Source: a virus
DNA length: 64,000 nt
Reading direction: 5' to 3' (one strand)
Virus record (IMG/VR): IMGVR_UViG_3300017963_000029
Coordinates: 18,688-82,687 of that record
In this document: positions 1 to 64,000 of the stretch, in pieces
Numbering within the stretch: position 1 is the first letter of the stretch
How the letters are laid out: each line of letters begins with the position of its first letter
Translations under genes and position numbers: made by a program
Notes under the pieces: generated by a model
What the model saw: the letters and a program-made list of their open reading frames with translations, nothing else
Told to the model about the DNA's origin: nothing
The model's database searches: none

Positions 1-245
1 CCGCACAGCTGTACGCCAGGCGACGAGGCCGGCGCGCGTACATCTGCTCGGACTTCGGCGCGAAGTGCAAAGGGCGCAACCCCAAGTACTGGGTGCCCGT
101 CGTCTACGTGAACCCGGGTGGCCTGGCCATGCGTTACCCGGACGACCCCGTTGGCACCACCACCGTCAACCCGGTAGGTCCGGGACAGTTCAAGGAGTTA
201 GTGGCCCAAAGCCGAGGAGCATCCCTTCTCGGTCAAGGAGCCTGA
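1..245 (+). CDS. partial hypothetical protein (5' end outside window)
   Basis: Open frame from base 3 (AQLYARRRGRRAYICSDFGAKC...ASLLGQGA) to TGA at 243-245, GC3-rich codons. Confidence 0.6.
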   Translation, partial: AQLYARRRGRRAYICSDFGAKCKGRNPKYWVPVVYVNPGGLAMRYPDDPVGTTTVNPVGPGQFKELVAQSRGASLLGQGA

Positions 246-278
246 GCAGCACCCATTTTTCCCCTGTAGGAGAAAGAC

Positions 279-704
279 ATGCCCGAAACCAACGCAAAAT
301 ATCTCTGTCCGATCGGCAGGGACCGGATCGTCTCGTTCGTGAGCAACAACGGCGCCCCCGTTCCGGAAATCATGGAACAGACGTACTACAACGAGGCCCA
401 GAACAGCGGCGGTGCCCGGAAGGGCAACCGCAAGATCTCCGCTCTGGTCGAGATCTACGAGGAGATCCCGCGCCAGACCGACGACACCATCCTGAAGATG
501 ACGGTCAAGGTTCCCGCCGGTATCATCTCTCCGCACGTTCAGAGATTCGCGGCCAGCACCCCGCGGCTCTACTACTACCCGCAGGTGATCCTGTCGCCGT
601 ACAGCCTGGACTTCCATCCCCAAGGAGTATGGGGAGAGGTTGAAGTAGGATCCGAAGATCCCGACGAACAACGGTCGAGGTTTGGCTTCACCAGCTCCTG
701 GTGA
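279..704 (+). CDS. putative virion protein (C-terminus may extend to 766 by frameshift)
   Basis: Strong RBS AGGAGAAAGAC-ATG; beta-rich; heads the structural-like cluster. Confidence 0.55.
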   Translation: MPETNAKYLCPIGRDRIVSFVSNNGAPVPEIMEQTYYNEAQNSGGARKGNRKISALVEIYEEIPRQTDDTILKMTVKVPAGIISPHVQRFAASTPRLYYYPQVILSPYSLDFHPQGVWGEVEVGSEDPDEQRSRFGFTSSW

Positions 705-789
705 AAATCGCAGAACCCCTGCGCTACCTCATCCAGGTTGATTGGTCGCACAGCGTCATCAACTAACCCCGCGCTCTCGAGAATAGAGT

Positions 790-1140
790 GTGGCCGCTAT
801 CAACATCGTCTGTCTTCTCGGGCGTATCTCAAGCCCGGACGCGGGCGTTTCTGTCGACACGTCGGGGGCCCAGCGGAACTCCACCCGCTGGATCTTCGAC
901 GTGTCGCACGATACCGCGACCACCTCCTTCCGTTTACAACTACGAGACTCTCTCACCGGAGAGGTCAAGGACTACATGATCTCCTCCGTCACATTCACTC
1001 CCTTCAACATGGAGGCCGCCGGCGCGAAGTTAAGGGTGCCCATTATCGAGTCCCCCACGTTGACCATCGAGCTAGATCCACAACTGGGCCTGGCCAGGTA
1101 CAGGGTCACGGTGGATACCGTACATACCCTGGAGAGATGA
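790..1140 (+). CDS. putative beta-rich virion protein
   Basis: 116 aa ORF, alternating hydrophobic pattern, structural cluster context. Confidence 0.5.
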   Translation: MAAINIVCLLGRISSPDAGVSVDTSGAQRNSTRWIFDVSHDTATTSFRLQLRDSLTGEVKDYMISSVTFTPFNMEAAGAKLRVPIIESPTLTIELDPQLGLARYRVTVDTVHTLER

Positions 1141-1147
1141 GGAGCCT

Positions 1148-1495
1148 ATGCCGTTGAAACCCGGAGACCTTTGGTATTACCGCACGAAACAACCGGTGAT
1201 AGCCAATATCGCTTACCCGAAGCCGGTCAAGGTACACCTGATCTCCTTCAACCACCTGAACCTCATATCCGAACAGTACATCATGTTGTTCGACAGGGAT
1301 AAGATACCAAACGACGGAGCTTTCCCTCTCGTGGAGTTCACCGCGCCGCCCCAGCGCATGGTCAGCTACACACCTGCTTTTGGTGGAAGGAAATTCAATA
1401 ACGGGCTCGTGGTTGCCCTGTCCGCGACCCCCATCACGTTACAGAAAGTAACGGTTCCGGAGATCACCTACCAGATCGAAGGCGTCATCGCATGA
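1148..1495 (+). CDS. putative single beta-sandwich virion protein
   Basis: YIMLFD..IP.DGA.P and F.NGLVVALS patterns seen in small phage structural proteins; RBS GAGGAG. Confidence 0.55.
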   Translation: MPLKPGDLWYYRTKQPVIANIAYPKPVKVHLISFNHLNLISEQYIMLFDRDKIPNDGAFPLVEFTAPPQRMVSYTPAFGGRKFNNGLVVALSATPITLQKVTVPEITYQIEGVIA

Positions 1496-2028
1496 ACGGC
1501 GTTTACGCACAGGCCGGTGTTTTTGTTTCCGAGGGTAGCTCAGGCCCAGGCACCACCGTCACCAACGTCGACCCGACCGTCAACGACGACGCCACCCAAG
1601 GGTACATCCAGGGGTGGCACTGGATAAACGAAGCCGCAGGCCCTCCTCGCGTCTTCATTCTCGTTGACAATACTCCGGGTGCGGCCAACTGGGACCAGGT
1701 AAACGCTCCTTCCGGAACCGGCATCACCTATGGCGAGCAATACACCTACAGCGATACCACCAACAAAGTAGTCGGACCTCTCAACAACGACCCGGTCCCC
1801 GTCGGAGGCCTCAGTCTCTTTCCGGAAGAAGGCCTCCCTCAGATGTACACCAAAGACTATACCGTGCGTGAAGTGGCGGGAGGTTCCGCGCCCGGTTATT
1901 ACATTTGTGTTTCCCCCACGAGCAGTGCTCCAGGAGGAGGTGCGTTCGTAGGAGGAGCCAACCCATCGGGAGGAATAGACACAATCCTTTCCAGTGGAGA
2001 TGAGGTGCGTGTGATTTACCCGGCGTAG
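1492..2028 (+). CDS. putative fibre/spike protein
   Basis: DPTVNDD..QGY..G..WIN and VDNTPGAANW fibre-type motif; Gly/Thr-rich; ATGA overlap. Confidence 0.55.
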   Translation: MNGVYAQAGVFVSEGSSGPGTTVTNVDPTVNDDATQGYIQGWHWINEAAGPPRVFILVDNTPGAANWDQVNAPSGTGITYGEQYTYSDTTNKVVGPLNNDPVPVGGLSLFPEEGLPQMYTKDYTVREVAGGSAPGYYICVSPTSSAPGGGAFVGGANPSGGIDTILSSGDEVRVIYPA

Positions 2029-2047
2029 CCGGTAACAGGAGAAAGAC

Positions 2048-2659
2048 ATGTCAAAACAGGACGCGAAGTGGATTAAGAAGGATGACGTAACCCTCGAAGG
2101 CGACGGCGCAGGCAGTAGCGGAAACCTCCGCGTCAAGGATGACGGCATCGACGAGAACAAGATCAACTCGTCGTCGCTTCTCACCAACGGCGGTCTGAAC
2201 GGAGGCAGCGGTACCAAGCTGTCCCTGGACATCACTGACCTAACTGATGGTTCCGCAGTTGCCGACGATGACCAACTCGCCATCTACGACCAGGACGCCG
2301 GGGGCCACCGCCGCGTCACCAGAGCAGAACTTCTGGCCGGTGCCGCGACCGAACAGAAGATTCAGGAGATGATCACCATCGCTGCCGGGGATATTACCGC
2401 CGGATACTTCAGCCTGGCCAACGACCCGGTGAACAAGGGCTGCGTCAGCGTTACCCCGGTCGGAGGCCCCCAGCAGGTAAACTACGACTCGGTCGGTGGC
2501 ACCGGAGCCACGCCCGACTTCGACCTGGACGACTTCGCCACCACCCCCAAACGGGTGAAGATCAACTCGGACGGAACCGACGGTTCCCCCAACCTTCAAC
2601 CCGCCGCCAACATGGATTGGACTGCGGGTGACGTCGTCATCGTCGAATACGAAATCTAG
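2048..2659 (+). CDS. putative fibre/decoration protein
   Basis: LRVKDDGI..KI, GGLNGGSG and DQLAIYD..AGGHRRVT fibre repeats; RBS AGGAGAAAGAC. Confidence 0.6.
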   Translation: MSKQDAKWIKKDDVTLEGDGAGSSGNLRVKDDGIDENKINSSSLLTNGGLNGGSGTKLSLDITDLTDGSAVADDDQLAIYDQDAGGHRRVTRAELLAGAATEQKIQEMITIAAGDITAGYFSLANDPVNKGCVSVTPVGGPQQVNYDSVGGTGATPDFDLDDFATTPKRVKINSDGTDGSPNLQPAANMDWTAGDVVIVEYEI

Positions 2660-2665
2660 TGACGA

Positions 2666-3229
2666 GTGTCGAAAAATTCCCCGAGATGGCTTGGCCCGTT
2701 CACCGACGTTCCTCAGAAAGTAACGCCGGTAGCGGGCGACCTCGTCCTCATTGGGGACAGCGCGGCAAGTGGTGCAAGGAAATACGCAGAGCTATCTCGT
2801 CTTTCTTTGGCTCGAAGCGGAGGCGCTCTCTACATCTCCGCACCCGCGGCCACCCTTTCAGTGGACGCAACTCCGGTGAAAGCCTCCGGAACCACCACCT
2901 CCTTACGTGCCGACAACTTCACCCACACCAACGGAAGGCTTACCTATACCGGCGCGGTACAGAAATTCTTTCAGGCGACCGCAGCGATATCCACAAAATC
3001 CTCCGTAGGTAACGTCGTCCTAAGCATGTACTTCGCAAAAAACGGAGTCGCAGTAGCCGCAAGCGAAATAACTCGAAAAATAGGAACCGCAAACGACGTA
3101 GGAGCAGCCCCTCTCATTCTCCCCATTACCCTCACCCAAAACGATTACATCGAGGTGTTCGTCTCAGTTACCGGCGCAACCCCTGACATAACCCTGGACA
3201 AAATGCTCCTTAACCTTATCGAAGAATAA
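2666..3229 (+). CDS. putative fibre protein with C1q/BclA-like beta head
   Basis: N-terminal QK.TP..GD.VLI.DSAAS module; C-terminal FAKNG...LTQNDYIEVFV. Confidence 0.55.
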   Translation: MSKNSPRWLGPFTDVPQKVTPVAGDLVLIGDSAASGARKYAELSRLSLARSGGALYISAPAATLSVDATPVKASGTTTSLRADNFTHTNGRLTYTGAVQKFFQATAAISTKSSVGNVVLSMYFAKNGVAVAASEITRKIGTANDVGAAPLILPITLTQNDYIEVFVSVTGATPDITLDKMLLNLIEE

Positions 3230-3765
3230 TGAAATTAACTCCTGATTGGCTAGACCAGTTCAACACAGGAGGAGTTGCCCAAAAAGCAACCCCGGCCTCC
3301 GGTGATCGTGTACTCATAGACGACAGTGCTGCTTCGTTCGCGAAGAAGTACACGTTCCTGAGCAACCTACTCGGCAACACTGGAGTTGAATTTGGTTTCG
3401 GAGCGTCCATGGGAAGCGGGGATGTTGGTAAATACTTCCAACCCCATGGAGATGCCAACGGTGGTAAGTTCAGCTCCCTCGACTCTGAAAGCCAACTGGT
3501 CTCCCCCGTCAGTGGCACCATCGAGGCTCTTGCCTGGATAGCTGAAAACAGCCCCATCACCAACGCTGTACTCAAGGTTTGGAAAAACGGCCTAGTGGTA
3601 AAAACCATCACGGTCTCCGGAAGCGGCCCACCCAGCAGCGGAGCCAGCACAGGTCTGAACGTGGCGGTGGCTGTCGGTGATCTGCTCGCCGTTGAATACG
3701 ACGCTGTAGGTTCCGGAGGTGACATGAAAAAAACCGCCATCGAGCTTTTCATTAGGGGCGTTTGA
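3229..3765 (+). CDS. putative fibre protein sharing N-terminal module with the upstream gene
   Basis: QKATPASGDRVLIDDSAAS; C-terminal VWKNG...VAVGDLLAV beta domain. Confidence 0.55.
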   Translation: MKLTPDWLDQFNTGGVAQKATPASGDRVLIDDSAASFAKKYTFLSNLLGNTGVEFGFGASMGSGDVGKYFQPHGDANGGKFSSLDSESQLVSPVSGTIEALAWIAENSPITNAVLKVWKNGLVVKTITVSGSGPPSSGASTGLNVAVAVGDLLAVEYDAVGSGGDMKKTAIELFIRGV

Positions 3766-4988
3766 TGATTGTAGCCATCATACCTCAAGGAACCGGAAAG
3801 ATTCGCGTTGAGGAGTTCCGCGAAGCTGTAGATGAAGCTACAGCAGTCGCCGCCTTCTGTGCTGAATATACGCCTCCGAAAACCCCCGCGGATTACCTGG
3901 GCTACAACACCGGTTGGGTTTCTTATCAATCGCCCGGTAAAAAGAAATTCTGGGCCTATGACTTTTCCTCCCCTGGTCTAGTGGAAGTGGCTTCGCCTTT
4001 ATTCAAAACTACGGGGGATGTCCAAACAGAACCTTACCGCAAACCCCAAGACCTTTTGATTTACTACGGTTATCCTAACTCGTTCAATAGTGCGACTTGC
4101 GGCTGGAACAACGAAAAGGTCGCCCAGGAAATGAGTAAGTACGAGATCGTGGTCTTCGGCAACGGCGTGGCCGACCCCACACACCCCGACTACGCCAACA
4201 CGCTCATCATCATCCCGCGACTTAAAGAGCTCCGACCCAACATCAAACTCTTCGGATACGTCGCCGCCACCGAGGCCATCGCTGACTTTAAAACCAAAGT
4301 AGACCAATGGTTTGACCTGGCAGTATACGGTATTTTTGTCGATTCAGCTGGTTACGACTACGGCACGCCGGCCACCAACGGTCGAGACGCTTTCAACGAG
4401 CGTATCGACTACATCCACAACAAGGCCTACTGCAACGTGGTCTTCGCCAACGCCTGGAACAGCGACCACATCCTGGGTACAGCCGACGACCCCTCTTACC
4501 CCAACTCCACCTGGAATCCCTCATTACACGAATCGCACCTAGGCGGGTACGACTACGTTCTACTTGAATCCTTCCCTATAAATACCACCGTCTGGACTCC
4601 AGGATACGAAGATAAAGACGAATGGCACGCTCGCGGTGAAAAATTAATGGCCCACCGAGAAACCTACGGCGTCAATCTGGCCGGCGTGGGTATCATCGAC
4701 AACAGTAACCCCTCCGGACAAGATCTATTCGACTTTGGTTTCATCTCGGCACTGGCCTGGAACCTGAACGCCTTCGGTACCAGCGACACCTCTTACGCTT
4801 CCGGGTCTGCCCAGGTGAACTGGTGGACCCGGCCCGACGTGACCGGCTTAGGATGCAGCTGGTGTACCGATCCCTCAGTACAAGAAGACGTAAATGACGC
4901 AGACGTCTTCTGGCGTTTTGTTGAGCACGGGAAGTTCATGCTCGATTTTTCAACCGGAGCACAAACAAGCTCCGTAACCAAATGGTAA
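3765..4988 (+). CDS. TIM-barrel glycoside hydrolase / polysaccharide depolymerase (GH114/spherulin-like)
   Basis: LIYYGYP, YEIVVFG, KLFGYV, GIFVDSAGYDYG, FANAWN, LLESF motifs; last gene of the fibre cluster. Confidence 0.55.
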   Translation: MIVAIIPQGTGKIRVEEFREAVDEATAVAAFCAEYTPPKTPADYLGYNTGWVSYQSPGKKKFWAYDFSSPGLVEVASPLFKTTGDVQTEPYRKPQDLLIYYGYPNSFNSATCGWNNEKVAQEMSKYEIVVFGNGVADPTHPDYANTLIIIPRLKELRPNIKLFGYVAATEAIADFKTKVDQWFDLAVYGIFVDSAGYDYGTPATNGRDAFNERIDYIHNKAYCNVVFANAWNSDHILGTADDPSYPNSTWNPSLHESHLGGYDYVLLESFPINTTVWTPGYEDKDEWHARGEKLMAHRETYGVNLAGVGIIDNSNPSGQDLFDFGFISALAWNLNAFGTSDTSYASGSAQVNWWTRPDVTGLGCSWCTDPSVQEDVNDADVFWRFVEHGKFMLDFSTGAQTSSVTKW

Positions 4989-4991
4989 GCC

Positions 4992-5573
4992 ATGCCCGCC
5001 GCCTGGTCCGCAAAAGACGAACGCCAGTACGAGCACATCCTCGAGAGCTGCCGTACCGGTCGAAAAAAGAGGTCGCTGAATACCTGCAAGCGCATCGCCG
5101 CCTCCACCGTGAACAAGCAACGTCGGATCGAGAGGCGCACTCTCTCAGAGCTTCAGGCTCCCCTGCTGAATGAAGCCTGCGAGATGACCTACAACTGGGA
5201 TTACCTCGAAGGCAAAGAACTCAAAGAAGCCAAAAAGCTCGCCAACGAAGGATTAGTATATCCAGAAGAAAAAGCAAAATACCTGATACTCACTTCAAAA
5301 GGTAAGAAGAAAATAGGCGCAAAAAAGTGTCTATGGACTTTGAAGGGGAGGAACCCCGATTTCGCAGGTCTTCCCGGATTTCTCTTCGGTGCCGGTGCCG
5401 GCACTCTCATGACCGCCGGCTACGTAGGACACCCCGCCATTATGCGGGCCGACCTTACCGAAAAAGAAGTTATCGACCTGACCTATGATCGAGCCTCCAA
5501 AGGTGTGATGGCCGCTCTGGCTCTTCTGGGGGCAAGCGTTGCCATCAAACTGCTCTCAAAGGTGAACGTATGA
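4992..5573 (+). CDS. ChaB-like N-terminal domain protein with C-terminal hydrophobic segments
   Basis: MPAAWSAKDERQYEHI...IAASTVNKQR; terminal VMAALALLGASVAIKLL. Confidence 0.5.
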   Translation: MPAAWSAKDERQYEHILESCRTGRKKRSLNTCKRIAASTVNKQRRIERRTLSELQAPLLNEACEMTYNWDYLEGKELKEAKKLANEGLVYPEEKAKYLILTSKGKKKIGAKKCLWTLKGRNPDFAGLPGFLFGAGAGTLMTAGYVGHPAIMRADLTEKEVIDLTYDRASKGVMAALALLGASVAIKLLSKVNV

Positions 5574-6022
5574 GCCTCGAGCTACTCACCCCTCAGAAAA
5601 CAATGGACCGGGCGCGGAAGCTCTACCGGGCCTTCGGTAAGCTGGGAGGCGCCGTTCAACATCACCCCAAGCTGTACAAGATGTTCTACCCGCGGTACCG
5701 AGCCTACAACGATTACTATCTGGACCTGAAAAACAACCGCATCGCCCAGGTGTTCGAGTTCACCGCCATCGATGGATGGGTGAAGGAGTTCGCCTTTCTC
5801 CGCAGAAAAGCCGAGGTAGAAGGCGCGGACGTGTCGCGCGTCCCTTTCATCAAGCCCGGTGGTATTATTGCTGACGTACTACCCGACGTACCGGTTCTCC
5901 CGGACATTCCGGACATTCCCACATCCGAAGAAATTGGTGAAGAGATGTCGGGGGTCGTTCTTCTGGGCGTAGCTGCTCTGGTGGCCGGGGGACTCATCCT
6001 CTATTTCACTACTCGCAAATGA
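5570..6022 (+). CDS. C-terminally membrane-anchored protein
   Basis: LPDVPVLPDIPDIP linker, then VVLLGVAALVAGGLILYF-TTRK. Confidence 0.6.
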   Translation: MSLELLTPQKTMDRARKLYRAFGKLGGAVQHHPKLYKMFYPRYRAYNDYYLDLKNNRIAQVFEFTAIDGWVKEFAFLRRKAEVEGADVSRVPFIKPGGIIADVLPDVPVLPDIPDIPTSEEIGEEMSGVVLLGVAALVAGGLILYFTTRK

Positions 6023-6417
6023 CCTGGCATGCTGCAGTGGCCGTTACACAACGGCCTGATGGTCGGGTGCTGGGGTTGACCCGCGGCACCAACCTCAACA
6101 ACATCAACTTCCCGGGGGGCATGCGGGAACGCTACGACGGCTCCCCGGGGATGACCGTGCGCCGGGAGTTCAAGGAAGAGACCGGGCTCACCATCAAGAA
6201 GATGAAACCGCTGGGGGTCTTCCGGGACGGCAGGAAAGTGGTCCACGCCTTCCAGGTGCTGAAATGGGATGGCGAGCTCAAACCGAGCCCCGAAGGGCGT
6301 CCTGTCTGGGTATTACCTTCCAGATTGACATCCCCTTCGAGCACCTTCCGCTGGCAGAACGCCGCCCTGCTGCGAAAAGTGGGACCGGTGGTAAGCTATC
6401 GGTCAAAGAAACGATAA
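6019..6417 (+). CDS. NUDIX hydrolase
   Basis: Nudix box FPGGMRERYDGSPGMTVRREFKEETGL. Confidence 0.85.
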   Translation: MTWHAAVAVTQRPDGRVLGLTRGTNLNNINFPGGMRERYDGSPGMTVRREFKEETGLTIKKMKPLGVFRDGRKVVHAFQVLKWDGELKPSPEGRPVWVLPSRLTSPSSTFRWQNAALLRKVGPVVSYRSKKR

Positions 6418-6431
6418 CCGAAGAGGTTACG

Positions 6432-6815
6432 ATGAAAGTCAGAGACATACTGAACCACCTGCTGCCCGGTGTAGTTGATTTCGACGATTACGAAGACGTG
6501 GACTACCACCTGGCGGAGCAGTTCAAGCTTCTCGGCGCACCTCAAATGACCGGAGGCGCAGATTGGTCCGCAGACTCGGTCTGGAAACTTCACCCCCGCG
6601 TGCAGCGTCTCCTGGGTCTAAAACCCCGTAACCCCAAAATCGACGTCTTTCTGATCTGGTCCGAAGGTGAACCGGACGAGACTCTCATCTTCCTCGCAGG
6701 CCTCGCGGACTACAAGCTGGGCGGTTACCGCACCAAATACATCCGGGACTTCACGGTGGAAGATCTTCGCAAGCTCGAGCGCGAAGGGTTGTTACGACGA
6801 TCCAGCAAACGTTGA
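6432..6815 (+). CDS. hypothetical protein
   Basis: AAGAGG RBS before ATG 6432. Confidence 0.55.
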   Translation: MKVRDILNHLLPGVVDFDDYEDVDYHLAEQFKLLGAPQMTGGADWSADSVWKLHPRVQRLLGLKPRNPKIDVFLIWSEGEPDETLIFLAGLADYKLGGYRTKYIRDFTVEDLRKLEREGLLRRSSKR

Positions 6816-6822
6816 ATACAAG

Positions 6823-7221
6823 ATGCTAGGCCAGTACATACGAGGATGTCCCTCTTCCGTGCGTCGACTTGTATTTGCTGTACGCAGAGCATTATCCGAG
6901 GAGCTTCGGCGCCCGAAATATCGGGGACACCCTGTTCGATCCGCCGGCCACTGCTACGTGGCCTCCGAGGCGCTCTACCACCTGCTGGGGGGTAAGAAGG
7001 CCGGATGGGTGCCTCGCCGTGTTCAACACGCCGGCGATACCCACTGGTACCTGGTCCATTCCTCCGGGTGTACGGTCGACGCGACCAGCGACCAGTTCTG
7101 TACCCCGGTCCCGCGCCATCTTGCTCGCGGTGCTGGCTTCCTGACAAAACGTCCTTCAAGAAGGGCACAGATCATCATGCAAAGAGTACGTAACCGTGGA
7201 CGCCGATCGCATCACGCATAA
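6823..7221 (+). CDS. papain/transglutaminase-like (YunG-like) protein
   Basis: Candidate triad GHCYVASEALYH ... THWYL ... VDATSDQF. Confidence 0.5.
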   Translation: MLGQYIRGCPSSVRRLVFAVRRALSEELRRPKYRGHPVRSAGHCYVASEALYHLLGGKKAGWVPRRVQHAGDTHWYLVHSSGCTVDATSDQFCTPVPRHLARGAGFLTKRPSRRAQIIMQRVRNRGRRSHHA

Positions 7222-7621
7222 CCTGTATCTCGGAGGCGCCCCAAAGTCCTGCGGGCCGTTCGACACGGTGGTCCTCGCTGCCGAGGAGCTCCAGGACATC
7301 CCTCTGAACTGCCAGGTGATCCACGCTCCTCTGGACGACGCCGTCCCCACCCCGGACGAGGTGAAGACGGCCATCTACACCGCGCGAGCCGTGCGTCTCC
7401 TCCGCCGGCGCGGGCAGAAGGTGCTGGTCACCTGCGCCCAGGGAATCAACCGGTCGGCTCTGATCGTGGCCCTGTCGCTGATGATGGACGGCGCCTCCGC
7501 CAGCGAAGCTATCCACAAGATACGCTCCCGGCGCCGGGGGACAATGATGCCTCCGCTTTCCAACCGGGCTTTCGTGAAAACGCTCAAGAGATATGAGAAG
7601 ATGAGGAGACGCCATGCCTGA
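7196..7621 (+). CDS. dual-specificity/tyrosine phosphatase
   Basis: NLYLGG, APLDD, CX5R loop VTCAQGINRSA. Confidence 0.85.
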   Translation: MDADRITHNLYLGGAPKSCGPFDTVVLAAEELQDIPLNCQVIHAPLDDAVPTPDEVKTAIYTARAVRLLRRRGQKVLVTCAQGINRSALIVALSLMMDGASASEAIHKIRSRRRGTMMPPLSNRAFVKTLKRYEKMRRRHA

Positions 7622-8516
7622 ATTCAAACAAGGAGACATCGTTCGCCACACCGGGAAGTTCCTGCGGTCGATCGGTATGTATGCCGGCGCCCCCATCAAC
7701 GGCCAGGTGGTGGGTTTCAAGAAGATGGCAGGGCGCCCCTGGCCCGTGGTCGAATGGAGCGACGAGGACTGGGGCACCAAGATGATCAACCCGGCGAACA
7801 TCGAACTGGACCCCAGGTACGCTCGACAGAAAGGACGACCGGCTCCTCCGGTACACTTCGACGACATCGCCCCTCCGACGATAATGTACTCCGCGCCCGA
7901 CGGTCTCGGAGATGAAGACTCCCGGTGGTTCAAGGTCCATTGGGTCGCCGGATCCTATGCTGGCGTGCGTGAGGTCCAGGCTGAAGACGGAGAAGAAGCA
8001 AAAGCCAAGGTACGCGCCTGGGTCCGTAAGCAGATGGCGATCCCCCAGTACTACGAGTCGTACCGGGTCGAGGAGCTCGACGGACTTGAGAACGTGGAGC
8101 GAAACTACACCGTCTCGGTCCTGGGTGTCGAAGGAACGTACCGGCGCCCCCACCTGACTCTGGAAGAAGCAAAAAAGTACGTGCAACAACTGAAGACCCG
8201 GTTGTCTCCCGCCTGGCAGGATAAGATCCGCGTCTACTACCGGGACGGCTCCGAGGTATCTCTCGATGGACTCGGGGGTCACCGCTACAAGCGCCCGCCT
8301 CGCGTCGGTACCCGCGTCCGCTTCACCCCCAACCCGGCGAGCCTGCAGCTGTACTCCAACCCTCCTGCCGAAGGAGAAGAAGGCGAGGTTACCACCATCG
8401 CCGGCCCCCGCGGCCAGATGTCCTTCATGCGCGGCCCGGGTGGAGGCCTCGTCTACGTGGACTGGGACGACCACGGACCGATGGGTGTGAGCCTGTACGA
8501 CATCGAAAGGGCCTGA
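7614..8516 (+). CDS. four-module protein with DGL linkers (candidate polyprotein)
   Basis: DGL at aa 96, 156 and 218; terminal modules SH3-like. Confidence 0.65.
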   Translation: MPEFKQGDIVRHTGKFLRSIGMYAGAPINGQVVGFKKMAGRPWPVVEWSDEDWGTKMINPANIELDPRYARQKGRPAPPVHFDDIAPPTIMYSAPDGLGDEDSRWFKVHWVAGSYAGVREVQAEDGEEAKAKVRAWVRKQMAIPQYYESYRVEELDGLENVERNYTVSVLGVEGTYRRPHLTLEEAKKYVQQLKTRLSPAWQDKIRVYYRDGSEVSLDGLGGHRYKRPPRVGTRVRFTPNPASLQLYSNPPAEGEEGEVTTIAGPRGQMSFMRGPGGGLVYVDWDDHGPMGVSLYDIERA

Positions 8517-8518
8517 CC

Positions 8519-8872
8519 ATGAGGCGCGTCGGATTCACAATCGAAAAAGAGACCTACGAAGAACAACGAGAAGCCGGTCGCTACAACCCCGGCCTGGTCG
8601 TTCTCTTCAGAGATCGAACAGGAAACCACCGCGTCCACATCGGAGCCGGCTACTCCGACGACGTCGAGGTCTACCGAGAAGGCGAAGAGACCTTCATCCT
8701 GAGCAAGAACTGGCGACTCGGCTACGTGGGGTTGGAGATCTACCGGGGTTCCCGGCACATCGGGGAGATGTTCCTGCAGAACAGCCAGGACATCGACGAG
8801 ATACTCGGCCCCCAGGGCCTGGACCTCGCGGACTACAACATCATCAAACGCATGGCGCAGTACATCGACTGA
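8519..8872 (+). CDS. hypothetical protein
   Basis: Tightly packed ORF, phage codon usage. Confidence 0.6.
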   Translation: MRRVGFTIEKETYEEQREAGRYNPGLVVLFRDRTGNHRVHIGAGYSDDVEVYREGEETFILSKNWRLGYVGLEIYRGSRHIGEMFLQNSQDIDEILGPQGLDLADYNIIKRMAQYID

Positions 8873-9258
8873 TGCCCTTCCTCCCCTCCAAGAAATGGAT
8901 CAAGACACGCGCCGCGTGGCGTGGGGCGGTGTTGGCTCAGATCCGGGAGTGGGCCGAAGACCGGGGCGACCTCTACGACAAGGCCACGCACAACGTGGCT
9001 GTGCGCCGCCTGGAGCGGTTGGAGATGCTCGAACGCGTCCTGCGTCCGAAGGAGCACTTCAAGCTGGGTTGGCCATATGATCCTGCCGACGCGGCGGCGA
9101 TGATCGTGTTGCCCCGGCGGAAAGCTAGAAAGTTGGCGCACTCCTTCTTCGGGGAGCAAGTATACGAAAACGGAAAACCCGTAGACGTCGACTACGATGT
9201 CGCGGACGCGTGGTTGAAGAAGTTCAACCTCGACTGGTTCGATCCGGGGGAGTACTGA
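8872..9258 (+). CDS. hypothetical protein
   Basis: TGATG coupling on both sides. Confidence 0.6.
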   Translation: MPFLPSKKWIKTRAAWRGAVLAQIREWAEDRGDLYDKATHNVAVRRLERLEMLERVLRPKEHFKLGWPYDPADAAAMIVLPRRKARKLAHSFFGEQVYENGKPVDVDYDVADAWLKKFNLDWFDPGEY

Positions 9259-9809
9259 TGCGACCATATCCTCAACAACGTGAGCAGATCTACCTGGGAG
9301 GCCTCGAGGCCGTGCGCCGGCGGCGCCGGAAGGTCTGCACGTCGCGCCGGTACAAGTATGCCTGGATGCGGATCGAACCCTGCGTCGAGATGCCCGAGAG
9401 CGACGAAGAGGTCCCGAAGATCGTCTCGTCGAAAGCCGCCAACGAGTTTATCCACGAGGCGGTGCCTTTCGCCGGCAGACCTGGTGAACACTTCATGGTG
9501 GTGTGCCTGAACAACAAGAACGTGCCCATCGCGGTGGCGGTGCCCTTCATCGGCGGGCGCAACTCCTCCGTGGTCGACAAGTCCATCGTCTTCCAGGCAG
9601 TGCTGCTCGCCGGGTCGGTGGCATTCTTCGTTGCGCACAACCACCCGAGCAACGAGACCACCCCAAGCCCGGAAGACGTTGCGCTGTCGCGGAGCCTGAA
9701 AAGGGCCTCCGAGCTTCTGGGTCTTACCTTCCTCGACTCGCTGGTCGTCACCGACGACCCCGGCGAGTACGCGAGCCTGCTCGACATGGGGTTGCTGAGC
9801 GGCGAATAA
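9258..9809 (+). CDS. RadC-like JAB/MPN domain protein
   Basis: EHFMVVCLN, AHNHPSNETTPSPED, FLDSLVV. Confidence 0.85.
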   Translation: MRPYPQQREQIYLGGLEAVRRRRRKVCTSRRYKYAWMRIEPCVEMPESDEEVPKIVSSKAANEFIHEAVPFAGRPGEHFMVVCLNNKNVPIAVAVPFIGGRNSSVVDKSIVFQAVLLAGSVAFFVAHNHPSNETTPSPEDVALSRSLKRASELLGLTFLDSLVVTDDPGEYASLLDMGLLSGE

Positions 9810-9835
9810 TAACCCTCACAGGTCAGGAGAAAGAG

Positions 9836-10138
9836 ATGCCACCTTCAAAGAGAATACCCACCAGAGCGACCCGGGAGTTCGTCGCGGCCCTGCAGGAGTT
9901 CACCGCTGCCACCCTGAAGCTCGACGAAGCCTGGCAGAAAGCATGGGAGGATCTAGCTCCGGATTACGGTGCAGAAGGATACCCCGAGAGCTTCAAGGGC
10001 AGCTTCGAGGACATCTCGCTTGAGGTCATCTGGTGGAAAGAAGCCCAGGAGTTGGTCAACAACATCCCGCACAAGTACCCCCGGCCCAACCCGCGCATCG
10101 GGATGCAGACGTTGAAGATGAGAGGACGACAGCGTTAA
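9836..10138 (+). CDS. hypothetical protein
   Basis: RBS CAGGAGAAAGAG-ATG. Confidence 0.6.
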   Translation: MPPSKRIPTRATREFVAALQEFTAATLKLDEAWQKAWEDLAPDYGAEGYPESFKGSFEDISLEVIWWKEAQELVNNIPHKYPRPNPRIGMQTLKMRGRQR

Positions 10139-10229
10139 CCCCACCCTGTGCCGACCGTATCAGTGTTCCGGGATTGGGGATGTACCCGACCACCACGGCC
10201 GGCACGGGTCACCTCCTCCATAGCAAAAA

Positions 10230-10382
10230 CGGCTCCCCCGCACCATACGGAGGAGCCGCTGCGACAATCACAAAACCGTAGAGCCTGCAGCCTACCACAA
10301 AAGCGAAGGCCCCGCACACCGCTCGAGTACGGGGCCTTCTGTACCGGAACCCGCGCCCTCTTCTGTCCGGGGGAGGGGGCGG
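10230..10382. terminator. three tandem GC-rich hairpins between convergent units; two followed by T-runs on the minus strand
   Basis: Stems 10230-36/10252-58, 10305-14/10330-39, 10351-60/10373-82. Confidence 0.5.
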
Positions 10383-10421
10383 AAAACCACTGTGACAGGG
10401 CAACTGTAGCGCGAGACGCGC

Positions 10422-11054
10422 TTACAGTCCATGTTCCTGCCGCCACTCCTCGCACGAGCCCCACGGGATGCACTGGTAAGGTGTCGCCGGATGCCCGGGT
10501 AATCTGGGTGTCGTGGTGAGATCGACGTGGCTACATTCCTCTCCTGCCGCCGCTTTCGTCTCCGAACAGTAGTGCAACGACCCCGTGAAAGCGGTCTGGA
10601 AACACCAGTACCCGTCCGGACAATCCCCCTGATCGACGCCGACGCACTCCCGGCACTGGGCCTCTTCTTCCTGCGCGTCCGGTCCCGCATCCGGTCCCGC
10701 ATCCTCGACCGCCGCGTCCCCGGCATCGGTCCCGCCGTCCGAGCCCGCATCCGGTAGATCAGCGTCTCTCCCCCCGTCGAGCTCGTGTTCTCCGCCGGTA
10801 CCACCGGCTCCCCCGGTCCCGCCGGCGGTACCCGCGGTGGAGGAATCGCCGCGCTCGATCGCCGCGTCCTCTCCACCGTTGCCGCCGCCCTCCCCGGCCC
10901 CGCCGGCACCACCGGTGGCACCATCGTCGCGCGCGACCGCCCCATCCTCCATCCCCGCATCGTCGGTGCCGCCATCCGGGTGTGGACCCACGAAGATCGG
11001 CCCGTGCGAGCACGCCGCCAGGGCGACCACCATCACCACCATTTTTACCCTCAT
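10422..11054 (-). CDS. myxobacterial-type lipoprotein with DAG/Gly-rich linker and Cys-rich C-terminus
   Basis: Lipobox LAAC; DAG/DGG repeats; six Cys in terminal domain. Confidence 0.7.
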   Translation of the reverse strand: MRVKMVVMVVALAACSHGPIFVGPHPDGGTDDAGMEDGAVARDDGATGGAGGAGEGGGNGGEDAAIERGDSSTAGTAGGTGGAGGTGGEHELDGGRDADLPDAGSDGGTDAGDAAVEDAGPDAGPDAQEEEAQCRECVGVDQGDCPDGYWCFQTAFTGSLHYCSETKAAAGEECSHVDLTTTPRLPGHPATPYQCIPWGSCEEWRQEHGL

Positions 11055-11140
11055 TTTGACCCTCCGGTTTTCAACATTACTGTAAATTAAGGCTCTACTT
11101 AAGACGGACTCTGGTTTTTGAGCACCTATTCACCATTTAC

Positions 11141-11500
11141 GTGCCGCATGTGCCGCGAAACCCATGTAAGTATTTTCTTACGTGCCGCAAGTGCCACGCC
11201 GCGGCACTTGCGCGGCACTTGCGCGGCACTTGCGCGGCAGGTCTTTATTTTGTAATAACATACGTTTATCTAATTGCGGCACATGCGGCACATCAATTTC
11301 AGCTCTTCACAAAATTTGATCTTCGAAATTCAATTTAAATTACCGTGTATAAGGAACGTGCCGCATGTGTCGCAATTAGATAACCTAGTGAAATTGTTGT
11401 AGAAGTACCTGCCGCGCAAGTGCCGCGCAAGTGCCGCGCAAGTGCCGCGGGCACACAAACGTATTAACGATGTATACATGCCGCAAGTGCCGCGGGCAGC
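11141..11500. repeat. palindromic iteron array, probable replication origin
   Basis: Perfect 44-bp inverted repeat 11199-11242 / 11407-11450 built from 11-bp GCGGCACTTGC units; second inner inverted repeat; AT-rich centre; abuts the primase-helicase stop. Confidence 0.75.
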
Positions 11501-11507
11501 TTTAAAT

Positions 11508-13985
11508 TCAGTTGAGCTTGAAATCTCCGGGGTCATTCGGATCCCCTTGCTGGGCCTTTATGAGACGGGCCTTCGGAGATGATTCGTGCCTCTCCTGCGG
11601 GGTCTTGATCCGGAGTCCGAGAAAGCCTCTGACGCCACTGTGCAGCTTGTGGTCCGGGTATCGCTTGCGCATGGCGACGTAGAACCTCTTGCGCTGATGG
11701 AAGACCTTATTACGGCTGTCCTCCGCGTACTCGAGGTAGGCCGCCCAGGCGATGTCGCGCGGTACGAAAAGCTCCGGACCCTCGATGAACCACTGGTCGA
11801 TGAAGGGCTGCAGAGGGTCCTGCTCGCGGCGGTAGTCTTCGGTCGCCATCTCCACCGCCTCCGGGGTGGGAAGACCTTTCTCGCGCCACAGGACGGCCTC
11901 GCGCGCGATGCGGGTCCAGATGCCCGGGATCTCCTGGCGGAGCTTCTGAGGGAGATCTCGGTCCTCCTTGCCGCGAAACGAGGCGTTCCACGGGATGACC
12001 TTGAGCCGGCGCCAGATGCCCTCGTCGGTACCGCGGACGTGCGGCAGCTGGTTGGCGCTCACCCAGAGTTGATATTCGGGCACGTAGGTCCACTCGTCCT
12101 CGCGCATCTTCCTGCCGGTGATGGGGTCGCTGCCGGTGAGTTCCTTGATCAGCGACTCCGCGAGCGCCTTCCCCTCCTCCACCTCCTGGGCGGTCACGAG
12201 CCTCTTGCCGAAGAACGACATCCGCCACGTCTCGTGCTTCTCGGCACCCTTGTTGGTGAGCAGATTTTTGCTGTTGGCGGCGAAGGCGTAACCGCCGATA
12301 CCAATGCCGAAAGCCTCGATGATAGCGTTCATGAAGGTGGTCTTACCGTTGGCGCCTTCACCGATGTTGAGGACCAGGATCTGCTCCGTGGTCACCCCTA
12401 CGGCGGTGTAGCCGAGCAAGCGCCAGATAAAATCCACCAGACCGCGGTTACCCTGCATGCACTCGGACAGGAATCGGTCGAAGGTCGGGCAGGTGGCATT
12501 CGGGTCGAACTTGTGCGGCGCGAGGCGCGTGATGTAGTCCTTGCGGTTGTGCTCGCGCAGCTGCCCGGTGCGAAGGTCGAGCGTACCATTCAGGAAGTTG
12601 AACACCCACGGATCCCTGTTCAGCTGGGTATATGAAATGAGAATGTCTCGGTCGGTGGCGGCGAGAGCGGCGCCGGCCGAGACCTTGTTGCGCGTCTCGC
12701 TCTGCTTGGCGAACTTCAGGATCTCCTCGATTATTTTGTCGAGCCGTTTGTACTTCTCCTCCGCCAGGTCCATTACTTCCGGACTGACGTTAGGATCTTC
12801 ATTTAATTTTTCAAACTCTTTTTTGGCGATCCACCGGTCGTGTCGAAATGCGTCAGCCTCTTCCGGGATGGAGCGCACGGTTTCTTTCATGTGCTCCTGG
12901 ACCAGCGCGCGGCCGGCCTCGAGGTTCCAGAAGGCCCCCTCCCAAACCAACCACCTCTGCCACGTCTCCTCCCATGCCAGATCTTTCTTGTGCCGATCGA
13001 GCAGCCGCTCTCCGAGCCCCATTTCGGTCAGGGGTCGGCTCTTTATCTCGTCGATCTTCGGCGGGTACCAGGGGCGCCCCTTGCCGTCCTCGATGGCACC
13101 CTCCACCTCCTCGATGGCTTTTTCGCGGTACGCCGGCACCGCCGGGTCGTGGGTGTTGCGGTTGTAGCGGTAGTCGAGCGCCGCGATGACCATCTCCCGC
13201 ACCCGTTTCTCTTCGATGAGGTGGGGGATGCCGCGAGCGATACCAAAAACGCCATGGCTCTTCAGGTCGTAGAGCTCGCCGGGGAAGGGTCGGTCGCGTA
13301 TCTCGTCGCAGAGATTATGTAATTTGGCGTCCCAGTAGTCTCGCAGGCCCTCTGTTATCTCGCCGCGGTCTTCCTCCGACAGGCTTTCCTCGTAGTTGTC
13401 GAGCGGTTTTTCTTTCATCCCTTCCGGGAGGGGCAGGCCGAGGACCATGTCCACGCCCAGCCCGGGGCCATCTTCACCGGAAACGCTGTATCGCGCCGGG
13501 TCACCACCGGGCTGGTAGAACATGTGGCAGGGGTCGGCGCACTTCTCGTCCGCGATGCCGTTCAGGCCGAAGTAGTACAGCGCCCGCACAAAGAACGCCG
13601 GCCACTCGGTGATGTCGACGGACCGGGATAACTTCACGATAATGCGGACTTTCAGCTGTCCCTGCGGCTCGTGGCTGAAGCTCGTATAGAGGATGTAGCC
13701 GTACTGTGCCACCTGCTTGAGCGTGGGCTCCAGATCTTTCCAGGTACCCTTGTCGACGTCGAACACCAGAAAGTGGTTGCGCAGGACGTTTACCGCGCAA
13801 CGCCGGACGCCGGCTTCGGCGTACTCCGCCGACATGAAAAGTGGAAGTTGTTCCTTATATTCCGCCGGTATGAATGTGTCTTTCTTGAGGAATTTCTCTA
13901 CCAGCGCGCCGAAGTCAGGCAGCGTTACCTGGTAGTTGACGAATCTGGAGTTGGAGACACAGGCACAACCGGAGAAAATTATCAC
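11508..13985 (-). CDS. primase-helicase (primase-like N-terminus, D5_N, SF3 helicase; P4/D5 family)
   Basis: FDVD, YTSFSH, NFLNGTLDL, Walker A GEGANGKTT, IKELTGSD, DEGIWRR. Confidence 0.9.
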   Translation of the reverse strand: MIIFSGCACVSNSRFVNYQVTLPDFGALVEKFLKKDTFIPAEYKEQLPLFMSAEYAEAGVRRCAVNVLRNHFLVFDVDKGTWKDLEPTLKQVAQYGYILYTSFSHEPQGQLKVRIIVKLSRSVDITEWPAFFVRALYYFGLNGIADEKCADPCHMFYQPGGDPARYSVSGEDGPGLGVDMVLGLPLPEGMKEKPLDNYEESLSEEDRGEITEGLRDYWDAKLHNLCDEIRDRPFPGELYDLKSHGVFGIARGIPHLIEEKRVREMVIAALDYRYNRNTHDPAVPAYREKAIEEVEGAIEDGKGRPWYPPKIDEIKSRPLTEMGLGERLLDRHKKDLAWEETWQRWLVWEGAFWNLEAGRALVQEHMKETVRSIPEEADAFRHDRWIAKKEFEKLNEDPNVSPEVMDLAEEKYKRLDKIIEEILKFAKQSETRNKVSAGAALAATDRDILISYTQLNRDPWVFNFLNGTLDLRTGQLREHNRKDYITRLAPHKFDPNATCPTFDRFLSECMQGNRGLVDFIWRLLGYTAVGVTTEQILVLNIGEGANGKTTFMNAIIEAFGIGIGGYAFAANSKNLLTNKGAEKHETWRMSFFGKRLVTAQEVEEGKALAESLIKELTGSDPITGRKMREDEWTYVPEYQLWVSANQLPHVRGTDEGIWRRLKVIPWNASFRGKEDRDLPQKLRQEIPGIWTRIAREAVLWREKGLPTPEAVEMATEDYRREQDPLQPFIDQWFIEGPELFVPRDIAWAAYLEYAEDSRNKVFHQRKRFYVAMRKRYPDHKLHSGVRGFLGLRIKTPQERHESSPKARLIKAQQGDPNDPGDFKLN

Positions 13986-14014
13986 AGGGCTCCCCTACGC
14001 GGCGGTACCAACCA

Positions 14015-14043
14015 GGATTACGCGTATAGAAAACTCTCGTCAA
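14015..14043 (-). promoter_or_regulatory. sigma70-like promoter for primase-helicase
   Basis: TTGACG-N17-TAATCC on minus strand. Confidence 0.55.
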
Positions 14044-14266
14044 GATTTTTCGCTAACGAAAATTAAAAACACCACCCCTTGTGGCGTGTTACCGGGCGTA
14101 ACACAAAAAAGAGCCCATCGAGATGACCGGGGTTGCGCTAGTAGGAATCGATCACACAAGATGGGCTGGGGATGTCTTTTGCTTGTTATCGTTGTTTTTT
14201 GTAGTGCCTCGTTAGCGTGTGCGGCTACGTATACGATGGCAGATGACGTTTTTTCGCGCAAGTGTC

Positions 14267-14295
14267 TTGACAGGCTATTTACGTAAGCGCAAATT
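14267..14295 (+). promoter_or_regulatory. sigma70-like promoter with overlapping palindromic operator
   Basis: TTGACA-N17-CAAATT; TTTACGTAAGCGCAAA at 14278-14293. Confidence 0.5.
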
Positions 14296-14318
14296 CACCG
14301 GTGCTAGTAGGAGACCAG

Positions 14319-15653
14319 ATGCCGCTCGATGCTACCGCGCAAAAGCACTGGCTGAGCGCGACACAACACGATACCTATCAGCTTTGCCCTAGAAAATGGG
14401 GGTGGGAGAAGCTCGACGGCATCAAAAAGCCTCGTAATAAGTATGCAGATAGGGGAGATGCCATCCACGGGTTGCTGGAGAACTGGCTCGAGCGCGGGAC
14501 ACCCATCGATACCTCCACCGACTACGGGAAGATGGTGGTGCCGGGGTTGAAGTACCTTCCACCACCGGGGGCGGGGCTCGTGGAGAAGCGGTTCAAGTTT
14601 CAGACCGAGACAGCCATTTACGTGGGGAAGTGGGATCTTCTGCAACAGTTTCAGCGGGAGCTTCATCTCACCAGGATAATAGATCACAAGACCACCGGTA
14701 ACTTCAAATGGGTCAAGCCCGCTCACATATTGAAGAGCAACGTGCAGGCGATTTTGTATGCTGTAGCCGGTATTGTCTGCGAGCCTGTCCCCGAGGACCG
14801 CGACAAGCTGTTTCTGGAGTTGAGTTGGATATACTACCTGACCAGCGCCACCAATCCGGGAGCTCGTAAGGTAACCGTTTACGTGGTACCCGATGGAAAA
14901 TCGTTGCGAGAGATGGATGGGTATTTGCCGGGGTCGTTCAATCCGTCGAGCGGTCTGATGGATTTGACGTTTCATTCAGACGTGATGGAGGAGTTTGCCC
15001 GGATAGAAACGGTTTCCCGGGAGATGCTCGATCATCATCGTATGGGGAGGAAGGCTATTGACCTGGAGTATCGGGTCGCGGGTTGTGAAGCATTCGGGGG
15101 GTGTCCTTACCTGGATACCCACTGCAAACTGACACCACAAGAAAAAATAAGAGGATACATGGAACAGCAAAGTGCAGCAGACAAGATGAGAGCAGCCAGG
15201 CAACAACAGGAAGAGCGCGCCGCAGCAGAAACGCCCTCCGCGACACCTTCGCCAGCTACGGGTGGAGGAGAAGAGGTTACGATGGCGGCCAAGATGCGCG
15301 CGGCCAAGTCTGCCACCACCGAGGCCAGCCCCGACGTGGTGGAGGGGGCGGCAGCGGCCACCGCCGAGACCGCCGCAGAGGTGCAGAGCAAGCCGCCGGC
15401 CGTCAATCCTCCCGGCGAGGCTGACGCCAAGCCGTCCGAGAAGCCGATGGACCCGGCGATGGCAGCGGAAGCACGAAAAGTCATCGATGGTGCCGGTACC
15501 AAGGTATCGGGTCGCCTGCGTATGGCCGGGAACATCGCCAGCGGCATCATCGGAGCGAGGCTTTTCGTTCACAGCGCCCCCGATTACGCAAAAAGTGTAG
15601 GGGATCTCGCGCTCAAGATCACGGACGCCATCATCGCCGCCGCGAAGAAGTAG
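14319..15653 (+). CDS. PD-(D/E)XK exonuclease (RecB/Cas4-like) with Ala/Pro-rich tail
   Basis: LSAT...CPRKW, G..IH, VEKRF, WDLL, IIDHKT, Q..LYA, C..FGGCPY..C. Confidence 0.85.
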   Translation: MPLDATAQKHWLSATQHDTYQLCPRKWGWEKLDGIKKPRNKYADRGDAIHGLLENWLERGTPIDTSTDYGKMVVPGLKYLPPPGAGLVEKRFKFQTETAIYVGKWDLLQQFQRELHLTRIIDHKTTGNFKWVKPAHILKSNVQAILYAVAGIVCEPVPEDRDKLFLELSWIYYLTSATNPGARKVTVYVVPDGKSLREMDGYLPGSFNPSSGLMDLTFHSDVMEEFARIETVSREMLDHHRMGRKAIDLEYRVAGCEAFGGCPYLDTHCKLTPQEKIRGYMEQQSAADKMRAARQQQEERAAAETPSATPSPATGGGEEVTMAAKMRAAKSATTEASPDVVEGAAAATAETAAEVQSKPPAVNPPGEADAKPSEKPMDPAMAAEARKVIDGAGTKVSGRLRMAGNIASGIIGARLFVHSAPDYAKSVGDLALKITDAIIAAAKK

Positions 15654-17470
15654 TGAACGCTTTGACCGACATCTCCCCGGACAAGCTCCTGAAGCTGCGG
15701 CGCCGCCTGGGCCGCAGCTTCAAGGAGGAGATCTCCGACACTCCGGAGTTGAAGCGGATAATCGAGCTTCCGCGACGGATCTGGCAGGAGGAGATCTACG
15801 AGGGGATGGACGTCGAGCAGCTGGTGGTCGCGCTCACCGACTACCTGAAAATACAAGAAGGAGAGCAGGTGCTGCGCCCCGTGCAGGCCAAGGCGTTGCA
15901 GGAAGCCCACGATATCGGGGGGCTCTTCGGGCCCATCCCGGTCGGGGACGGGAAGACGTTGATCTCGTTTCTCGTGCCGGTGGCGATGGAGGCCGAGAGG
16001 CCTCTGTTGGTGGTGCCGGCCAAGCTCAGAGAGAAAACGCGTCGGGACTTCCTGGGGCTCGCGGAGCACTGGAAGCGGCATCCACACATCCCGGTGGTGA
16101 GTTACGAGAAGATCTCCCGGGAGAACGGCACCAGATACCTCGAGGACCTCAATCCGGACCTCATCATCTGCGACGAGGCGCACCGGCTCAGAAACAAGAC
16201 GGCGGCGGTGACGAGGCGCTTCAGTCAGTGGATGGAGAAGCATCCCGAGACCCGCATGGTGGCGATGTCGGGCACCATCACCAACCGATCGCTGCTCGAC
16301 TTCGACCACATTCTCCGGTGGTGCCTCCCGGCGGAGCTTCAACCGCTACCGCCGCCGTCGATGGAGTTGAACGCCTGGGCCGCCGCAGTGGACGTCATCA
16401 AGCCGCGCGAGAACCGGATGGCGGCGAATCCGGGGGCCCTGCGCAAGCTCTGTAACGCCGAGGAGCTTCAGCAGGGCCGGGAGGGGGTCCGGAGCGCCGT
16501 TCGCCGGCGGTACCAGGAGACGCCGGGGGTGGTGGCCTCTCCGGGCCAGGAGGTCGACGCCTCGCTCAACATCGTGCTTTCGCTGGTCGACGGCTACAAC
16601 GACCGCATCTTGCAGCTTGCCCATGACCTGAACGGCGACCCTCCTGAAAAACGTGGCAAGAAGCCCAACGGCGAGGTGGTCACCGACCGGGATCTGGCTG
16701 TCCGGTGGCAGATCTTCCGGTGCCTGACCAGCGGGTTCTGGTACGAGTGGGTGCCGCCTCCGCCGAAGCCCTGGCGGAAGGCGCGCGGAGCCTGGAAAAA
16801 GAACGTCCACGACATCCTCGCCCAGGACATCGTGGGGCTCGAGTCGGAGATGCTGGTTGCTCGCGCGGTGGCCGGCGGCGACGAGCGGTGGAACTTCGAG
16901 AACGATGTCTACAAGACTTACGCGGCGTGGAAAGCCGTTCGTGACACTTATGAACCTGATGTGCAGCCGGTCTGGGAGGACGTCCGGATGCTCCACGCCA
17001 TCCACGAGTGGACCCGGACTCACCGGGGCATCATCTGGGTGAGCGAGGTCGCGCTTGGGGAGTGCATCGAGGAGACGATGGGCCTCCCTTACTTTCGCAA
17101 CCTGGGGCTTAACAAGGACAAGCGACCGATAGAAGACGTGGATCCTTCCGAGGGCTGCGTGGTGGCCAGCGTCAGCGCCAACAGTGAGGGGAGGAACTTG
17201 CAGGCCTGGGCCGAGAACCTCGTCATCAGCCCGCCGCCGGACGGCAAGACCTGGCAGCAGCTGCTTGGTCGCACTCACCGCCCGGGACAGGAAGCCGACG
17301 AGGTCTGGGTCGACGTGTTCATCGGGTGCAAGGTTGAGTGGCAGTGCTTTCAGCAGGCGCTGAGAGACGCGCACTACGCCTCGAAGATGGAGGCATCCAA
17401 GAAGCTCACATACGCGACGATCGATAGGTTCGAGCCGCCGTGGGGAGAGAACTCGTTGTGGCCGATTTAA
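15653..17470 (+). CDS. SF2 DEAH helicase
   Basis: PVGDGKT, CDEAH, MSGT, SEGRNLQ, QLLGRTHR. Confidence 0.88.
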   Translation: MNALTDISPDKLLKLRRRLGRSFKEEISDTPELKRIIELPRRIWQEEIYEGMDVEQLVVALTDYLKIQEGEQVLRPVQAKALQEAHDIGGLFGPIPVGDGKTLISFLVPVAMEAERPLLVVPAKLREKTRRDFLGLAEHWKRHPHIPVVSYEKISRENGTRYLEDLNPDLIICDEAHRLRNKTAAVTRRFSQWMEKHPETRMVAMSGTITNRSLLDFDHILRWCLPAELQPLPPPSMELNAWAAAVDVIKPRENRMAANPGALRKLCNAEELQQGREGVRSAVRRRYQETPGVVASPGQEVDASLNIVLSLVDGYNDRILQLAHDLNGDPPEKRGKKPNGEVVTDRDLAVRWQIFRCLTSGFWYEWVPPPPKPWRKARGAWKKNVHDILAQDIVGLESEMLVARAVAGGDERWNFENDVYKTYAAWKAVRDTYEPDVQPVWEDVRMLHAIHEWTRTHRGIIWVSEVALGECIEETMGLPYFRNLGLNKDKRPIEDVDPSEGCVVASVSANSEGRNLQAWAENLVISPPPDGKTWQQLLGRTHRPGQEADEVWVDVFIGCKVEWQCFQQALRDAHYASKMEASKKLTYATIDRFEPPWGENSLWPI

Positions 17471-17889
17471 CTAAAGAGGATATTCCTAACAAAGTAATTT
17501 TATTTGGTCGTGAATTGGAATTAGAAATTTTTGATCACGAAAGAGAATGGGAGAGGTATTCTTTTTGGTCTAAATGGGCGGTAGTCAGTACAGATATGAC
17601 CAGAAAAGTGGACGAAGAAGAATACACACAGGAAGAGGATATTTTTAAGTTCAGGTTGGTAGGAAAAACATCAGATTGGGACACTCCTAACGAGGATTTT
17701 GATATCGAAATTTATGTTGTTTTGTACATATGGGATTGCGCGACTAACCAAGAAATAGAGATCAAATTCATAGGGGATGCGTTTGCTGACACAGTAGATG
17801 AAGGAATCGAAAGAGCAAAAGAACGCATAGAAGAGATACTGAAAGACATCGAAAGTAAAGTAGGGATGTTCAGAGAGGTAATGAAATGA
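17440..17889 (+). CDS. acidic hypothetical protein, AT-rich insertion
   Basis: Clearly lower GC than flanks; start uncertain. Confidence 0.55.
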   Translation: MGRELVVADLTKEDIPNKVILFGRELELEIFDHEREWERYSFWSKWAVVSTDMTRKVDEEEYTQEEDIFKFRLVGKTSDWDTPNEDFDIEIYVVLYIWDCATNQEIEIKFIGDAFADTVDEGIERAKERIEEILKDIESKVGMFREVMK

Positions 17890-17953
17890 AAATCATCAAA
17901 CCCAGCTACACCATCGAGAAGCTCGACGACATCAAGTCATTCGAGGGATAACC

Positions 17954-18151
17954 ATGGAGGACAAGAAGATAAAAGTTGTACCGAGAACAAAGTGCTGGGA
18001 CTGTGACGGCACAGGAGCGAAGCCCTCGCGGACGTGCGCGTTCAGGAGCATGACGTGCTCGACGTGTGGCGGTTCCGGCTATCTCGAAGAGGAAGTAGAA
18101 GGGTCTCGTCACCAGGCGAAACCCATCAATTTCGGAGATCGAGGAAGATAA
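17954..18151 (+). CDS. small CxxCxGxG zinc-finger protein
   Basis: CWDCDGTG ... CSTCGGSG. Confidence 0.55.
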   Translation: MEDKKIKVVPRTKCWDCDGTGAKPSRTCAFRSMTCSTCGGSGYLEEEVEGSRHQAKPINFGDRGR

Positions 18152-18202
18152 AAACAAGAACAACAAATAACAACGAGAACGATAACAACAGGAGACAACG
18201 AG

Positions 18203-18685
18203 ATGTCATTATTCGATGGAATTGAAGATGCACAGGTAAGTAAGACCGGGCAGTGGTTCGAGGAGGGGGTCTACAAGGTCAAGGTCAAGCAGGTGAAGCT
18301 GCAGGCCTCACAGGTGGGAGCCGCCAAGCAGTGGTTCATCGTCGAGACCGAGGTCCTCGAGAGCAGCTGTCCCACGATCACGCCGGGGATGGAGAGGTCC
18401 CAGCTGATCGACATGGGGGGCCCGATGGCGCTGCCCAACATCAAGGCGTTCGTCGCCGCCGCCTCCGGGGTCGACCCCAACTCCGCCACCGTCACTGAGG
18501 AGGTGGAGGCCTACTGGCAGAAGGTCATAGGGGAGTACACGCCGCTGAAGCTGTTGGTGGAGCAGATCGTCTCCGACGCCAACCCGTTCGAGGGTTTCGT
18601 GATGGATCTGGAGTGCAAGATCATCACCACCAAGACCGAGAAGAAGCCCTTCACCAAGCATTTCTGGCAGCCGCGCAAGGTCTAG
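18203..18685 (+). CDS. putative single-stranded DNA-binding protein
   Basis: GVYKVKV...FIVETEVLES OB-fold-like pattern; between helicase and polymerase; RBS CAGGAG. Confidence 0.6.
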   Translation: MSLFDGIEDAQVSKTGQWFEEGVYKVKVKQVKLQASQVGAAKQWFIVETEVLESSCPTITPGMERSQLIDMGGPMALPNIKAFVAAASGVDPNSATVTEEVEAYWQKVIGEYTPLKLLVEQIVSDANPFEGFVMDLECKIITTKTEKKPFTKHFWQPRKV

Positions 18686-18696
18686 ACGGCGAGGGA

Positions 18697-18734
18697 CGGA
18701 GGACCGCCGGCCTGGCGGTTTCGGCGGTCCTCCG
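18697..18734 (+). other. 13-bp perfect hairpin after SSB (no U-tract)
   Basis: CGGAGGACCGCCG / CGGCGGTCCTCCG. Confidence 0.5.
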
Positions 18735-18744
18735 AGGCTCCCCG

Positions 18745-19341
18745 ATGAGCACAATCGACCGAATAGAGACGTTCTGGGAGAAGGCCTGCTCCCGGTACCC
18801 GAGAATTCCGGAGGAGATGGGGCTCAGCGCGTCTCCTTTCTTCCGCTTGAATCTCTGGGTGGGCAAGGAGCTACCGGACTTCAAGGGGCTGACGTTCGAG
18901 CAGTTCCTGGGGGGAGAGTACGAGGTTCTGGACAACCACCCTGGTCCGCTGACGCACTTCGGCGTGGCCGGCATCATAATGGAAACCTCAGAAGGTTTTG
19001 GGGACTGTGTGGTGGGCCGGGCGCTGTACTCCTTGGACTTGAAAGAGCACCTCGACATCATGCAGCAGTTTGGGGTGGGGTGGGTTGCTCTCCAGCAGAA
19101 GTACAGGAACGACAACGAAGTAACGATGAAACCGGTCGGTTGCGACCGCATCGGGGGGTTGTGGGTCCATCCTGAGCACCGGCGTCAGGGGCTGGGAACT
19201 TTCATGGAAGTAAAGCGGTGGATGAATACGCCACACGCGACTCTCTACATGAAATACGCTTTTCTGCAGCAGCATTCGAGGTCCGGGTACGAGCTTCAAA
19301 AGAGAGTCTATGAAGAACTGCTCCGGAAGAGGCTTTTCTGA
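18745..19341 (+). CDS. GNAT acetyltransferase
   Basis: Motif A LWVHPEHRRQGLGT. Confidence 0.7.
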   Translation: MSTIDRIETFWEKACSRYPRIPEEMGLSASPFFRLNLWVGKELPDFKGLTFEQFLGGEYEVLDNHPGPLTHFGVAGIIMETSEGFGDCVVGRALYSLDLKEHLDIMQQFGVGWVALQQKYRNDNEVTMKPVGCDRIGGLWVHPEHRRQGLGTFMEVKRWMNTPHATLYMKYAFLQQHSRSGYELQKRVYEELLRKRLF

Positions 19342-19576
19342 TGTCAGAGAAAAAACTTTCAGAGTACGAGGAGCTAAAAAGTCTCGATCCTAAGTTTCTG
19401 GAGATGTTGGATAAAGCTTTAAGAGTGACTCAAGAATGGGAGTTTCTCGATGATAGTCGTTATCGGATATACGACGGAGTAGCGCAGGGAGCAGATGAGC
19501 TAGCAGATGCTCTCAGATGTTGGCAGGCACATGGCTGTCCTATAAAAAATAAGAAACCCCTAGTGAAGCGTAAATA

Positions 19577-21706
19577 ATGGCCTCCCCTATCGCATTCGAC
19601 TGTGAGACGTTTTTGATTCGTCCAGGGCTACTGGCGCCTCCGATGGTCTGCCTGACGTCGGCCATGCCGCCCGGGAATGTCCGGTTGTTTCACGCGAAAC
19701 CGGAGATGATGCCCAACGGGTGCCTGCAGAAAGACGTGGACCGGGGGTCGTCAGGCTCAAGCAGCGCCCGCGGTCACTTCGAGTGGATCCTGGAGCAGGA
19801 CCCCATCTACGGCCTGAACATCGCCTTCGACATGACCGTGTGCCTAAACGAGTGGCCGGATCTCTTCCCCAAGGTGTTCAAGGCCTACGACGAGAATCGC
19901 GTCGTCGACATCGCGCTCTGTCAGCAGCTTATCGACAATGCCCGCGGGGCCATGACCTTTTTCAAGCAGCAACAGAAGCCCTACGGCTACAGTCTGGCCG
20001 GCATCGCCAAGCGTATTTTGAAGAAGGACCGGAGCGAGGAGAAAGAGAATCCGGACGCCTGGCGTCTCCGATATGGAGAGTTGATAGACGTGCCACTTCC
20101 TGAGTGGCCCGAGGCGGCGACCAAATACGCGATGGACGACAGCGAGGACACGCTCGAGATAGCCAACTACCAATGGCTTCATCACCGCGAGTTGATGAAG
20201 GACGCGCCGGCCCAGGCGCGGGCGGCCTTCGCGTTGCAGCTGTTGATGTGCTGGGGCGTCCGCACGGATCCAGAGCGGATAGCGATGCTCAAGGCCGCGG
20301 CAGAGGAGAAGTACTACGATATCACCCGCAGGCTCGTCGAGAACGGCCTCGTGAGGGGAGATGATGCGCCACCCAGGCAGCGGGGCACCAGAAACACGCG
20401 CGCAGCACAGAGGAGAATGCTCCAGATCCGGCGCGATAACGACTTGCCTCTCACGCTCACCAAGACCGGGTACAAGAAGTACAAGGAGCGCACAGGAAAG
20501 AAGAAAATCGCTGTCGACATCGTGTTCACCGAGGAGGAGCTCGTCAAATACATGGCGGTGGACGAGGATGCCTGCAACGAGAGCGGCGACGACCTGCTGC
20601 ACGACTACACCATGCGGGTACAGCTGCACAATATCCTCCATACGCACGTCCCCGACCTGCTGAAGGGGGTTCACCAGCCGATCCAGCCGTCCTACTTCAC
20701 GATGGTGGAGTCGGGGAGGACCTCGTGCGCGAAGAGCCGCTCGGAGGACAAGAAAAAGCCGTCACCGACCAACGGCTTCCAGTTCCAGAACCCCAAGCGG
20801 GCGCTTTCCTACTTTCCGACCGGCGTGGGCATCCGGGAGTGTTTCATCGCGCGGCCAGGGAGGTTCTTGTGTGATGCGGATTTCACGGGGCTCGAGCTTT
20901 GTAGTGGGGCCCAGACCTGTATCAGCACGGTGGGGTACTCCCGGATGGCGGAGGCCTTGAACGCCGGCAGGGACGTGCATCTGCAGTTTGGCGGCAGGTT
21001 GATGGGCATCAGCTACGAGGAGGCGCTCGAGCGCCGCCACGATCCTGAGGTAAAGGCGTTCCGGCAGAGGGCGAAGCCGCTTAACTTCGGAGCGCCAGGC
21101 GGCCTTGGCGTGTTTGGACTCATCGGCCTCGCCCGCGGTTATGGTGTCAAGTTCACGCCGGCAGAGGCCAAGAGCATTCTCAACGAGTGGTTCGAGGAGT
21201 TCCCGGAGTGGCAGGACTACTTCAAATACGTCCGCGACCACATCGACCGGGTGAGCGGCAAGGGGCAGATAGCGCAGCTGTTTGTCAGTCGTGTGCGTGG
21301 GGGCATCACTTTCACCTCCGGGTGCAACACGTTGTTCCAGGGGCTCGGCGCCGACGGCGCAAAAGCCGCGTGTTACGCCGTGGCCAAGCGTTGTTACATG
21401 AAGGTGCCTGGTTCAGTTCTGTATGGCGCGCGGCCTCTGGGGTTCGTTCACGACGAGATACTTTCTGAAGTGTTCCGAGAAATTGCACACGAGCAGGCCA
21501 TGGAAAAAGCCAAGGTGATGGAGGAGGCCTGCAACAAGTTCTTGCCGGATGTTCCGGTGAAGTGTGAGCCCTCCCTGGCCGAGAGATGGTCCAAGGACAT
21601 CGAGTCCGTTTACGACCGGGATGGCAGACTGCAACCTTACGACCTCGCCAAGGAAGGCCGGTGGGAGGTCTATTACGGCGACGGCGAGCCGGTGGAGTGG
21701 AAATGA
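19577..21706 (+). CDS. polA: DNA polymerase family A with 3'-5' exonuclease
   Basis: ExoI FDCET, ExoII NIAFD, ExoIII YAMDD; ESGRTS; motif A DFTGLEL, B RQRAKPLNFG, C FVHDEI. Confidence 0.92.
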   Translation: MASPIAFDCETFLIRPGLLAPPMVCLTSAMPPGNVRLFHAKPEMMPNGCLQKDVDRGSSGSSSARGHFEWILEQDPIYGLNIAFDMTVCLNEWPDLFPKVFKAYDENRVVDIALCQQLIDNARGAMTFFKQQQKPYGYSLAGIAKRILKKDRSEEKENPDAWRLRYGELIDVPLPEWPEAATKYAMDDSEDTLEIANYQWLHHRELMKDAPAQARAAFALQLLMCWGVRTDPERIAMLKAAAEEKYYDITRRLVENGLVRGDDAPPRQRGTRNTRAAQRRMLQIRRDNDLPLTLTKTGYKKYKERTGKKKIAVDIVFTEEELVKYMAVDEDACNESGDDLLHDYTMRVQLHNILHTHVPDLLKGVHQPIQPSYFTMVESGRTSCAKSRSEDKKKPSPTNGFQFQNPKRALSYFPTGVGIRECFIARPGRFLCDADFTGLELCSGAQTCISTVGYSRMAEALNAGRDVHLQFGGRLMGISYEEALERRHDPEVKAFRQRAKPLNFGAPGGLGVFGLIGLARGYGVKFTPAEAKSILNEWFEEFPEWQDYFKYVRDHIDRVSGKGQIAQLFVSRVRGGITFTSGCNTLFQGLGADGAKAACYAVAKRCYMKVPGSVLYGARPLGFVHDEILSEVFREIAHEQAMEKAKVMEEACNKFLPDVPVKCEPSLAERWSKDIESVYDRDGRLQPYDLAKEGRWEVYYGDGEPVEWK

Positions 21707-22230
21707 AAGAAATACTTGAAGCCGCAAGAGAGCAGATCGCAGAAATGTTGGAGGGAGATCTGTACGCGAAAAACTTCAGCGATGCCATTCGTGTGGCCAA
21801 GTTGGCGGAGGAGATAGCTGCTAACGAAGGCAGATCCGAGTTGGTAAGAGTAAAGCACAAGGCTCTAGCTGAGAGCGAGTTTTTCGCGCCTATCCTTTAC
21901 GAAGCCATCTTGGCCGATTTGGCCACCGGCAACGACATGTTGAAAGATAAGTATGATCGACTTCAACGGGCACACGCGGATTTAGAACGAAAGCATCTGA
22001 TGGTCGACGCCGCCGGCAATCGGTTGAACGCCGAGAGAAAGGCTTTGGACGCCGAGAGGACCGTCATTCACGAAGAGAGGCTGGCCATGAGGAAGGTACA
22101 CGCCGCTCTCGCGATCGAGAACAAAAGCGGTGTAGATCTTCCGGCGCTGCCTCCAATACCGGAGTTACCGCCGGATCCGCTGGACGAGGAAGAAGAGGAA
22201 GACAATGGCAACGAGACAGGAAGAGATTGA
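21703..22230 (+). CDS. coiled-coil hypothetical protein
   Basis: ATGA coupling to polA. Confidence 0.6.
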   Translation: MKEILEAAREQIAEMLEGDLYAKNFSDAIRVAKLAEEIAANEGRSELVRVKHKALAESEFFAPILYEAILADLATGNDMLKDKYDRLQRAHADLERKHLMVDAAGNRLNAERKALDAERTVIHEERLAMRKVHAALAIENKSGVDLPALPPIPELPPDPLDEEEEEDNGNETGRD

Positions 22231-22441
22231 GTCGGGGTGTTTGTCCAGAGTGTACGAGGACGAGCCCGTGTTCGTTATCAGGGCCGCGGACAAGTGCGCC
22301 CCTTACATGGTGACTGTGTGGGGTCTTTTTGCGCAGTTGATGGGCGCTGATCCCGAAAAAATAGTGGGGTCCATGAAGGCGATGGTTCGTATGCAGAAGT
22401 GGCAGAAGGACAATCCCGACAAGGTGAAGGTACCGGACTGA
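22205..22441 (+). CDS. small phage protein
   Basis: DEPVFVIRAAD motif. Confidence 0.55.
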   Translation: MATRQEEIESGCLSRVYEDEPVFVIRAADKCAPYMVTVWGLFAQLMGADPEKIVGSMKAMVRMQKWQKDNPDKVKVPD

Positions 22442-23103
22442 TGAACAAGATCTTCTGTATAGGACACTTCAAGACCGGGACCACGAGCTACTCGATGGCC
22501 ATGCGGATGCTCGGTTTCCGGGACATCCACTTCCCCCTCAAGTACGCGGAGCGCCTGCAGGAGACAGGGGACGTGTACTGGGATGACCGGGAGTGGGACT
22601 CCATGAGCAACATCAACGAGGTCGAGTACGACCGGTGTGACCGGGTGTATCCGGACAGCAAGTTCGTGTTGACGACCCGGGTTGTTGATAGTTGGTTGGT
22701 TTCTATCCAGAAACACATGGCGACGAAGTGGCCCCCGCGGCTCAAGAAGTTGTTGGATTGGCGCTCGGAGGTCGTCTTCGGGGTTCCCTGCGAGTTGGAG
22801 GCGTTTGACGAGGAGCATTTTCGAAAAAGATATATCGAGCACTATGAAGGTGTGCTCGATTATTTCAGAGGGCGAGAGGAGCAGCTGCTCGTGCTTTTCC
22901 TCGAGTCCAATATGAAGATGGAATCGCTCGCCACCTTCCTGGGCAAGGGGATTCCCTACCCCCGGATGAACGTTTCACCTGGTCCGGTCGCCGGCATGGA
23001 GTGCCCGGGGATCCCGACGTTGGTCGCCGGGGGCTTGAAACGGACGGTTGATTACGACGAAAAGACCGTGTTCCTGCAGTTCGAGGAACCGGTGAAGTGG
23101 TGA
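22441..23103 (+). CDS. sulfotransferase-family P-loop protein
   Basis: KIFCIGHFKTGTTS; YPDSKFVLTTR..DSWL.S. Confidence 0.8.
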   Translation: MNKIFCIGHFKTGTTSYSMAMRMLGFRDIHFPLKYAERLQETGDVYWDDREWDSMSNINEVEYDRCDRVYPDSKFVLTTRVVDSWLVSIQKHMATKWPPRLKKLLDWRSEVVFGVPCELEAFDEEHFRKRYIEHYEGVLDYFRGREEQLLVLFLESNMKMESLATFLGKGIPYPRMNVSPGPVAGMECPGIPTLVAGGLKRTVDYDEKTVFLQFEEPVKW

Positions 23104-23104
23104 T

Positions 23105-24220
23105 ATGCGCGACGTAGACCGAAATGCCCGGTTGGTGCTGACTTACGGTGGGATGTCCTGGCTGGCGGGAAACGTGAATTCTTCGGTTAGTCGGAAGGAT
23201 CTGTTTCTCGTAATGCGCAAAGACGTAGGAAAAACCGCTTTCAAAAAGGCGCTTAAAAACACCAGATGGCAGAAGGAGTGCGTGGCGCGAATGGTGGAGG
23301 CCGGTCTTCTTCGGGAGATTAAAAAAGGCAGTCAGGTGTTCTACAAGGTACACAACGAGCAGCTTCTGAAAGATGCTGTTGCCGATAGTGACAATAACGG
23401 GGGGATGGCTCTCGCCAGGTATCTGTTTCCTCACGAGGTTGGCGTGGATGAGGAGGACATCCCCGACGAGCTTCGGGAGATGTTGCAGGAAGAAGGGGTA
23501 TCACAAGGCGTTCTCGTCCCAGAAAGCCGCGAAGAAGCTCCGAAGTCGTTGGCAGAGAAGATGCGAGCGGCGAGTGCAAAAGGCGACTCGTTATTTGATG
23601 GGATAAAGGAAGTAGACGTGAGGGGTCCTTCTTTTACCGGAGAGGAACTGACGGAACCCACGATTCAGAAAGGCATAGCCAAAAACGAAGAATTAATAGA
23701 TATGCTCCGGCGTTTTCAAGGGTACGTCGAACACATAAGCGGTACGTTCGATACCATCAACAGCAATCTGACTCTCGCAGAGCAGCGGTTCAGCAGTGTA
23801 GATACTAGGTTGAAAGCACTGGGCAAGACCCTGGACCGGCATGTCAGCGTCACTGAAAACGCGGTGAAAGAGGAGGCAGAGAACCGTCGTAAGGACGCGA
23901 CAGAGCTTCTGGAGATGTTCACCATTATCGGGGAGAACCAGGTACGGGGGACGAAGCTCGTGGGAGTATTGAACGAGAACGTCAAGAAGCTGACAGAGGG
24001 AACGTCGAAGGAGAGCGAGGTGACGGCCAAAGTTGTGCAGGCCATCCACGCAGAACTGAAGTCGGTGGCCGACTCGTACAGGGCTCTGGTCGAATCACAA
24101 ACAGGCGAGGGGCGTATGAAGGAAGCGATGGATCTCATCAAACGCGGCCTCCGGGATTTTGAGGAAGGACAGTCGCTGCTCCTCGAGCAGCAGGCAGAAC
24201 AGGGCGGTGATGGCGAGTGA
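23105..24220 (+). CDS. hypothetical protein (wHTH-like N-terminus, coiled coil)
   Basis: RMVEAGLLREIKKG..VFY; long heptad region. Confidence 0.6.
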   Translation: MRDVDRNARLVLTYGGMSWLAGNVNSSVSRKDLFLVMRKDVGKTAFKKALKNTRWQKECVARMVEAGLLREIKKGSQVFYKVHNEQLLKDAVADSDNNGGMALARYLFPHEVGVDEEDIPDELREMLQEEGVSQGVLVPESREEAPKSLAEKMRAASAKGDSLFDGIKEVDVRGPSFTGEELTEPTIQKGIAKNEELIDMLRRFQGYVEHISGTFDTINSNLTLAEQRFSSVDTRLKALGKTLDRHVSVTENAVKEEAENRRKDATELLEMFTIIGENQVRGTKLVGVLNENVKKLTEGTSKESEVTAKVVQAIHAELKSVADSYRALVESQTGEGRMKEAMDLIKRGLRDFEEGQSLLLEQQAEQGGDGE

Positions 24221-25124
24221 AATAAGACTACGGCGGTTGATGGACCGGTACCGCGAGCTCGTGGAGAGAAACGCGCCCAGCATAGATCTGGCGAGGCTCG
24301 AGAAGGAGATCTGGGCCATCGTCAAGGTGAATCGCGACGTGGCGCTTCGGCGCCGGATATGGTTCGCAGAGGTGTTTGGAGGGAACACCGTCTATTACGA
24401 GAACCGGTGGCACATCTTCAGAAAGAAGTGGGCCCGCCCGCTTTTCGACGAGGTGGACAGCAAGAGGATGACCTGGAAGAGCGCCATCACCGCCTATCGG
24501 CGCTCCAACTTCCTCGCGCGCCGGCACGGCATGAAACCCGGCAAGGTTCTCAAGCGCGTGATGGAGCAGTACGACGGGACCACCAAATCCGTCGAGAATG
24601 CTGTTGTCGACGGCGAGGTGGTGCTTGATGTCAGCGACGGGCGCGAGTCGCTCAATCTGTTGGCCAAGGAGTTACGGGCCAAGGTAAAGCATGCCGCGGA
24701 GGTGTACGTGGCAGCGGCGCTCGACAAGATGGGCGTCGAGGACGACCAGCATCAGAAGATAATAGAGGACTTCGTTATCAGCATGGACCAGGTGGTCAAC
24801 GAGTTACTGATGACCATCCGCGTCTGCAGGAAGAACGCCAAGGAAGAGGGGCTCGCGAAGATAGGCCTTCGGTCGTTCGATTGGGCGTGCGAGGTCCTGG
24901 GTATTCAGGCTTCTTTTGGTGAGGAGGTGGATCTCAAGCTCGTCGGTAAAGTGGTTCGCCGGCGAGCGAGAGATCTGCACCCTGACCGTAATAAAACCCC
25001 GCAAGCGAAACAGGAGTATGACAACGTAAACCGTGCCCACGAGATACTGCTGGCGTACTCCCGGTTTCGCAGGAAAGGCAATGGAAATGGTATCACGCAG
25101 AAAGAAAATACGCAGTCTCCTTGA
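24210..25124 (+). CDS. C-terminal DnaJ-domain protein
   Basis: CEVLGI...RARDLHPDRN...YDNVNRAHEIL. Confidence 0.75.
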   Translation: MASEIRLRRLMDRYRELVERNAPSIDLARLEKEIWAIVKVNRDVALRRRIWFAEVFGGNTVYYENRWHIFRKKWARPLFDEVDSKRMTWKSAITAYRRSNFLARRHGMKPGKVLKRVMEQYDGTTKSVENAVVDGEVVLDVSDGRESLNLLAKELRAKVKHAAEVYVAAALDKMGVEDDQHQKIIEDFVISMDQVVNELLMTIRVCRKNAKEEGLAKIGLRSFDWACEVLGIQASFGEEVDLKLVGKVVRRRARDLHPDRNKTPQAKQEYDNVNRAHEILLAYSRFRRKGNGNGITQKENTQSP

Positions 25125-25623
25125 TTACAAACCCGACCCGAAAGTGAAGGACGAGGGCATGCAGGCGGCGATGTTCATGGTGTGGGCGGCGGAGGAGCTT
25201 CCCTACCGCTACATCCCGATGCCCATCATCGTCCGGATGGCCCGGGGCATGAATCGCACGCCCCGGCACGACAGCCCGGAGGTGGAGCTGTTCAAGAACA
25301 ACCGCTTCCAGCGGGTCAAGCGCATCCTCCTCGAGCAGTATCGGCGCGAGAATGACTGGGGCCCCGGGATGGGATATCGGGCCACGGTCGACAGCGCGGA
25401 CACTCTCAGGACGGCTTGGAAGAAGAGGCTCCGGGATATCCTGGCCGCCTTCAAAAGGGCCAAGGCCACCGGAGAGACCATCAACGAGAATCAGTTGACC
25501 AAGAAGGACCGGGAGTACTTCCTGTCTACCCGTGGGGCGGTCAAGAAGATGGACGGGCCCTCGTTGGGCGGGAAGTTGTTGCCGCGTGACGCCGAAGAGG
25601 ATGGTAAGAAAAAGACGGAGTGA
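25081..25623 (+). CDS. basic hypothetical protein
   Basis: RBS AGGAAAGG; coupled to methyltransferase start. Confidence 0.55.
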   Translation: MEMVSRRKKIRSLLDYKPDPKVKDEGMQAAMFMVWAAEELPYRYIPMPIIVRMARGMNRTPRHDSPEVELFKNNRFQRVKRILLEQYRRENDWGPGMGYRATVDSADTLRTAWKKRLRDILAAFKRAKATGETINENQLTKKDREYFLSTRGAVKKMDGPSLGGKLLPRDAEEDGKKKTE

Positions 25624-27764
25624 TGCTCACCATAGGCTCTTTATTCTCTGGTATTGGAGGGCTCGAGTTGGGGCTGGAATTGTCCGGTCTCGGCCCCGTG
25701 CTCTTTCAAGCGGAGAAGGAGGAGTACTGCCTGGGCATCCTCGAAAAACACTGGCCAGAAGTGAAGAGGTTCGACGATGTCAGAAAAGTCACCGCAGACA
25801 CCGTGCCACGAGTCGACGTACTGTGCGGAGGATTTCCTTGTCAGGATATATCAGCAGCCGGCAAGGGTGAGGGCCTTAGCGGTTCTCGAAGCGGCCTCTG
25901 GTACGAGTTCGCTCGCGTCGTTAGTGAGCTCTGTCCAGAGTGGGTTGTCGTCGAAAACGTTGCAAGCGCAGCAAACCGTTGGGTCGATGCCGTCCGAAGA
26001 GACCTGGAAGGGAAAGGTTATGCAACGCTACCGATCCCACTTGCAGCAGCTGATGTTGGATCTTCTCATCTTCGTAAAAGAATCTTCATCGTTGGGCACC
26101 GCGCGCTGGACAACCCCGAAGAGCACGGCGAGCGGCCCGGACTACGCGCGATCCGGGAGGAAACGGAGCGGTGGAGACGACTTGGTGACTCAGGTGGCGA
26201 AGTGGCCGACCCCGACGGCATCCCTGTATGGGACGAGCCAGAACGAGGGACAGGTACCCCATCAACGTCCGAGTGCAGGGACGCCGAGTTTATGGACGAT
26301 AGCTCGCCGGTGGCCGACACCCGACGCGAACATGGGCAGCGGAGGGAGGATGACGGATCCGGAGAAAGTAACGCCGACGGGAAGAGATTTGGAGACAGGC
26401 AGAAAAAGGCAGATAACGTTAGGCGATGCGGTTCGCCGCCATCGTCGGTGGCCCACGCCGACGGCGGGGGATTCGAAGTCGAGCGGCAGCAGGAACTTAC
26501 CGGGGTCGAAAGCCCACCCGGGGGTGTCGTTGACGGACATGGCGCTTCACGGGAACAGCTCGACACCTCGCAGATGGCCGACGCCCAAACACCGGGATTT
26601 CAAGAGCGCAGCTGGTCCAGCAGGGATGAAACGAGACAATCCGGATTTGAATGTGGTGGCAGCGAAATGGCCGACGCCGACATCGTCGGAAGCGGGCAAT
26701 ACATCGAGGGGAGGGGACCGGAAGGACGAGCTTCTTTTGGGTGGCCTTTCGAGTGGCCACCACCGCCCGGAGACATGCAGTCATGGGGGCAAGTGCCGCC
26801 CGACTCTCAGCCCTCAGTTTGTGCTGTGGCTCATGGGATTCCCCAGAGGGTGGCTAGACTGAAGGCTTTGGGCAATGCAGTCGTACCACAATGCGCCGAA
26901 GTAGTTGGCTACATAATACAAGAACTATATACCCACGAAATACAGGAGATAGAAATGAAGTTGTTCAAGTTGAGTAAGACCGACAAGAAGGAGAAGTGCG
27001 CGGCCAACCGTTGCAAAGACGATCACACGGGAGAGGTTCCCGGCGATTTGTGGGGAAGAGAAACGGCCAAGCTTTGCGACCGGCACTTCAACGAGGCAGT
27101 CACCTTCGCAGAGCAGAACCCCGACTACAAGCCGCCGACCCCGGGAACTCCGGGCACCTCGTTGACGGTGGTGGACCAGGCACTGAACGACGAGCTTGAG
27201 GCCCAGTACAAGGAAGCCGAGGACATGCTCAAGGAGTTGGATGGCTTCGAGGTGGTAACGCAGCAGGACCTGGAGAACATAGCCGAGGTCCTCGTGATGG
27301 TGAAAGGCCGACGCAACTGGCTCGAGACGCGCGAGAAGGAGATAACCGTCCCCATCCACACCTCGTTGAAGAAGGTGCGAGAGCTATTTGAGCCGTCCAA
27401 GACGTTCTGGGCCAATGCCGAGGTCATCCTGAAGCAGAAGATAGCCGCAGCCAAGCTCCGCGAGGCCTGCAACACCGCCCAGGCGTTGCAGGAAGCGGCA
27501 GATGCCGCCGGCATCGGGGACAGCACCACGGTGGCGCATGCCACCTCGCGCATCACCACGGTCGGGGACGTGCCGGGCATCAGTACCCAGGACCGGTGGA
27601 ACTACAAGGTGGTGGACGCTTCGAAGGTGCCACGGAAGTACTTGATGGTCGACGACGCCAAGCTCCGGGCCCACTGCGCGATGTTCAAGGGCGACGACAA
27701 GCCCACCGCCATCGAGGGCATTGATTTTTTACCCGATGTCCGGGTGACGGCGAGGTCGAAATGA
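25623..27764 (+). CDS. dcm: C5 cytosine DNA methyltransferase alpha chain (motifs I-VIII, X), continuing in frame into the next protein
   Basis: LFSGIGG, GGFPCQDIS, VENV, HLRKRIF, LGNAVVP; no motif IX in this frame. Confidence 0.88.
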   Translation: MLTIGSLFSGIGGLELGLELSGLGPVLFQAEKEEYCLGILEKHWPEVKRFDDVRKVTADTVPRVDVLCGGFPCQDISAAGKGEGLSGSRSGLWYEFARVVSELCPEWVVVENVASAANRWVDAVRRDLEGKGYATLPIPLAAADVGSSHLRKRIFIVGHRALDNPEEHGERPGLRAIREETERWRRLGDSGGEVADPDGIPVWDEPERGTGTPSTSECRDAEFMDDSSPVADTRREHGQRREDDGSGESNADGKRFGDRQKKADNVRRCGSPPSSVAHADGGGFEVERQQELTGVESPPGGVVDGHGASREQLDTSQMADAQTPGFQERSWSSRDETRQSGFECGGSEMADADIVGSGQYIEGRGPEGRASFGWPFEWPPPPGDMQSWGQVPPDSQPSVCAVAHGIPQRVARLKALGNAVVPQCAEVVGYIIQELYTHEIQEIEMKLFKLSKTDKKEKCAANRCKDDHTGEVPGDLWGRETAKLCDRHFNEAVTFAEQNPDYKPPTPGTPGTSLTVVDQALNDELEAQYKEAEDMLKELDGFEVVTQQDLENIAEVLVMVKGRRNWLETREKEITVPIHTSLKKVRELFEPSKTFWANAEVILKQKIAAAKLREACNTAQALQEAADAAGIGDSTTVAHATSRITTVGDVPGISTQDRWNYKVVDASKVPRKYLMVDDAKLRAHCAMFKGDDKPTAIEGIDFLPDVRVTARSK
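25777..26862 (+). CDS. overlapping-frame methyltransferase beta chain (WPTP repeats plus motif IX)
   Basis: 361 codons open inside dcm; AAGAGG before ATG; ends LSPQFVLWLMGFPRGWLD. Confidence 0.8.
   Translation: MSEKSPQTPCHESTYCAEDFLVRIYQQPARVRALAVLEAASGTSSLASLVSSVQSGLSSKTLQAQQTVGSMPSEETWKGKVMQRYRSHLQQLMLDLLIFVKESSSLGTARWTTPKSTASGPDYARSGRKRSGGDDLVTQVAKWPTPTASLYGTSQNEGQVPHQRPSAGTPSLWTIARRWPTPDANMGSGGRMTDPEKVTPTGRDLETGRKRQITLGDAVRRHRRWPTPTAGDSKSSGSRNLPGSKAHPGVSLTDMALHGNSSTPRRWPTPKHRDFKSAAGPAGMKRDNPDLNVVAAKWPTPTSSEAGNTSRGGDRKDELLLGGLSSGHHRPETCSHGGKCRPTLSPQFVLWLMGFPRGWLD
26955..27764 (+). CDS. coiled-coil phage protein (Gp157/Gam-like), probable internal start
   Basis: CAGGAG RBS before in-frame ATG 26955; WNYKVVDASKVPRKYL motif. 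Confidence 0.55.
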   Translation: MKLFKLSKTDKKEKCAANRCKDDHTGEVPGDLWGRETAKLCDRHFNEAVTFAEQNPDYKPPTPGTPGTSLTVVDQALNDELEAQYKEAEDMLKELDGFEVVTQQDLENIAEVLVMVKGRRNWLETREKEITVPIHTSLKKVRELFEPSKTFWANAEVILKQKIAAAKLREACNTAQALQEAADAAGIGDSTTVAHATSRITTVGDVPGISTQDRWNYKVVDASKVPRKYLMVDDAKLRAHCAMFKGDDKPTAIEGIDFLPDVRVTARSK

Positions 27765-27996
27765 TCATCCGGATAATGGCCGGCGAGATATCGCTGGAGT
27801 TCGAGCTTCAGAGAGACGCGACCGCCCATATGTTGGTGGATGGAGGTTCCACTGATTTAGGTAAGTGGGAGAAGGACGGTAACACCCTCGAGATCATGGT
27901 ATCCGAGGAGGCTTTGAAGGGGGCTTTCACGAGCGTGGTCGCCAGTGCAGCCAAGGACCACGACAGTAAGGACGTGTTGATCTTCGAGTTGGATTA

Positions 27997-28473
27997 ATGA
28001 ACCACGCGGCGCTCGAGAAGAGGTTCTGGGCCAAGGTAGACAAGAACGGCCCGTACAACGAGAGGCTGGGGAGCCGGTGTCATGTGTGGAAGGGGGCTCG
28101 CCGCCGTGGGTACGGACGTTTCGGGCTCACCTCCAAGGTGACGTTGTCGGCTCATCGCTTCGCCTGGGAGTTGGAGAAGGGGCCGATACCTGAAGGCCTG
28201 ATCGTGCTCCACCAGTGCGACAACAAACCATGCGTTAACACCGACCACCTGCGCATCGGCACCACCCAGGACAACTCCGACGACTGTCGTGAGCGAGGGC
28301 AGCTTCCCGCCGGCGAGCGGAACGGAGGAGCCAAGCTTAGCGCCGAGGATGTTAGGGAGATAAGACGAAGAGCGGCGAACGGATCAACACATTCGGCGCT
28401 TGCCAGGGAGTATGGGGTACACAAGACAACTATAACGAGGGCCGTCTCCAGGCGGCACTGGAGGGTAGCATGA
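27997..28473 (+). CDS. HNH homing endonuclease with C-terminal HTH
   Basis: RFWAKV, AHRFAW, VLHQCDNKPCVNTDHL..GT..DN, LAREYGV. Confidence 0.9.
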   Translation: MNHAALEKRFWAKVDKNGPYNERLGSRCHVWKGARRRGYGRFGLTSKVTLSAHRFAWELEKGPIPEGLIVLHQCDNKPCVNTDHLRIGTTQDNSDDCRERGQLPAGERNGGAKLSAEDVREIRRRAANGSTHSALAREYGVHKTTITRAVSRRHWRVA

Positions 28474-28870
28474 GCAACTATGTACCGATGCCGAGTCCGG
28501 AACTCCGGGCGGCGATAGAGTGGCTGAAGAAAATGGCGGAGATGCAGCCGTGGGATTCTGAAAACTCTAAGAATGCTCGCACGTTTCTTCGTGAGCTGGA
28601 TATGTTGATATACGGCTACATCCGGTTTTATGAGTGGGAGCGGTATCAGGATTTCATTCGTCCGCGCAACGAGTTGGCGCAAAAGATTTTTACAAGGCAT
28701 CTCCCGGTGGCTTTGGAAAAACTAGAACCGGGACCAAGGGTTCCGCAGATCGACGAGATCATGGAAGGATGTATCAGAATGGCAGATCGTTTCCTTGAGC
28801 TATCTGGCGAGAAGGTGAAGAATGTCGAGGATATCAAGGAGCGTCTGCGTGAGCACTTAGGGTGGAAGCC

Positions 28871-29707
28871 GTGATCGTCAACACCGCCAAGAACCGGAAT
28901 CGCGACAAGTACACCTTCGCGAACATCAACCTACTGGGGAAGTGTAATGCGGATTGTTTCTTCTGCCTGGGCAAGGATATCGAGCATCTTCTGTCGCAGC
29001 ATAACCAGACACAAACGCACTGGCTTAACTGGCCTAACCTGCAGGAGTTCCTCAACCTCTGTCAGGAACATCACATCGAAAAGATCTACCTCACGGGCCA
29101 GAACACTGACCCTACTTTGTACCGGTATTTATCCGGACTGATCGGGTTTCTACAGTCGGCGGGTTTTCACGTTGGTATCCGGACCAACGGCCTGGCGGCG
29201 GAACGAGTACTGCCGGCAATAAATCTGTGCAGGGAAGAGATCGGCTACTCCATCCACACCCTGGACCCCATGACGCAGAAGATGGTGATGGGGACCGAGA
29301 AGATACCCGATTGGGGGAAGTTGCTCACCGAGAGCGGCCCCAACGTGAGGGTGTCCATCGTTCTCAACCGGTGTAACGAGTACGAGCTCTTTGACATTCT
29401 CCGGTTCACGAGGAACTTCTCGGACCTCCGGTACATCCAGGTCAGGCGCATCAGCACCGACACGCGCCTTGAGGCGCTGGCGCCCGACATGGCCGCCTAC
29501 GAGCGCGTGTATACCATCGTCAGCCGGGCGTTCCCGCTGAAGCGGAGGTTCGTCACGGACGCCGAGGTCTACGACATCTATGGCCAGGACGTGGTGTTCT
29601 GGCGCACCATCAAGACGTCGGTCAACTCGATGAACTATTTCACCGACGGGACTATCAGCGAGAAGTACTTCATCGTCGAGGGGTATCTTGAGCAGCAGGG
29701 AGAATAG
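28871..29707 (+). CDS. radical SAM protein
   Basis: CNADCFFC, LTGQNTDP, IRTNG. Confidence 0.85.
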   Translation: MIVNTAKNRNRDKYTFANINLLGKCNADCFFCLGKDIEHLLSQHNQTQTHWLNWPNLQEFLNLCQEHHIEKIYLTGQNTDPTLYRYLSGLIGFLQSAGFHVGIRTNGLAAERVLPAINLCREEIGYSIHTLDPMTQKMVMGTEKIPDWGKLLTESGPNVRVSIVLNRCNEYELFDILRFTRNFSDLRYIQVRRISTDTRLEALAPDMAAYERVYTIVSRAFPLKRRFVTDAEVYDIYGQDVVFWRTIKTSVNSMNYFTDGTISEKYFIVEGYLEQQGE

Positions 29708-30608
29708 ATGATGACCGATTGGAAGCACGAATTACAGCAACCTCCGATGATAGCGATGATCGTTATGTTTTCGCTGCTCACCATAATTGCTTTGAGCTAT
29801 ACGTGGTCGAGGATCATGTGTAACTGTCCGGAGTGCGATTGCTCTGGTTGTGAGTGTGTACTGAAGGATTGAAGCGTGAGCTACTACCGCTTTGCTTCTC
29901 GAAGTTGTCGAATCTGCGACTGTGCTCTTTCTCCGGTCTCCACCATTGTCCTTTACGGCAACACCTACTGCCCTCTTCACGCATACATGTTTTTGATACT
30001 TCTGGCTGACGAGGTAATAGAACTGGACTCGCACAGCGGTCCTATAATCAAGAGGAGGTGAAGGGTGGGCTACAGACACTGCGAGAAACATGACCGAGAT
30101 GCCACCAACGGTTGTCCCCTGTGCATGGTCGAGAGCTACCATTATCATCCTTGCTCTGACAAAGAGTTCTGCAAGGGTAAAGGGACCTCGCTTTGTGAAA
30201 GCAATTGTGTGCCCGACGGGGATGGTGAGTACGAGCCTAAGATCTGCGTTTTATGTTACCTGGCGCGACAGTATACGGAGATAGAAAAATGAAAGATAAA
30301 ACACTTTTTGGAGCAGGACTTGCTTTAATTATTTTCTTGGGAGGCCTTTTAGTGTTCATGGATATAGGGCGTATGCAGCTTGAAAAACGTATTGCTTCGC
30401 TCGATATCGACCTCAAGGTGTGTCAGGGACACAAGGAGGTAAACTGGGCCAACTACAAGGCCTGCCAGGGGAAGCTCGAGAAGTGCCGCGAGCGAAAACC
30501 GTTACCTGAGCGTCTCAAGAACATGACCCTGCAGGACGTCATAGACGACGTGCGTGAGATAGACCAGATGGTGAAGGCGTTCGTTGAAAGGCAGAAGAGC
30601 CGGTAATG

Positions 30609-31106
30609 CTACATCGAGTTCAGCGCGACGGAGAGGCCTTCAAACTGGGCGGTGAGCTTCGAGAGGTTGTCGATGATTACGCAGAGGCCGGCGGTGTTCC
30701 AACGGGGGACCGTCGCGTCCGTGTGGGGTCGGTCGATGGCTCTCAGCAGGTCCTCTTCGGTTCGCCGTATCATTTCCTTGACCCAGTGACACTGCAGGTG
30801 GAGTCGGTCTACCCGACAAAGCTCTGTCCATGATTCGTATTCTTTTTCGACGGTTCGCTGTGCCTGGCGGATAAGGTCGGAGGGAAGATGGGAAGCGTCA
30901 ACGATAAGGCTTTCGAAAACACCACCGGGTTTGAGGCTTTGAAGTTCCGCTCCGACGAGGCCTGCCACCGGGTGTACTTCGAAAACACATCGATCATGCC
31001 CCTCGATGCTCTCGTAAATGAATGTTCCGCTATGCTCTTCTGGATTGAGACACAGAAGGCATATCTGGTATTTCTCTTTCAGCGGGATGTTGGAGACGCT
31101 TCCCAT
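30609..31106 (-). CDS. hypothetical protein
   Basis: Directly follows the N6 methyltransferase. Confidence 0.5.
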   Translation of the reverse strand: MGSVSNIPLKEKYQICLLCLNPEEHSGTFIYESIEGHDRCVFEVHPVAGLVGAELQSLKPGGVFESLIVDASHLPSDLIRQAQRTVEKEYESWTELCRVDRLHLQCHWVKEMIRRTEEDLLRAIDRPHTDATVPRWNTAGLCVIIDNLSKLTAQFEGLSVALNSM

Positions 31107-31736
31107 CTAGGATTTCCAATCGACCCAGCCGAAGGATACACTTTCAGTCCATTTTTCGTAATCCGACATCGGAAGAGGCTCCGGGCGGAGGATGCACTCC
31201 ACCGCCATGTAGTCGGCCATGGGGGTGAACTTGGTGGGGGTGCCACCGAGGCCCACGAAGTGTGGGCGGTAGGTCAGGATGGCGATACGGATGGGCTGGA
31301 CGTACCGCCAGCAGTCCTGGAATCGGTCCTTGCCGTTCAGGGCCACGGTTCGTATCAGCGCGCAGGCTCTACGGGCCCACAACAGGCTCCTGTAGATGAA
31401 GAAGGCCTCGCCGTTGTTGGCGTAGGGAGGGTTCAGGATGGCCAGGTCGGCCCGCAGTTGGGGCACTTCCAGGTGGAGGAAGTCGGCACAGATGATCCGC
31501 GCCCGGGGGCGCCAATATTGGAGCTCGGGGATGATGTCCGGGTCGATTTCCACCGCCACCACCCCCTCCCGGTCGGGGGTGAGGGACCCCTCGCCGGCGG
31601 CGGGGTCGACGATAAGCTCCGCCTCGTCGACCCGGGCCCATTTCTGGAAGTCAAACGCCACCTTCGTCGGTGTGAACCACTGACACCAGTTCTCGCGCTC
31701 CTCGTCGGAGGTGATGACCGCGGCGACCTGGGGCAT
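31107..31736 (-). CDS. N6-adenine DNA methyltransferase
   Basis: QWFTP, DPAAGEG, AVEID, NPPY. Confidence 0.85.
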   Translation of the reverse strand: MPQVAAVITSDEERENWCQWFTPTKVAFDFQKWARVDEAELIVDPAAGEGSLTPDREGVVAVEIDPDIIPELQYWRPRARIICADFLHLEVPQLRADLAILNPPYANNGEAFFIYRSLLWARRACALIRTVALNGKDRFQDCWRYVQPIRIAILTYRPHFVGLGGTPTKFTPMADYMAVECILRPEPLPMSDYEKWTESVSFGWVDWKS

Positions 31737-31739
31737 GAC

Positions 31740-31955
31740 CTACTTCCGGGGTTTGGCCAGTATTTTCAGAAGTTTCTCGGGCGAAACGGGAGCCCACTTG
31801 CATATTCGCAACAGGTGCGATGCGCGGGGCTCGGTGTCGCCCTCCCAGCGGCTGATGGTGGGGGCCGAAAGGCCCAGAGCAGCGGCGGCCTGGGTCTGGG
31901 TGAGCCCCTTTTTCTTCCGGAGCTTCTCGAACCACTTGGCAAACGAGGTAGCCAT
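31740..31955 (-). CDS. XRE-family HTH regulator (probably leaderless)
   Basis: LRKKKGLTQTQAAAALGLSAPTISRWE...P; ATG 7 nt after a -10 box. Confidence 0.85.
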   Translation of the reverse strand: MATSFAKWFEKLRKKKGLTQTQAAAALGLSAPTISRWEGDTEPRASHLLRICKWAPVSPEKLLKILAKPRK

Positions 31956-31962
31956 GCGAGGA

Positions 31963-32005
31963 AAGATAACAGTACACTTGCGTAAACGCAAGGAAAGGGT
32001 AGGAT
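31963..32005. promoter_or_regulatory. divergent promoters around a palindromic operator
   Basis: CTTGCGT-AA-ACGCAAG 31977-31992; minus TTGCGT-N17-TATCTT; plus TTGCGT-N16-TAGGAT. Confidence 0.65.
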
Positions 32006-32011
32006 GACGCC

Positions 32012-34895
32012 ATGGGAATGAAAGACGACGATAAGAACCGTCTCGTCCAGGCAACCCCGGAGGAGCAGGATGCGGCTTTTCAGCGTGCCAGGGGTGTTCT
32101 GGAGGCCATGAATCCGGTGCTGGATGAGTACGACGTTCTGGACCAGCTGACGGCATTACAGATGCGCATCGCGCAGCTTGCGGTACGAACTGGTAGAGGA
32201 ACCGAGGGTATCCTGACGTTAATAAATGTGAACATCCCTCCCATGATGAAGATGTGGGAGCAGGCTTATTCAGAGGTACAGGAGGAAGACGGTGGCGGCA
32301 CTGACAGAGGAACAACTTCAGGGAATGTTAACTGAGTTGGAAGACGGGGCCTTCATGATCCTCGAGGAGGGAGACCTCGAGTTCATTCAGGGCGCGAAGA
32401 TGACCGTGGACATGGGCTTTCCGTTGACGCCTGCGGACATGGATCGCGTGGCCCGGATTTACGACAAGTTCAAAAAGATCCAGCACGACACCATGGGTAT
32501 AGGGTAGTTTTCATAAGACGCACGAGAGATGGGTTACGTGTTTTCTTTTGTGGTGGTTGTCGTTTGGTTGTTGGCATGTTCTTACGTTAAGTAGAAATGG
32601 CCATCAATGAAGAACATCTAAGAGTAGACATGGTCGGTTTCTCGGTGGCGTTCATCTATAAAGGGCGGCACTTCAGTTTAAGTTTAAAAGAAGCAGGTAG
32701 TCCGATTTTTTGTCTTCTGGAAGTAAGAAAAGGAGAAATGCCCGATCCGTCCAATATGTTGAGCGGCATGTTGAAACATTCGAAGATAGCAACGGCGAAG
32801 ATTCATTGGGACGGAGCTTTCCCAAAAGATCCGCTAGTTGCAGAAGCCATGGATGTCATCACCGGATATTTGGTGGAAAGAAACTTCATATCGTTGAGCG
32901 AGGATTCTCACTAAAGGAGACCACATGGAAAAGGAGTTCGTGGAACTGGCAATCAAGACCCCCATCTTTCACGGGGACCGACGCGTGCCGCCGGCTCTCA
33001 TCGGTACGGCGGAAGGTTGGGTCAATCCGGAGGAGATATGCGGAATCACTTCCGGGGTTCACGACGTGCCGATAGTAGCCGACGCTCGTAACAAACAGAG
33101 CCAGAGCAAGAAACCCAAGCCTGGTGGTTTCATGACGGTGCTGCACTTTCACAGCGGCGACCGGATCCTGGTGATGGGAACGCCGAAGGAGCTTCGGAAG
33201 CAGATCATCGAGGCCGTCAGTCCGGAAGCTGTCGAGCCCGAAGAAGACGAGACAGAGGAGGCACCGGAGGAAACCCCGGAGACCCCTGAAGAGACCAACG
33301 AGCCAGAGACTGAAACCCAGCAGTCTGAAGAGGAAGGTGGCGAATGAACTTCGATACGGCATTTGAGGAGTACCTCGACGTCCGCAACAAACTCCGCGAG
33401 CAGCAGGGGGCACTGGATAAGAAGAGAAGCGAGATGGCCGCGCTGGGCCGCGAGATGGAGAGCATGAAGAAGCGGTATAACGCCACGCGCCGACAGCTGG
33501 TGAAGGCTCAGGACGCCCTGGTCCCCGTGCTTCGCAAGGAGGTGGCGTCGTTTCCGCTCCCGGACGAGGACAAGAGCGCCTACGAGGAGGGTACCCGGAA
33601 CGTTCTCAGGAAGACGCCGGAACAGGAAGCTGCGGCGCTCGACAAAGTCATTCCGCCTGCGGAAGATGATGCTGAAGAAGCCTCCACACCCGAAGCGGTA
33701 GAGGTTGATGTCGGCTCGCCATAAGGATCCCGTCGGGCCTCCGGGGACACTTCTACGTTGCAAGGGTCCCGGGTGTAAGAACACCGTCAAGTACCGTTCA
33801 CGCAAGTGGACCAACGAATGGATGATGACCTGGGTGGAGAGCAAGGGAAAGCTGTTCGATGTGTGCTCCATGGAGTGCGCGGATGCCCTGAAGGAGAAAC
33901 ATGCCAAACACGCCGCCGCGGTAGCACGGCGGGATTTTCGAGAGGCAGATAAATTCGATACAGAGGTTCTTTTGCCCAAAGGCAGTGAACCTCCCCTTCA
34001 AGTATTTTTTCGAGACATCAAGCAGAAGAAGGCCAAGGAGAAGGCATGAGCCCTAAGACAGCACGCGAGCTTCGGCGTTATGCCATCTCTCAGATGAGCG
34101 ACAAGAGCCGGCAGAAAACCAAGACTCACATGTACCGCTTGCTCAAAAAAGGGTGGAACGAGTTGCTTAACGCGCGGGAAAGAGGGGTTTTCCGTCGTAC
34201 CGTGCTCCGCAACGGCCCGATGGAGCCGAAGCTCCGGGAGTTCTTGGAGCAGCGAGGATTCAACGTATATGGAACGATCGTGCATGAATAAGTCGTGCCA
34301 TAAATATTACACGATATATCCGTAAAAAACCTAATGATTTCAAGTACTTAGAGCACAATTGGAGTTTGCCGGTAATAGACATTTCCGGCATAGATAGAGT
34401 GTATAAAGGGAGGTTGAAATGTCGAAAAAGGTGCAGGAAGAGGTTTCGAACGGCGCAGTGGATGGTGGTTGGGGGTTTCAGGAGGCTGCTTCGGTGACCC
34501 CCTACAGCATGATGCAGAAGACGGTGCAGACATACTTGCAGTCCTTGCTCACAGAACCTGCTACTCCGGAATCGCTTCAGGCTTTGGAGCAATCGGTGGA
34601 GGCGTGTCACCAGTTGCTGGTGACTTGGAGTACCTCCGACCCCAAGGACTTTGTCGGGAGTTTTGAGAGGTTTCAGGAGCAGGTAAACGCCCTTTATGAA
34701 GAACAGGAGACTCCGCCAGCATCTTCGGACGTCAACCTTCCTGAGCTGGCCCAGGCGGTGATAGAGGCCATCCAGGAACGTAACCGCCCCACCATGGGAG
34801 GGCTGCTCCGGTCTCTGGCCCTTGCCAAGGAGTTGAAGCTCGAGAAGGTGGCCGCGCACATCGAGGAGCAGCTGCTAGCGATGGTGGAGGAGTAA
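32012..34895 (+). other. run of about 8 short hypothetical CDSs
   Basis: Contiguous or overlapping ORFs at 32012, 32292, 32597, 32925, 33344, 33705, 34046, 34419; no recognised motifs. Confidence 0.55.
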
Positions 34896-34898
34896 CCG

Positions 34899-35741
34899 GT
34901 GCGAATACTTCAACGAGGGAGTAAGGGACAGGCGGTTGTCGGACTCAAGGAACGCCTCGCCGCGCAGGGGTTCTGGCCCGACCATCTGATGGGGCTCGAT
35001 TTCACTCCGAAGCTCGAAGACGCGGTGGCGTACTTCCAGATGACGCACCTGGGGCCCGACGGTAAACCTCTCGCAGTCGACGGGAAGGTGGGTCCCAATA
35101 CCGAATGGGCCTTGAAACATCCTACCGGGAAGGCCCAGACGTCGAACATCTCGCCGGCAGGAACCAAGACCGGGGGCCCGAAGTTCAACATCCCCGACGG
35201 GCTCAGCCTCGAACGGTACGAGACGTTGATGCGGGCGCTCGGGGAACACGGCGTCCGGGAAAGGCCCATGGGGAGCAACCGCGGGCCCGGCATCGACAAG
35301 TACCTCCCGCGGTGGTGGCTCGAAAAGGAAGGGAAGGGCCCGGCCTGGTGCTGCTTCTTCGTAAGCTGGGTGGTTCGTCAGGTCTTCGGTTTCCATCCGC
35401 TGGGGCGCAACCACGGCTCGTGCAAGCAGGCCTGGAAGGCCGCCCAGGAGCGCGAGATGGCTTATCAGGTACACGAGGTGGATACGATAGTCCCCGGAGA
35501 TGCATTCTATATGCGGTGGAGGGGTGGAGGGCACATCGGTTTTATTTACCGGGTGTCGGAGGACGGCCAGGAGATGAATACGGTGGAAGGGAACTGCGGC
35601 AACAGGGTAAAGGTGGGCCGACGTTCCCTTTCGGACGAGAGGATCTTCGGCATCATCGACTTCTACGGAGAAGAGTATCCGGACGAATTTGAACGTGGTC
35701 TCATCGAGGCCAAGGACGTGGCGAAGGACGGCACGCGGTGA
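34899..35741 (+). CDS. endolysin: peptidoglycan-binding domain plus CHAP
   Basis: LQRGSKGQAV..L, VDGKVGPNT; WCCFFVSW, GHIGFI, TVEGN. Confidence 0.88.
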   Translation: MRILQRGSKGQAVVGLKERLAAQGFWPDHLMGLDFTPKLEDAVAYFQMTHLGPDGKPLAVDGKVGPNTEWALKHPTGKAQTSNISPAGTKTGGPKFNIPDGLSLERYETLMRALGEHGVRERPMGSNRGPGIDKYLPRWWLEKEGKGPAWCCFFVSWVVRQVFGFHPLGRNHGSCKQAWKAAQEREMAYQVHEVDTIVPGDAFYMRWRGGGHIGFIYRVSEDGQEMNTVEGNCGNRVKVGRRSLSDERIFGIIDFYGEEYPDEFERGLIEAKDVAKDGTR

Positions 35742-38651
35742 TCAATCGTTGCAGGACATGCAAGTGGTACCAGGCGATACCTACCCTTCCTCCGGATTTT
35801 CCTGGACCCATGAGCTACGACGGGTACTGTCGGTTGTTTCCGGTGATACCGGAGATAACGACCAAGGAGGACGGGTACTGCGGGCAGCACAAGTTTGGAT
35901 CGGTGTGGAAAGCGTTATGGGCGTTTTTGAAGAGAGTATGCGGTCGTGGGTAGTCGGCCTGTGCCGGTTCGAAACCGGGCGACGGCACCGTCACCCGGAG
36001 GGTCTTTCATTCCCTATCTCCCGGTGTGGCCCCGTGCTGGTCGGGTGACTCGCGCGCCGGGCGCGCTAACGGGGCTTTATTATGGACAACATCAGAACAC
36101 CACCGAGTAACGACAAGTACCGGGATGGCTGGGACCGCATCTTCGGTAAAAAGAAAACGGAGTGCGACTGTGAGGCCTGCCAGGAGAACCGCAGGCGCGC
36201 GAAAGAGGGGTTACCACCTACGCACGAGACCGGAGGGCCGATCTGCCCGACGCCAGCAGACAGGAGATGAAAATGTGTAAGGAAGGAAAGTGTAGTAAGT
36301 GCGGACGAAAGTTTAGTAAATCGGCAGTGCTTCCCGGTCACGCGATAACACTTCTGATAGGGGGTCCTCGTTGTTACCAGTGTTACTACGAGGAGCAGGG
36401 GTGGGACCTTGAGACGTGCGTGGACTGCGAGAAGAAATTTCCCTTGTCCGAGGGCCTCGTTTTAACCATGGACGGCCCGCTGTGCATGGAGTGCAACCCC
36501 AGCGGTGCGATCGATCCGCCTCCGGAGAGTGCTTTACCGGAGGGTGCGGACCTTCCACCGGGTGTAGGGTTTCCCGTGTCCGAGTCGGTCATGGGGAGCC
36601 TGGTCTCCAACTTCGTGTCCGGGATGTTCGATCGGATGGGCAGCAGGGAGCGCATCGCTACGGTGATGTTGGGAGCTAATCAAGTATTTGATGGTTTACA
36701 AGCCATAGCCCATACGATTTGGGAAGGTAGAGAGCCTTCTTTTTTGAGCAGAGAGGATTTAATAAAAGAATCTTTGAAGGACGCAGACGCGCTCATTGCG
36801 GCGCTACGTTCTAACAAGGGAGATAAAAATGAAAACGGTGAGGTTCAATAAGGTAGGGCTCGACGTCAACTTTGAACGTGTGGGCGACGAGCTACAGGTA
36901 AGCATCAACGTACCGGCACCCATGGTGAACGAGAAGCTCAAGATGTTGCAGGACTTCAAGGAGAGGGCTCGCTACCTCCCCGGGCTCGGGCCCGTGTACC
37001 ACGTCATCAGCCTCCTCGAGGCGGCCATCATCGGAGCCCTGGAGGAACCACCCAAGTGATCCATGGTCCGGGTGTGCCTGATATTGCGCGTGTACTGCTC
37101 CGGTACGGAGCCGGACATGTCGGAGTGCGGCAAGCACTTTCATGCGGAGGTGCCGCTCCACATGCTGCCTCTTTTCGCGCGCGGCGAGGTGACCATCTCC
37201 ACCCTGGAGACCACGGACGATATCAGGGGCTGGTACCTCGAGAAGAACCGCGAGGCCCTGTGTCCGAAGCACAACACCGCGCGCCGGCCGGCGGTGGAGT
37301 TGGTGGAAGAAGACAAGGAAGAGCCGACCGAAGAAGTGCTGGAGCGAGCTCGTCGCCTTCAGGCGCTGGCCACGGATAAATCAGCCACGGAAGGGGAACG
37401 TCGTAACGCCTGGGAGAGCTTCACCAAGCTCTGGAAGCAGTACCGGTTACCCAACGATATAGGGATAGAGTGATGAACGAGAGCCACAAGCCAATGACGG
37501 TTGAAGAGGTGGAAGAGATGTTGAAGGCCACGTTGCACGGCCCTCCACCCCAGGAGACTATATACCGCATATTCGCCACCCTGGCGGATTGGAAGGACAC
37601 GATCAAGCAGGTCATATATGCCGAAGGAGGGGACAAGCCTCCGGAAGTGGTGGAACTGAGAGACCAACTCACTCTTTGTCGGGATGATATAAGAGAAGCG
37701 GAGCGTCGGCACATCGAAGAGATGCGCGGATACGCAAAAGAGCTTTGGGAGATGCGCGGCTTGTACGCGGTAGCGTGTCAGCGCCTTCAACAGCTGGGGG
37801 AGGAAACGGCACCGCTTACGGAAGCTCCCGTAAGAAAGGTGGTACCGGACGTTGTCCATCGCTGTCGCGTGTGTGAGGAGGGTTTCACCATGGAGGCGGT
37901 GAACATTCCGGTACCGGGACCGCCGGGATCGGTCGTTGTCTTGTTCTGGTGCCGAAAGTGCGGGCGAATGTTGATAGCCAACCCGGACTTCATCGAGGTG
38001 GGGTGCTCGGAGGAAGCTTCGAAGGAGTACTTCGGAAGGGTCAAGGAGTTTTTCGAGGAGATGGTGGCGGTGGAGAGGGAAAAGTGGGAACAGAGGAAGA
38101 AATAAGGAAGTATCGGGACCTCGTAACGGAAGCTGGTCGGCCTGGTTTCAACAAGATGTGTCCTATTCGCGAGGCTGCCTGGCGTATCGTGGTGGGGCGC
38201 ACCGGGAATATAGAAGGTAAGGACGCCAGGTACTGTCTGGGACCGGCGTGCGCGTGGTGGGTGGGGGAGTATTGTGCGGTCGTTGCCATATACCGTCGGC
38301 TGGGAGGTATTCAGGCGCAGGCATCCAGGCAAACGTCCAGCCGTAGGGAACCTGGCAGCGGAGAGTTGGGCAGGTCGGGAAGGTATTACGAGTGATTTTA
38401 GAGTAGAGGGTGTTCCAATGAGTACCATGATTAAAATAATAGAAGACATGTTTTGTAGAGGATGCGGATTAAAAGAAGCAAAAGTCGTTCATAAAGATAA
38501 GAAAGTAGTACTAAGGTGGTGTGAATCTTGCGGGACATTGATGGAACACCCACGGATGGGATCTGATTATCAAGGGGAAAAGCCTACGGTAGTAGGAATG
38601 CCTGCTCTAGTTAAAGCTGAAAAAGTCCGTATCGCGTTAACGCAAAAATAA
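35738..38651 (+). other. run of short hypothetical CDSs, several with CxxC pairs
   Basis: ORFs at 35738, 36082, 36267, ~36829, 37063 (DUF2786-like tail), 37470, ~38084, ~38418. Confidence 0.5.
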
Positions 38652-39331
38652 TGACTACCGTCTCCCAGCACATCCGCCGGCGGCTCCTGTTCCTGGGCAA
38701 GCTCGGGCAGTCCGAGTGGTCCTACGAGTTCGAAGAGCTAATGCGCAACCGCCTCATCATGGGTGCGTTCCGGTACGGAAAGCTTAGAGCGCCAGGGAAG
38801 CCCCAGTTCGACCGGGTGGCCTACGCCATCCGCTGCCTCGAGCAGTTTCGACAGACCGGGAACCTAGAGCACCTGGTGGACGCGGCAAACCTCTGCCTCG
38901 TGGAGTTTGTGGAGGGGAAGCATCCCCACCGACACTTTGCTGCGGTGGACGGGGGAGACCACGCAGAGAAGGTGTTGGACGCGGCTGAAAAGGTGCGCGA
39001 GGTGACGACGGATGAGGACGCGAAGGTTCTTGAGGGGGCTCGAATGGATCGCGTACTGAGACCTCCCACGGTGCCACCGGAAGGTGTGGACCTCACCGAG
39101 ACGCGGATGATGCAGGCCATCGGCAAGCGTCTCCAGAACTGGAACGGCCTGTGCGTTCTCTGCGGTGGCTGGGGGCCGTTCAGGAAACCGAAGGATTCGA
39201 AGTACGAGTGGACGGACGTCTGTGCGTGGTGCCACCACGTTCCTGATCCAGAAAGTAGCGGGCCTTATAAACCTCTATCGATAGCAGAACGAGAGGATTA
39301 TCCGAAGGCACCCGACGGGGGACCAAAGTAA
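38651..39331 (+). CDS. MazG-like dNTP diphosphohydrolase-domain protein
   Basis: MGAFRYG ... [16 protein letters not shown] all-alpha pattern. Confidence 0.5.
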
Positions 39332-39738
39332 TGATCCGAAAACGCCGTAACAGAACGCTCTCCCGCCTCCGGGTACGGAAGAAGGACAAGCAGTTTCTCA
39401 AGCAGTTCGACTACCCGGAGGGGGTTCGTTTTCTCCCCCTGACGCGCCAGGAGTGCCTGACCACCGAGAGGCCGTGCCCGTTCGTGTCTTGTCGGTATCA
39501 CCTGTACCTGGACGTCACCGAGAAGGGCTCGTTGAAGCTCAACTACCCCGACCAGGAGCCTTGGGAGATCTCCGAGTCGTGCGCTTTGGACGTCGCGGAT
39601 GCCGGCGACCACACGCTCGAGGAGGTGGGACAGCTGCTGCAGGTCACCCGCGAGCGCGTCAGGCAGATCGAAAAGGGGAGTAAAGAGAAGCTTGAGGAGG
39701 ACCCGGACGTGCTCCGGTTGCAGGAGGAGGCGGCGTGA
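39331..39738 (+). CDS. Cys-rich sigma-70 region 4 HTH protein
   Basis: [16 protein letters not shown] ... CALDVA ... [18 protein letters not shown]. Confidence 0.8.
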
Positions 39739-39902
39739 TCAAAAGGTTGAAGCTCTTTCTGGCCAGAGCCGCGTTGTATACGTTCTGCGCCAGGGTGGAT
39801 GAGGAAGGTGTTATCCGTTGTCCGTTTTGCGAGAACAAGACGGAGGTCAAACCCACGTTTTGGTGTAGAAAATGTAATGTACTTTTGAGATAGGAGAATG
39901 AA

Positions 39903-40496
39903 ATGCCGTTAGTACCCGTAGATAATAAGCCAGGACTGTTTCGTGATACGATTACCGGACAGGTTTTTAATGTTCGCGAGTATCGTGGCTCAGATCTTAT
40001 TTTCCCTTTTGAAGGTGGTCGTGCCATACCCAAGGAGTCCTGGCAACCAGAACCAGGAGCTTCGATGGCACTACAGGCGTGGTCCTTTCTCATGTATCCA
40101 TGGCCAGAGGTTATTCCTGTCACCCTGCGAGCCAAGTTGTACGTCAATGGTGACATCATGGCTGAGGGGCCTTTATTTGCTCTAGCTGAACCTCTGGTAC
40201 GTGCTGAGGACGAAGAGATACGGGAGCGGTTACGTGTCGTGGAAGAAAAAATAGAGACGCTCGAAATCGAAATGAAGGAAGCTAAAAAAGAGAAGGACCT
40301 TTCTGGCGACCCTAGAGCTGTTCACATACCTTCCAAGATTTACCCGGTTACTCGTTTAAGGAATCTAGTAGACATGAAGCACAAGTTGTGGGCAGAAATC
40401 GAGGGTCCAGGTAATGATTTTGTACCATTGCGCGAGAAGCTGGAACTACTGGCACTTCGTTTACGCGGTGTAGGACGTGAGCCGGTGAAAGATTGA
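39903..40496 (+). CDS. hypothetical protein
   Basis: 197 aa ORF, RBS TAGGAG. Confidence 0.55.
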   Translation: MPLVPVDNKPGLFRDTITGQVFNVREYRGSDLIFPFEGGRAIPKESWQPEPGASMALQAWSFLMYPWPEVIPVTLRAKLYVNGDIMAEGPLFALAEPLVRAEDEEIRERLRVVEEKIETLEIEMKEAKKEKDLSGDPRAVHIPSKIYPVTRLRNLVDMKHKLWAEIEGPGNDFVPLREKLELLALRLRGVGREPVKD

Positions 40497-40828
40497 TTGA
40501 TACCCCCATCGAGGTCGACTACTTCTACGCGGGCGTGATCGTCGGTTTTTGCCTCACCGTCTTGTGGGGCTGGTACTACATAAGCAAAAGGATGAGATAA
40601 AAATGATAGATATGAATATCAATATTAGTGTGACAGTAAAGGTACGTCTTACCACACTAGGTAAAGAGCTTTACGAAAAAAGTGGGAGGAATGAGTTTGT
40701 CCGTTGGGATGAAGATGGTTTGTTAGAGACCGAGTTGTGGAATTTAATGGTAGTTTTTGGTCCACATTTTAATGAGCATGTCGGTCCTTTTTTTGAAAAT
40801 AATGCAATATATGTAGTGGATTTAAGGA

Positions 40829-41530
40829 ATGATCATGACCACTCGTAATGGTGATTGGTTTCAAACCTACACCGGTAAGAAGTTCTACGTTTTCGATCCG
40901 CGCAGCGACGAGATCGACATCGAGGACATCGCGCACTCCCTGGCGAACACCTGTCGGTTCAACGGACATACGAGTTATTTCTATTCGGTAGCGCAGCACT
41001 CTGTCCACGTCTGTAACGTCTTCGGCAAGCTCGTGGAGGGAACCGAGTTCGAGGAGAACTATCGGGCGTACCTCTGCGCGCTGTTGCACGACGCGACGGA
41101 GGCCTACGTCGGGGACATGATACGACCCATCAAGTTGTCGTTGCCGGACTACAAGGTGGCCGAGAACAACATCTGGACCTGCATCCTCAAGAAATTTGAG
41201 CTTTGGGACACCTGGCACCTGCAGGGCACGATGGATCTGCGCCTCTTCGTATCGAACCTCGTCAAGATGGCCGACGACATCATGCTGGCCACCGAGAGGC
41301 GAGATCTGCTGGCCAAGGGGCCGGGGAAGTGGCGCATCGAGGAACTCGTCGACCCCGATGATATGCTGGTTCTCCCGAAGCCTCCGGGTACCGTGAAGAG
41401 TATTTTTCTAAAGCTATTTGGGGAGCTACAATCGCGTATAGGAGAAGAAGATGCCGACACCGGTCACAGTGGTGAAAAAGGTGGTGGAGACGGCCCGGAA
41501 GTGGGTCAGGGTTCGCCGGAAGTACCGTAA
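40829..41530 (+). CDS. HD-domain 5'-deoxynucleotidase (YfdR/YfbR-like)
   Basis: DIAHSLANTCRFNGH, YSVAQHS, ALLHDATEAY, ADDIMLATE. Confidence 0.85.
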   Translation: MIMTTRNGDWFQTYTGKKFYVFDPRSDEIDIEDIAHSLANTCRFNGHTSYFYSVAQHSVHVCNVFGKLVEGTEFEENYRAYLCALLHDATEAYVGDMIRPIKLSLPDYKVAENNIWTCILKKFELWDTWHLQGTMDLRLFVSNLVKMADDIMLATERRDLLAKGPGKWRIEELVDPDDMLVLPKPPGTVKSIFLKLFGELQSRIGEEDADTGHSGEKGGGDGPEVGQGSPEVP

Positions 41531-41815
41531 GCTCCTGGACAGCAAGAGCGCGAAGGAAGAGGACCTGAAGAAGGTCCGGAAGAGCCTCCTCGACGTCACC
41601 AACAGGCTCGAGACCGCGGTGCTCGAGTTCGAGGTGATGTACCGCCACGTCCAGAAGCACGGGCTCAAGAAGCCCAAGAAGCCCTTCCCGTGGAGGGAGG
41701 TCCTGGGCATCGTCTCGGCCGGCGCGGGCGCGCTCGAGAAGGCCATCGGCTCTCCCGGGGTCGGGGGGCCTGCCGACCCGAATACCATCGATGTTCAGGC
41801 CGAGATAATCGATCG

Positions 41816-42310
41816 ATGAGCCGCCTGTTCGAGGACCACTGGGACGTCCGGTTCATCCGGCTCGCGGAGCATATTGCCGGCTGGAGCAAGGACCCGTCGA
41901 CCAAGGTGGGCTGCGTCATCGTCGGCCCGGACAAGGAGATCCGCTCCACCGGCTTCAACGGCTTCCCGCGGGGCATCAAGGATGACCCCCGGAGGCTCGA
42001 AAACCGCGACGAGAAGTACCCGCTCATCTGCCACGCGGAGGAGAATGCCATCTTGCAGGTGGCACGGGTCGGCGGCGCATCGCTCCGGGACTGCTGGGTG
42101 TACATCACCTGGCCACCCTGTACCCGGTGCGCGCGGTCCATCGTGCAGGCCGGTATCAAGGGGGTGAGCTACCCGCAGGGGCTCGACGTTCCTGAAAGAT
42201 GGTGGTCGGACCTTGAGAAGGCCCGCTCGATGCTCGACGAGGCCGGGATCTTCGTCCGGACGGTCGCCGTCAAGCTCAAACAGACGTCGTCAGAGGTTTC
42301 TATCGGCTGA
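41816..42310 (+). CDS. dCMP deaminase
   Basis: SKDPSTKVG, GFNG, HAEENA, PCTRC. Confidence 0.92.
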   Translation: MSRLFEDHWDVRFIRLAEHIAGWSKDPSTKVGCVIVGPDKEIRSTGFNGFPRGIKDDPRRLENRDEKYPLICHAEENAILQVARVGGASLRDCWVYITWPPCTRCARSIVQAGIKGVSYPQGLDVPERWWSDLEKARSMLDEAGIFVRTVAVKLKQTSSEVSIG

Positions 42311-42908
42311 ACTGCCGCCAGAGGATCCATCCACCGGCTCCTAACGCCAGGAGCAACACGAGACCGCCGGCCGCCGCCGGCGCGATGTCTTCGAAGCGCC
42401 AGCCACCGGCGTCGTAGAAGGGCTTGAGGAGCGGGTACGGGTTTATCTTTCGCTTGTAGGGGCTGGTGATGGCGTAGTGCAGGTGCGGACAGGTGTGGAT
42501 GGCATTCCCGGTGCGCCCGACGTAGCCAATAACTTGCCCCGCGGTGACCGGTTGGCCCGGTCGGACCTTGGGGCGTTTCTGCAGGTGGGAGTAGTAGTGC
42601 TCGTTGCCGTCGGGGTCTCGGATCCAGACGTACCAGCCGCCCTTTTCGGAATATCCGGCTCCTGGTAGCCCCCGCCATTCGCGCATCACGGAGCCTGCCG
42701 TCGTCGAGCGGATGGGGGTCCCCTCCGCAGCCACGATATCGGTCGCGTGGTGCTTGAACTGCCCGCGGGGGGCCAGGAAGGAGTCCCAGAAACGCGGGCG
42801 CCAGCCGCTCTCCTTGTCCGGGTAGCAGGTCTTCCCGTGAGCTCCCACCCGATATCCCCGGAACTTGCTGGGGACCTGGACCGGGAAGACCGACAGGGTT
42901 ACGGGCAT
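42300..42908 (-). CDS. M23 metallopeptidase with C-terminal membrane anchor
   Basis: HHATD, YYSHL, VGRTGN, PHLHY; terminal GLVLLLALGAGGWILWR. Confidence 0.88.
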   Translation of the reverse strand: MPVTLSVFPVQVPSKFRGYRVGAHGKTCYPDKESGWRPRFWDSFLAPRGQFKHHATDIVAAEGTPIRSTTAGSVMREWRGLPGAGYSEKGGWYVWIRDPDGNEHYYSHLQKRPKVRPGQPVTAGQVIGYVGRTGNAIHTCPHLHYAITSPYKRKINPYPLLKPFYDAGGWRFEDIAPAAAGGLVLLLALGAGGWILWRQFSR

Positions 42909-43233
42909 ACCGTATCAGGGGGTGAAACGCCTGCTCGCCAGACCGGGGCCCGGCGAGCAGGGTATGGGCGGACGAGGAGCTAGTCCTCGGCCTTGGTCGC
43001 CTTGACGCCGGCCTTGACCATGGCTTCGATGTCCTTCTCGTCGAACCCGCGGTTCTTCAGGAAGAACGTGGTTTTCACATCGCCGTGGAGTTTGACCATA
43101 CCGATGACGGCTTGCTTGATTTCTTCGGTAACTTTTCCCCTGGCGATTCGAACGGAATGTTGAATCACGCTTTGGGGAGAAGGCGGACGACGTGCCGGTA
43201 CTTTCTTTTCGGTCTTTTTCTTGGTCGCCATGA

Positions 43234-44070
43234 TTACGCCCTCTTCGCGGCCTGCAGAGCGACAAAGGAAGCCGCGAGAAAGATGCGACCGTCGTCATTG
43301 GGGGGCGTGACACTGGTGTTGATCTGTGCCTTGAGAGCACCGCCGTCCGGGATGAACAGGTCTTCGGAGGCGATCAAGGAGAAGAAGTCAACGGCGCCAT
43401 CGGGGGCTACGGTCACCGAGTCGATCTGGATGTCATTCTGACCATCGCTCATGAAGAGATCGACTTGGATTCCACCAATGGCACTATCCCAGTTGAACAC
43501 GCGGATGTACGAAGTCGCCATTCCTCCACCCAAGTCCGGAAGAACCAGAGCGGTGCCCGGTTTGGGCTGTGCCACGACCTGAAGAGAGGCGTCCAGATCC
43601 TTACGAACGTTGATGACTTCCGCGTCGGTCCACACAGGCCACATCATGGCGCGGCCCGCTGCGACTTGCCCCAGGTCTCTGGAGATGATCTGTTCACCTT
43701 CCACCAGGAAGAAGTTACCTTGCATACCTATTTCGGTTATGGCTACCGCTATCCAGGCAGGTGCTCCCGCAGGAAGACCGATAGTACCTATCTGTAGCTC
43801 GTTGCCCTGGCCGTCCTGGAAGAACATATCGGTAGTGTAGGTTCCGGAAATTCCATTTCCGCCACCCATGTAGTCACCGGACATGGATTCCGGTCTCTGG
43901 ATCAGACGACCGAGACCATCATACGGCGACGGAACGATGATCTGGTCGGGTCCGGGGCTCACCAACTGCAGAGACGTGTGGGGTCCCTTGAAGGTATTGA
44001 GCCAAGGTTGGGGTTTCACGGACGGGTTTCCTCCGCCACGATGCTGAAGGGGTTCGTCTCCTCTTGTCAT
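43234..44070 (-). CDS. two-domain beta-rich putative virion protein
   Basis: Internal duplication (FFQDGQGNELQI / FMSDGQNDIQI); paralogous to 44344-45171. Confidence 0.55.
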   Translation of the reverse strand: MTRGDEPLQHRGGGNPSVKPQPWLNTFKGPHTSLQLVSPGPDQIIVPSPYDGLGRLIQRPESMSGDYMGGGNGISGTYTTDMFFQDGQGNELQIGTIGLPAGAPAWIAVAITEIGMQGNFFLVEGEQIISRDLGQVAAGRAMMWPVWTDAEVINVRKDLDASLQVVAQPKPGTALVLPDLGGGMATSYIRVFNWDSAIGGIQVDLFMSDGQNDIQIDSVTVAPDGAVDFFSLIASEDLFIPDGGALKAQINTSVTPPNDDGRIFLAASFVALQAAKRA

Positions 44071-44343
44071 TGTATTGTCTGTCCTTCCTCGCCTACAGGG
44101 ACGGGGTTTTGGGTTCTACTGCTACGACGGGTTCTGCGGGTAGAAGGTCGTTATCATGGTGTCGGCCTCCTGCGCGCTGAATCCCCATCGTTGAAGTCTT
44201 CGGTGGAGGCGTTGTGCGTTGACGCCCTTGTTCACGAGGCAGACCATGGCCTCGTTGATGGCTTCCTGTGAAGCGCCGTCTCGTTTGGCGCGTTGCAAGG
44301 TGCGCCGGGCCTCTGCTCTTTGTTCGATGGGCATTTTATCTAC

Positions 44344-45171
44344 CTATCCCAGATCCTTAGGGAGATCGAACTCTGCGAAGAGGGTGGCGATGTACAGCTT
44401 GCCGATGGGGTTACCATCGTTGGGTTGTACCTCGAGTCGGTACGGGTACGGAAACATGTGAGACTCGATGGTGTCCAAGAAGATGTTTCCGACGCTGTTT
44501 GCGCCAACAGAATCGGTGTTGGACATCAACACCCGGTTTCCCTGGTCGTCGGACACGTAGCAGTTGAAGGTGTGGGGGTCCGAGTCGTAGTTGAACGCCA
44601 GGATGCTGGCCCCACAGGGGTAGGAGCTGGTGGCCGGCATCTGCCAGGTCTTGCCCACCGGAGGTTGTGCGATGACTGTTCTTCCTCCGTTCACGATGGG
44701 GATGCGCTCGCAGATGGCGTTTCGGGCATCGTGGATCGAGACGGGAATGAAAAGCAGTCCGTCGTTACCGGAAGGGTCGCCGCTCGTGATGCGGATGACC
44801 ACTTTCTCACCCTCGACGAAACCAAACACGGCACAAGCCGGGTTGGGGGAGGGAATCTGGTCAAAACTTCCGTCCGAGAGAAGGGCGACGGTAGCGAGAG
44901 TGATCTCGTTTCCGTTCGCGTCGATGAAGATCACATCGTAGCCGATGTCCACGCCGCATCGGTTGTACAGGGATCCGATGGTCTGAAAGGCCACGACCCC
45001 TGCGAGACGGATCTTGTCCTTCAAGCCCTCGAGGACGGTGTGCTGACCTCCGGACTTGATGGGGACGATCTCGCCTGCGCCTTTCACGCCTTCGAAAAGG
45101 ACTACAGGTCCCGGGCTGGTGTTCTTACCGGCGCGTTTCTGAAGGGGGTTGTCCCCGATTCCAGCTGGCAT
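44344..45171 (-). CDS. two-domain beta-rich putative virion protein
   Basis: FIDANGNEITL / VSDDQGNRVL; VIAQPPVG, AFNYDS. Confidence 0.55.
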   Translation of the reverse strand: MPAGIGDNPLQKRAGKNTSPGPVVLFEGVKGAGEIVPIKSGGQHTVLEGLKDKIRLAGVVAFQTIGSLYNRCGVDIGYDVIFIDANGNEITLATVALLSDGSFDQIPSPNPACAVFGFVEGEKVVIRITSGDPSGNDGLLFIPVSIHDARNAICERIPIVNGGRTVIAQPPVGKTWQMPATSSYPCGASILAFNYDSDPHTFNCYVSDDQGNRVLMSNTDSVGANSVGNIFLDTIESHMFPYPYRLEVQPNDGNPIGKLYIATLFAEFDLPKDLG

Positions 45172-45261
45172 GTCTTCTCCTCACCTACAGGGGTTGAGAG
45201 TCGCTTCAGATTACCACGATTACGTATTAAAGGAAGAGGTCTGTAGCGTGCCAAAACAATG

Positions 45262-45594
45262 TTACCCAGGCTTGCCGCGGTACTTCTGCCACTCCCGATA
45301 GAAATCCCTCCAGACCACCGCGGCCACGCCGGCGCCCGTGTAGTACCAGACCACCCAGCTTGTTCCTTCTACGCCGGGGGAGGCCGGCATGTTAGGAATG
45401 TGGCCGACGCCCACGCCCATCAGGATGGGGAGCACCGGTATGGGGATCCAGCGTCGGAAAAAACGCACCCAGGAGACTTCTTCGGCTCTTTTCGCGCTCA
45501 GGGGACCGTCCTTGAGCGCCTTGGTGACCACGTAAAAAACGCCCCAGGCCACGAGGATCGGCCAGTGGGCGAGAATCAGATCAAGGTATTCCAT
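45262..45594 (-). CDS. holin-like membrane protein
   Basis: 110 aa, about 3 hydrophobic segments, charged C-terminus. Confidence 0.5.
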   Translation of the reverse strand: MEYLDLILAHWPILVAWGVFYVVTKALKDGPLSAKRAEEVSWVRFFRRWIPIPVLPILMGVGVGHIPNMPASPGVEGTSWVVWYYTGAGVAAVVWRDFYREWQKYRGKPG

Positions 45595-45676
45595 AGATGG
45601 AGGGGAGCGCCCCCGGGGAGAAGGTCATCAACCCCGGGGGCGCTTAAATGGGGTTATCCACGCAGGAACGTGAAAA

Positions 45677-45841
45677 CTACTTGCTGCGCTTGCGCTTCAG
45701 GCAGCGTCCGGTGGTCTTGGACACGCCGTGTTTGCAACGCCGCTTCTTGGTGCGCCGTCCCTTGGTGCCCTTCTTCGGGCCGGGCTTGCGCTTACAACCG
45801 CCGGTCTTCTTCCTGCCGTATCGGCACTTCTTGGTGGCCAT
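45677..45841 (-). CDS. Lys/Arg/Cys-rich peptide (54 aa; below ORF-track cutoff)
   Basis: MATKKCRYGRKKTGGCKRKPGPKKGTKGRRTKKRRCKHGVSKTTGRCLKRKRSK; RBS AAGGAGAAAGAC. Confidence 0.75.
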   Translation of the reverse strand: MATKKCRYGRKKTGGCKRKPGPKKGTKGRRTKKRRCKHGVSKTTGRCLKRKRSK

Positions 45842-45915
45842 GTCTTTCTCCTTGGCTCGATTTCGAAAGATCCGGAACGCGGACGCCCCGGGCTCATCGG
45901 GTTACGAAAGAGGTC

Positions 45916-46092
45916 CTACTTCTTCCGCCGGGGGTGCTTGAGGCAGGATCCCTTGAGGGTGCCGCGCTTGGCCACGCCGTACTTGCAGCGCCTCCCCTTC
46001 TTCCGCCGGCCCTTGCTGCCGCTGGTCTTGCCGCGACACTTGGTGAACCGTCCCTTGGACGTCCTGCACAGGTTTCCGCGTACTTTCTTCAT
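45916..46092 (-). CDS. Lys/Arg/Cys-rich peptide (58 aa)
   Basis: MKKVRGNLCRTSKGRFTKC...RRCKYGVAKRGTLKGSCLKHPRRKK; RBS AAGGAG. Confidence 0.75.
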   Translation of the reverse strand: MKKVRGNLCRTSKGRFTKCRGKTSGSKGRRKKGRRCKYGVAKRGTLKGSCLKHPRRKK

Positions 46093-46180
46093 GGCTGTCT
46101 TTCTCCTTTTATGACTCCCCCGCGGGGAAGCCGTGCCTCCTTGGCAGCATCTGCGGGCCCACCGGGGCCCCAGGTATGCC

Positions 46181-46768
46181 CTAAGATTCCTCCCTTTTAC
46201 GTAAAAAAGCAAGTCCGGCGACAAGACCGGCGCCCAGAGCCCCAAACAGGAACGGAAGGGGAGATCTTTCTTGCTCACCGAGACCAGGTCCCCACGGGGT
46301 CTCCTGGCCGGTCAACATGGGATGGGCCTCGACGGCCATTTTCTTGATCTTCGGGTAGTTTCGGTCGAAGAACCTCTTCGGCCAATCCGGAACCGTCTTC
46401 CCTTCCTTCGTGGGGTGGGGTTTCGTGCCGAGTTCGTCTTTCCACTGCCGGCAGGCGCGGGTGGACAGCCGCTGGGCCTTGTCCGGATCCTTGACCGGCA
46501 CGATATACCCGGGTTTCTTGGGTTCAATACAGAAGCGGAGGTTGGGGACGCCCTTTATCCAGATCAGCTGGACCGGGCAGCGGGCTTTCTCCTCGCCGCA
46601 CGGAGGACCACCTTTGGACCCCATCAGGTGGGTCGGGGTGGTGAAATCAAAATCACCTTTTTCTGGCAGACGGACCTCGGGGATCGGGAGGCAGTCGCCG
46701 GTCTCGTCCTTCTTGCAGAAGGTGAAGGCCGGGGAGTCATGGTCGCGGTATTTCGCTCGTTTCGCCAT
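46181..46768 (-). CDS. basic Cys-containing protein with C-terminal membrane anchor
   Basis: GPGLG, then LFGALGAGLVAGLAFL-RKR. Confidence 0.6.
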   Translation of the reverse strand: MAKRAKYRDHDSPAFTFCKKDETGDCLPIPEVRLPEKGDFDFTTPTHLMGSKGGPPCGEEKARCPVQLIWIKGVPNLRFCIEPKKPGYIVPVKDPDKAQRLSTRACRQWKDELGTKPHPTKEGKTVPDWPKRFFDRNYPKIKKMAVEAHPMLTGQETPWGPGLGEQERSPLPFLFGALGAGLVAGLAFLRKREES

Positions 46769-47994
46769 CAGTGCAACGTATAGTTTACCCTCGAGGTGGG
46801 GTGCATCCAACAGGTCCTGCACCCGGTCTTCTTTTTATTGTTGGGGTCCAACCCTTCTGCGCGCCGGCAGTTGGGTCCTCCCTCCACCGAGTAGGCTTCG
46901 CAGTTCCAATCGAACGTCTTACCCAGGTTCTTCTCACCTGCGCCGTGTCGGTAGACTACCGTGGTGCCTGACCACCCTTTTCCGAGTTTGTGGGTACCGC
47001 GCTGGTCGACGTGGTAGGCCGACGGGCGCAGGATGAGATTTTGGACACCCTTCACGGGCGCATTGATCTCGTTGACGCGCGCGACGTGCTTCCGACCCAG
47101 AGCCCAGATCCGGGTCGGTGCCCAGAAGATGATGGGTAGATCTTCGGTGTAGTTGGCCGGGTGGAAGTGGTTGGCGATGTGCTTCCAGGCTTGCAGGTAC
47201 GCCAGGTCGAAGAAGTCGCCGGAATCGTGGAGCCGGAAGAAACGCTGCTCGCGCCACTGGGCGGGCTCGGGTTCGATGACGTCTTTGCCGCGTTTGCCTC
47301 CGTCAATATAGAAGTCGGCGTGGTTGATGGCGTCGATCATCACTTGCACGAAAGCGCACTTCTGGGAGCCGCGGGTCACCTTCTTACCGTGGTAGTCGAC
47401 CTCGAGAGCGCGCTTGGCCCAGGCGTACCGCACGAACGCGTGGTGCTGGTTGCTCGCCGTCGGGTACTGGCCCTTGGTGGCGTAGCAGTACTGGCAGATG
47501 GCGTCCGAGAGCCGGATCTTGGTTTTGAGGACCTCCCGGAGCTTCTCCCCGACCTTACGCCGCTGGTGGTCCGGCACGATGCTCTGGCCGGCGTCGGCAG
47601 CGGGACAGCTGCCCCCGATCACGCTCGAGCCTGCTGATATGCTGAACGAGGGGGCGCTCATCTTGCTGGTCCAGCTGAGAAGCGTCGTCTTGCCGATCTC
47701 GGTGGCGGGATTCCACACCGGCCCCTTGGGCATCCGACTTACCACCAGGACAACGCTGTCCTTCTTCTCCTGGTCGTACTTCGGGCTGATGGTAACGCCC
47801 TGCAGCTGTTGGAAGACTACCTTCCTCGTCCACGCGAGCGTCATCAGGTTCGCGTGGCTCTGGTTGATGACCTGCTGCGGGGTGGGGCAGAGGATGTCGG
47901 GCGCCTCGAGTCCCTGCGCCTGGCAGTCCCAGTAGCGCCTTTCAAGCTCGGTGGTCTCGCCTTCCTGGGCGAGGTGCGGGAGGATCGCGGCCAT
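46768..47994 (-). CDS. Gp88-like (radical-SAM-related) protein
   Basis: TSKM..PSFSI, SCP, CQYCYA, FRLHDSGDF, FWAPTR. Confidence 0.7.
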   Translation of the reverse strand: MAAILPHLAQEGETTELERRYWDCQAQGLEAPDILCPTPQQVINQSHANLMTLAWTRKVVFQQLQGVTISPKYDQEKKDSVVLVVSRMPKGPVWNPATEIGKTTLLSWTSKMSAPSFSISAGSSVIGGSCPAADAGQSIVPDHQRRKVGEKLREVLKTKIRLSDAICQYCYATKGQYPTASNQHHAFVRYAWAKRALEVDYHGKKVTRGSQKCAFVQVMIDAINHADFYIDGGKRGKDVIEPEPAQWREQRFFRLHDSGDFFDLAYLQAWKHIANHFHPANYTEDLPIIFWAPTRIWALGRKHVARVNEINAPVKGVQNLILRPSAYHVDQRGTHKLGKGWSGTTVVYRHGAGEKNLGKTFDWNCEAYSVEGGPNCRRAEGLDPNNKKKTGCRTCWMHPTSRVNYTLH

Positions 47995-48494
47995 CAACGT
48001 CGCCTTGCTACAGCTGTAGCACGTTTCTCCAGTTTCAGGAAAGTGTTACGGGTTCGACCACAATCAACTATGCGCTCCTTGGGGGCCTTGATCTCCCACG
48101 TTGCTCCCCAGTTCCACGCCTTGCCCTTACAGGGGTCCTTCACGTTCTCGGGGTTCTCGAGGAAGGCATCAACCATACGGACGGTCCACTGGGGCGCGGT
48201 GTCGATCGTCAGCGCGTAGATGGCGGCACGGTGTGGCAGCTGCGGGTCGCGCTTGGGGCTTAGAAATTTGGAGTACGCCTTCGTCATCTCGGTCAGCGTG
48301 TAGCCCTCGAACGCCGGTAGTTTTGTCCGACGCCGCTCCAGGACGTGAAGGATGGCCGCGTGTCCCCGGGTGGGCCGCCAACCCTCCTCGCCCAGCAAGG
48401 CGTAGACGATCGTCAGGCGGTCCTCGACGCCGGCATCGGTCGGTGATGGTACGAGCAGAATGCAAATTATTAAAAGAAATGAAAAATGCCTCAT
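47994..48494 (-). CDS. secreted SleB/Hydrolase_2-like cell-wall hydrolase
   Basis: Signal peptide; ALLGEEG...AAILHVLERR. Confidence 0.4.
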   Translation of the reverse strand: MRHFSFLLIICILLVPSPTDAGVEDRLTIVYALLGEEGWRPTRGHAAILHVLERRRTKLPAFEGYTLTEMTKAYSKFLSPKRDPQLPHRAAIYALTIDTAPQWTVRMVDAFLENPENVKDPCKGKAWNWGATWEIKAPKERIVDCGRTRNTFLKLEKRATAVARRR

Positions 48495-49321
48495 ATGATC
48501 GGCACCTCCGGTAACTTGGTCCAGCGCGGATGGAACTCCACGGCGTGGCCCGGGTCGGTGATTACGAGTTGATCGTTCTTATCGCGACCGATGTTATTCA
48601 AATGTACGTCTGCGAGCAAGATACCGGAGTCGATGTAGAACTCGAGCGCCGCTCCGATGGGGGTGACGACCTCGGTGGAGCCGAGTGATCCGGAAATCTC
48701 CCAGCATTTGGTGATGGCAACTCCGATGCGCGGCAGGCCTCGATAGTGTCGAGGATCAGCCTGTACCGGTGCATCCTGAAAGGCTTCCCAGAACCTTTTT
48801 AACATCTCTTCCCGGTGTTCCGGGCCCGCTTTCTTGAGCATCCGGTCTATGACTCGCTTGGCCTCGCCGGCCCAATCTTTGAAAAGGATGATATCCCGTT
48901 TTCCTTCGCGGATGGCGCGTTCTTGAAAATCATCGTAGCCGTATATTTTCAAGTCATAAGGATGGACGAGGAAGCCGACTTCCTTCGCCGCCTGGCGCCA
49001 CAACACGAACAGGGGCCGTTTTCGATAGGTCGCGTTTTTCAGCGCGAAGATCTTGTGGTACCGGACGATGCCCTCGGTCTGCGGCAGCTGCATCGACATC
49101 ACTACGAACCTCGCCTCGGTGATGTCGCTCGTGAGCTTGAAAACGACGTCCTCGTCCTCGGTAGGCGTCACGCAGCCGTAGTGCCCGCAGCCGTACTCCT
49201 CGATGGAAAACTTCTTGCCGGGGTCCTTCACCGGCATCCACTCCGGGGGGACGTGCTCCGCGATGTCGTCCCAGAAGGAGCGCATCGTCCTGTCCACCCA
49301 GGGTGTGCGTCCGAGAGTCAT
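48491..49321 (-). CDS. protein kinase-like fold enzyme
   Basis: GCGHYG, VFKLT, DVHLNN, ITDPG. Confidence 0.75.
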   Translation of the reverse strand: MTLGRTPWVDRTMRSFWDDIAEHVPPEWMPVKDPGKKFSIEEYGCGHYGCVTPTEDEDVVFKLTSDITEARFVVMSMQLPQTEGIVRYHKIFALKNATYRKRPLFVLWRQAAKEVGFLVHPYDLKIYGYDDFQERAIREGKRDIILFKDWAGEAKRVIDRMLKKAGPEHREEMLKRFWEAFQDAPVQADPRHYRGLPRIGVAITKCWEISGSLGSTEVVTPIGAALEFYIDSGILLADVHLNNIGRDKNDQLVITDPGHAVEFHPRWTKLPEVPII

Positions 49322-50948
49322 CAGTTGTTCTGTGCGTTGAAACGTTTGTGTTCCAATACATCCATGGAGAAAGCCGCATCCGCCATTTCTCGTAGTCCTT
49401 CTACGAGATTTTTCGCGTTTCGATCGTAGGCGTCTTTAAAATATTCATCTCTATGAGGGGAATACAACAGAATACAGAAGCACTGTGTAAGATCTTTCAG
49501 CCAGGGATGATCGTTCATTAACTCCAAGGCTAAATCCGGTATGTTGTCCTGTTTCATCTCTTCTGCGGTGGTCTGGTAGCCTGGCTTGTACTCATATTTA
49601 TCCGCTTCCTTGAAAGCGGCATCGACGATCCTATCTACTTCGTTTTTATATTCTTGCTCAGTCATAGCGTCACCAACGTCCCGTCCGGGTTGCGCGTGAA
49701 CTCCGTGGAGGCCTTTCGGTACCGGTCTTCATCGGCAACGAGCCACATCAGGTACTCGAGGTGTCTCTCTGCCTCCTTGGGTTTCTGTTCTCCCAGAGCT
49801 ATCGCGGCCTCCCGTGCGGCCAGTTGCGCGCGGTTGTAGACCGGGAGCCGGCGGTGCGCGTCGGCGTAGACCTTGAGCAGCCGGTCCAGTTCCTCATCGT
49901 ACTCGCGCTTGGTGATGTTCCCGCGGTACTTGACGTTGGCTTCAACATTTTCTCGGTGCTCTCGCCAGAAACCGTAAGGTCTCTTCAGGTCCCGGAGTAT
50001 CTTTCGTGCTTTTTCGGCAACGTAGTCGATGCCTGAGTCCCATTCAATGTGGTCTCGCCGCGCCATCCGGTTGGTGAGGTCCCCGACGTGTTCAACGGCA
50101 TGCGAGAGAAGGCCAGCGTGGAACATCTGCACGTCTTTCATGGCCTCTTCAGGCTCACGTCGTTGAGCCCAGGCCATCTCGTCGAAGGCGACGAGCACAT
50201 CTTCCGGTGGTAGGTCTTTTCTCTTCACCTGATGCGATATCCCTTGCGCTGCATGGCCCTGAGAACCTCCTGCTGTTTTTCTCTGGGGATGCGGGGTTCG
50301 TAAGCGACGTCGATACCCGGCCCGGGACGATAGGCGTCCACGGATATCTCCAGAAGCTCGGCATCCGGGACCACCTCTTGCAGGTCTTCAAGACACTGCT
50401 GCGCGGCTTCCCTGGCCTTTTCGGCAAATACGTCCAGCTCGGCCACGTACAGAACCTTGCGGAGGTGGAGCGTGAACATCGGTATGGATACGGTTCCTTT
50501 GCTGCTCATGAGTACCTCGATCTAAGGCTGGTGGACTCTTCCAGGACCCCTTCCCAGAACTTTTTCTGCTTCGGCCACAATGGCGAACCCGGCTCCAGTT
50601 TCTTTCTTGCTATTTGAGACACCGCGTAGGCGGCGCGATATTCGTCTGGATATCCTTCTCCCAGGTTAGGTAGTTTTCCACTCTTCAGCTTCTCGTTGAA
50701 GACCTTGAGCGCCCATCGTTTACCGTTGTCGTATTCCTTCCGGTGTAACATCATTCTTCCCGCTGCAGTCGATCAACCTTTCGATCGATGCGCTCCAGGT
50801 CCTCGATCACGTTGGGGACGATTACCCTTACCTTGTGCCAGTACCAACCCTGGCCCTTGTTTATAGCATCACGAGCCTGCTTCAACTTGCCGATGGCGTA
50901 GTTCAGCTCGAAGGCGATGGTGCGCCTGGCTTCCTTGCTCGTGTTCAT
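49321..50948 (-). other. five coupled hypothetical CDSs
   Basis: 49321-49665, 49662-50228, 50225-50509, 50506-50754, 50751-50948 with overlapping start/stop. Confidence 0.6.
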
Positions 50949-51394
50949 AACGCCAACACCACCGCCACCCCGATGGCAATCAACGCCGCTCCGGTGGTCC
51001 CGTACAGGAGGTGGACCAGCAGGTTGTTTTTCTCCTTCGCTTCCTCAAGCTGGACCTCGGTGGCAGCAAGTGCCGTGGTCACCTGCCTGGAGGCCTTCTT
51101 CTCCCGGTCGAGCGCGAGCGTTCGTTTCCGGGACTCCTCGTTGCGCTTGTCGAGCGCCTTCGTGCGCTTGTCCACTACCACCAGGCAGGCCTTCAACTTG
51201 CTCTCGGTTTCCAGGTGGTCCTTCTGCAGCCACCGGGGTATCCATGCGCCGGGTTCTTTGGTGTCCGGGTGGACCATGTCCACCGGGTCGGTCTTCTGAG
51301 CGTGGACGGGCTCGCAGCTGACGAACCAGACCAGGAAGGCCACCCCCAGGATGACCATGATGACTTCAAGAGCCTTGGAGTGGGGGGAGATCAT
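50945..51394 (-). CDS. membrane coiled-coil protein (spanin-like)
   Basis: N- and C-terminal hydrophobic segments flanking a coiled coil. Confidence 0.4.
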   Translation of the reverse strand: MISPHSKALEVIMVILGVAFLVWFVSCEPVHAQKTDPVDMVHPDTKEPGAWIPRWLQKDHLETESKLKACLVVVDKRTKALDKRNEESRKRTLALDREKKASRQVTTALAATEVQLEEAKEKNNLLVHLLYGTTGAALIAIGVAVVLAL

Positions 51395-51578
51395 CTCTTT
51401 AGCAATATTTTGATCGTTTCGGCCATAGCGTCGATCGTGTCGGCCATGTCGGCCTTGTCAGGAAGATCTTCTGCGTAGCGGGTCTTCTTTATCTTCTCCG
51501 CTTCGGCCAGAAGAAAAGCGACTCGTTTTCGAAATCGCTCTCTTGACTCGTACCTTTCTTTAACCGCAAACCATACCA

Positions 51579-51977
51579 TTACTGTTCCCTCGCCCTTTCT
51601 TTGGCCCGACGGGCTAGTTCCATATACTCCTTGTGAATCTTGTGCGCCGGCAGCTTTCGGATGCGGCTCAACTCCTCCATGCCGGCGTCTTCGACGCGTT
51701 TGGCCTCGTCTTCCAGTTCTTTCGCCTCCGCTGCCGCCTGGTTCGCGTCCCTCTCGTAGACCGCGCGCTCCCCCCAGTTCCGGGCGGCCAGGAACCGGCT
51801 CTTCGCTGCCTGCTCTCGTACCTTTGCCTGCGCGAGCTCCGCCTCTAGTCTGCGCCCGCGGAGTATCAACAACAAGATGGCAATACCCGCCGCCGCTGCG
51901 CCCAAGATGGCAGGCGGCACGCGTGTGAGTCGATCCCAGACGTTGGCGAAGAAGTTTTTCATCTTTTCTTCGGACAC
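51579..51977 (-). CDS. membrane coiled-coil protein (i-spanin-like)
   Basis: Single N-terminal TM, then helical region. Confidence 0.4.
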   Translation of the reverse strand: MSEEKMKNFFANVWDRLTRVPPAILGAAAAGIAILLLILRGRRLEAELAQAKVREQAAKSRFLAARNWGERAVYERDANQAAAEAKELEDEAKRVEDAGMEELSRIRKLPAHKIHKEYMELARRAKERAREQ

Positions 51978-52390
51978 TCCTTCAAGATGACGGTACCGAC
52001 GCCCGGTACATTCTTCTTTTCGACCTTGCAGCCCTGCCGGCGAAGCTCCGCGATCCTCTTCCGGCTCTGAGCGGCGGTCATTTGCGGCACGGCCTCAAGC
52101 CGGGCCCCCGGGTACTGCGGGTCGGTCCAGGGCGCGAGCTTCACCTGGCGACACCGCGCGAGGTTCTCGCCGCGGGGGGTGAGCTTGACCGTGCGCGTCC
52201 TGCCGCTCGACATCCGGATGAGCCCCGCTCGGTGTAGCTCGTTCTCGACCTTGTAGATCCGCTGGCTGTCGAACCCCTGCGAGCGGACGACGTGTCGGAC
52301 TCCTCCCGCCAGGGTGGGAATGTTGGGGTTGGTGCGCCAGAACTTCACCGCGCACAGGTAGGTCTTGCCGAGTGGTGCTCGTTTACGCAT
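51959..52390 (-). CDS. basic protein with wHTH-like segment
   Basis: ELHRAGLI...VKLTPRG. Confidence 0.5.
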   Translation of the reverse strand: MRKRAPLGKTYLCAVKFWRTNPNIPTLAGGVRHVVRSQGFDSQRIYKVENELHRAGLIRMSSGRTRTVKLTPRGENLARCRQVKLAPWTDPQYPGARLEAVPQMTAAQSRKRIAELRRQGCKVEKKNVPGVGTVILKECPKKR

Positions 52391-52745
52391 TACATTTCCT
52401 CATCTCTTGCCGGGCGTGACGGATGGCACTGCGGAGATCTCGCCCGGTACGGTCTCCCTGCTTGCCGCGTTTCTCGGCCATGTGCCGGTAGTCCTCTGCC
52501 TTGTCGAAGTGCCTGCGCGCCATCGAGCACGAGTTCCGTGCCGCCGCCGACTCCGCGTTCCAGTACTCCTGCTCCGCTCGAGTAGAGGCATCGGCGGCCT
52601 TGAGCTCGCCGGGCTTCAAACGAGGTCCCGGCGCGGGCATCCGGCTTATCAGTCGCGGGAGCAGTATCAGGGACAGGACCCCCAACGTGCTGAGCGTGCC
52701 GAGAACGGCCTTGAGGGTGGTGTCGTTTTCGTCTCGTGTCGCCAT
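52383..52745 (-). CDS. membrane-anchored basic protein
   Basis: N-terminal TM; coupled starts and stops. Confidence 0.55.
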   Translation of the reverse strand: MATRDENDTTLKAVLGTLSTLGVLSLILLPRLISRMPAPGPRLKPGELKAADASTRAEQEYWNAESAAARNSCSMARRHFDKAEDYRHMAEKRGKQGDRTGRDLRSAIRHARQEMRKCNA

Positions 52746-53347
52746 CAGCGGTCCCTGTACACCGGTCGCGCGGCGTAACTTCGCGGGAGCAACCCCTCGC
52801 AGACCGGCCGGCCGCGCCGGGTGGCCACCACCGCCCTGCCACCGGCCTTCAGGTGGCTCCGGATGTCGCGCAAGATCTGCCTGGCCTGGCGCTCGGTGAC
52901 GGTGTTGAGCGTGAAGATGGAGAAGATCTCGTTGAACTTTCCGGTCGGTTTTCGCCCGTGAGAGCGTTTTTTCGGGTATTTGTCGTACCCTACACCCCGG
53001 CAGCGGCCCCTGGCGATGGCCTTCAGGCCCGGTTCGTCGGCCCCGACTCCGTGGTAGAGCACCCTGCAGGTGCCGTTCTTCGGCGCCCGGGTGCGGCGGA
53101 GGTACAGCTGGATGGGCTTGGCCGGCGCTCTGCGCATCCGGGTGGTGGCGCCGGGATCCTTCTCACCGATGGAGAACTGTCCCCAGGAAACCTCTCGATT
53201 CCAGTTTTTCAGGATTTTGTCGAGGTCCCTCCGGTCGAAGACCCATGTGGCCGCGCCATCGGTGGTGAACCAGGGCCTGTCCCGGAACGATACGCACGCC
53301 TGAGAGCCTCCGCTGGCCCGGCGCACGTTGGGGTTGGAGATCCGCAC
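52745..53347 (-). CDS. basic protein with degenerate class I SAM-methyltransferase-like domain
   Basis: VLYHGVG, GYD, KFNEIFSIFTLN, LKAGGRAVVATR. Confidence 0.45.
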   Translation of the reverse strand: MRISNPNVRRASGGSQACVSFRDRPWFTTDGAATWVFDRRDLDKILKNWNREVSWGQFSIGEKDPGATTRMRRAPAKPIQLYLRRTRAPKNGTCRVLYHGVGADEPGLKAIARGRCRGVGYDKYPKKRSHGRKPTGKFNEIFSIFTLNTVTERQARQILRDIRSHLKAGGRAVVATRRGRPVCEGLLPRSYAARPVYRDR

Positions 53348-53359
53348 AGCAGCCGCCTG

Positions 53360-53548
53360 TCAGCGGCACACGGCCCGGACAAACGGCTTCTTGATGACGC
53401 GTCCGGATCTGCTCCGCTTCGGTCTCTGCCCCTGGCAGGCCCACCCGCGGCCAGCGCCCCGGGTAGAGATTCTTTTACTGCCGGCCGGACACCCGCACTT
53501 GGACCAATCCTTTTTCGGGTGCCTCTTGTGCCGCTTTTTAGCAGCCAC
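53360..53548 (-). CDS. Arg/Lys/Cys-rich peptide, paralogue A
   Basis: W..CGCP.GSKR..T.G.GRGWACQ..RPKR...KKPFVRAVC. Confidence 0.75.
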   Translation of the reverse strand: MAAKKRHKRHPKKDWSKCGCPAGSKRISTRGAGRGWACQGQRPKRSRSGRVIKKPFVRAVCR

Positions 53549-53604
53549 GATATTCCTCCGTAATTACGGGTCTATGCTACTTGAAACTCGATACCACGGA
53601 GGTA

Positions 53605-53823
53605 CTACCAGCAGACGGCCCGGACGAACGGCTTCTTGACCAGCTGGGTCTTTCCCCGACGGGAGCCCTTCTTGATCTTGAACCGCTTCGGCCTGTTGCT
53701 CTGGCAGGCCCAGCCGCGCCCGCGACCACCGGTTCTGACGCGCTTGGAACCGTGGGGACAACCGCAATCGGCCCACCGCTGGCGCTTGCGGTGGTTGGTG
53801 GAAGCTCGCTTTCGTCGTGGCAT
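53605..53823 (-). CDS. Arg/Lys/Cys-rich peptide, paralogue B
   Basis: Same core motif as 53360-53548; RBS GGAGG. Confidence 0.75.
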   Translation of the reverse strand: MPRRKRASTNHRKRQRWADCGCPHGSKRVRTGGRGRGWACQSNRPKRFKIKKGSRRGKTQLVKKPFVRAVCW

Positions 53824-53921
53824 GTCTCTACCTCCGTCACCCAGTATACCCGGGAGGGTTCAGATGGTCGATAGTATGATTATTTGAAGAAAAAACTCAA
53901 CATCCGTGCCGATCTCAGCCT

Positions 53922-54092
53922 TTAATTACGTGTTCGACGAACATCTGCACGTTGTTCCCGCTCCGACAACCGGGAGCGCCTCTCCTGCCAGGTCTGGTCC
54001 TTCTCGCGACCCTTACGCCCGTTGCTCTTGTGCGGTTTGCACAGCAGGCAACCAGCGCGCGTATCCTTTGGTCGTCGGCGCTTGTGGTTCAT
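53922..54092 (-). CDS. small basic protein (56 aa)
   Basis: MNHKRRRPKDTRAGCLLCKPHK... Confidence 0.6.
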   Translation of the reverse strand: MNHKRRRPKDTRAGCLLCKPHKSNGRKGREKDQTWQERRSRLSEREQRADVRRTRN

Positions 54093-54274
54093 GTCGTACT
54101 TACCAGATAAGGTCCTCGAGGATTTCTGACGTCCCTCTTTACTCGATGCCGATCACGTATTTTATCCAGGCAGCCTTCGCAGTACCTCTTACTTCTCCCT
54201 CTCGGTTTTCCACAATCCACGCAGCTGCCCTCGCGCAGCTTCTTTTGCTTCCACTTCCATTGTCGGCTGGTCAT
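54089..54274 (-). CDS. small basic zinc-finger protein
   Basis: CVDCG...YCEGC; ATG follows tmRNA CCA after 2 nt. Confidence 0.55.
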   Translation of the reverse strand: MTSRQWKWKQKKLREGSCVDCGKPRGRSKRYCEGCLDKIRDRHRVKRDVRNPRGPYLVSTT

Positions 54275-54276
54275 CT

Positions 54277-54645
54277 TGGTGGAGCCGCCGGGAGTCGAAC
54301 CCGGGTCCAGAAAAGCTCAAAGGCTGCGTCTACGTGCGTGTCTGCTTTTTCGTGTTACCGATGGTAGCAGCGACCAGGGGGCGGCCCGGAGACCACGTCC
54401 ACCACGACCGAAGATCTTGGCTCAAGGCCCGGTCGAACTCCTTGAGTTGCCACCGGCTGATCCACGCCCCGTCGCGAGCCGCCGGCTCTCTCGCGGGGGA
54501 CGCCTAGGCCGCGAGGTCGAGCTTCGCGGCTTCGGAGTTGCCGTTATCGTTGGCGTTTGTGGTTTGGTAACCTTAGTACCCGGGGGTTACCAGCCGGGAC
54601 ACGCAACAGCGTATCTTACTTCCCTGTCGAAACCTTTTCGGCCCC
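54277..54645 (-). ncRNA. ssrA: tmRNA (one-piece, 369 nt)
   Basis: 5' GGGGCCGAAAAGGTTTCGAC; 3' CCGGGTTCGACTCCCGGCGGCTCCACCA (G3-U pair, T-loop, encoded CCA); tag ANDNGNSEAAKLDLAA* at 54554-54504. Confidence 0.95.
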
Positions 54646-54656
54646 TTCTCCTTTCT

Positions 54657-55999
54657 TCACCTCTCCCACCTCGTGCTGTAATGACGTGAAGGCGTCGATT
54701 TGGCGAAACGCATCATGTACCAGTGGACGATCGCCAGGTACATCGCTGTTAGATCCTTTTTCTCGACGGAGTCGCGGATACTCCCCACCACCGAGTCGAC
54801 GATATTAGAAGCGCCGGCCTGCATGAACGGCTCCCACTCTTCGATATGCAAATTCGACTTGTTGACCGCCACGATTTCCGCGAAGGCATACGAGACTACC
54901 TCGCTTATACGGCGGAGATCCGGACACCGCCCTGCGACTTTTTCGAACGGACGTATCCGGGCCTCGAGAGAAGGCACGCGCTTGTTCATCAGCTGGCTCA
55001 AGAAGCCGTCGACAATGGACACCCACATGAACAACATCTGGCGCTCCAGATGGAGATCCCCCTCCAGGTTGAGGCGATCCATCTCGGACAAAACGTGGTC
55101 CCGTCCTTTCTCGAGGAGGAGTTCCCTCCATTTCGAAACGGGCAGTTTGCCGTAGTGAACATCCTCTATTTCCATGAAGCAGAGATCGACGAGCTCTTCA
55201 ATGAGGGCGACTCTTTTTCTCTTGGTCATGTCTGCTCCTTCTTCAGCTGCTCCACTATACCTCGTGCCTCCTTCTCGGTGTAGCCCTGCCGAACATACTC
55301 CTGGATTTTCTCATCATCGCCCAGAGTAGGTGCCGGCGGCGGTTGTGAACCGTTCTTCCCCTTGGCCTTGCGCTCCATCTTCTGGAACTTCTTCGCCAGA
55401 GTGGCCCAGGCCGGATGTTTCGTGGCCGCGCTCGCATCGCCGCCGCGCTGGATGGTCTTCATCATGAAGAGCGCCACCCTCACCTCCTCGATACTGAAGG
55501 TGGTGGCCAGCTGTACGCGTACTCGATTACGGGGTTCGCTCATAACCGGCGTCCTCCATCACCTTCACGATGTCCGGCGGGAACCCCCCGTCCTCTAGCC
55601 ACGCCGCCAGGGTGCGCAGCTTGTAGATGATCTCCTTCTTTTTCTCGACGCGGTTTTCGCCGTCGTCGTTGAGGTCCTCGAGGTCCTCGATTATCTGTAC
55701 GAGCAACGCATTCGGATCCATTATTTATCCTTAAGATATTCTTCCCACACTTCTTCAGGCATATCGTTTTGACCTTCATATAGTTCAGGAAGCCTCTCCG
55801 ATATTTCAGGTATTAGTGCTGGATCATCAACCATCCTTTGACACTTAGGACAATGGCGTTGATTCATATAACTAAAGAAATTTCCGAGAATATACACTTC
55901 ATATTCTGAACTTAAAGCTAAACCACATAACGTGGTTTCTTCCGTCCAACCTATATGGACTACTTGCGTTTCTGGATCTTTTCGCAAAATGGTATTCAC
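54657..55999 (-). other. four hypothetical CDSs upstream of ssrA
   Basis: 54657-55229, 55226-55543, 55527-55721, 55721-55999 (AT-rich, Cys/His motif). Confidence 0.6.
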
Positions 56000-56006
56000 G
56001 GTCCTC

Positions 56007-56123
56007 AGTATAGCCGATTTGCGTAAGCGTGTATAAAAGGTCGTTGACGAAAGTCTAAAAGTTCAGTAAAATCAATAATATAAGTAGTTTTCACTTGCGT
56101 AAACGAATAATGGTGTCTAACCT
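56007..56123. promoter_or_regulatory. divergent promoter region with two operator-like sites
   Basis: Minus TATACT at 56012-56007; plus TTGCGT-N17-TAACCT 56095-56123; motifs at 56018-33 and 56094-109. Confidence 0.55.
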
Positions 56124-56147
56124 GACGTCTGTATAAGTCATGAATAA

Positions 56148-56246
56148 AGGAGGCCAGCGGACCCAGCGGGGTCGGACATTTACCGGATGGAGGTTCATTG
56201 GCATGTCTTTCTCCGTGTCCGACCTCGCTGAACCCGCTGGCCTCCT
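56148..56246 (+). ncRNA. candidate hairpin sRNA with anti-RBS loop
   Basis: 13-bp plus 15-bp stems (one G-U) enclosing a 37-nt loop containing GGCATGTCTTTCTCCG. Confidence 0.55.
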
Positions 56247-56477
56247 GGGCCCATACACCGGAGATGAAAATGAATCGCTGGACTCGGGATAAGGTCATTT
56301 TATGACTATTAAAAAAGTACTAATTTGTAACCGTTGCAAGAAGACCATCACAGTTGCAAAACTACCTAAAACCTGGGCGACTATCACATTAAAACTCCGC
56401 ATCAACTTGAAACAAAAGAAATCCGACATTTGCCCGAAGTGTCTTAAAGCCCATGAAGCTTTTATGAAGGGCACGAA

Positions 56478-56792
56478 ATGAAGTCGTCTTACTTTCGTGA
56501 ACACCCTACAACCGGGATCGTCCACATGGGGCGTACCGAACACACCACCCTGTGTGGCATCCGGTTGTGTGGCTCGTTCAAAAAACAAAGTACATTATCG
56601 TTCGTCGGCAAAAAGATGTGTCGAAACTGCCAGCGCGTTCATCAGAAGGAGGCGAATAAACATAGCCTTTTTCACGGGCTCGAAGAGCGGTGCCGCCGAG
56701 ACGCCGAAGAAAAAATCACACGACTAATCCTTGAAGAACTGGAAGAAGACGAACATGACCAACAAGTGGACCAGGGAGAAGCTCCTCGGTAA
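56478..56792 (+). CDS. small Cys/His protein, paralogue of 55721-55999
   Basis: VH.G.TE.TTLCG...C..CQR. Confidence 0.55.
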   Translation: MKSSYFREHPTTGIVHMGRTEHTTLCGIRLCGSFKKQSTLSFVGKKMCRNCQRVHQKEANKHSLFHGLEERCRRDAEEKITRLILEELEEDEHDQQVDQGEAPR

Positions 56793-57025
56793 TGACGGCA
56801 AGAAGGTCGACGTCCATATGAAGGACGACTACCGCGTCTGCCTGAACATCAATCGCGGGCTCGAGGCCACCGCCGGCGTGGAGGACCGCCACGGCCACCA
56901 CTGGTGGTACGAGGTGTCGCTGATGAACGGCAACGGCACCGAGAAGTACGTGGGTCAGGCCCCAACGCTCAAGGGCGCGAAGAAGCTGGCCACCCAGCAC
57001 GCGAACATCTGAAAAGAAAACCACG

Positions 57026-57331
57026 ATGAGAATGTGGATGGTGAACCCCCGGAAGCTGTGCCGCCAGCACCTGCTGGGAGAACATAACGAGATCCACAAG
57101 TTCGTCGGGGCTCTCAACAAGGATAAGAGCCTGGATGGTTACAAGCCATTCATCGAGATCCACAATCTCCGCGCACGACACGATGCGCTGGTGAAAGAGA
57201 TGCTCCAAAGAGGCTACCGGCACGAATCACCTCTGGCACCCTTCACGAGACGACGCTGGGGTCACATCAACAGAAATCGAGCTTTGATGGACCTGCGGAA
57301 GCGATGCAAAAATTGTTTTAAGCCCTCGTAA
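57026..57331 (+). CDS. pyrimidine-dimer DNA glycosylase-like protein
   Basis: MRMW...LCRQHLLGEH.EIH ... RHDALVKEM..RGY.H. Confidence 0.75.
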   Translation: MRMWMVNPRKLCRQHLLGEHNEIHKFVGALNKDKSLDGYKPFIEIHNLRARHDALVKEMLQRGYRHESPLAPFTRRRWGHINRNRALMDLRKRCKNCFKPS

Positions 57332-57440
57332 TCCTTCACAATTAACTTGCGCTTGCGCAAGTGAATATATAATACTGGACATCCGTCCTTTCTGCGAGGT
57401 TCCTCACGGCCCGACGGGGCCACCAACCGCGGAGAAAGAC

Positions 57441-57878
57441 ATGTCAAGCAAACCTATCGAATCAGTAGCCCAGCTGACACCGCTTTTTCGCAAGGCCTAC
57501 CTGCTCGGAGGTAATGCGATTTTCACCATCGTCAGCAAGGTTAGTTCCTGCCGCTTCACCTACAAGGTGCGGGCCAAGGACGTCGAGAAGGACCGACGCC
57601 TGTATTTCGTCAACGTGCTCACCGGCCCGGAGAACACCAACGACTACCGGTTTATCGGAACCATCTTCCCGGACGGCACGTTCAAGCACGGGTCCCGCAG
57701 CACCATCAGCGCCGACGCCAAGAGCGTGAAGGCCTTCAACTGGTTGTGGACCCACCTCGACGACGAAGAGCGCATCGAGGTCTGGCACAGCGGACGCTGC
57801 TCGCGCTGCCGGCGGCTTCTCACCGACCCCCAGAGCATCGAGCGCGGTATCGGCCCGGTGTGTGCTGGACGAGATTAA
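57441..57878 (+). CDS. DUF6011-like zinc-ribbon protein
   Basis: CSRCRRLLTDPQSIERGIGPVC. Confidence 0.75.
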   Translation: MSSKPIESVAQLTPLFRKAYLLGGNAIFTIVSKVSSCRFTYKVRAKDVEKDRRLYFVNVLTGPENTNDYRFIGTIFPDGTFKHGSRSTISADAKSVKAFNWLWTHLDDEERIEVWHSGRCSRCRRLLTDPQSIERGIGPVCAGRD

Positions 57879-57879
57879 C

Positions 57880-58440
57880 ATGCGCCTCGTCAACAGCACG
57901 CGGTACGATACGCGAAAGCTGCGCACCCTGGTATGCGCGGCCCACGACGACCTCGCCAAAGCTGAAGGGCGGCTGAAGTGCTGGCCTTATCTCATAGTGG
58001 AGTTCGTATACATCCGCAAGGAGTACACCACGCGCAGCATCTCTGGTTACGCCTATTACTACCACGGCCCGGTTCGTATTCGCGTTCCAAAAGATAGCTT
58101 CGACGTGGCATATGCCGCTGCACTCATCCAACATGAACTACTACACGTCTACGGTTATGGTCACGCTGCCATCGGTCATACCCGCACCCGCTTCCGGAAG
58201 CAAAACTACCAGTGGGCCGTTGAGAAAATGGGTACGGAAAGAATGCTTCCCGAATCCCCTGCTCCTTCGAAACCAAAACCCAAGCGCGACATCCAGCGCG
58301 AACGATATGAACGACTGCTGAAGCGCGAGAAGGCATGGACGACCAAGAAAAAACGAGCCGCCACCGCTTTGAAAAAGATAACCAAACAGAAGCGATACTA
58401 CGAGAACCAGTTCAAGAAAGCTGCGGAGAAAACATCATGA
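57880..58440 (+). CDS. HExxH metallopeptidase-like protein
   Basis: IQHELLHVYGYGH. Confidence 0.6.
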   Translation: MRLVNSTRYDTRKLRTLVCAAHDDLAKAEGRLKCWPYLIVEFVYIRKEYTTRSISGYAYYYHGPVRIRVPKDSFDVAYAAALIQHELLHVYGYGHAAIGHTRTRFRKQNYQWAVEKMGTERMLPESPAPSKPKPKRDIQRERYERLLKREKAWTTKKKRAATALKKITKQKRYYENQFKKAAEKTS

Positions 58441-58669
58441 AAACCTACCAGGAAACCATCACCGAAATGACGGAACTGCTAGGTCGCCCGGATGTAGACG
58501 CCCGCCACATCGAGGGGTACATGCGGGTAGAACACGCGACCCTGGACGGCCTGTCCCCCCTGCAGTTCCTGCTGGAAGTCGAGATCGGTATCGCCTGCGT
58601 GGACGCCGATGGCATCATCAACGCGGAACGCAACGCGCAGTCCTTCGGCCTGTAGTAGCGGAGACGAAA

Positions 58670-61600
58670 ATGCTCATCGCAGAACACGACGACGGGACGG
58701 AAACCCGTGAAGCCACCATCTCCTCCATACGCTGGGAGAAAGCGGGTCGAGCGTGGAAGCTGTTGGCCATGTCCAACGGCGAAACCTGGAAAGGGCAGGT
58801 AGGAGACGTGCTCCCCGGTACCCTGCTCCGCGCCCGCGGCAAGGAGGTCACCAACGAGTATGGCACGGCCTTCGAGGTGCAGGAGGTAAAGAAGTCAGTG
58901 GTGGACACCGCCAGCGGGCTGGCCGCATGGTTGGCCTACCGCCTTCCCCAGGTGGGAGCGGAACGGGCTGAGAGGCTCGTAGACCTCTTCGGGGACGATC
59001 TCCTGAACACCATCGAGAACAACCCCCAACAGCTGACCCGGGTGAGCGGCATCACCCCGGAGCGGGCCCAGCAGATCTCGAAAATCTACCTCAACTACAA
59101 ACTCGAGCAGCAGCTCGTCACCCGGCTGGTCGACGCCGGCCTGAAGATGGGGCTGGCCATGAAGGCCTACAAGGAGTACGGCGAGCACCTGCAAGACGTT
59201 CTGAAGGCCGACCCCTACACCTTGATGTACGTCGAGGGCATCACCTTCGCCAATCTGGACCCGGTGTGCCTGAACCTCGGCATCAACGAGAAGGACCACC
59301 GCCGGGTCCGGGCCTACGCCGTGTTTCTGCTGCTCAAAGAACTGAACGAGGGCCACTGCTACCTGCCGCGCCTGGAGTTGCTGGGCCACATCTCCAAGTG
59401 GGGCTTCTCCTACCAGGAGGCCGCAGACATCCTCGCATCCTCCGACCGCCTGGTCCTGCGCGAGAACGAGATCTTGCTGTCCGAGATCGATCTGGCCGAA
59501 GTTATCGTTACCCGACGCGTTATTTATATGCTCGAGCGCCCTAATCTCGTCCTCAAGCGCGAACCCGAGATCCCCGACTGGTACGACCCGGAGCAGAAAG
59601 CGGCCATTCTAGGCCTGATGACAGCTCCCATCAGCATCATGACCGGAGGCCCAGGTACGGGAAAGACAACATGCTTGCTGGCCGCCATGGACGCCATGGA
59701 AGCCCGCGGCGAGCTCATCAAGTGCGCCGCCCCCACCGGGAAGGCAGCGAAGCGGATGACGGAGGTGTGTGGGCGCGAGGCTACCACCATCCACCGGCTG
59801 CTGGGCTGGAAGCCCGACGGCTGGGAGCACACCTCCACCAACCCGCTCGAGGCTAACGTTGTGGTGATCGACGAGGCTTCCATGGTCGACATCCAGCTGG
59901 CGGCATCTCTGTTGGACGCTATCGGCAACGCCCGCCTCATCATCGTCGGTGACAGCGACCAGCTGCCTCCGGTGGGACCGGGACAACCTCTTTTCGATCT
60001 ACTCGAATCCGCAACCATCCCCACCTTCCGGTTGATGACGGTCCACCGCCAGGCCGGCGACTCCTGGGTCTGCGACAACGCCTACAAGATCATCGAAGGC
60101 GAGAAACCGGATCTGCGCGAGACCCCGGACTTCGAGTTTGGGCAGTTCGAGGAGAGCGAGGCCATCGTGCAGGTGGCCATTCATCTGTCCAAGAAGTTCC
60201 CCGACATCCAGATCCTGACCCCCGAGCACAAGAAGGGTGCCGGGACGGTGAACCTGAACCTCGCCATCCAGGCTGCGCTCAACCCCCACGACGAATTGGA
60301 CGATCACATATCGGCCAACAACTATCGCATCTTCGAGGGCGACAAGGTGTTGTACACCAAGAACAACAAGGACAACGGGCTCGTGAACGGAGACATCGGC
60401 TACGTCCGACAAGTCAACGTCAGGGGTGTCGACACCCTGGCGTATGTCGAGTTCGACGGCCTTTACGACGAGAACCACCCCTTCGGGTGGTTTCTGTTGA
60501 AAGGCCGCGCGGACCTGGAGCCCCTGACGTTGGCCTACGCCATGACGGTCCACAAATGTGTGACTTCTGACACTCTGGTTGGACTACAACGACACGGTGT
60601 AGTGACCATGGAAGAACTGGTCCATGAAAACTATACCGATAAAATACAAACTACCAAAGGTTTTCTTCCTTTTGAAAATGCTTTTCTTTCCGCCGAAAAA
60701 CGCCCTTGCATAAAGATAACAACAAAAGATGGTTACGAACTAACCGTTACTCCTGATCATAAGATGAAGGTGTGGGGAGGATATGGTTACACACTAAGAA
60801 AAACCGAAGATCTAAAAATAGGCCAATTCTTACGTCTGGCCCTTCACTGGGACAGCGGTCAAGTTCAAGAACTACCTCCTCTTCCTGCTGGAGACATTCG
60901 TTCAAAACGCCATCGAGTGCCTCGTTATCTTTTATCAGAAGCCGCCGAATTCTTCGGATTGATGGTAGCCGATGGGACACTGTACGCAAAAGGTTTTCGG
61001 TTAGCCAAACGTCATAAAGACGTCGTAGATAGATTCTGCAAACTATGTTCAAAACTCTTCCACAAAAAACCAAAACGCTGGTTCGAAAACGGAGCTTATT
61101 TTGCTGAAGTAAACTCCGTTCGCCTTGCCGACTGGCTTCGACTTATCGGAGGAATGAACCCTAACAAAAAAGAAATTCCTCAAGCTATTTTGAAATCCGC
61201 AAAAATGGAACAAGCGGATTTTCTTCGTGGTCTATTTGAAGACGGTACAGTAAATGCGGATGAAAAATGGCGGACCCTAGATCACATTGAATGGTCCACC
61301 AAATATGAAAAAATAACTCACCAAGTTCAAATACTTCTTTTGCGTTTTGGTATTATCTCTTCGCGCACTTGCCGAGATGGCCAATGGATCATCTACATCT
61401 ACGGTAAAAACGCCCAACGTTTTTTTAATCCTTATCAAAATACGCGAATAGGTTTTATAAATAAAACCAAAAACAGACGCCTTCAATACACCGCGGGGCG
61501 TGAACAAAACTACCTCATTCCCGTAGATCCATCTTCTTTCCATTGTGACACCTATACCGGTCAAAATGCCCGACAAAGAGGTTATATATCCAGAGCTACA

Positions 61601-61954
61601 GCTGAAGAACTAGGTAACTTTCAAGAGCAACTTAAATTTCATCACGACCGTATCGTCAAACTAGAAACTACCTACGATTACGTTGGGTGTGTTACCGTTC
61701 CTGAACATGGTCGTTTTCTTCAAAACGGATTCGACGGAGGAAACAGTCAAGGCTCGGAGTGGCCCTTCGTCCTCATCATCGCGGACAAGGTTCACTGGTC
61801 TCTTCGCCGGCAACTGCTTTATACTGCTGTTACACGCACGCACGACCGACTGGCCATCGTGGGGTCGGTCGAAGCAATCGAACGCGCCGTGAAACGTCCT
61901 CGCGACACCAACCGCCGCACCCTACTTCGACAGCGACTTACCGGAGGAGCATGA
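58670..61954 (+). CDS. recD2: RecD2-like SF1B helicase containing an intein
   Basis: HhH repeats, GGPGTGKTT, APTGKAAKR, DEASM, VGDSDQL, YAMTVHK|SQGSE, LYTAVTR. Confidence 0.92.
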   Translation: MLIAEHDDGTETREATISSIRWEKAGRAWKLLAMSNGETWKGQVGDVLPGTLLRARGKEVTNEYGTAFEVQEVKKSVVDTASGLAAWLAYRLPQVGAERAERLVDLFGDDLLNTIENNPQQLTRVSGITPERAQQISKIYLNYKLEQQLVTRLVDAGLKMGLAMKAYKEYGEHLQDVLKADPYTLMYVEGITFANLDPVCLNLGINEKDHRRVRAYAVFLLLKELNEGHCYLPRLELLGHISKWGFSYQEAADILASSDRLVLRENEILLSEIDLAEVIVTRRVIYMLERPNLVLKREPEIPDWYDPEQKAAILGLMTAPISIMTGGPGTGKTTCLLAAMDAMEARGELIKCAAPTGKAAKRMTEVCGREATTIHRLLGWKPDGWEHTSTNPLEANVVVIDEASMVDIQLAASLLDAIGNARLIIVGDSDQLPPVGPGQPLFDLLESATIPTFRLMTVHRQAGDSWVCDNAYKIIEGEKPDLRETPDFEFGQFEESEAIVQVAIHLSKKFPDIQILTPEHKKGAGTVNLNLAIQAALNPHDELDDHISANNYRIFEGDKVLYTKNNKDNGLVNGDIGYVRQVNVRGVDTLAYVEFDGLYDENHPFGWFLLKGRADLEPLTLAYAMTVHKCVTSDTLVGLQRHGVVTMEELVHENYTDKIQTTKGFLPFENAFLSAEKRPCIKITTKDGYELTVTPDHKMKVWGGYGYTLRKTEDLKIGQFLRLALHWDSGQVQELPPLPAGDIRSKRHRVPRYLLSEAAEFFGLMVADGTLYAKGFRLAKRHKDVVDRFCKLCSKLFHKKPKRWFENGAYFAEVNSVRLADWLRLIGGMNPNKKEIPQAILKSAKMEQADFLRGLFEDGTVNADEKWRTLDHIEWSTKYEKITHQVQILLLRFGIISSRTCRDGQWIIYIYGKNAQRFFNPYQNTRIGFINKTKNRRLQYTAGREQNYLIPVDPSSFHCDTYTGQNARQRGYISRATAEELGNFQEQLKFHHDRIVKLETTYDYVGCVTVPEHGRFLQNGFDGGNSQGSEWPFVLIIADKVHWSLRRQLLYTAVTRTHDRLAIVGSVEAIERAVKRPRDTNRRTLLRQRLTGGA
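60557..61744 (+). mobile_element. intein with LAGLIDADG homing endonuclease (396 aa)
   Basis: Starts CVTSDT; TPDHK; FFGLMVADG and FLRGLFEDG; ends GGN before Ser; AT-rich. Confidence 0.93.
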
Positions 61955-62941
61955 TGTACGACATTAAAGATATAGATATTAAAGAGTTCGCCAGATTGTG
62001 TAGAAAATTTGCGGACCTTATAGAAAAAGAAGACGCAGTCGCTGCCGACGCGCTGAGTTCATATCCTCTCAGGATCTTGGCAGACGGAGTCACGGAAATT
62101 AGCGATGCTCTTTGTGTAGAAGGAGCCAGAAAGTTTGAGGTGGACGTTTACACTTTTGTCGAGAGCCTAAAGGAGATGAAATGAACGAACTGTACGACAC
62201 GAAGTTCCACCCCGTCGAGGAAGCCATCCAGTCCGTGAAGGACATGCGCGAGAAAGGTCACCACATCGACGAAACCAGCGGAGACTGTATGCCGGATTGC
62301 TCTTTGTGCCTGCCGCACAACATCTCCCCCGGCCAGGAGTACGGAGACGTCGTCGAGATGCTCAAGCAGGAGATCTCCAAAGCACATTCCAAGAACTCAA
62401 CGATCGAGGTGATGTCTTCCATCAACCGCACGCGACTGCAAGCACTGGCCAAGCACCCGATGACCCATGTCACCCGAGCCAAAAACGATCCCCCGGTCAT
62501 CGTCAAGGTGACCGTGACCATAGAGCACGAAGGCCGTTCCGCCACCGCTTCCGTCTACGGACTGCGCCCCATCCAAGGCAAGGAAGAGGCTTACACCAAA
62601 GGCTTCGAGCAGAACTGGACCGAGAGAACCAGCGAGGGCATCAACCCCAACACCAAACCTAAGGTCAAGCCGTGAGCCCTCCTCCCGCTACCGTCATAAA
62701 TCTCAACGGCGTTGGGTCCATTATCGTCGACTTCGACAACGACACGTTGACTCCTCGCGACCGAAACACAACGTGTCGTCTCTTCAACTTCATCCGGTTC
62801 TATCCGAACAAAGCCGCACGCTGCCTGCAACAAGTAGAAGACGTTGCCTCCGAGTACAAACCCGCTGATTACTGGAACTGGCGATTGCAGATGCCCTCTG
62901 ATTACAAGCCGTACAAGGGCCACATATGTTAGTATTTGGGG

Positions 62942-63388
62942 ATGGCCAACAACCGGAAATGGTTGCAGAAACTCCTTGCGCTCTGGCCCATCCTGGTCAC
63001 CCTGGTCTCCAGCTCCGCGGCCACCTACGCCTGGGTCTCCTCGCAAGTTAACACCCGCATCCGTTCCGCCGTTCAAGCCCACGACCGTGAGCTTCTGGAC
63101 GCCTCCCACCCGGCCATTCAGACCCGGTTGGAGGCGCTGGAAGGGTACTGGAAAGCCCATACCACCGAGACCAACCGAATCCACGGGCGCGTCAACAAGG
63201 CCGAGAAGGAACTGTACGAGCTGTACTGGTTTCTGGTAGGAGACAAGGCCGCAGCAGCCGAACACAACCCGGACCACCGAGCCCAGGCTGCCCGCCAGGC
63301 GCGAGAGAGGTTCCGGATCTACGTCCGCGACGGCGAGGGGCTCAAGGACGCCTACCGGCACGCTCTGGAAAGCTCGATTCCACGATGA
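62942..63388 (+). CDS. membrane protein with N-terminal TM
   Basis: LLALWPILVTLVSSSAATYAWV. Confidence 0.55.
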   Translation: MANNRKWLQKLLALWPILVTLVSSSAATYAWVSSQVNTRIRSAVQAHDRELLDASHPAIQTRLEALEGYWKAHTTETNRIHGRVNKAEKELYELYWFLVGDKAAAAEHNPDHRAQAARQARERFRIYVRDGEGLKDAYRHALESSIPR

Positions 63389-63400
63389 TATGCTCGGGAC

Positions 63401-63613
63401 ATGAAGCGAACGTTGATAAGAAGACCTTTCATATTGAGAGGTGGACGATCCGCAGGGATGGCCATCGAGCAGTTTGACCGAGAGCAGCTAGCTATCGGAC
63501 TACAACACGAACTCGAGCACACGAGAGATCGAAACGTGGCTTTGATTATTGCCGCTGACCACCTCGCAGAAGATCCGGACTACTACGTCAAGCTCGAGAA
63601 GGCCGGCCTGTGA
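63401..63613 (+). CDS. DUF5661-like protein
   Basis: QLAIGLQHELEHT...IAADHLAEDPDYY.KL. Confidence 0.7.
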   Translation: MKRTLIRRPFILRGGRSAGMAIEQFDREQLAIGLQHELEHTRDRNVALIIAADHLAEDPDYYVKLEKAGL

Positions 63614-63819
63614 AACCTCTCACCATCAACGAGACCACCAAAGCACAAGGCGTCAGGCTGGCCGACGTCTACCTCATCGGCCCCCTGATGATCTGGGGCG
63701 GAGCTCGTGCAATCCCAACCAACCCTCTCCCTGGTCTTCTACTTACCCTCTTCGGTATGGGAACCATCGTTTATAACGGCGTCAACTACCGCCGAGTGAA
63801 ACAAAGGATGGAAACATGA
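63610..63819 (+). CDS. small two-TM membrane protein
   Basis: VRLADVYLIGPLMIWG ... GTIVYNG.NY. Confidence 0.6.
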   Translation: MKPLTINETTKAQGVRLADVYLIGPLMIWGGARAIPTNPLPGLLLTLFGMGTIVYNGVNYRRVKQRMET

Positions 63820-64000
63820 TCTGGCCCATCATCGCGCTCATCGGCGGCATCGGGCTCTTCGGTGCCACACGAAAAAAGAAAGCCGCCGGCTCCATCTTCC
63901 CTACCATCTCCTTCGGGCAACCTCCCTCCCACATCCTCTCCGCGCTCAAAAACGCCGCCGCGCGTTACGGCGTTCCCCTCGGTATCATGAAAGGGGTGGC
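63816..64000 (+). CDS. N-terminally anchored lytic transglycosylase (partial)
   Basis: MIWPIIALIGGIGLF-RKKK, then AAARYGVPLGIMKGVA, the usual lead-in to the SLT catalytic Glu (outside window). Confidence 0.5.
   Translation, partial: MIWPIIALIGGIGLFGATRKKKAAGSIFPTISFGQPPSHILSALKNAAARYGVPLGIMKGV

Follow-up and report, generated by a model that had tools for sequence, protein, structure and literature searches.

Gene content around the hairpin

The analysed window is a stretch of 64,000 nucleotides, bases 18688-82687 of IMG/VR record IMGVR_UViG_3300017963_000029, and all positions are those of the window unless prefixed with G000, which denotes the complete genome. The source record is a complete 82,687-bp genome with direct terminal repeats, from an uncultured marine virus. 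DNA of the virus was found in only two sequencing runs, a sediment and a seawater metagenome, either of which may be the source sample of the virus; no RNA run was listed as containing it.

The site under study is a divergent intergenic region of 300 nt that contains a long hairpin (Table 1). To the left of the hairpin are four small leftward genes (55999 down to 54657) and, beyond them, a tmRNA encoded by the virus. The tmRNA is complete (54277-54645, minus strand, Rfam score 120.9 bits), specifies the tag peptide ANDNGNSEAAKLDLAA and is located at the far end of the leftward block of early genes. The rightward operon encodes small zinc-ribbon proteins, a DenV-like glycosylase, a DUF6011 protein and a RecD2-type helicase, and as these are functions of replication and repair we infer that the operon is probably early. 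The helicase gene (58670-61954, plus strand) is interrupted by an intein with a LAGLIDADG homing-endonuclease domain. Paralogous small proteins are encoded on both sides of the divergent promoters (55721-55999, minus strand, and 56478-56792, plus strand); they are 30% identical and have in common G.TE.TTLCG and a CxxC pair, no Pfam family was found for them, and one outside homologue (73%) was found.

The virus belongs to a large group of uncultured viruses whose genomes measure 70-100 kb, and for this group we know of no described regulation. Searches of viral contigs and of metagenome contigs gave no relatives of the flanking proteins, and the flanking-protein search as a whole returned one homologue at 73% identity, plus identical copies on 3 contigs. 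Relatives of the DUF6011 gene were at most 41% identical, and inverted-repeat scans at their loci gave nothing comparable to the hairpin. GenBank phages matched the DenV-like gene only, and the genome-contig search found relatives at 52-66% identity only. One relative, G001 (88.8 kb), has long arrays of a hexamer-based repeat (GGTCGCGGTC/GGTCGTGGTC) at 7069-10340, each preceded by a conserved 'ttttgaaaacg' leader; nothing similar is present in the window virus.

Table 1. Positions of the hairpin, the promoters, the possible reading frames and the tagged gene starts in the window
Feature	Position	Strand	Remarks
Sigma-70-type promoter TTGACG-N17-TAAAAT	56044-56072	+	near-consensus, 10/12 matches; 1 of only 3 such sites in the genome
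Leftward promoter TTTACG-N17-TATTAT	56075-56103	-	directed away from the hairpin
Outer stem, 5' arm	56148-56160	+	13 bp, perfect; partner 56234-56246; starts AGGAGG; unchanged in the variant
Inner stem, 5' arm	56164-56178	+	15 bp; partner 56216-56230; one G-U pair at 56169/56225
Variable apical half	56179-56198	+	conserved GGAGG at 56189-56193; weak pairing with the anti-start segment in the MFE fold
Anti-start segment TGGCATGTCTTTCTCCG	56199-56215	+	reverse complement of SD, spacer, ATG and CCA of the tagged genes
3' arms of inner and outer stems	56216-56246	+	internal loop 56231-56233
Minus-strand 37-codon ORF	56094-56204	-	starts at the tag copy in the loop
Leader ORF, frame B (possible)	56198-56305	+	TTG start (ATG in the variant); TGA stop overlaps the ATG of 56302 as ATGA
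Leader ORF, frame A (alternative)	ATG 56203 to TAA 56290-56292	+	S-to-P change in the variant
Tag GGAGAAAGACATG, start of 141-aa gene (279)	269-281	+	15-nt loop match
Tag, start of 203-aa gene (2048)	2038-2050	+	13-nt loop match
Tag, start of gene for 54-aa basic Cys-rich peptide (45841)	45839-45851	-	13-nt loop match
Tag, start of DUF6011 gene (57441)	57431-57443	+	14-nt loop match; in the rightward operon, 1.2 kb downstream of the hairpin
Local anti-tag GTCCTTTCTGCG	57385-57396	+	in the leader of 57441; predicted to sequester its own tag; MFE -31.2 kcal/mol, z -2.9

A stable hairpin in a predicted leader

The geometry given for the hairpin in the preliminary description (stems of 13 bp and of 15 bp with one G-U pair, and a loop of 37 nt) was reproduced to the exact coordinate. 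The stems are separated by a 3x3 internal loop, the apex is 37 nt long and the arms contain repeated CCAGCGG units. The fold energy (MFE) is -70.2 kcal/mol for the plus strand and -68.2 kcal/mol for the minus strand, the stability corresponds to a z of -8.3, and none of 200 shuffled sequences was as stable. The hairpin is a member of no Rfam family, as a gathering scan of the whole window with Rfam 15 returned the tmRNA only. A loop-plus-stem 25-mer pattern had no match in viral contigs, a scan with the inner-stem palindrome pattern gave 29 matches, all unrelated, and a 19-mer loop pattern matched once in metagenome contigs, at a chance gene start.

The promoter earlier placed before the hairpin, TTGCGT-N17-TAACCT, is weak and absent from the list of our promoter scan, and TTGACG-N17-TAAAAT at 56044-56072 is a much better site. 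From the latter, rightward transcription is predicted to start near 56079, which would give a leader of ~220 nt with the hairpin ~70 nt downstream of the promoter. No promoter-like site was found by the scan on the minus strand upstream of the hairpin. Because the hairpin is located upstream of the leftward promoter and inside the rightward leader, plus-strand hairpin RNA is the form most likely made, and the promoter geometry thus predicts transcription of the same strand as had been proposed.

Downstream of the hairpin the plus strand reads GGGCCCAUAC, without the U tract of an intrinsic terminator, and no terminator was found between the hairpin and gene 56302. The hairpin is therefore better described as a leader element, possibly processed, than as the free-standing sRNA gene it had been taken for, and the missing terminator, which leaves no discrete sRNA end, counts against an antisense sRNA. 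A terminator for the minus strand was also considered and rejected: the hairpin is followed there by UUUAUUCAU, yet it has no converging gene, and the variant described below lacks the tract.

Control by an operator had been claimed as well. The part of this claim that holds is that the TTGCG-type motif recurs at two other intergenic sites; we found no other basis for it. At these two sites (31976-31993 and 57345-57362) the motif forms an operator-like palindrome, ACTTGCG-N4-CGCAAG(T). A half-site, ACTTGCGTAAACG, is present beside the hairpin at 56093-56106, where it overlaps the -35 of the promoter first proposed, and the core ACTTGCG also builds iterons at 11192-11488; the motif looks like a candidate binding motif of a regulator or an initiator. 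A reading of the hairpin as a replication origin was rejected, the genome having a separate iteron array at 11135-11494.

Six gene starts share a cassette that is reversed in the apex

When the loop was compared with the complete 82.7-kb genome, seven exact copies of the 13-mer GGAGAAAGACATG were found. Six are at the ATG of ORFs (141, 203, 145, 54, 199 and 220 aa) and represent true gene starts; the seventh is the hairpin loop, where the 13-mer is on the minus strand. In the window, near-matches to the 13-mer number 6 against an expected 0.09. Among 136 GGAG-spacer-start strings preceding ORFs of at least 50 aa only the tag 13-mer recurs, all others being unique, and the 13-mer is thus more than the consensus ribosome site of this virus. 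The cassette consists of GGAGAAAGAC-ATG, and the loop covers its Shine-Dalgarno sequence (SD), the specific 6-nt spacer and the AUG over 13-17 nt, with segment 56200-56215 being the reverse complement of CGGAGAAAGACATGCC. The match lengths given earlier for genes 279, 57441, 2048 and 45841 were all correct, as were the partial matches at 46092 (11 nt), 45171 (11 nt) and 53823 (10 nt).

It had further been suggested that a primary target could lie elsewhere, and the best loop match was indeed found outside the window, at a 220-aa capsid-like gene (G000 11255-11917, minus strand) with 16 contiguous nt and 19/20 positions overall. The next-longest match is at the neighbour of this gene. The 220-aa protein has >270 homologues at 62-95% identity, many of them encoded by contigs of 70-100 kb. 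Its structural model, which is of low confidence (pLDDT 60), is closest in fold to single jelly-roll capsid proteins (Z 5-7.2, with SPV1 on top at Z 7.2), which is no more than suggestive of a capsid protein. Family searches assigned no family to the tagged genes other than this one and 57441 (DUF6011). The tagged genes had been described as late or virion genes, and this is only partly borne out, weakly by the capsid-like gene and not by 57441, which belongs to the operon classed as probably early. The presence of a tagged gene within that operon blurs a simple early-versus-late logic and counts against an antisense function of the hairpin.

A sigma-70-like promoter, TTGACG-N18-TATTTT (G000 12643-12672, minus strand), precedes the tagged pair formed by the capsid-like gene and its neighbour by about 75 nt; the genome has only three sites of this kind. 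A promoter of this type before the capsid-like pair would give a reason for gating these genes post-transcriptionally. Two of the tagged genes have an upstream anti-tag stretch of their own, GUCCUUUCUGCG for 57441 (57365-57443) and UUUUUCC for 279 (256-281), both predicted to pair with the SD of the same gene. As 57441 and 279 have these predicted anti-tags, the folding suggests that tagged starts are closed by default and built for occlusion.

No repeated start cassette was found in the complete relatives G001 and G002 (64% capsid identity), and the capsid start regions differ in sequence from that of the window virus; the tag is therefore private to the lineage of the window virus. Closer capsid homologues, at 73-95% identity, exist in the protein database.

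Stems and anti-start segment are conserved in a diverged variant

Contigs of these two sequencing runs, the sediment and the seawater metagenome, were aligned to 55400-57600 at 80% likeness, which yielded one variant contig of 400 nt with a depth of 2.7x and 88% identity. Over its first 151 nt this contig can be aligned to 56102-56249, differing by 18 substitutions and a 3-nt insertion; no alignment is possible beyond that. The variant was seen in the two runs with identical figures, and these may be one data set. Homology to the variant ends at 56249, 3 nt past the base of the hairpin (56247-56249), and since it stops there the hairpin may mark a mosaic or recombination boundary between a promoter-hairpin module and the rightward genes.

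The 16 substitutions listed across 56135-56249 are unevenly distributed, with 6 in the unstructured 56135-56147, 1 in the internal loop, 2 in the stems and 7 in the apex. The outer stem has no changes, and the two changes in the inner stem form a compensatory pair (56176 A>G with 56218 T>C) that converts A-U to G-C, so that both stems are kept. All 7 apical substitutions, together with a GAA insertion, are in 56181-56198 and none in 56199-56217. The stem and anti-start positions, which make up 73 of the 115, thus received 2 of the 16 substitutions, both belonging to the compensatory pair (P about 1e-5). Within the 37-nt apex, the 7 substitutions and the indel are all in the 20 nt outside the anti-start segment and 0/17 positions inside it were hit (P 0.0075, or 0.0033 with the indel). 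The variant sequence folds into the same hairpin (-73.4 kcal/mol) with a more open anti-start segment. This pattern indicates that selection acts at the nucleic-acid level on the stems and the anti-start segment, and that it does not act on the peptide of the minus-strand frame. The evidence for conservation consists of one low-depth (2.7x) contig of 400 nt, which limits the antisense reading.

Pairing model and competing explanations

The best reading of these data, to which we give an even chance, is that the hairpin is an antisense element embedded in a leader and pairs with tagged start sites. The structured element would be part of the 5' leader of the rightward early operon, its apex presenting 13-17 nt that are perfectly complementary to the private start cassette. 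The acting species would be the leader RNA itself, or a hairpin processed from it, and it would act on the tagged mRNAs. In the most likely mechanism, pairing of the loop with an mRNA covers the Shine-Dalgarno sequence and the AUG and thereby would exclude 30S subunits. By its complementarity, one RNA may in this way control the translation of a whole set of genes. The predicted duplexes between loop and targets, at -26 to -34 kcal/mol, exceed the cost of opening the loop (6.2 kcal/mol) and the targets (2-11 kcal/mol). This leaves a predicted net of -14 to -24 kcal/mol, the most favourable values being those of the capsid-like gene and its neighbour. What counts against this reading is that most of the anti-start segment is base-paired within the apex in the MFE fold, the unpaired probability being 0.01-0.3 for most bases. 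A cis version is also possible, in which the segment would pair with the ribosome-binding site of 56302 (10/12 positions, by hand alignment only). Regulation could equally run in reverse, with abundant tagged mRNAs shutting off the early operon, since the start codons of a possible leader ORF directly adjoining gene 56302 fall within the complementary stretch as well.

Four alternatives were graded, each as unlikely to some degree. The loop tag could be a seventh gene start, that of the minus-strand ORF of 37 codons (56204 down to 56094) or of a 55-codon form of it, which had been offered as the alternative from the outset. At each of its six other positions the 13-mer marks a genuine start in sense orientation, the frame is open and is kept by the 3-nt insertion of the variant, and SD and AUG would be in the apex of the minus-strand fold. 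Against this, there is no promoter-like site upstream on the minus strand, the leftward promoter being downstream of the ORF start, and the reading frame passes through both promoters. The frame is also poorly conserved: codons of the variant differ by 10 non-synonymous changes versus 1 synonymous, and its predicted product, MPMNLHPVNV... in the reference, reads MPLASLLSENA... in the variant, where nothing but M-P and the residues encoded by the stem persists. No homologue was found among 5.8 billion proteins and the ORF is not on record as a called gene, and we consider it very unlikely to be the reason for the tag copy. Equally improbable is an explanation from the other strand, in which a leader ORF (uORF) starts in the loop, the hairpin gates this uORF and the first early gene coupled to it, and the likeness to the tag is secondary. 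The conserved GGAGG (56189-56193) is correctly placed for such an ORF, in the variant the TTG has become an ATG with an SD spacing of 7 nt, the first 19 residues of frame B are identical there with a sole, synonymous change, and the stop overlaps the ATG of 56302. This explanation, however, does not account for a 16-nt exact reverse-complement identity to the tag (the chance of the 13-mer in 37 nt is about 4e-7). The favoured frame is A in the reference versus B in the variant, homology to the variant breaks off at 56249, well inside the ORF whichever frame is taken, and the 5' arm, which is non-coding in frames A and B, is conserved as well as the 3' arm; a search of frame A against 1.8 billion representatives gave low-complexity matches to long repetitive proteins only. 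Although the device may include a leader ORF, such an ORF leaves the exact identity to the tag unexplained.

The hairpin could also be purely structural, for instance an RNase III site or a 5' stabiliser of the type found in early leaders of T7 and lambda, with the inverted tag as a recombination relic of the capsid start. A long, nearly perfect helix of 28 bp with a symmetric internal loop in an early leader is in agreement with this, as is the match of the loop to the capsid start beyond the tag (19/20 nt), which resembles a copied fragment. A relic should nevertheless decay, and here 17 nt are invariant while the adjacent 20 nt have 7 substitutions and an indel, which makes this explanation unlikely. 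Alternatively, the 13-mer could be a double-stranded DNA site for a phage regulator, with the copy between the divergent promoters as its operator and the inverted repeat as a protein-binding site or cruciform. The stoperators of Cluster A mycobacteriophages, asymmetric 13-bp sites, provide a model for this. The location in a divergent promoter region, the repeated CCAGCGG units in the arms and the further operator-like palindromes nearby all suit a DNA site, and the symmetric compensatory change is also expected of a symmetric protein site. The exact register with the ATG and the presence of an SD in all six genes nonetheless point to the RNA or translation level, half of the 37-bp centre is variable, and G+C-rich arms of 28 bp are unusual in operators. 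We regard a DNA site as quite unlikely.

Comparison with known antisense and leader systems

Control of phage translation by antisense RNA with a single target is exemplified by P1 c4, P22 sar and lambda OOP. If the antisense reading is right, for which we see the chances as balanced, the hairpin would work most like the c4 RNA of P1, without being a member of the c4 family. In P1 and P7, c4 (immI region) is a stem-loop RNA from the transcription unit of its own target, which pairs with the ribosome-binding region and blocks translation (PMC12197685). Similarly, one tagged gene (57441) is located downstream of the hairpin on the same strand, at a distance of 1.2 kb, and loop segments are complementary to start regions, with 13-16 nt perfect at six genes. 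A test with the covariance model of the c4 family (Rfam C4) gave no match, and we found no homology of sequence or structure to the hairpin. The two also differ in that the target of c4 is one operon whereas the loop matches six dispersed genes via a common cassette, and in that the element here is a single long leader hairpin with no known processing site.

Hairpin loops complementary to SD sequences that regulate several mRNAs are known from sRNAs such as RsaE and RNAIII of S. aureus, with their C-rich loops, and the CcsR/Cuckoo RNAs. Those loops are short generic anti-SD motifs serving cellular regulons, whereas the phage loop contains 13-17 nt of a tag private to the virus. Early phage leaders with a long helix and an internal loop are known as well, namely the hairpins processed by RNase III in the T7 R sites and the lambda N leader. 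To our knowledge none of these has a loop complementary to the start sites of other genes.

A parallel in Cluster K mycobacteriophages

A comparable arrangement exists in the start-associated sequences (SAS) of Cluster K mycobacteriophages, which are 13 bp long, asymmetric and private, contain an SD core and are found a few bases from the start codons at 11-19 gene starts (PMC3203893). Pope et al. (2011) described one SAS copy per K1 genome in opposite orientation and not at a gene start, and left open whether RNA or protein is the binder (PMC3203893). From 2011 to 2025 the role of the SAS has been called unknown (PMC3203893, PMC11373665, PMC12699233). The tag of the window virus is likewise an asymmetric 13-mer with an SD core, having six sense copies at starts and one reversed copy in a hairpin loop. 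The SAS motif, GGGATAGGAGCCC, is without ATG and differs in sequence from the tag, and we therefore consider the two to be analogues and not homologues.

In Anaya the reversed SAS copy is in the gp96/gp97 intergenic region, and its complement, CCUCCUAUCC, was placed by RNAfold in the apical loop of a plus-strand hairpin. This hairpin spans 59849-59901 of record JF704106 and its apical loop reads CCUCCUAUCCC. The hairpin region is conserved in 142 phages. In nine aligned Cluster K phages, both stems (10 bp and 6 bp) persist, with a compensatory change at one pair and several G-U transitions, and the loop is invariant in 7/7 aligned phages of the genus Anayavirus, which we took as subcluster K1. 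Amgine and Ekdilam have a degenerate version of the loop, and Yuna and SirPhilip have none. Covariation between loop and SAS in Cluster K was looked for and not found, and the SAS of Amgine is unchanged despite its degenerate loop. The parallel is therefore not universally maintained, given the degenerate loop of Amgine and the two K phages without a loop. In the Cluster K literature searched we found no mention of the hairpin.

In Adephagia, late transcription was reported to begin in the same intergenic region (PMC11373665). The SAS mark non-structural genes and their reversed copy is at a late start, which is the mirror image of the layout in the window virus. Set against the SAS rule of non-structural genes only, the classes of tagged genes are one capsid-like gene (by the low-confidence model) and one DUF6011 gene of the early operon. 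A more general possibility is that viruses have repeatedly adopted a single antisense loop to control the translation of a whole gene class, as a mutual early/late toggle. A gene set would then share a private SD-spacer-ATG tag, and its complement would be presented by a leader hairpin of the opposite temporal class. This broader idea is tentative, and we consider it somewhat doubtful.

Implications

If the preferred reading, an antisense element in the early leader, is true, a private start tag and one complementary loop would together make up a compact switch at the level of the ribosome for a whole class of genes. Such a switch would be independent of promoters. A shared private tag combined with a single loop would go beyond the single-target antisense control known from phages. 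The finding also gives a testable hypothesis for the SAS of Cluster K, whose phages can be engineered in Mycobacterium smegmatis.
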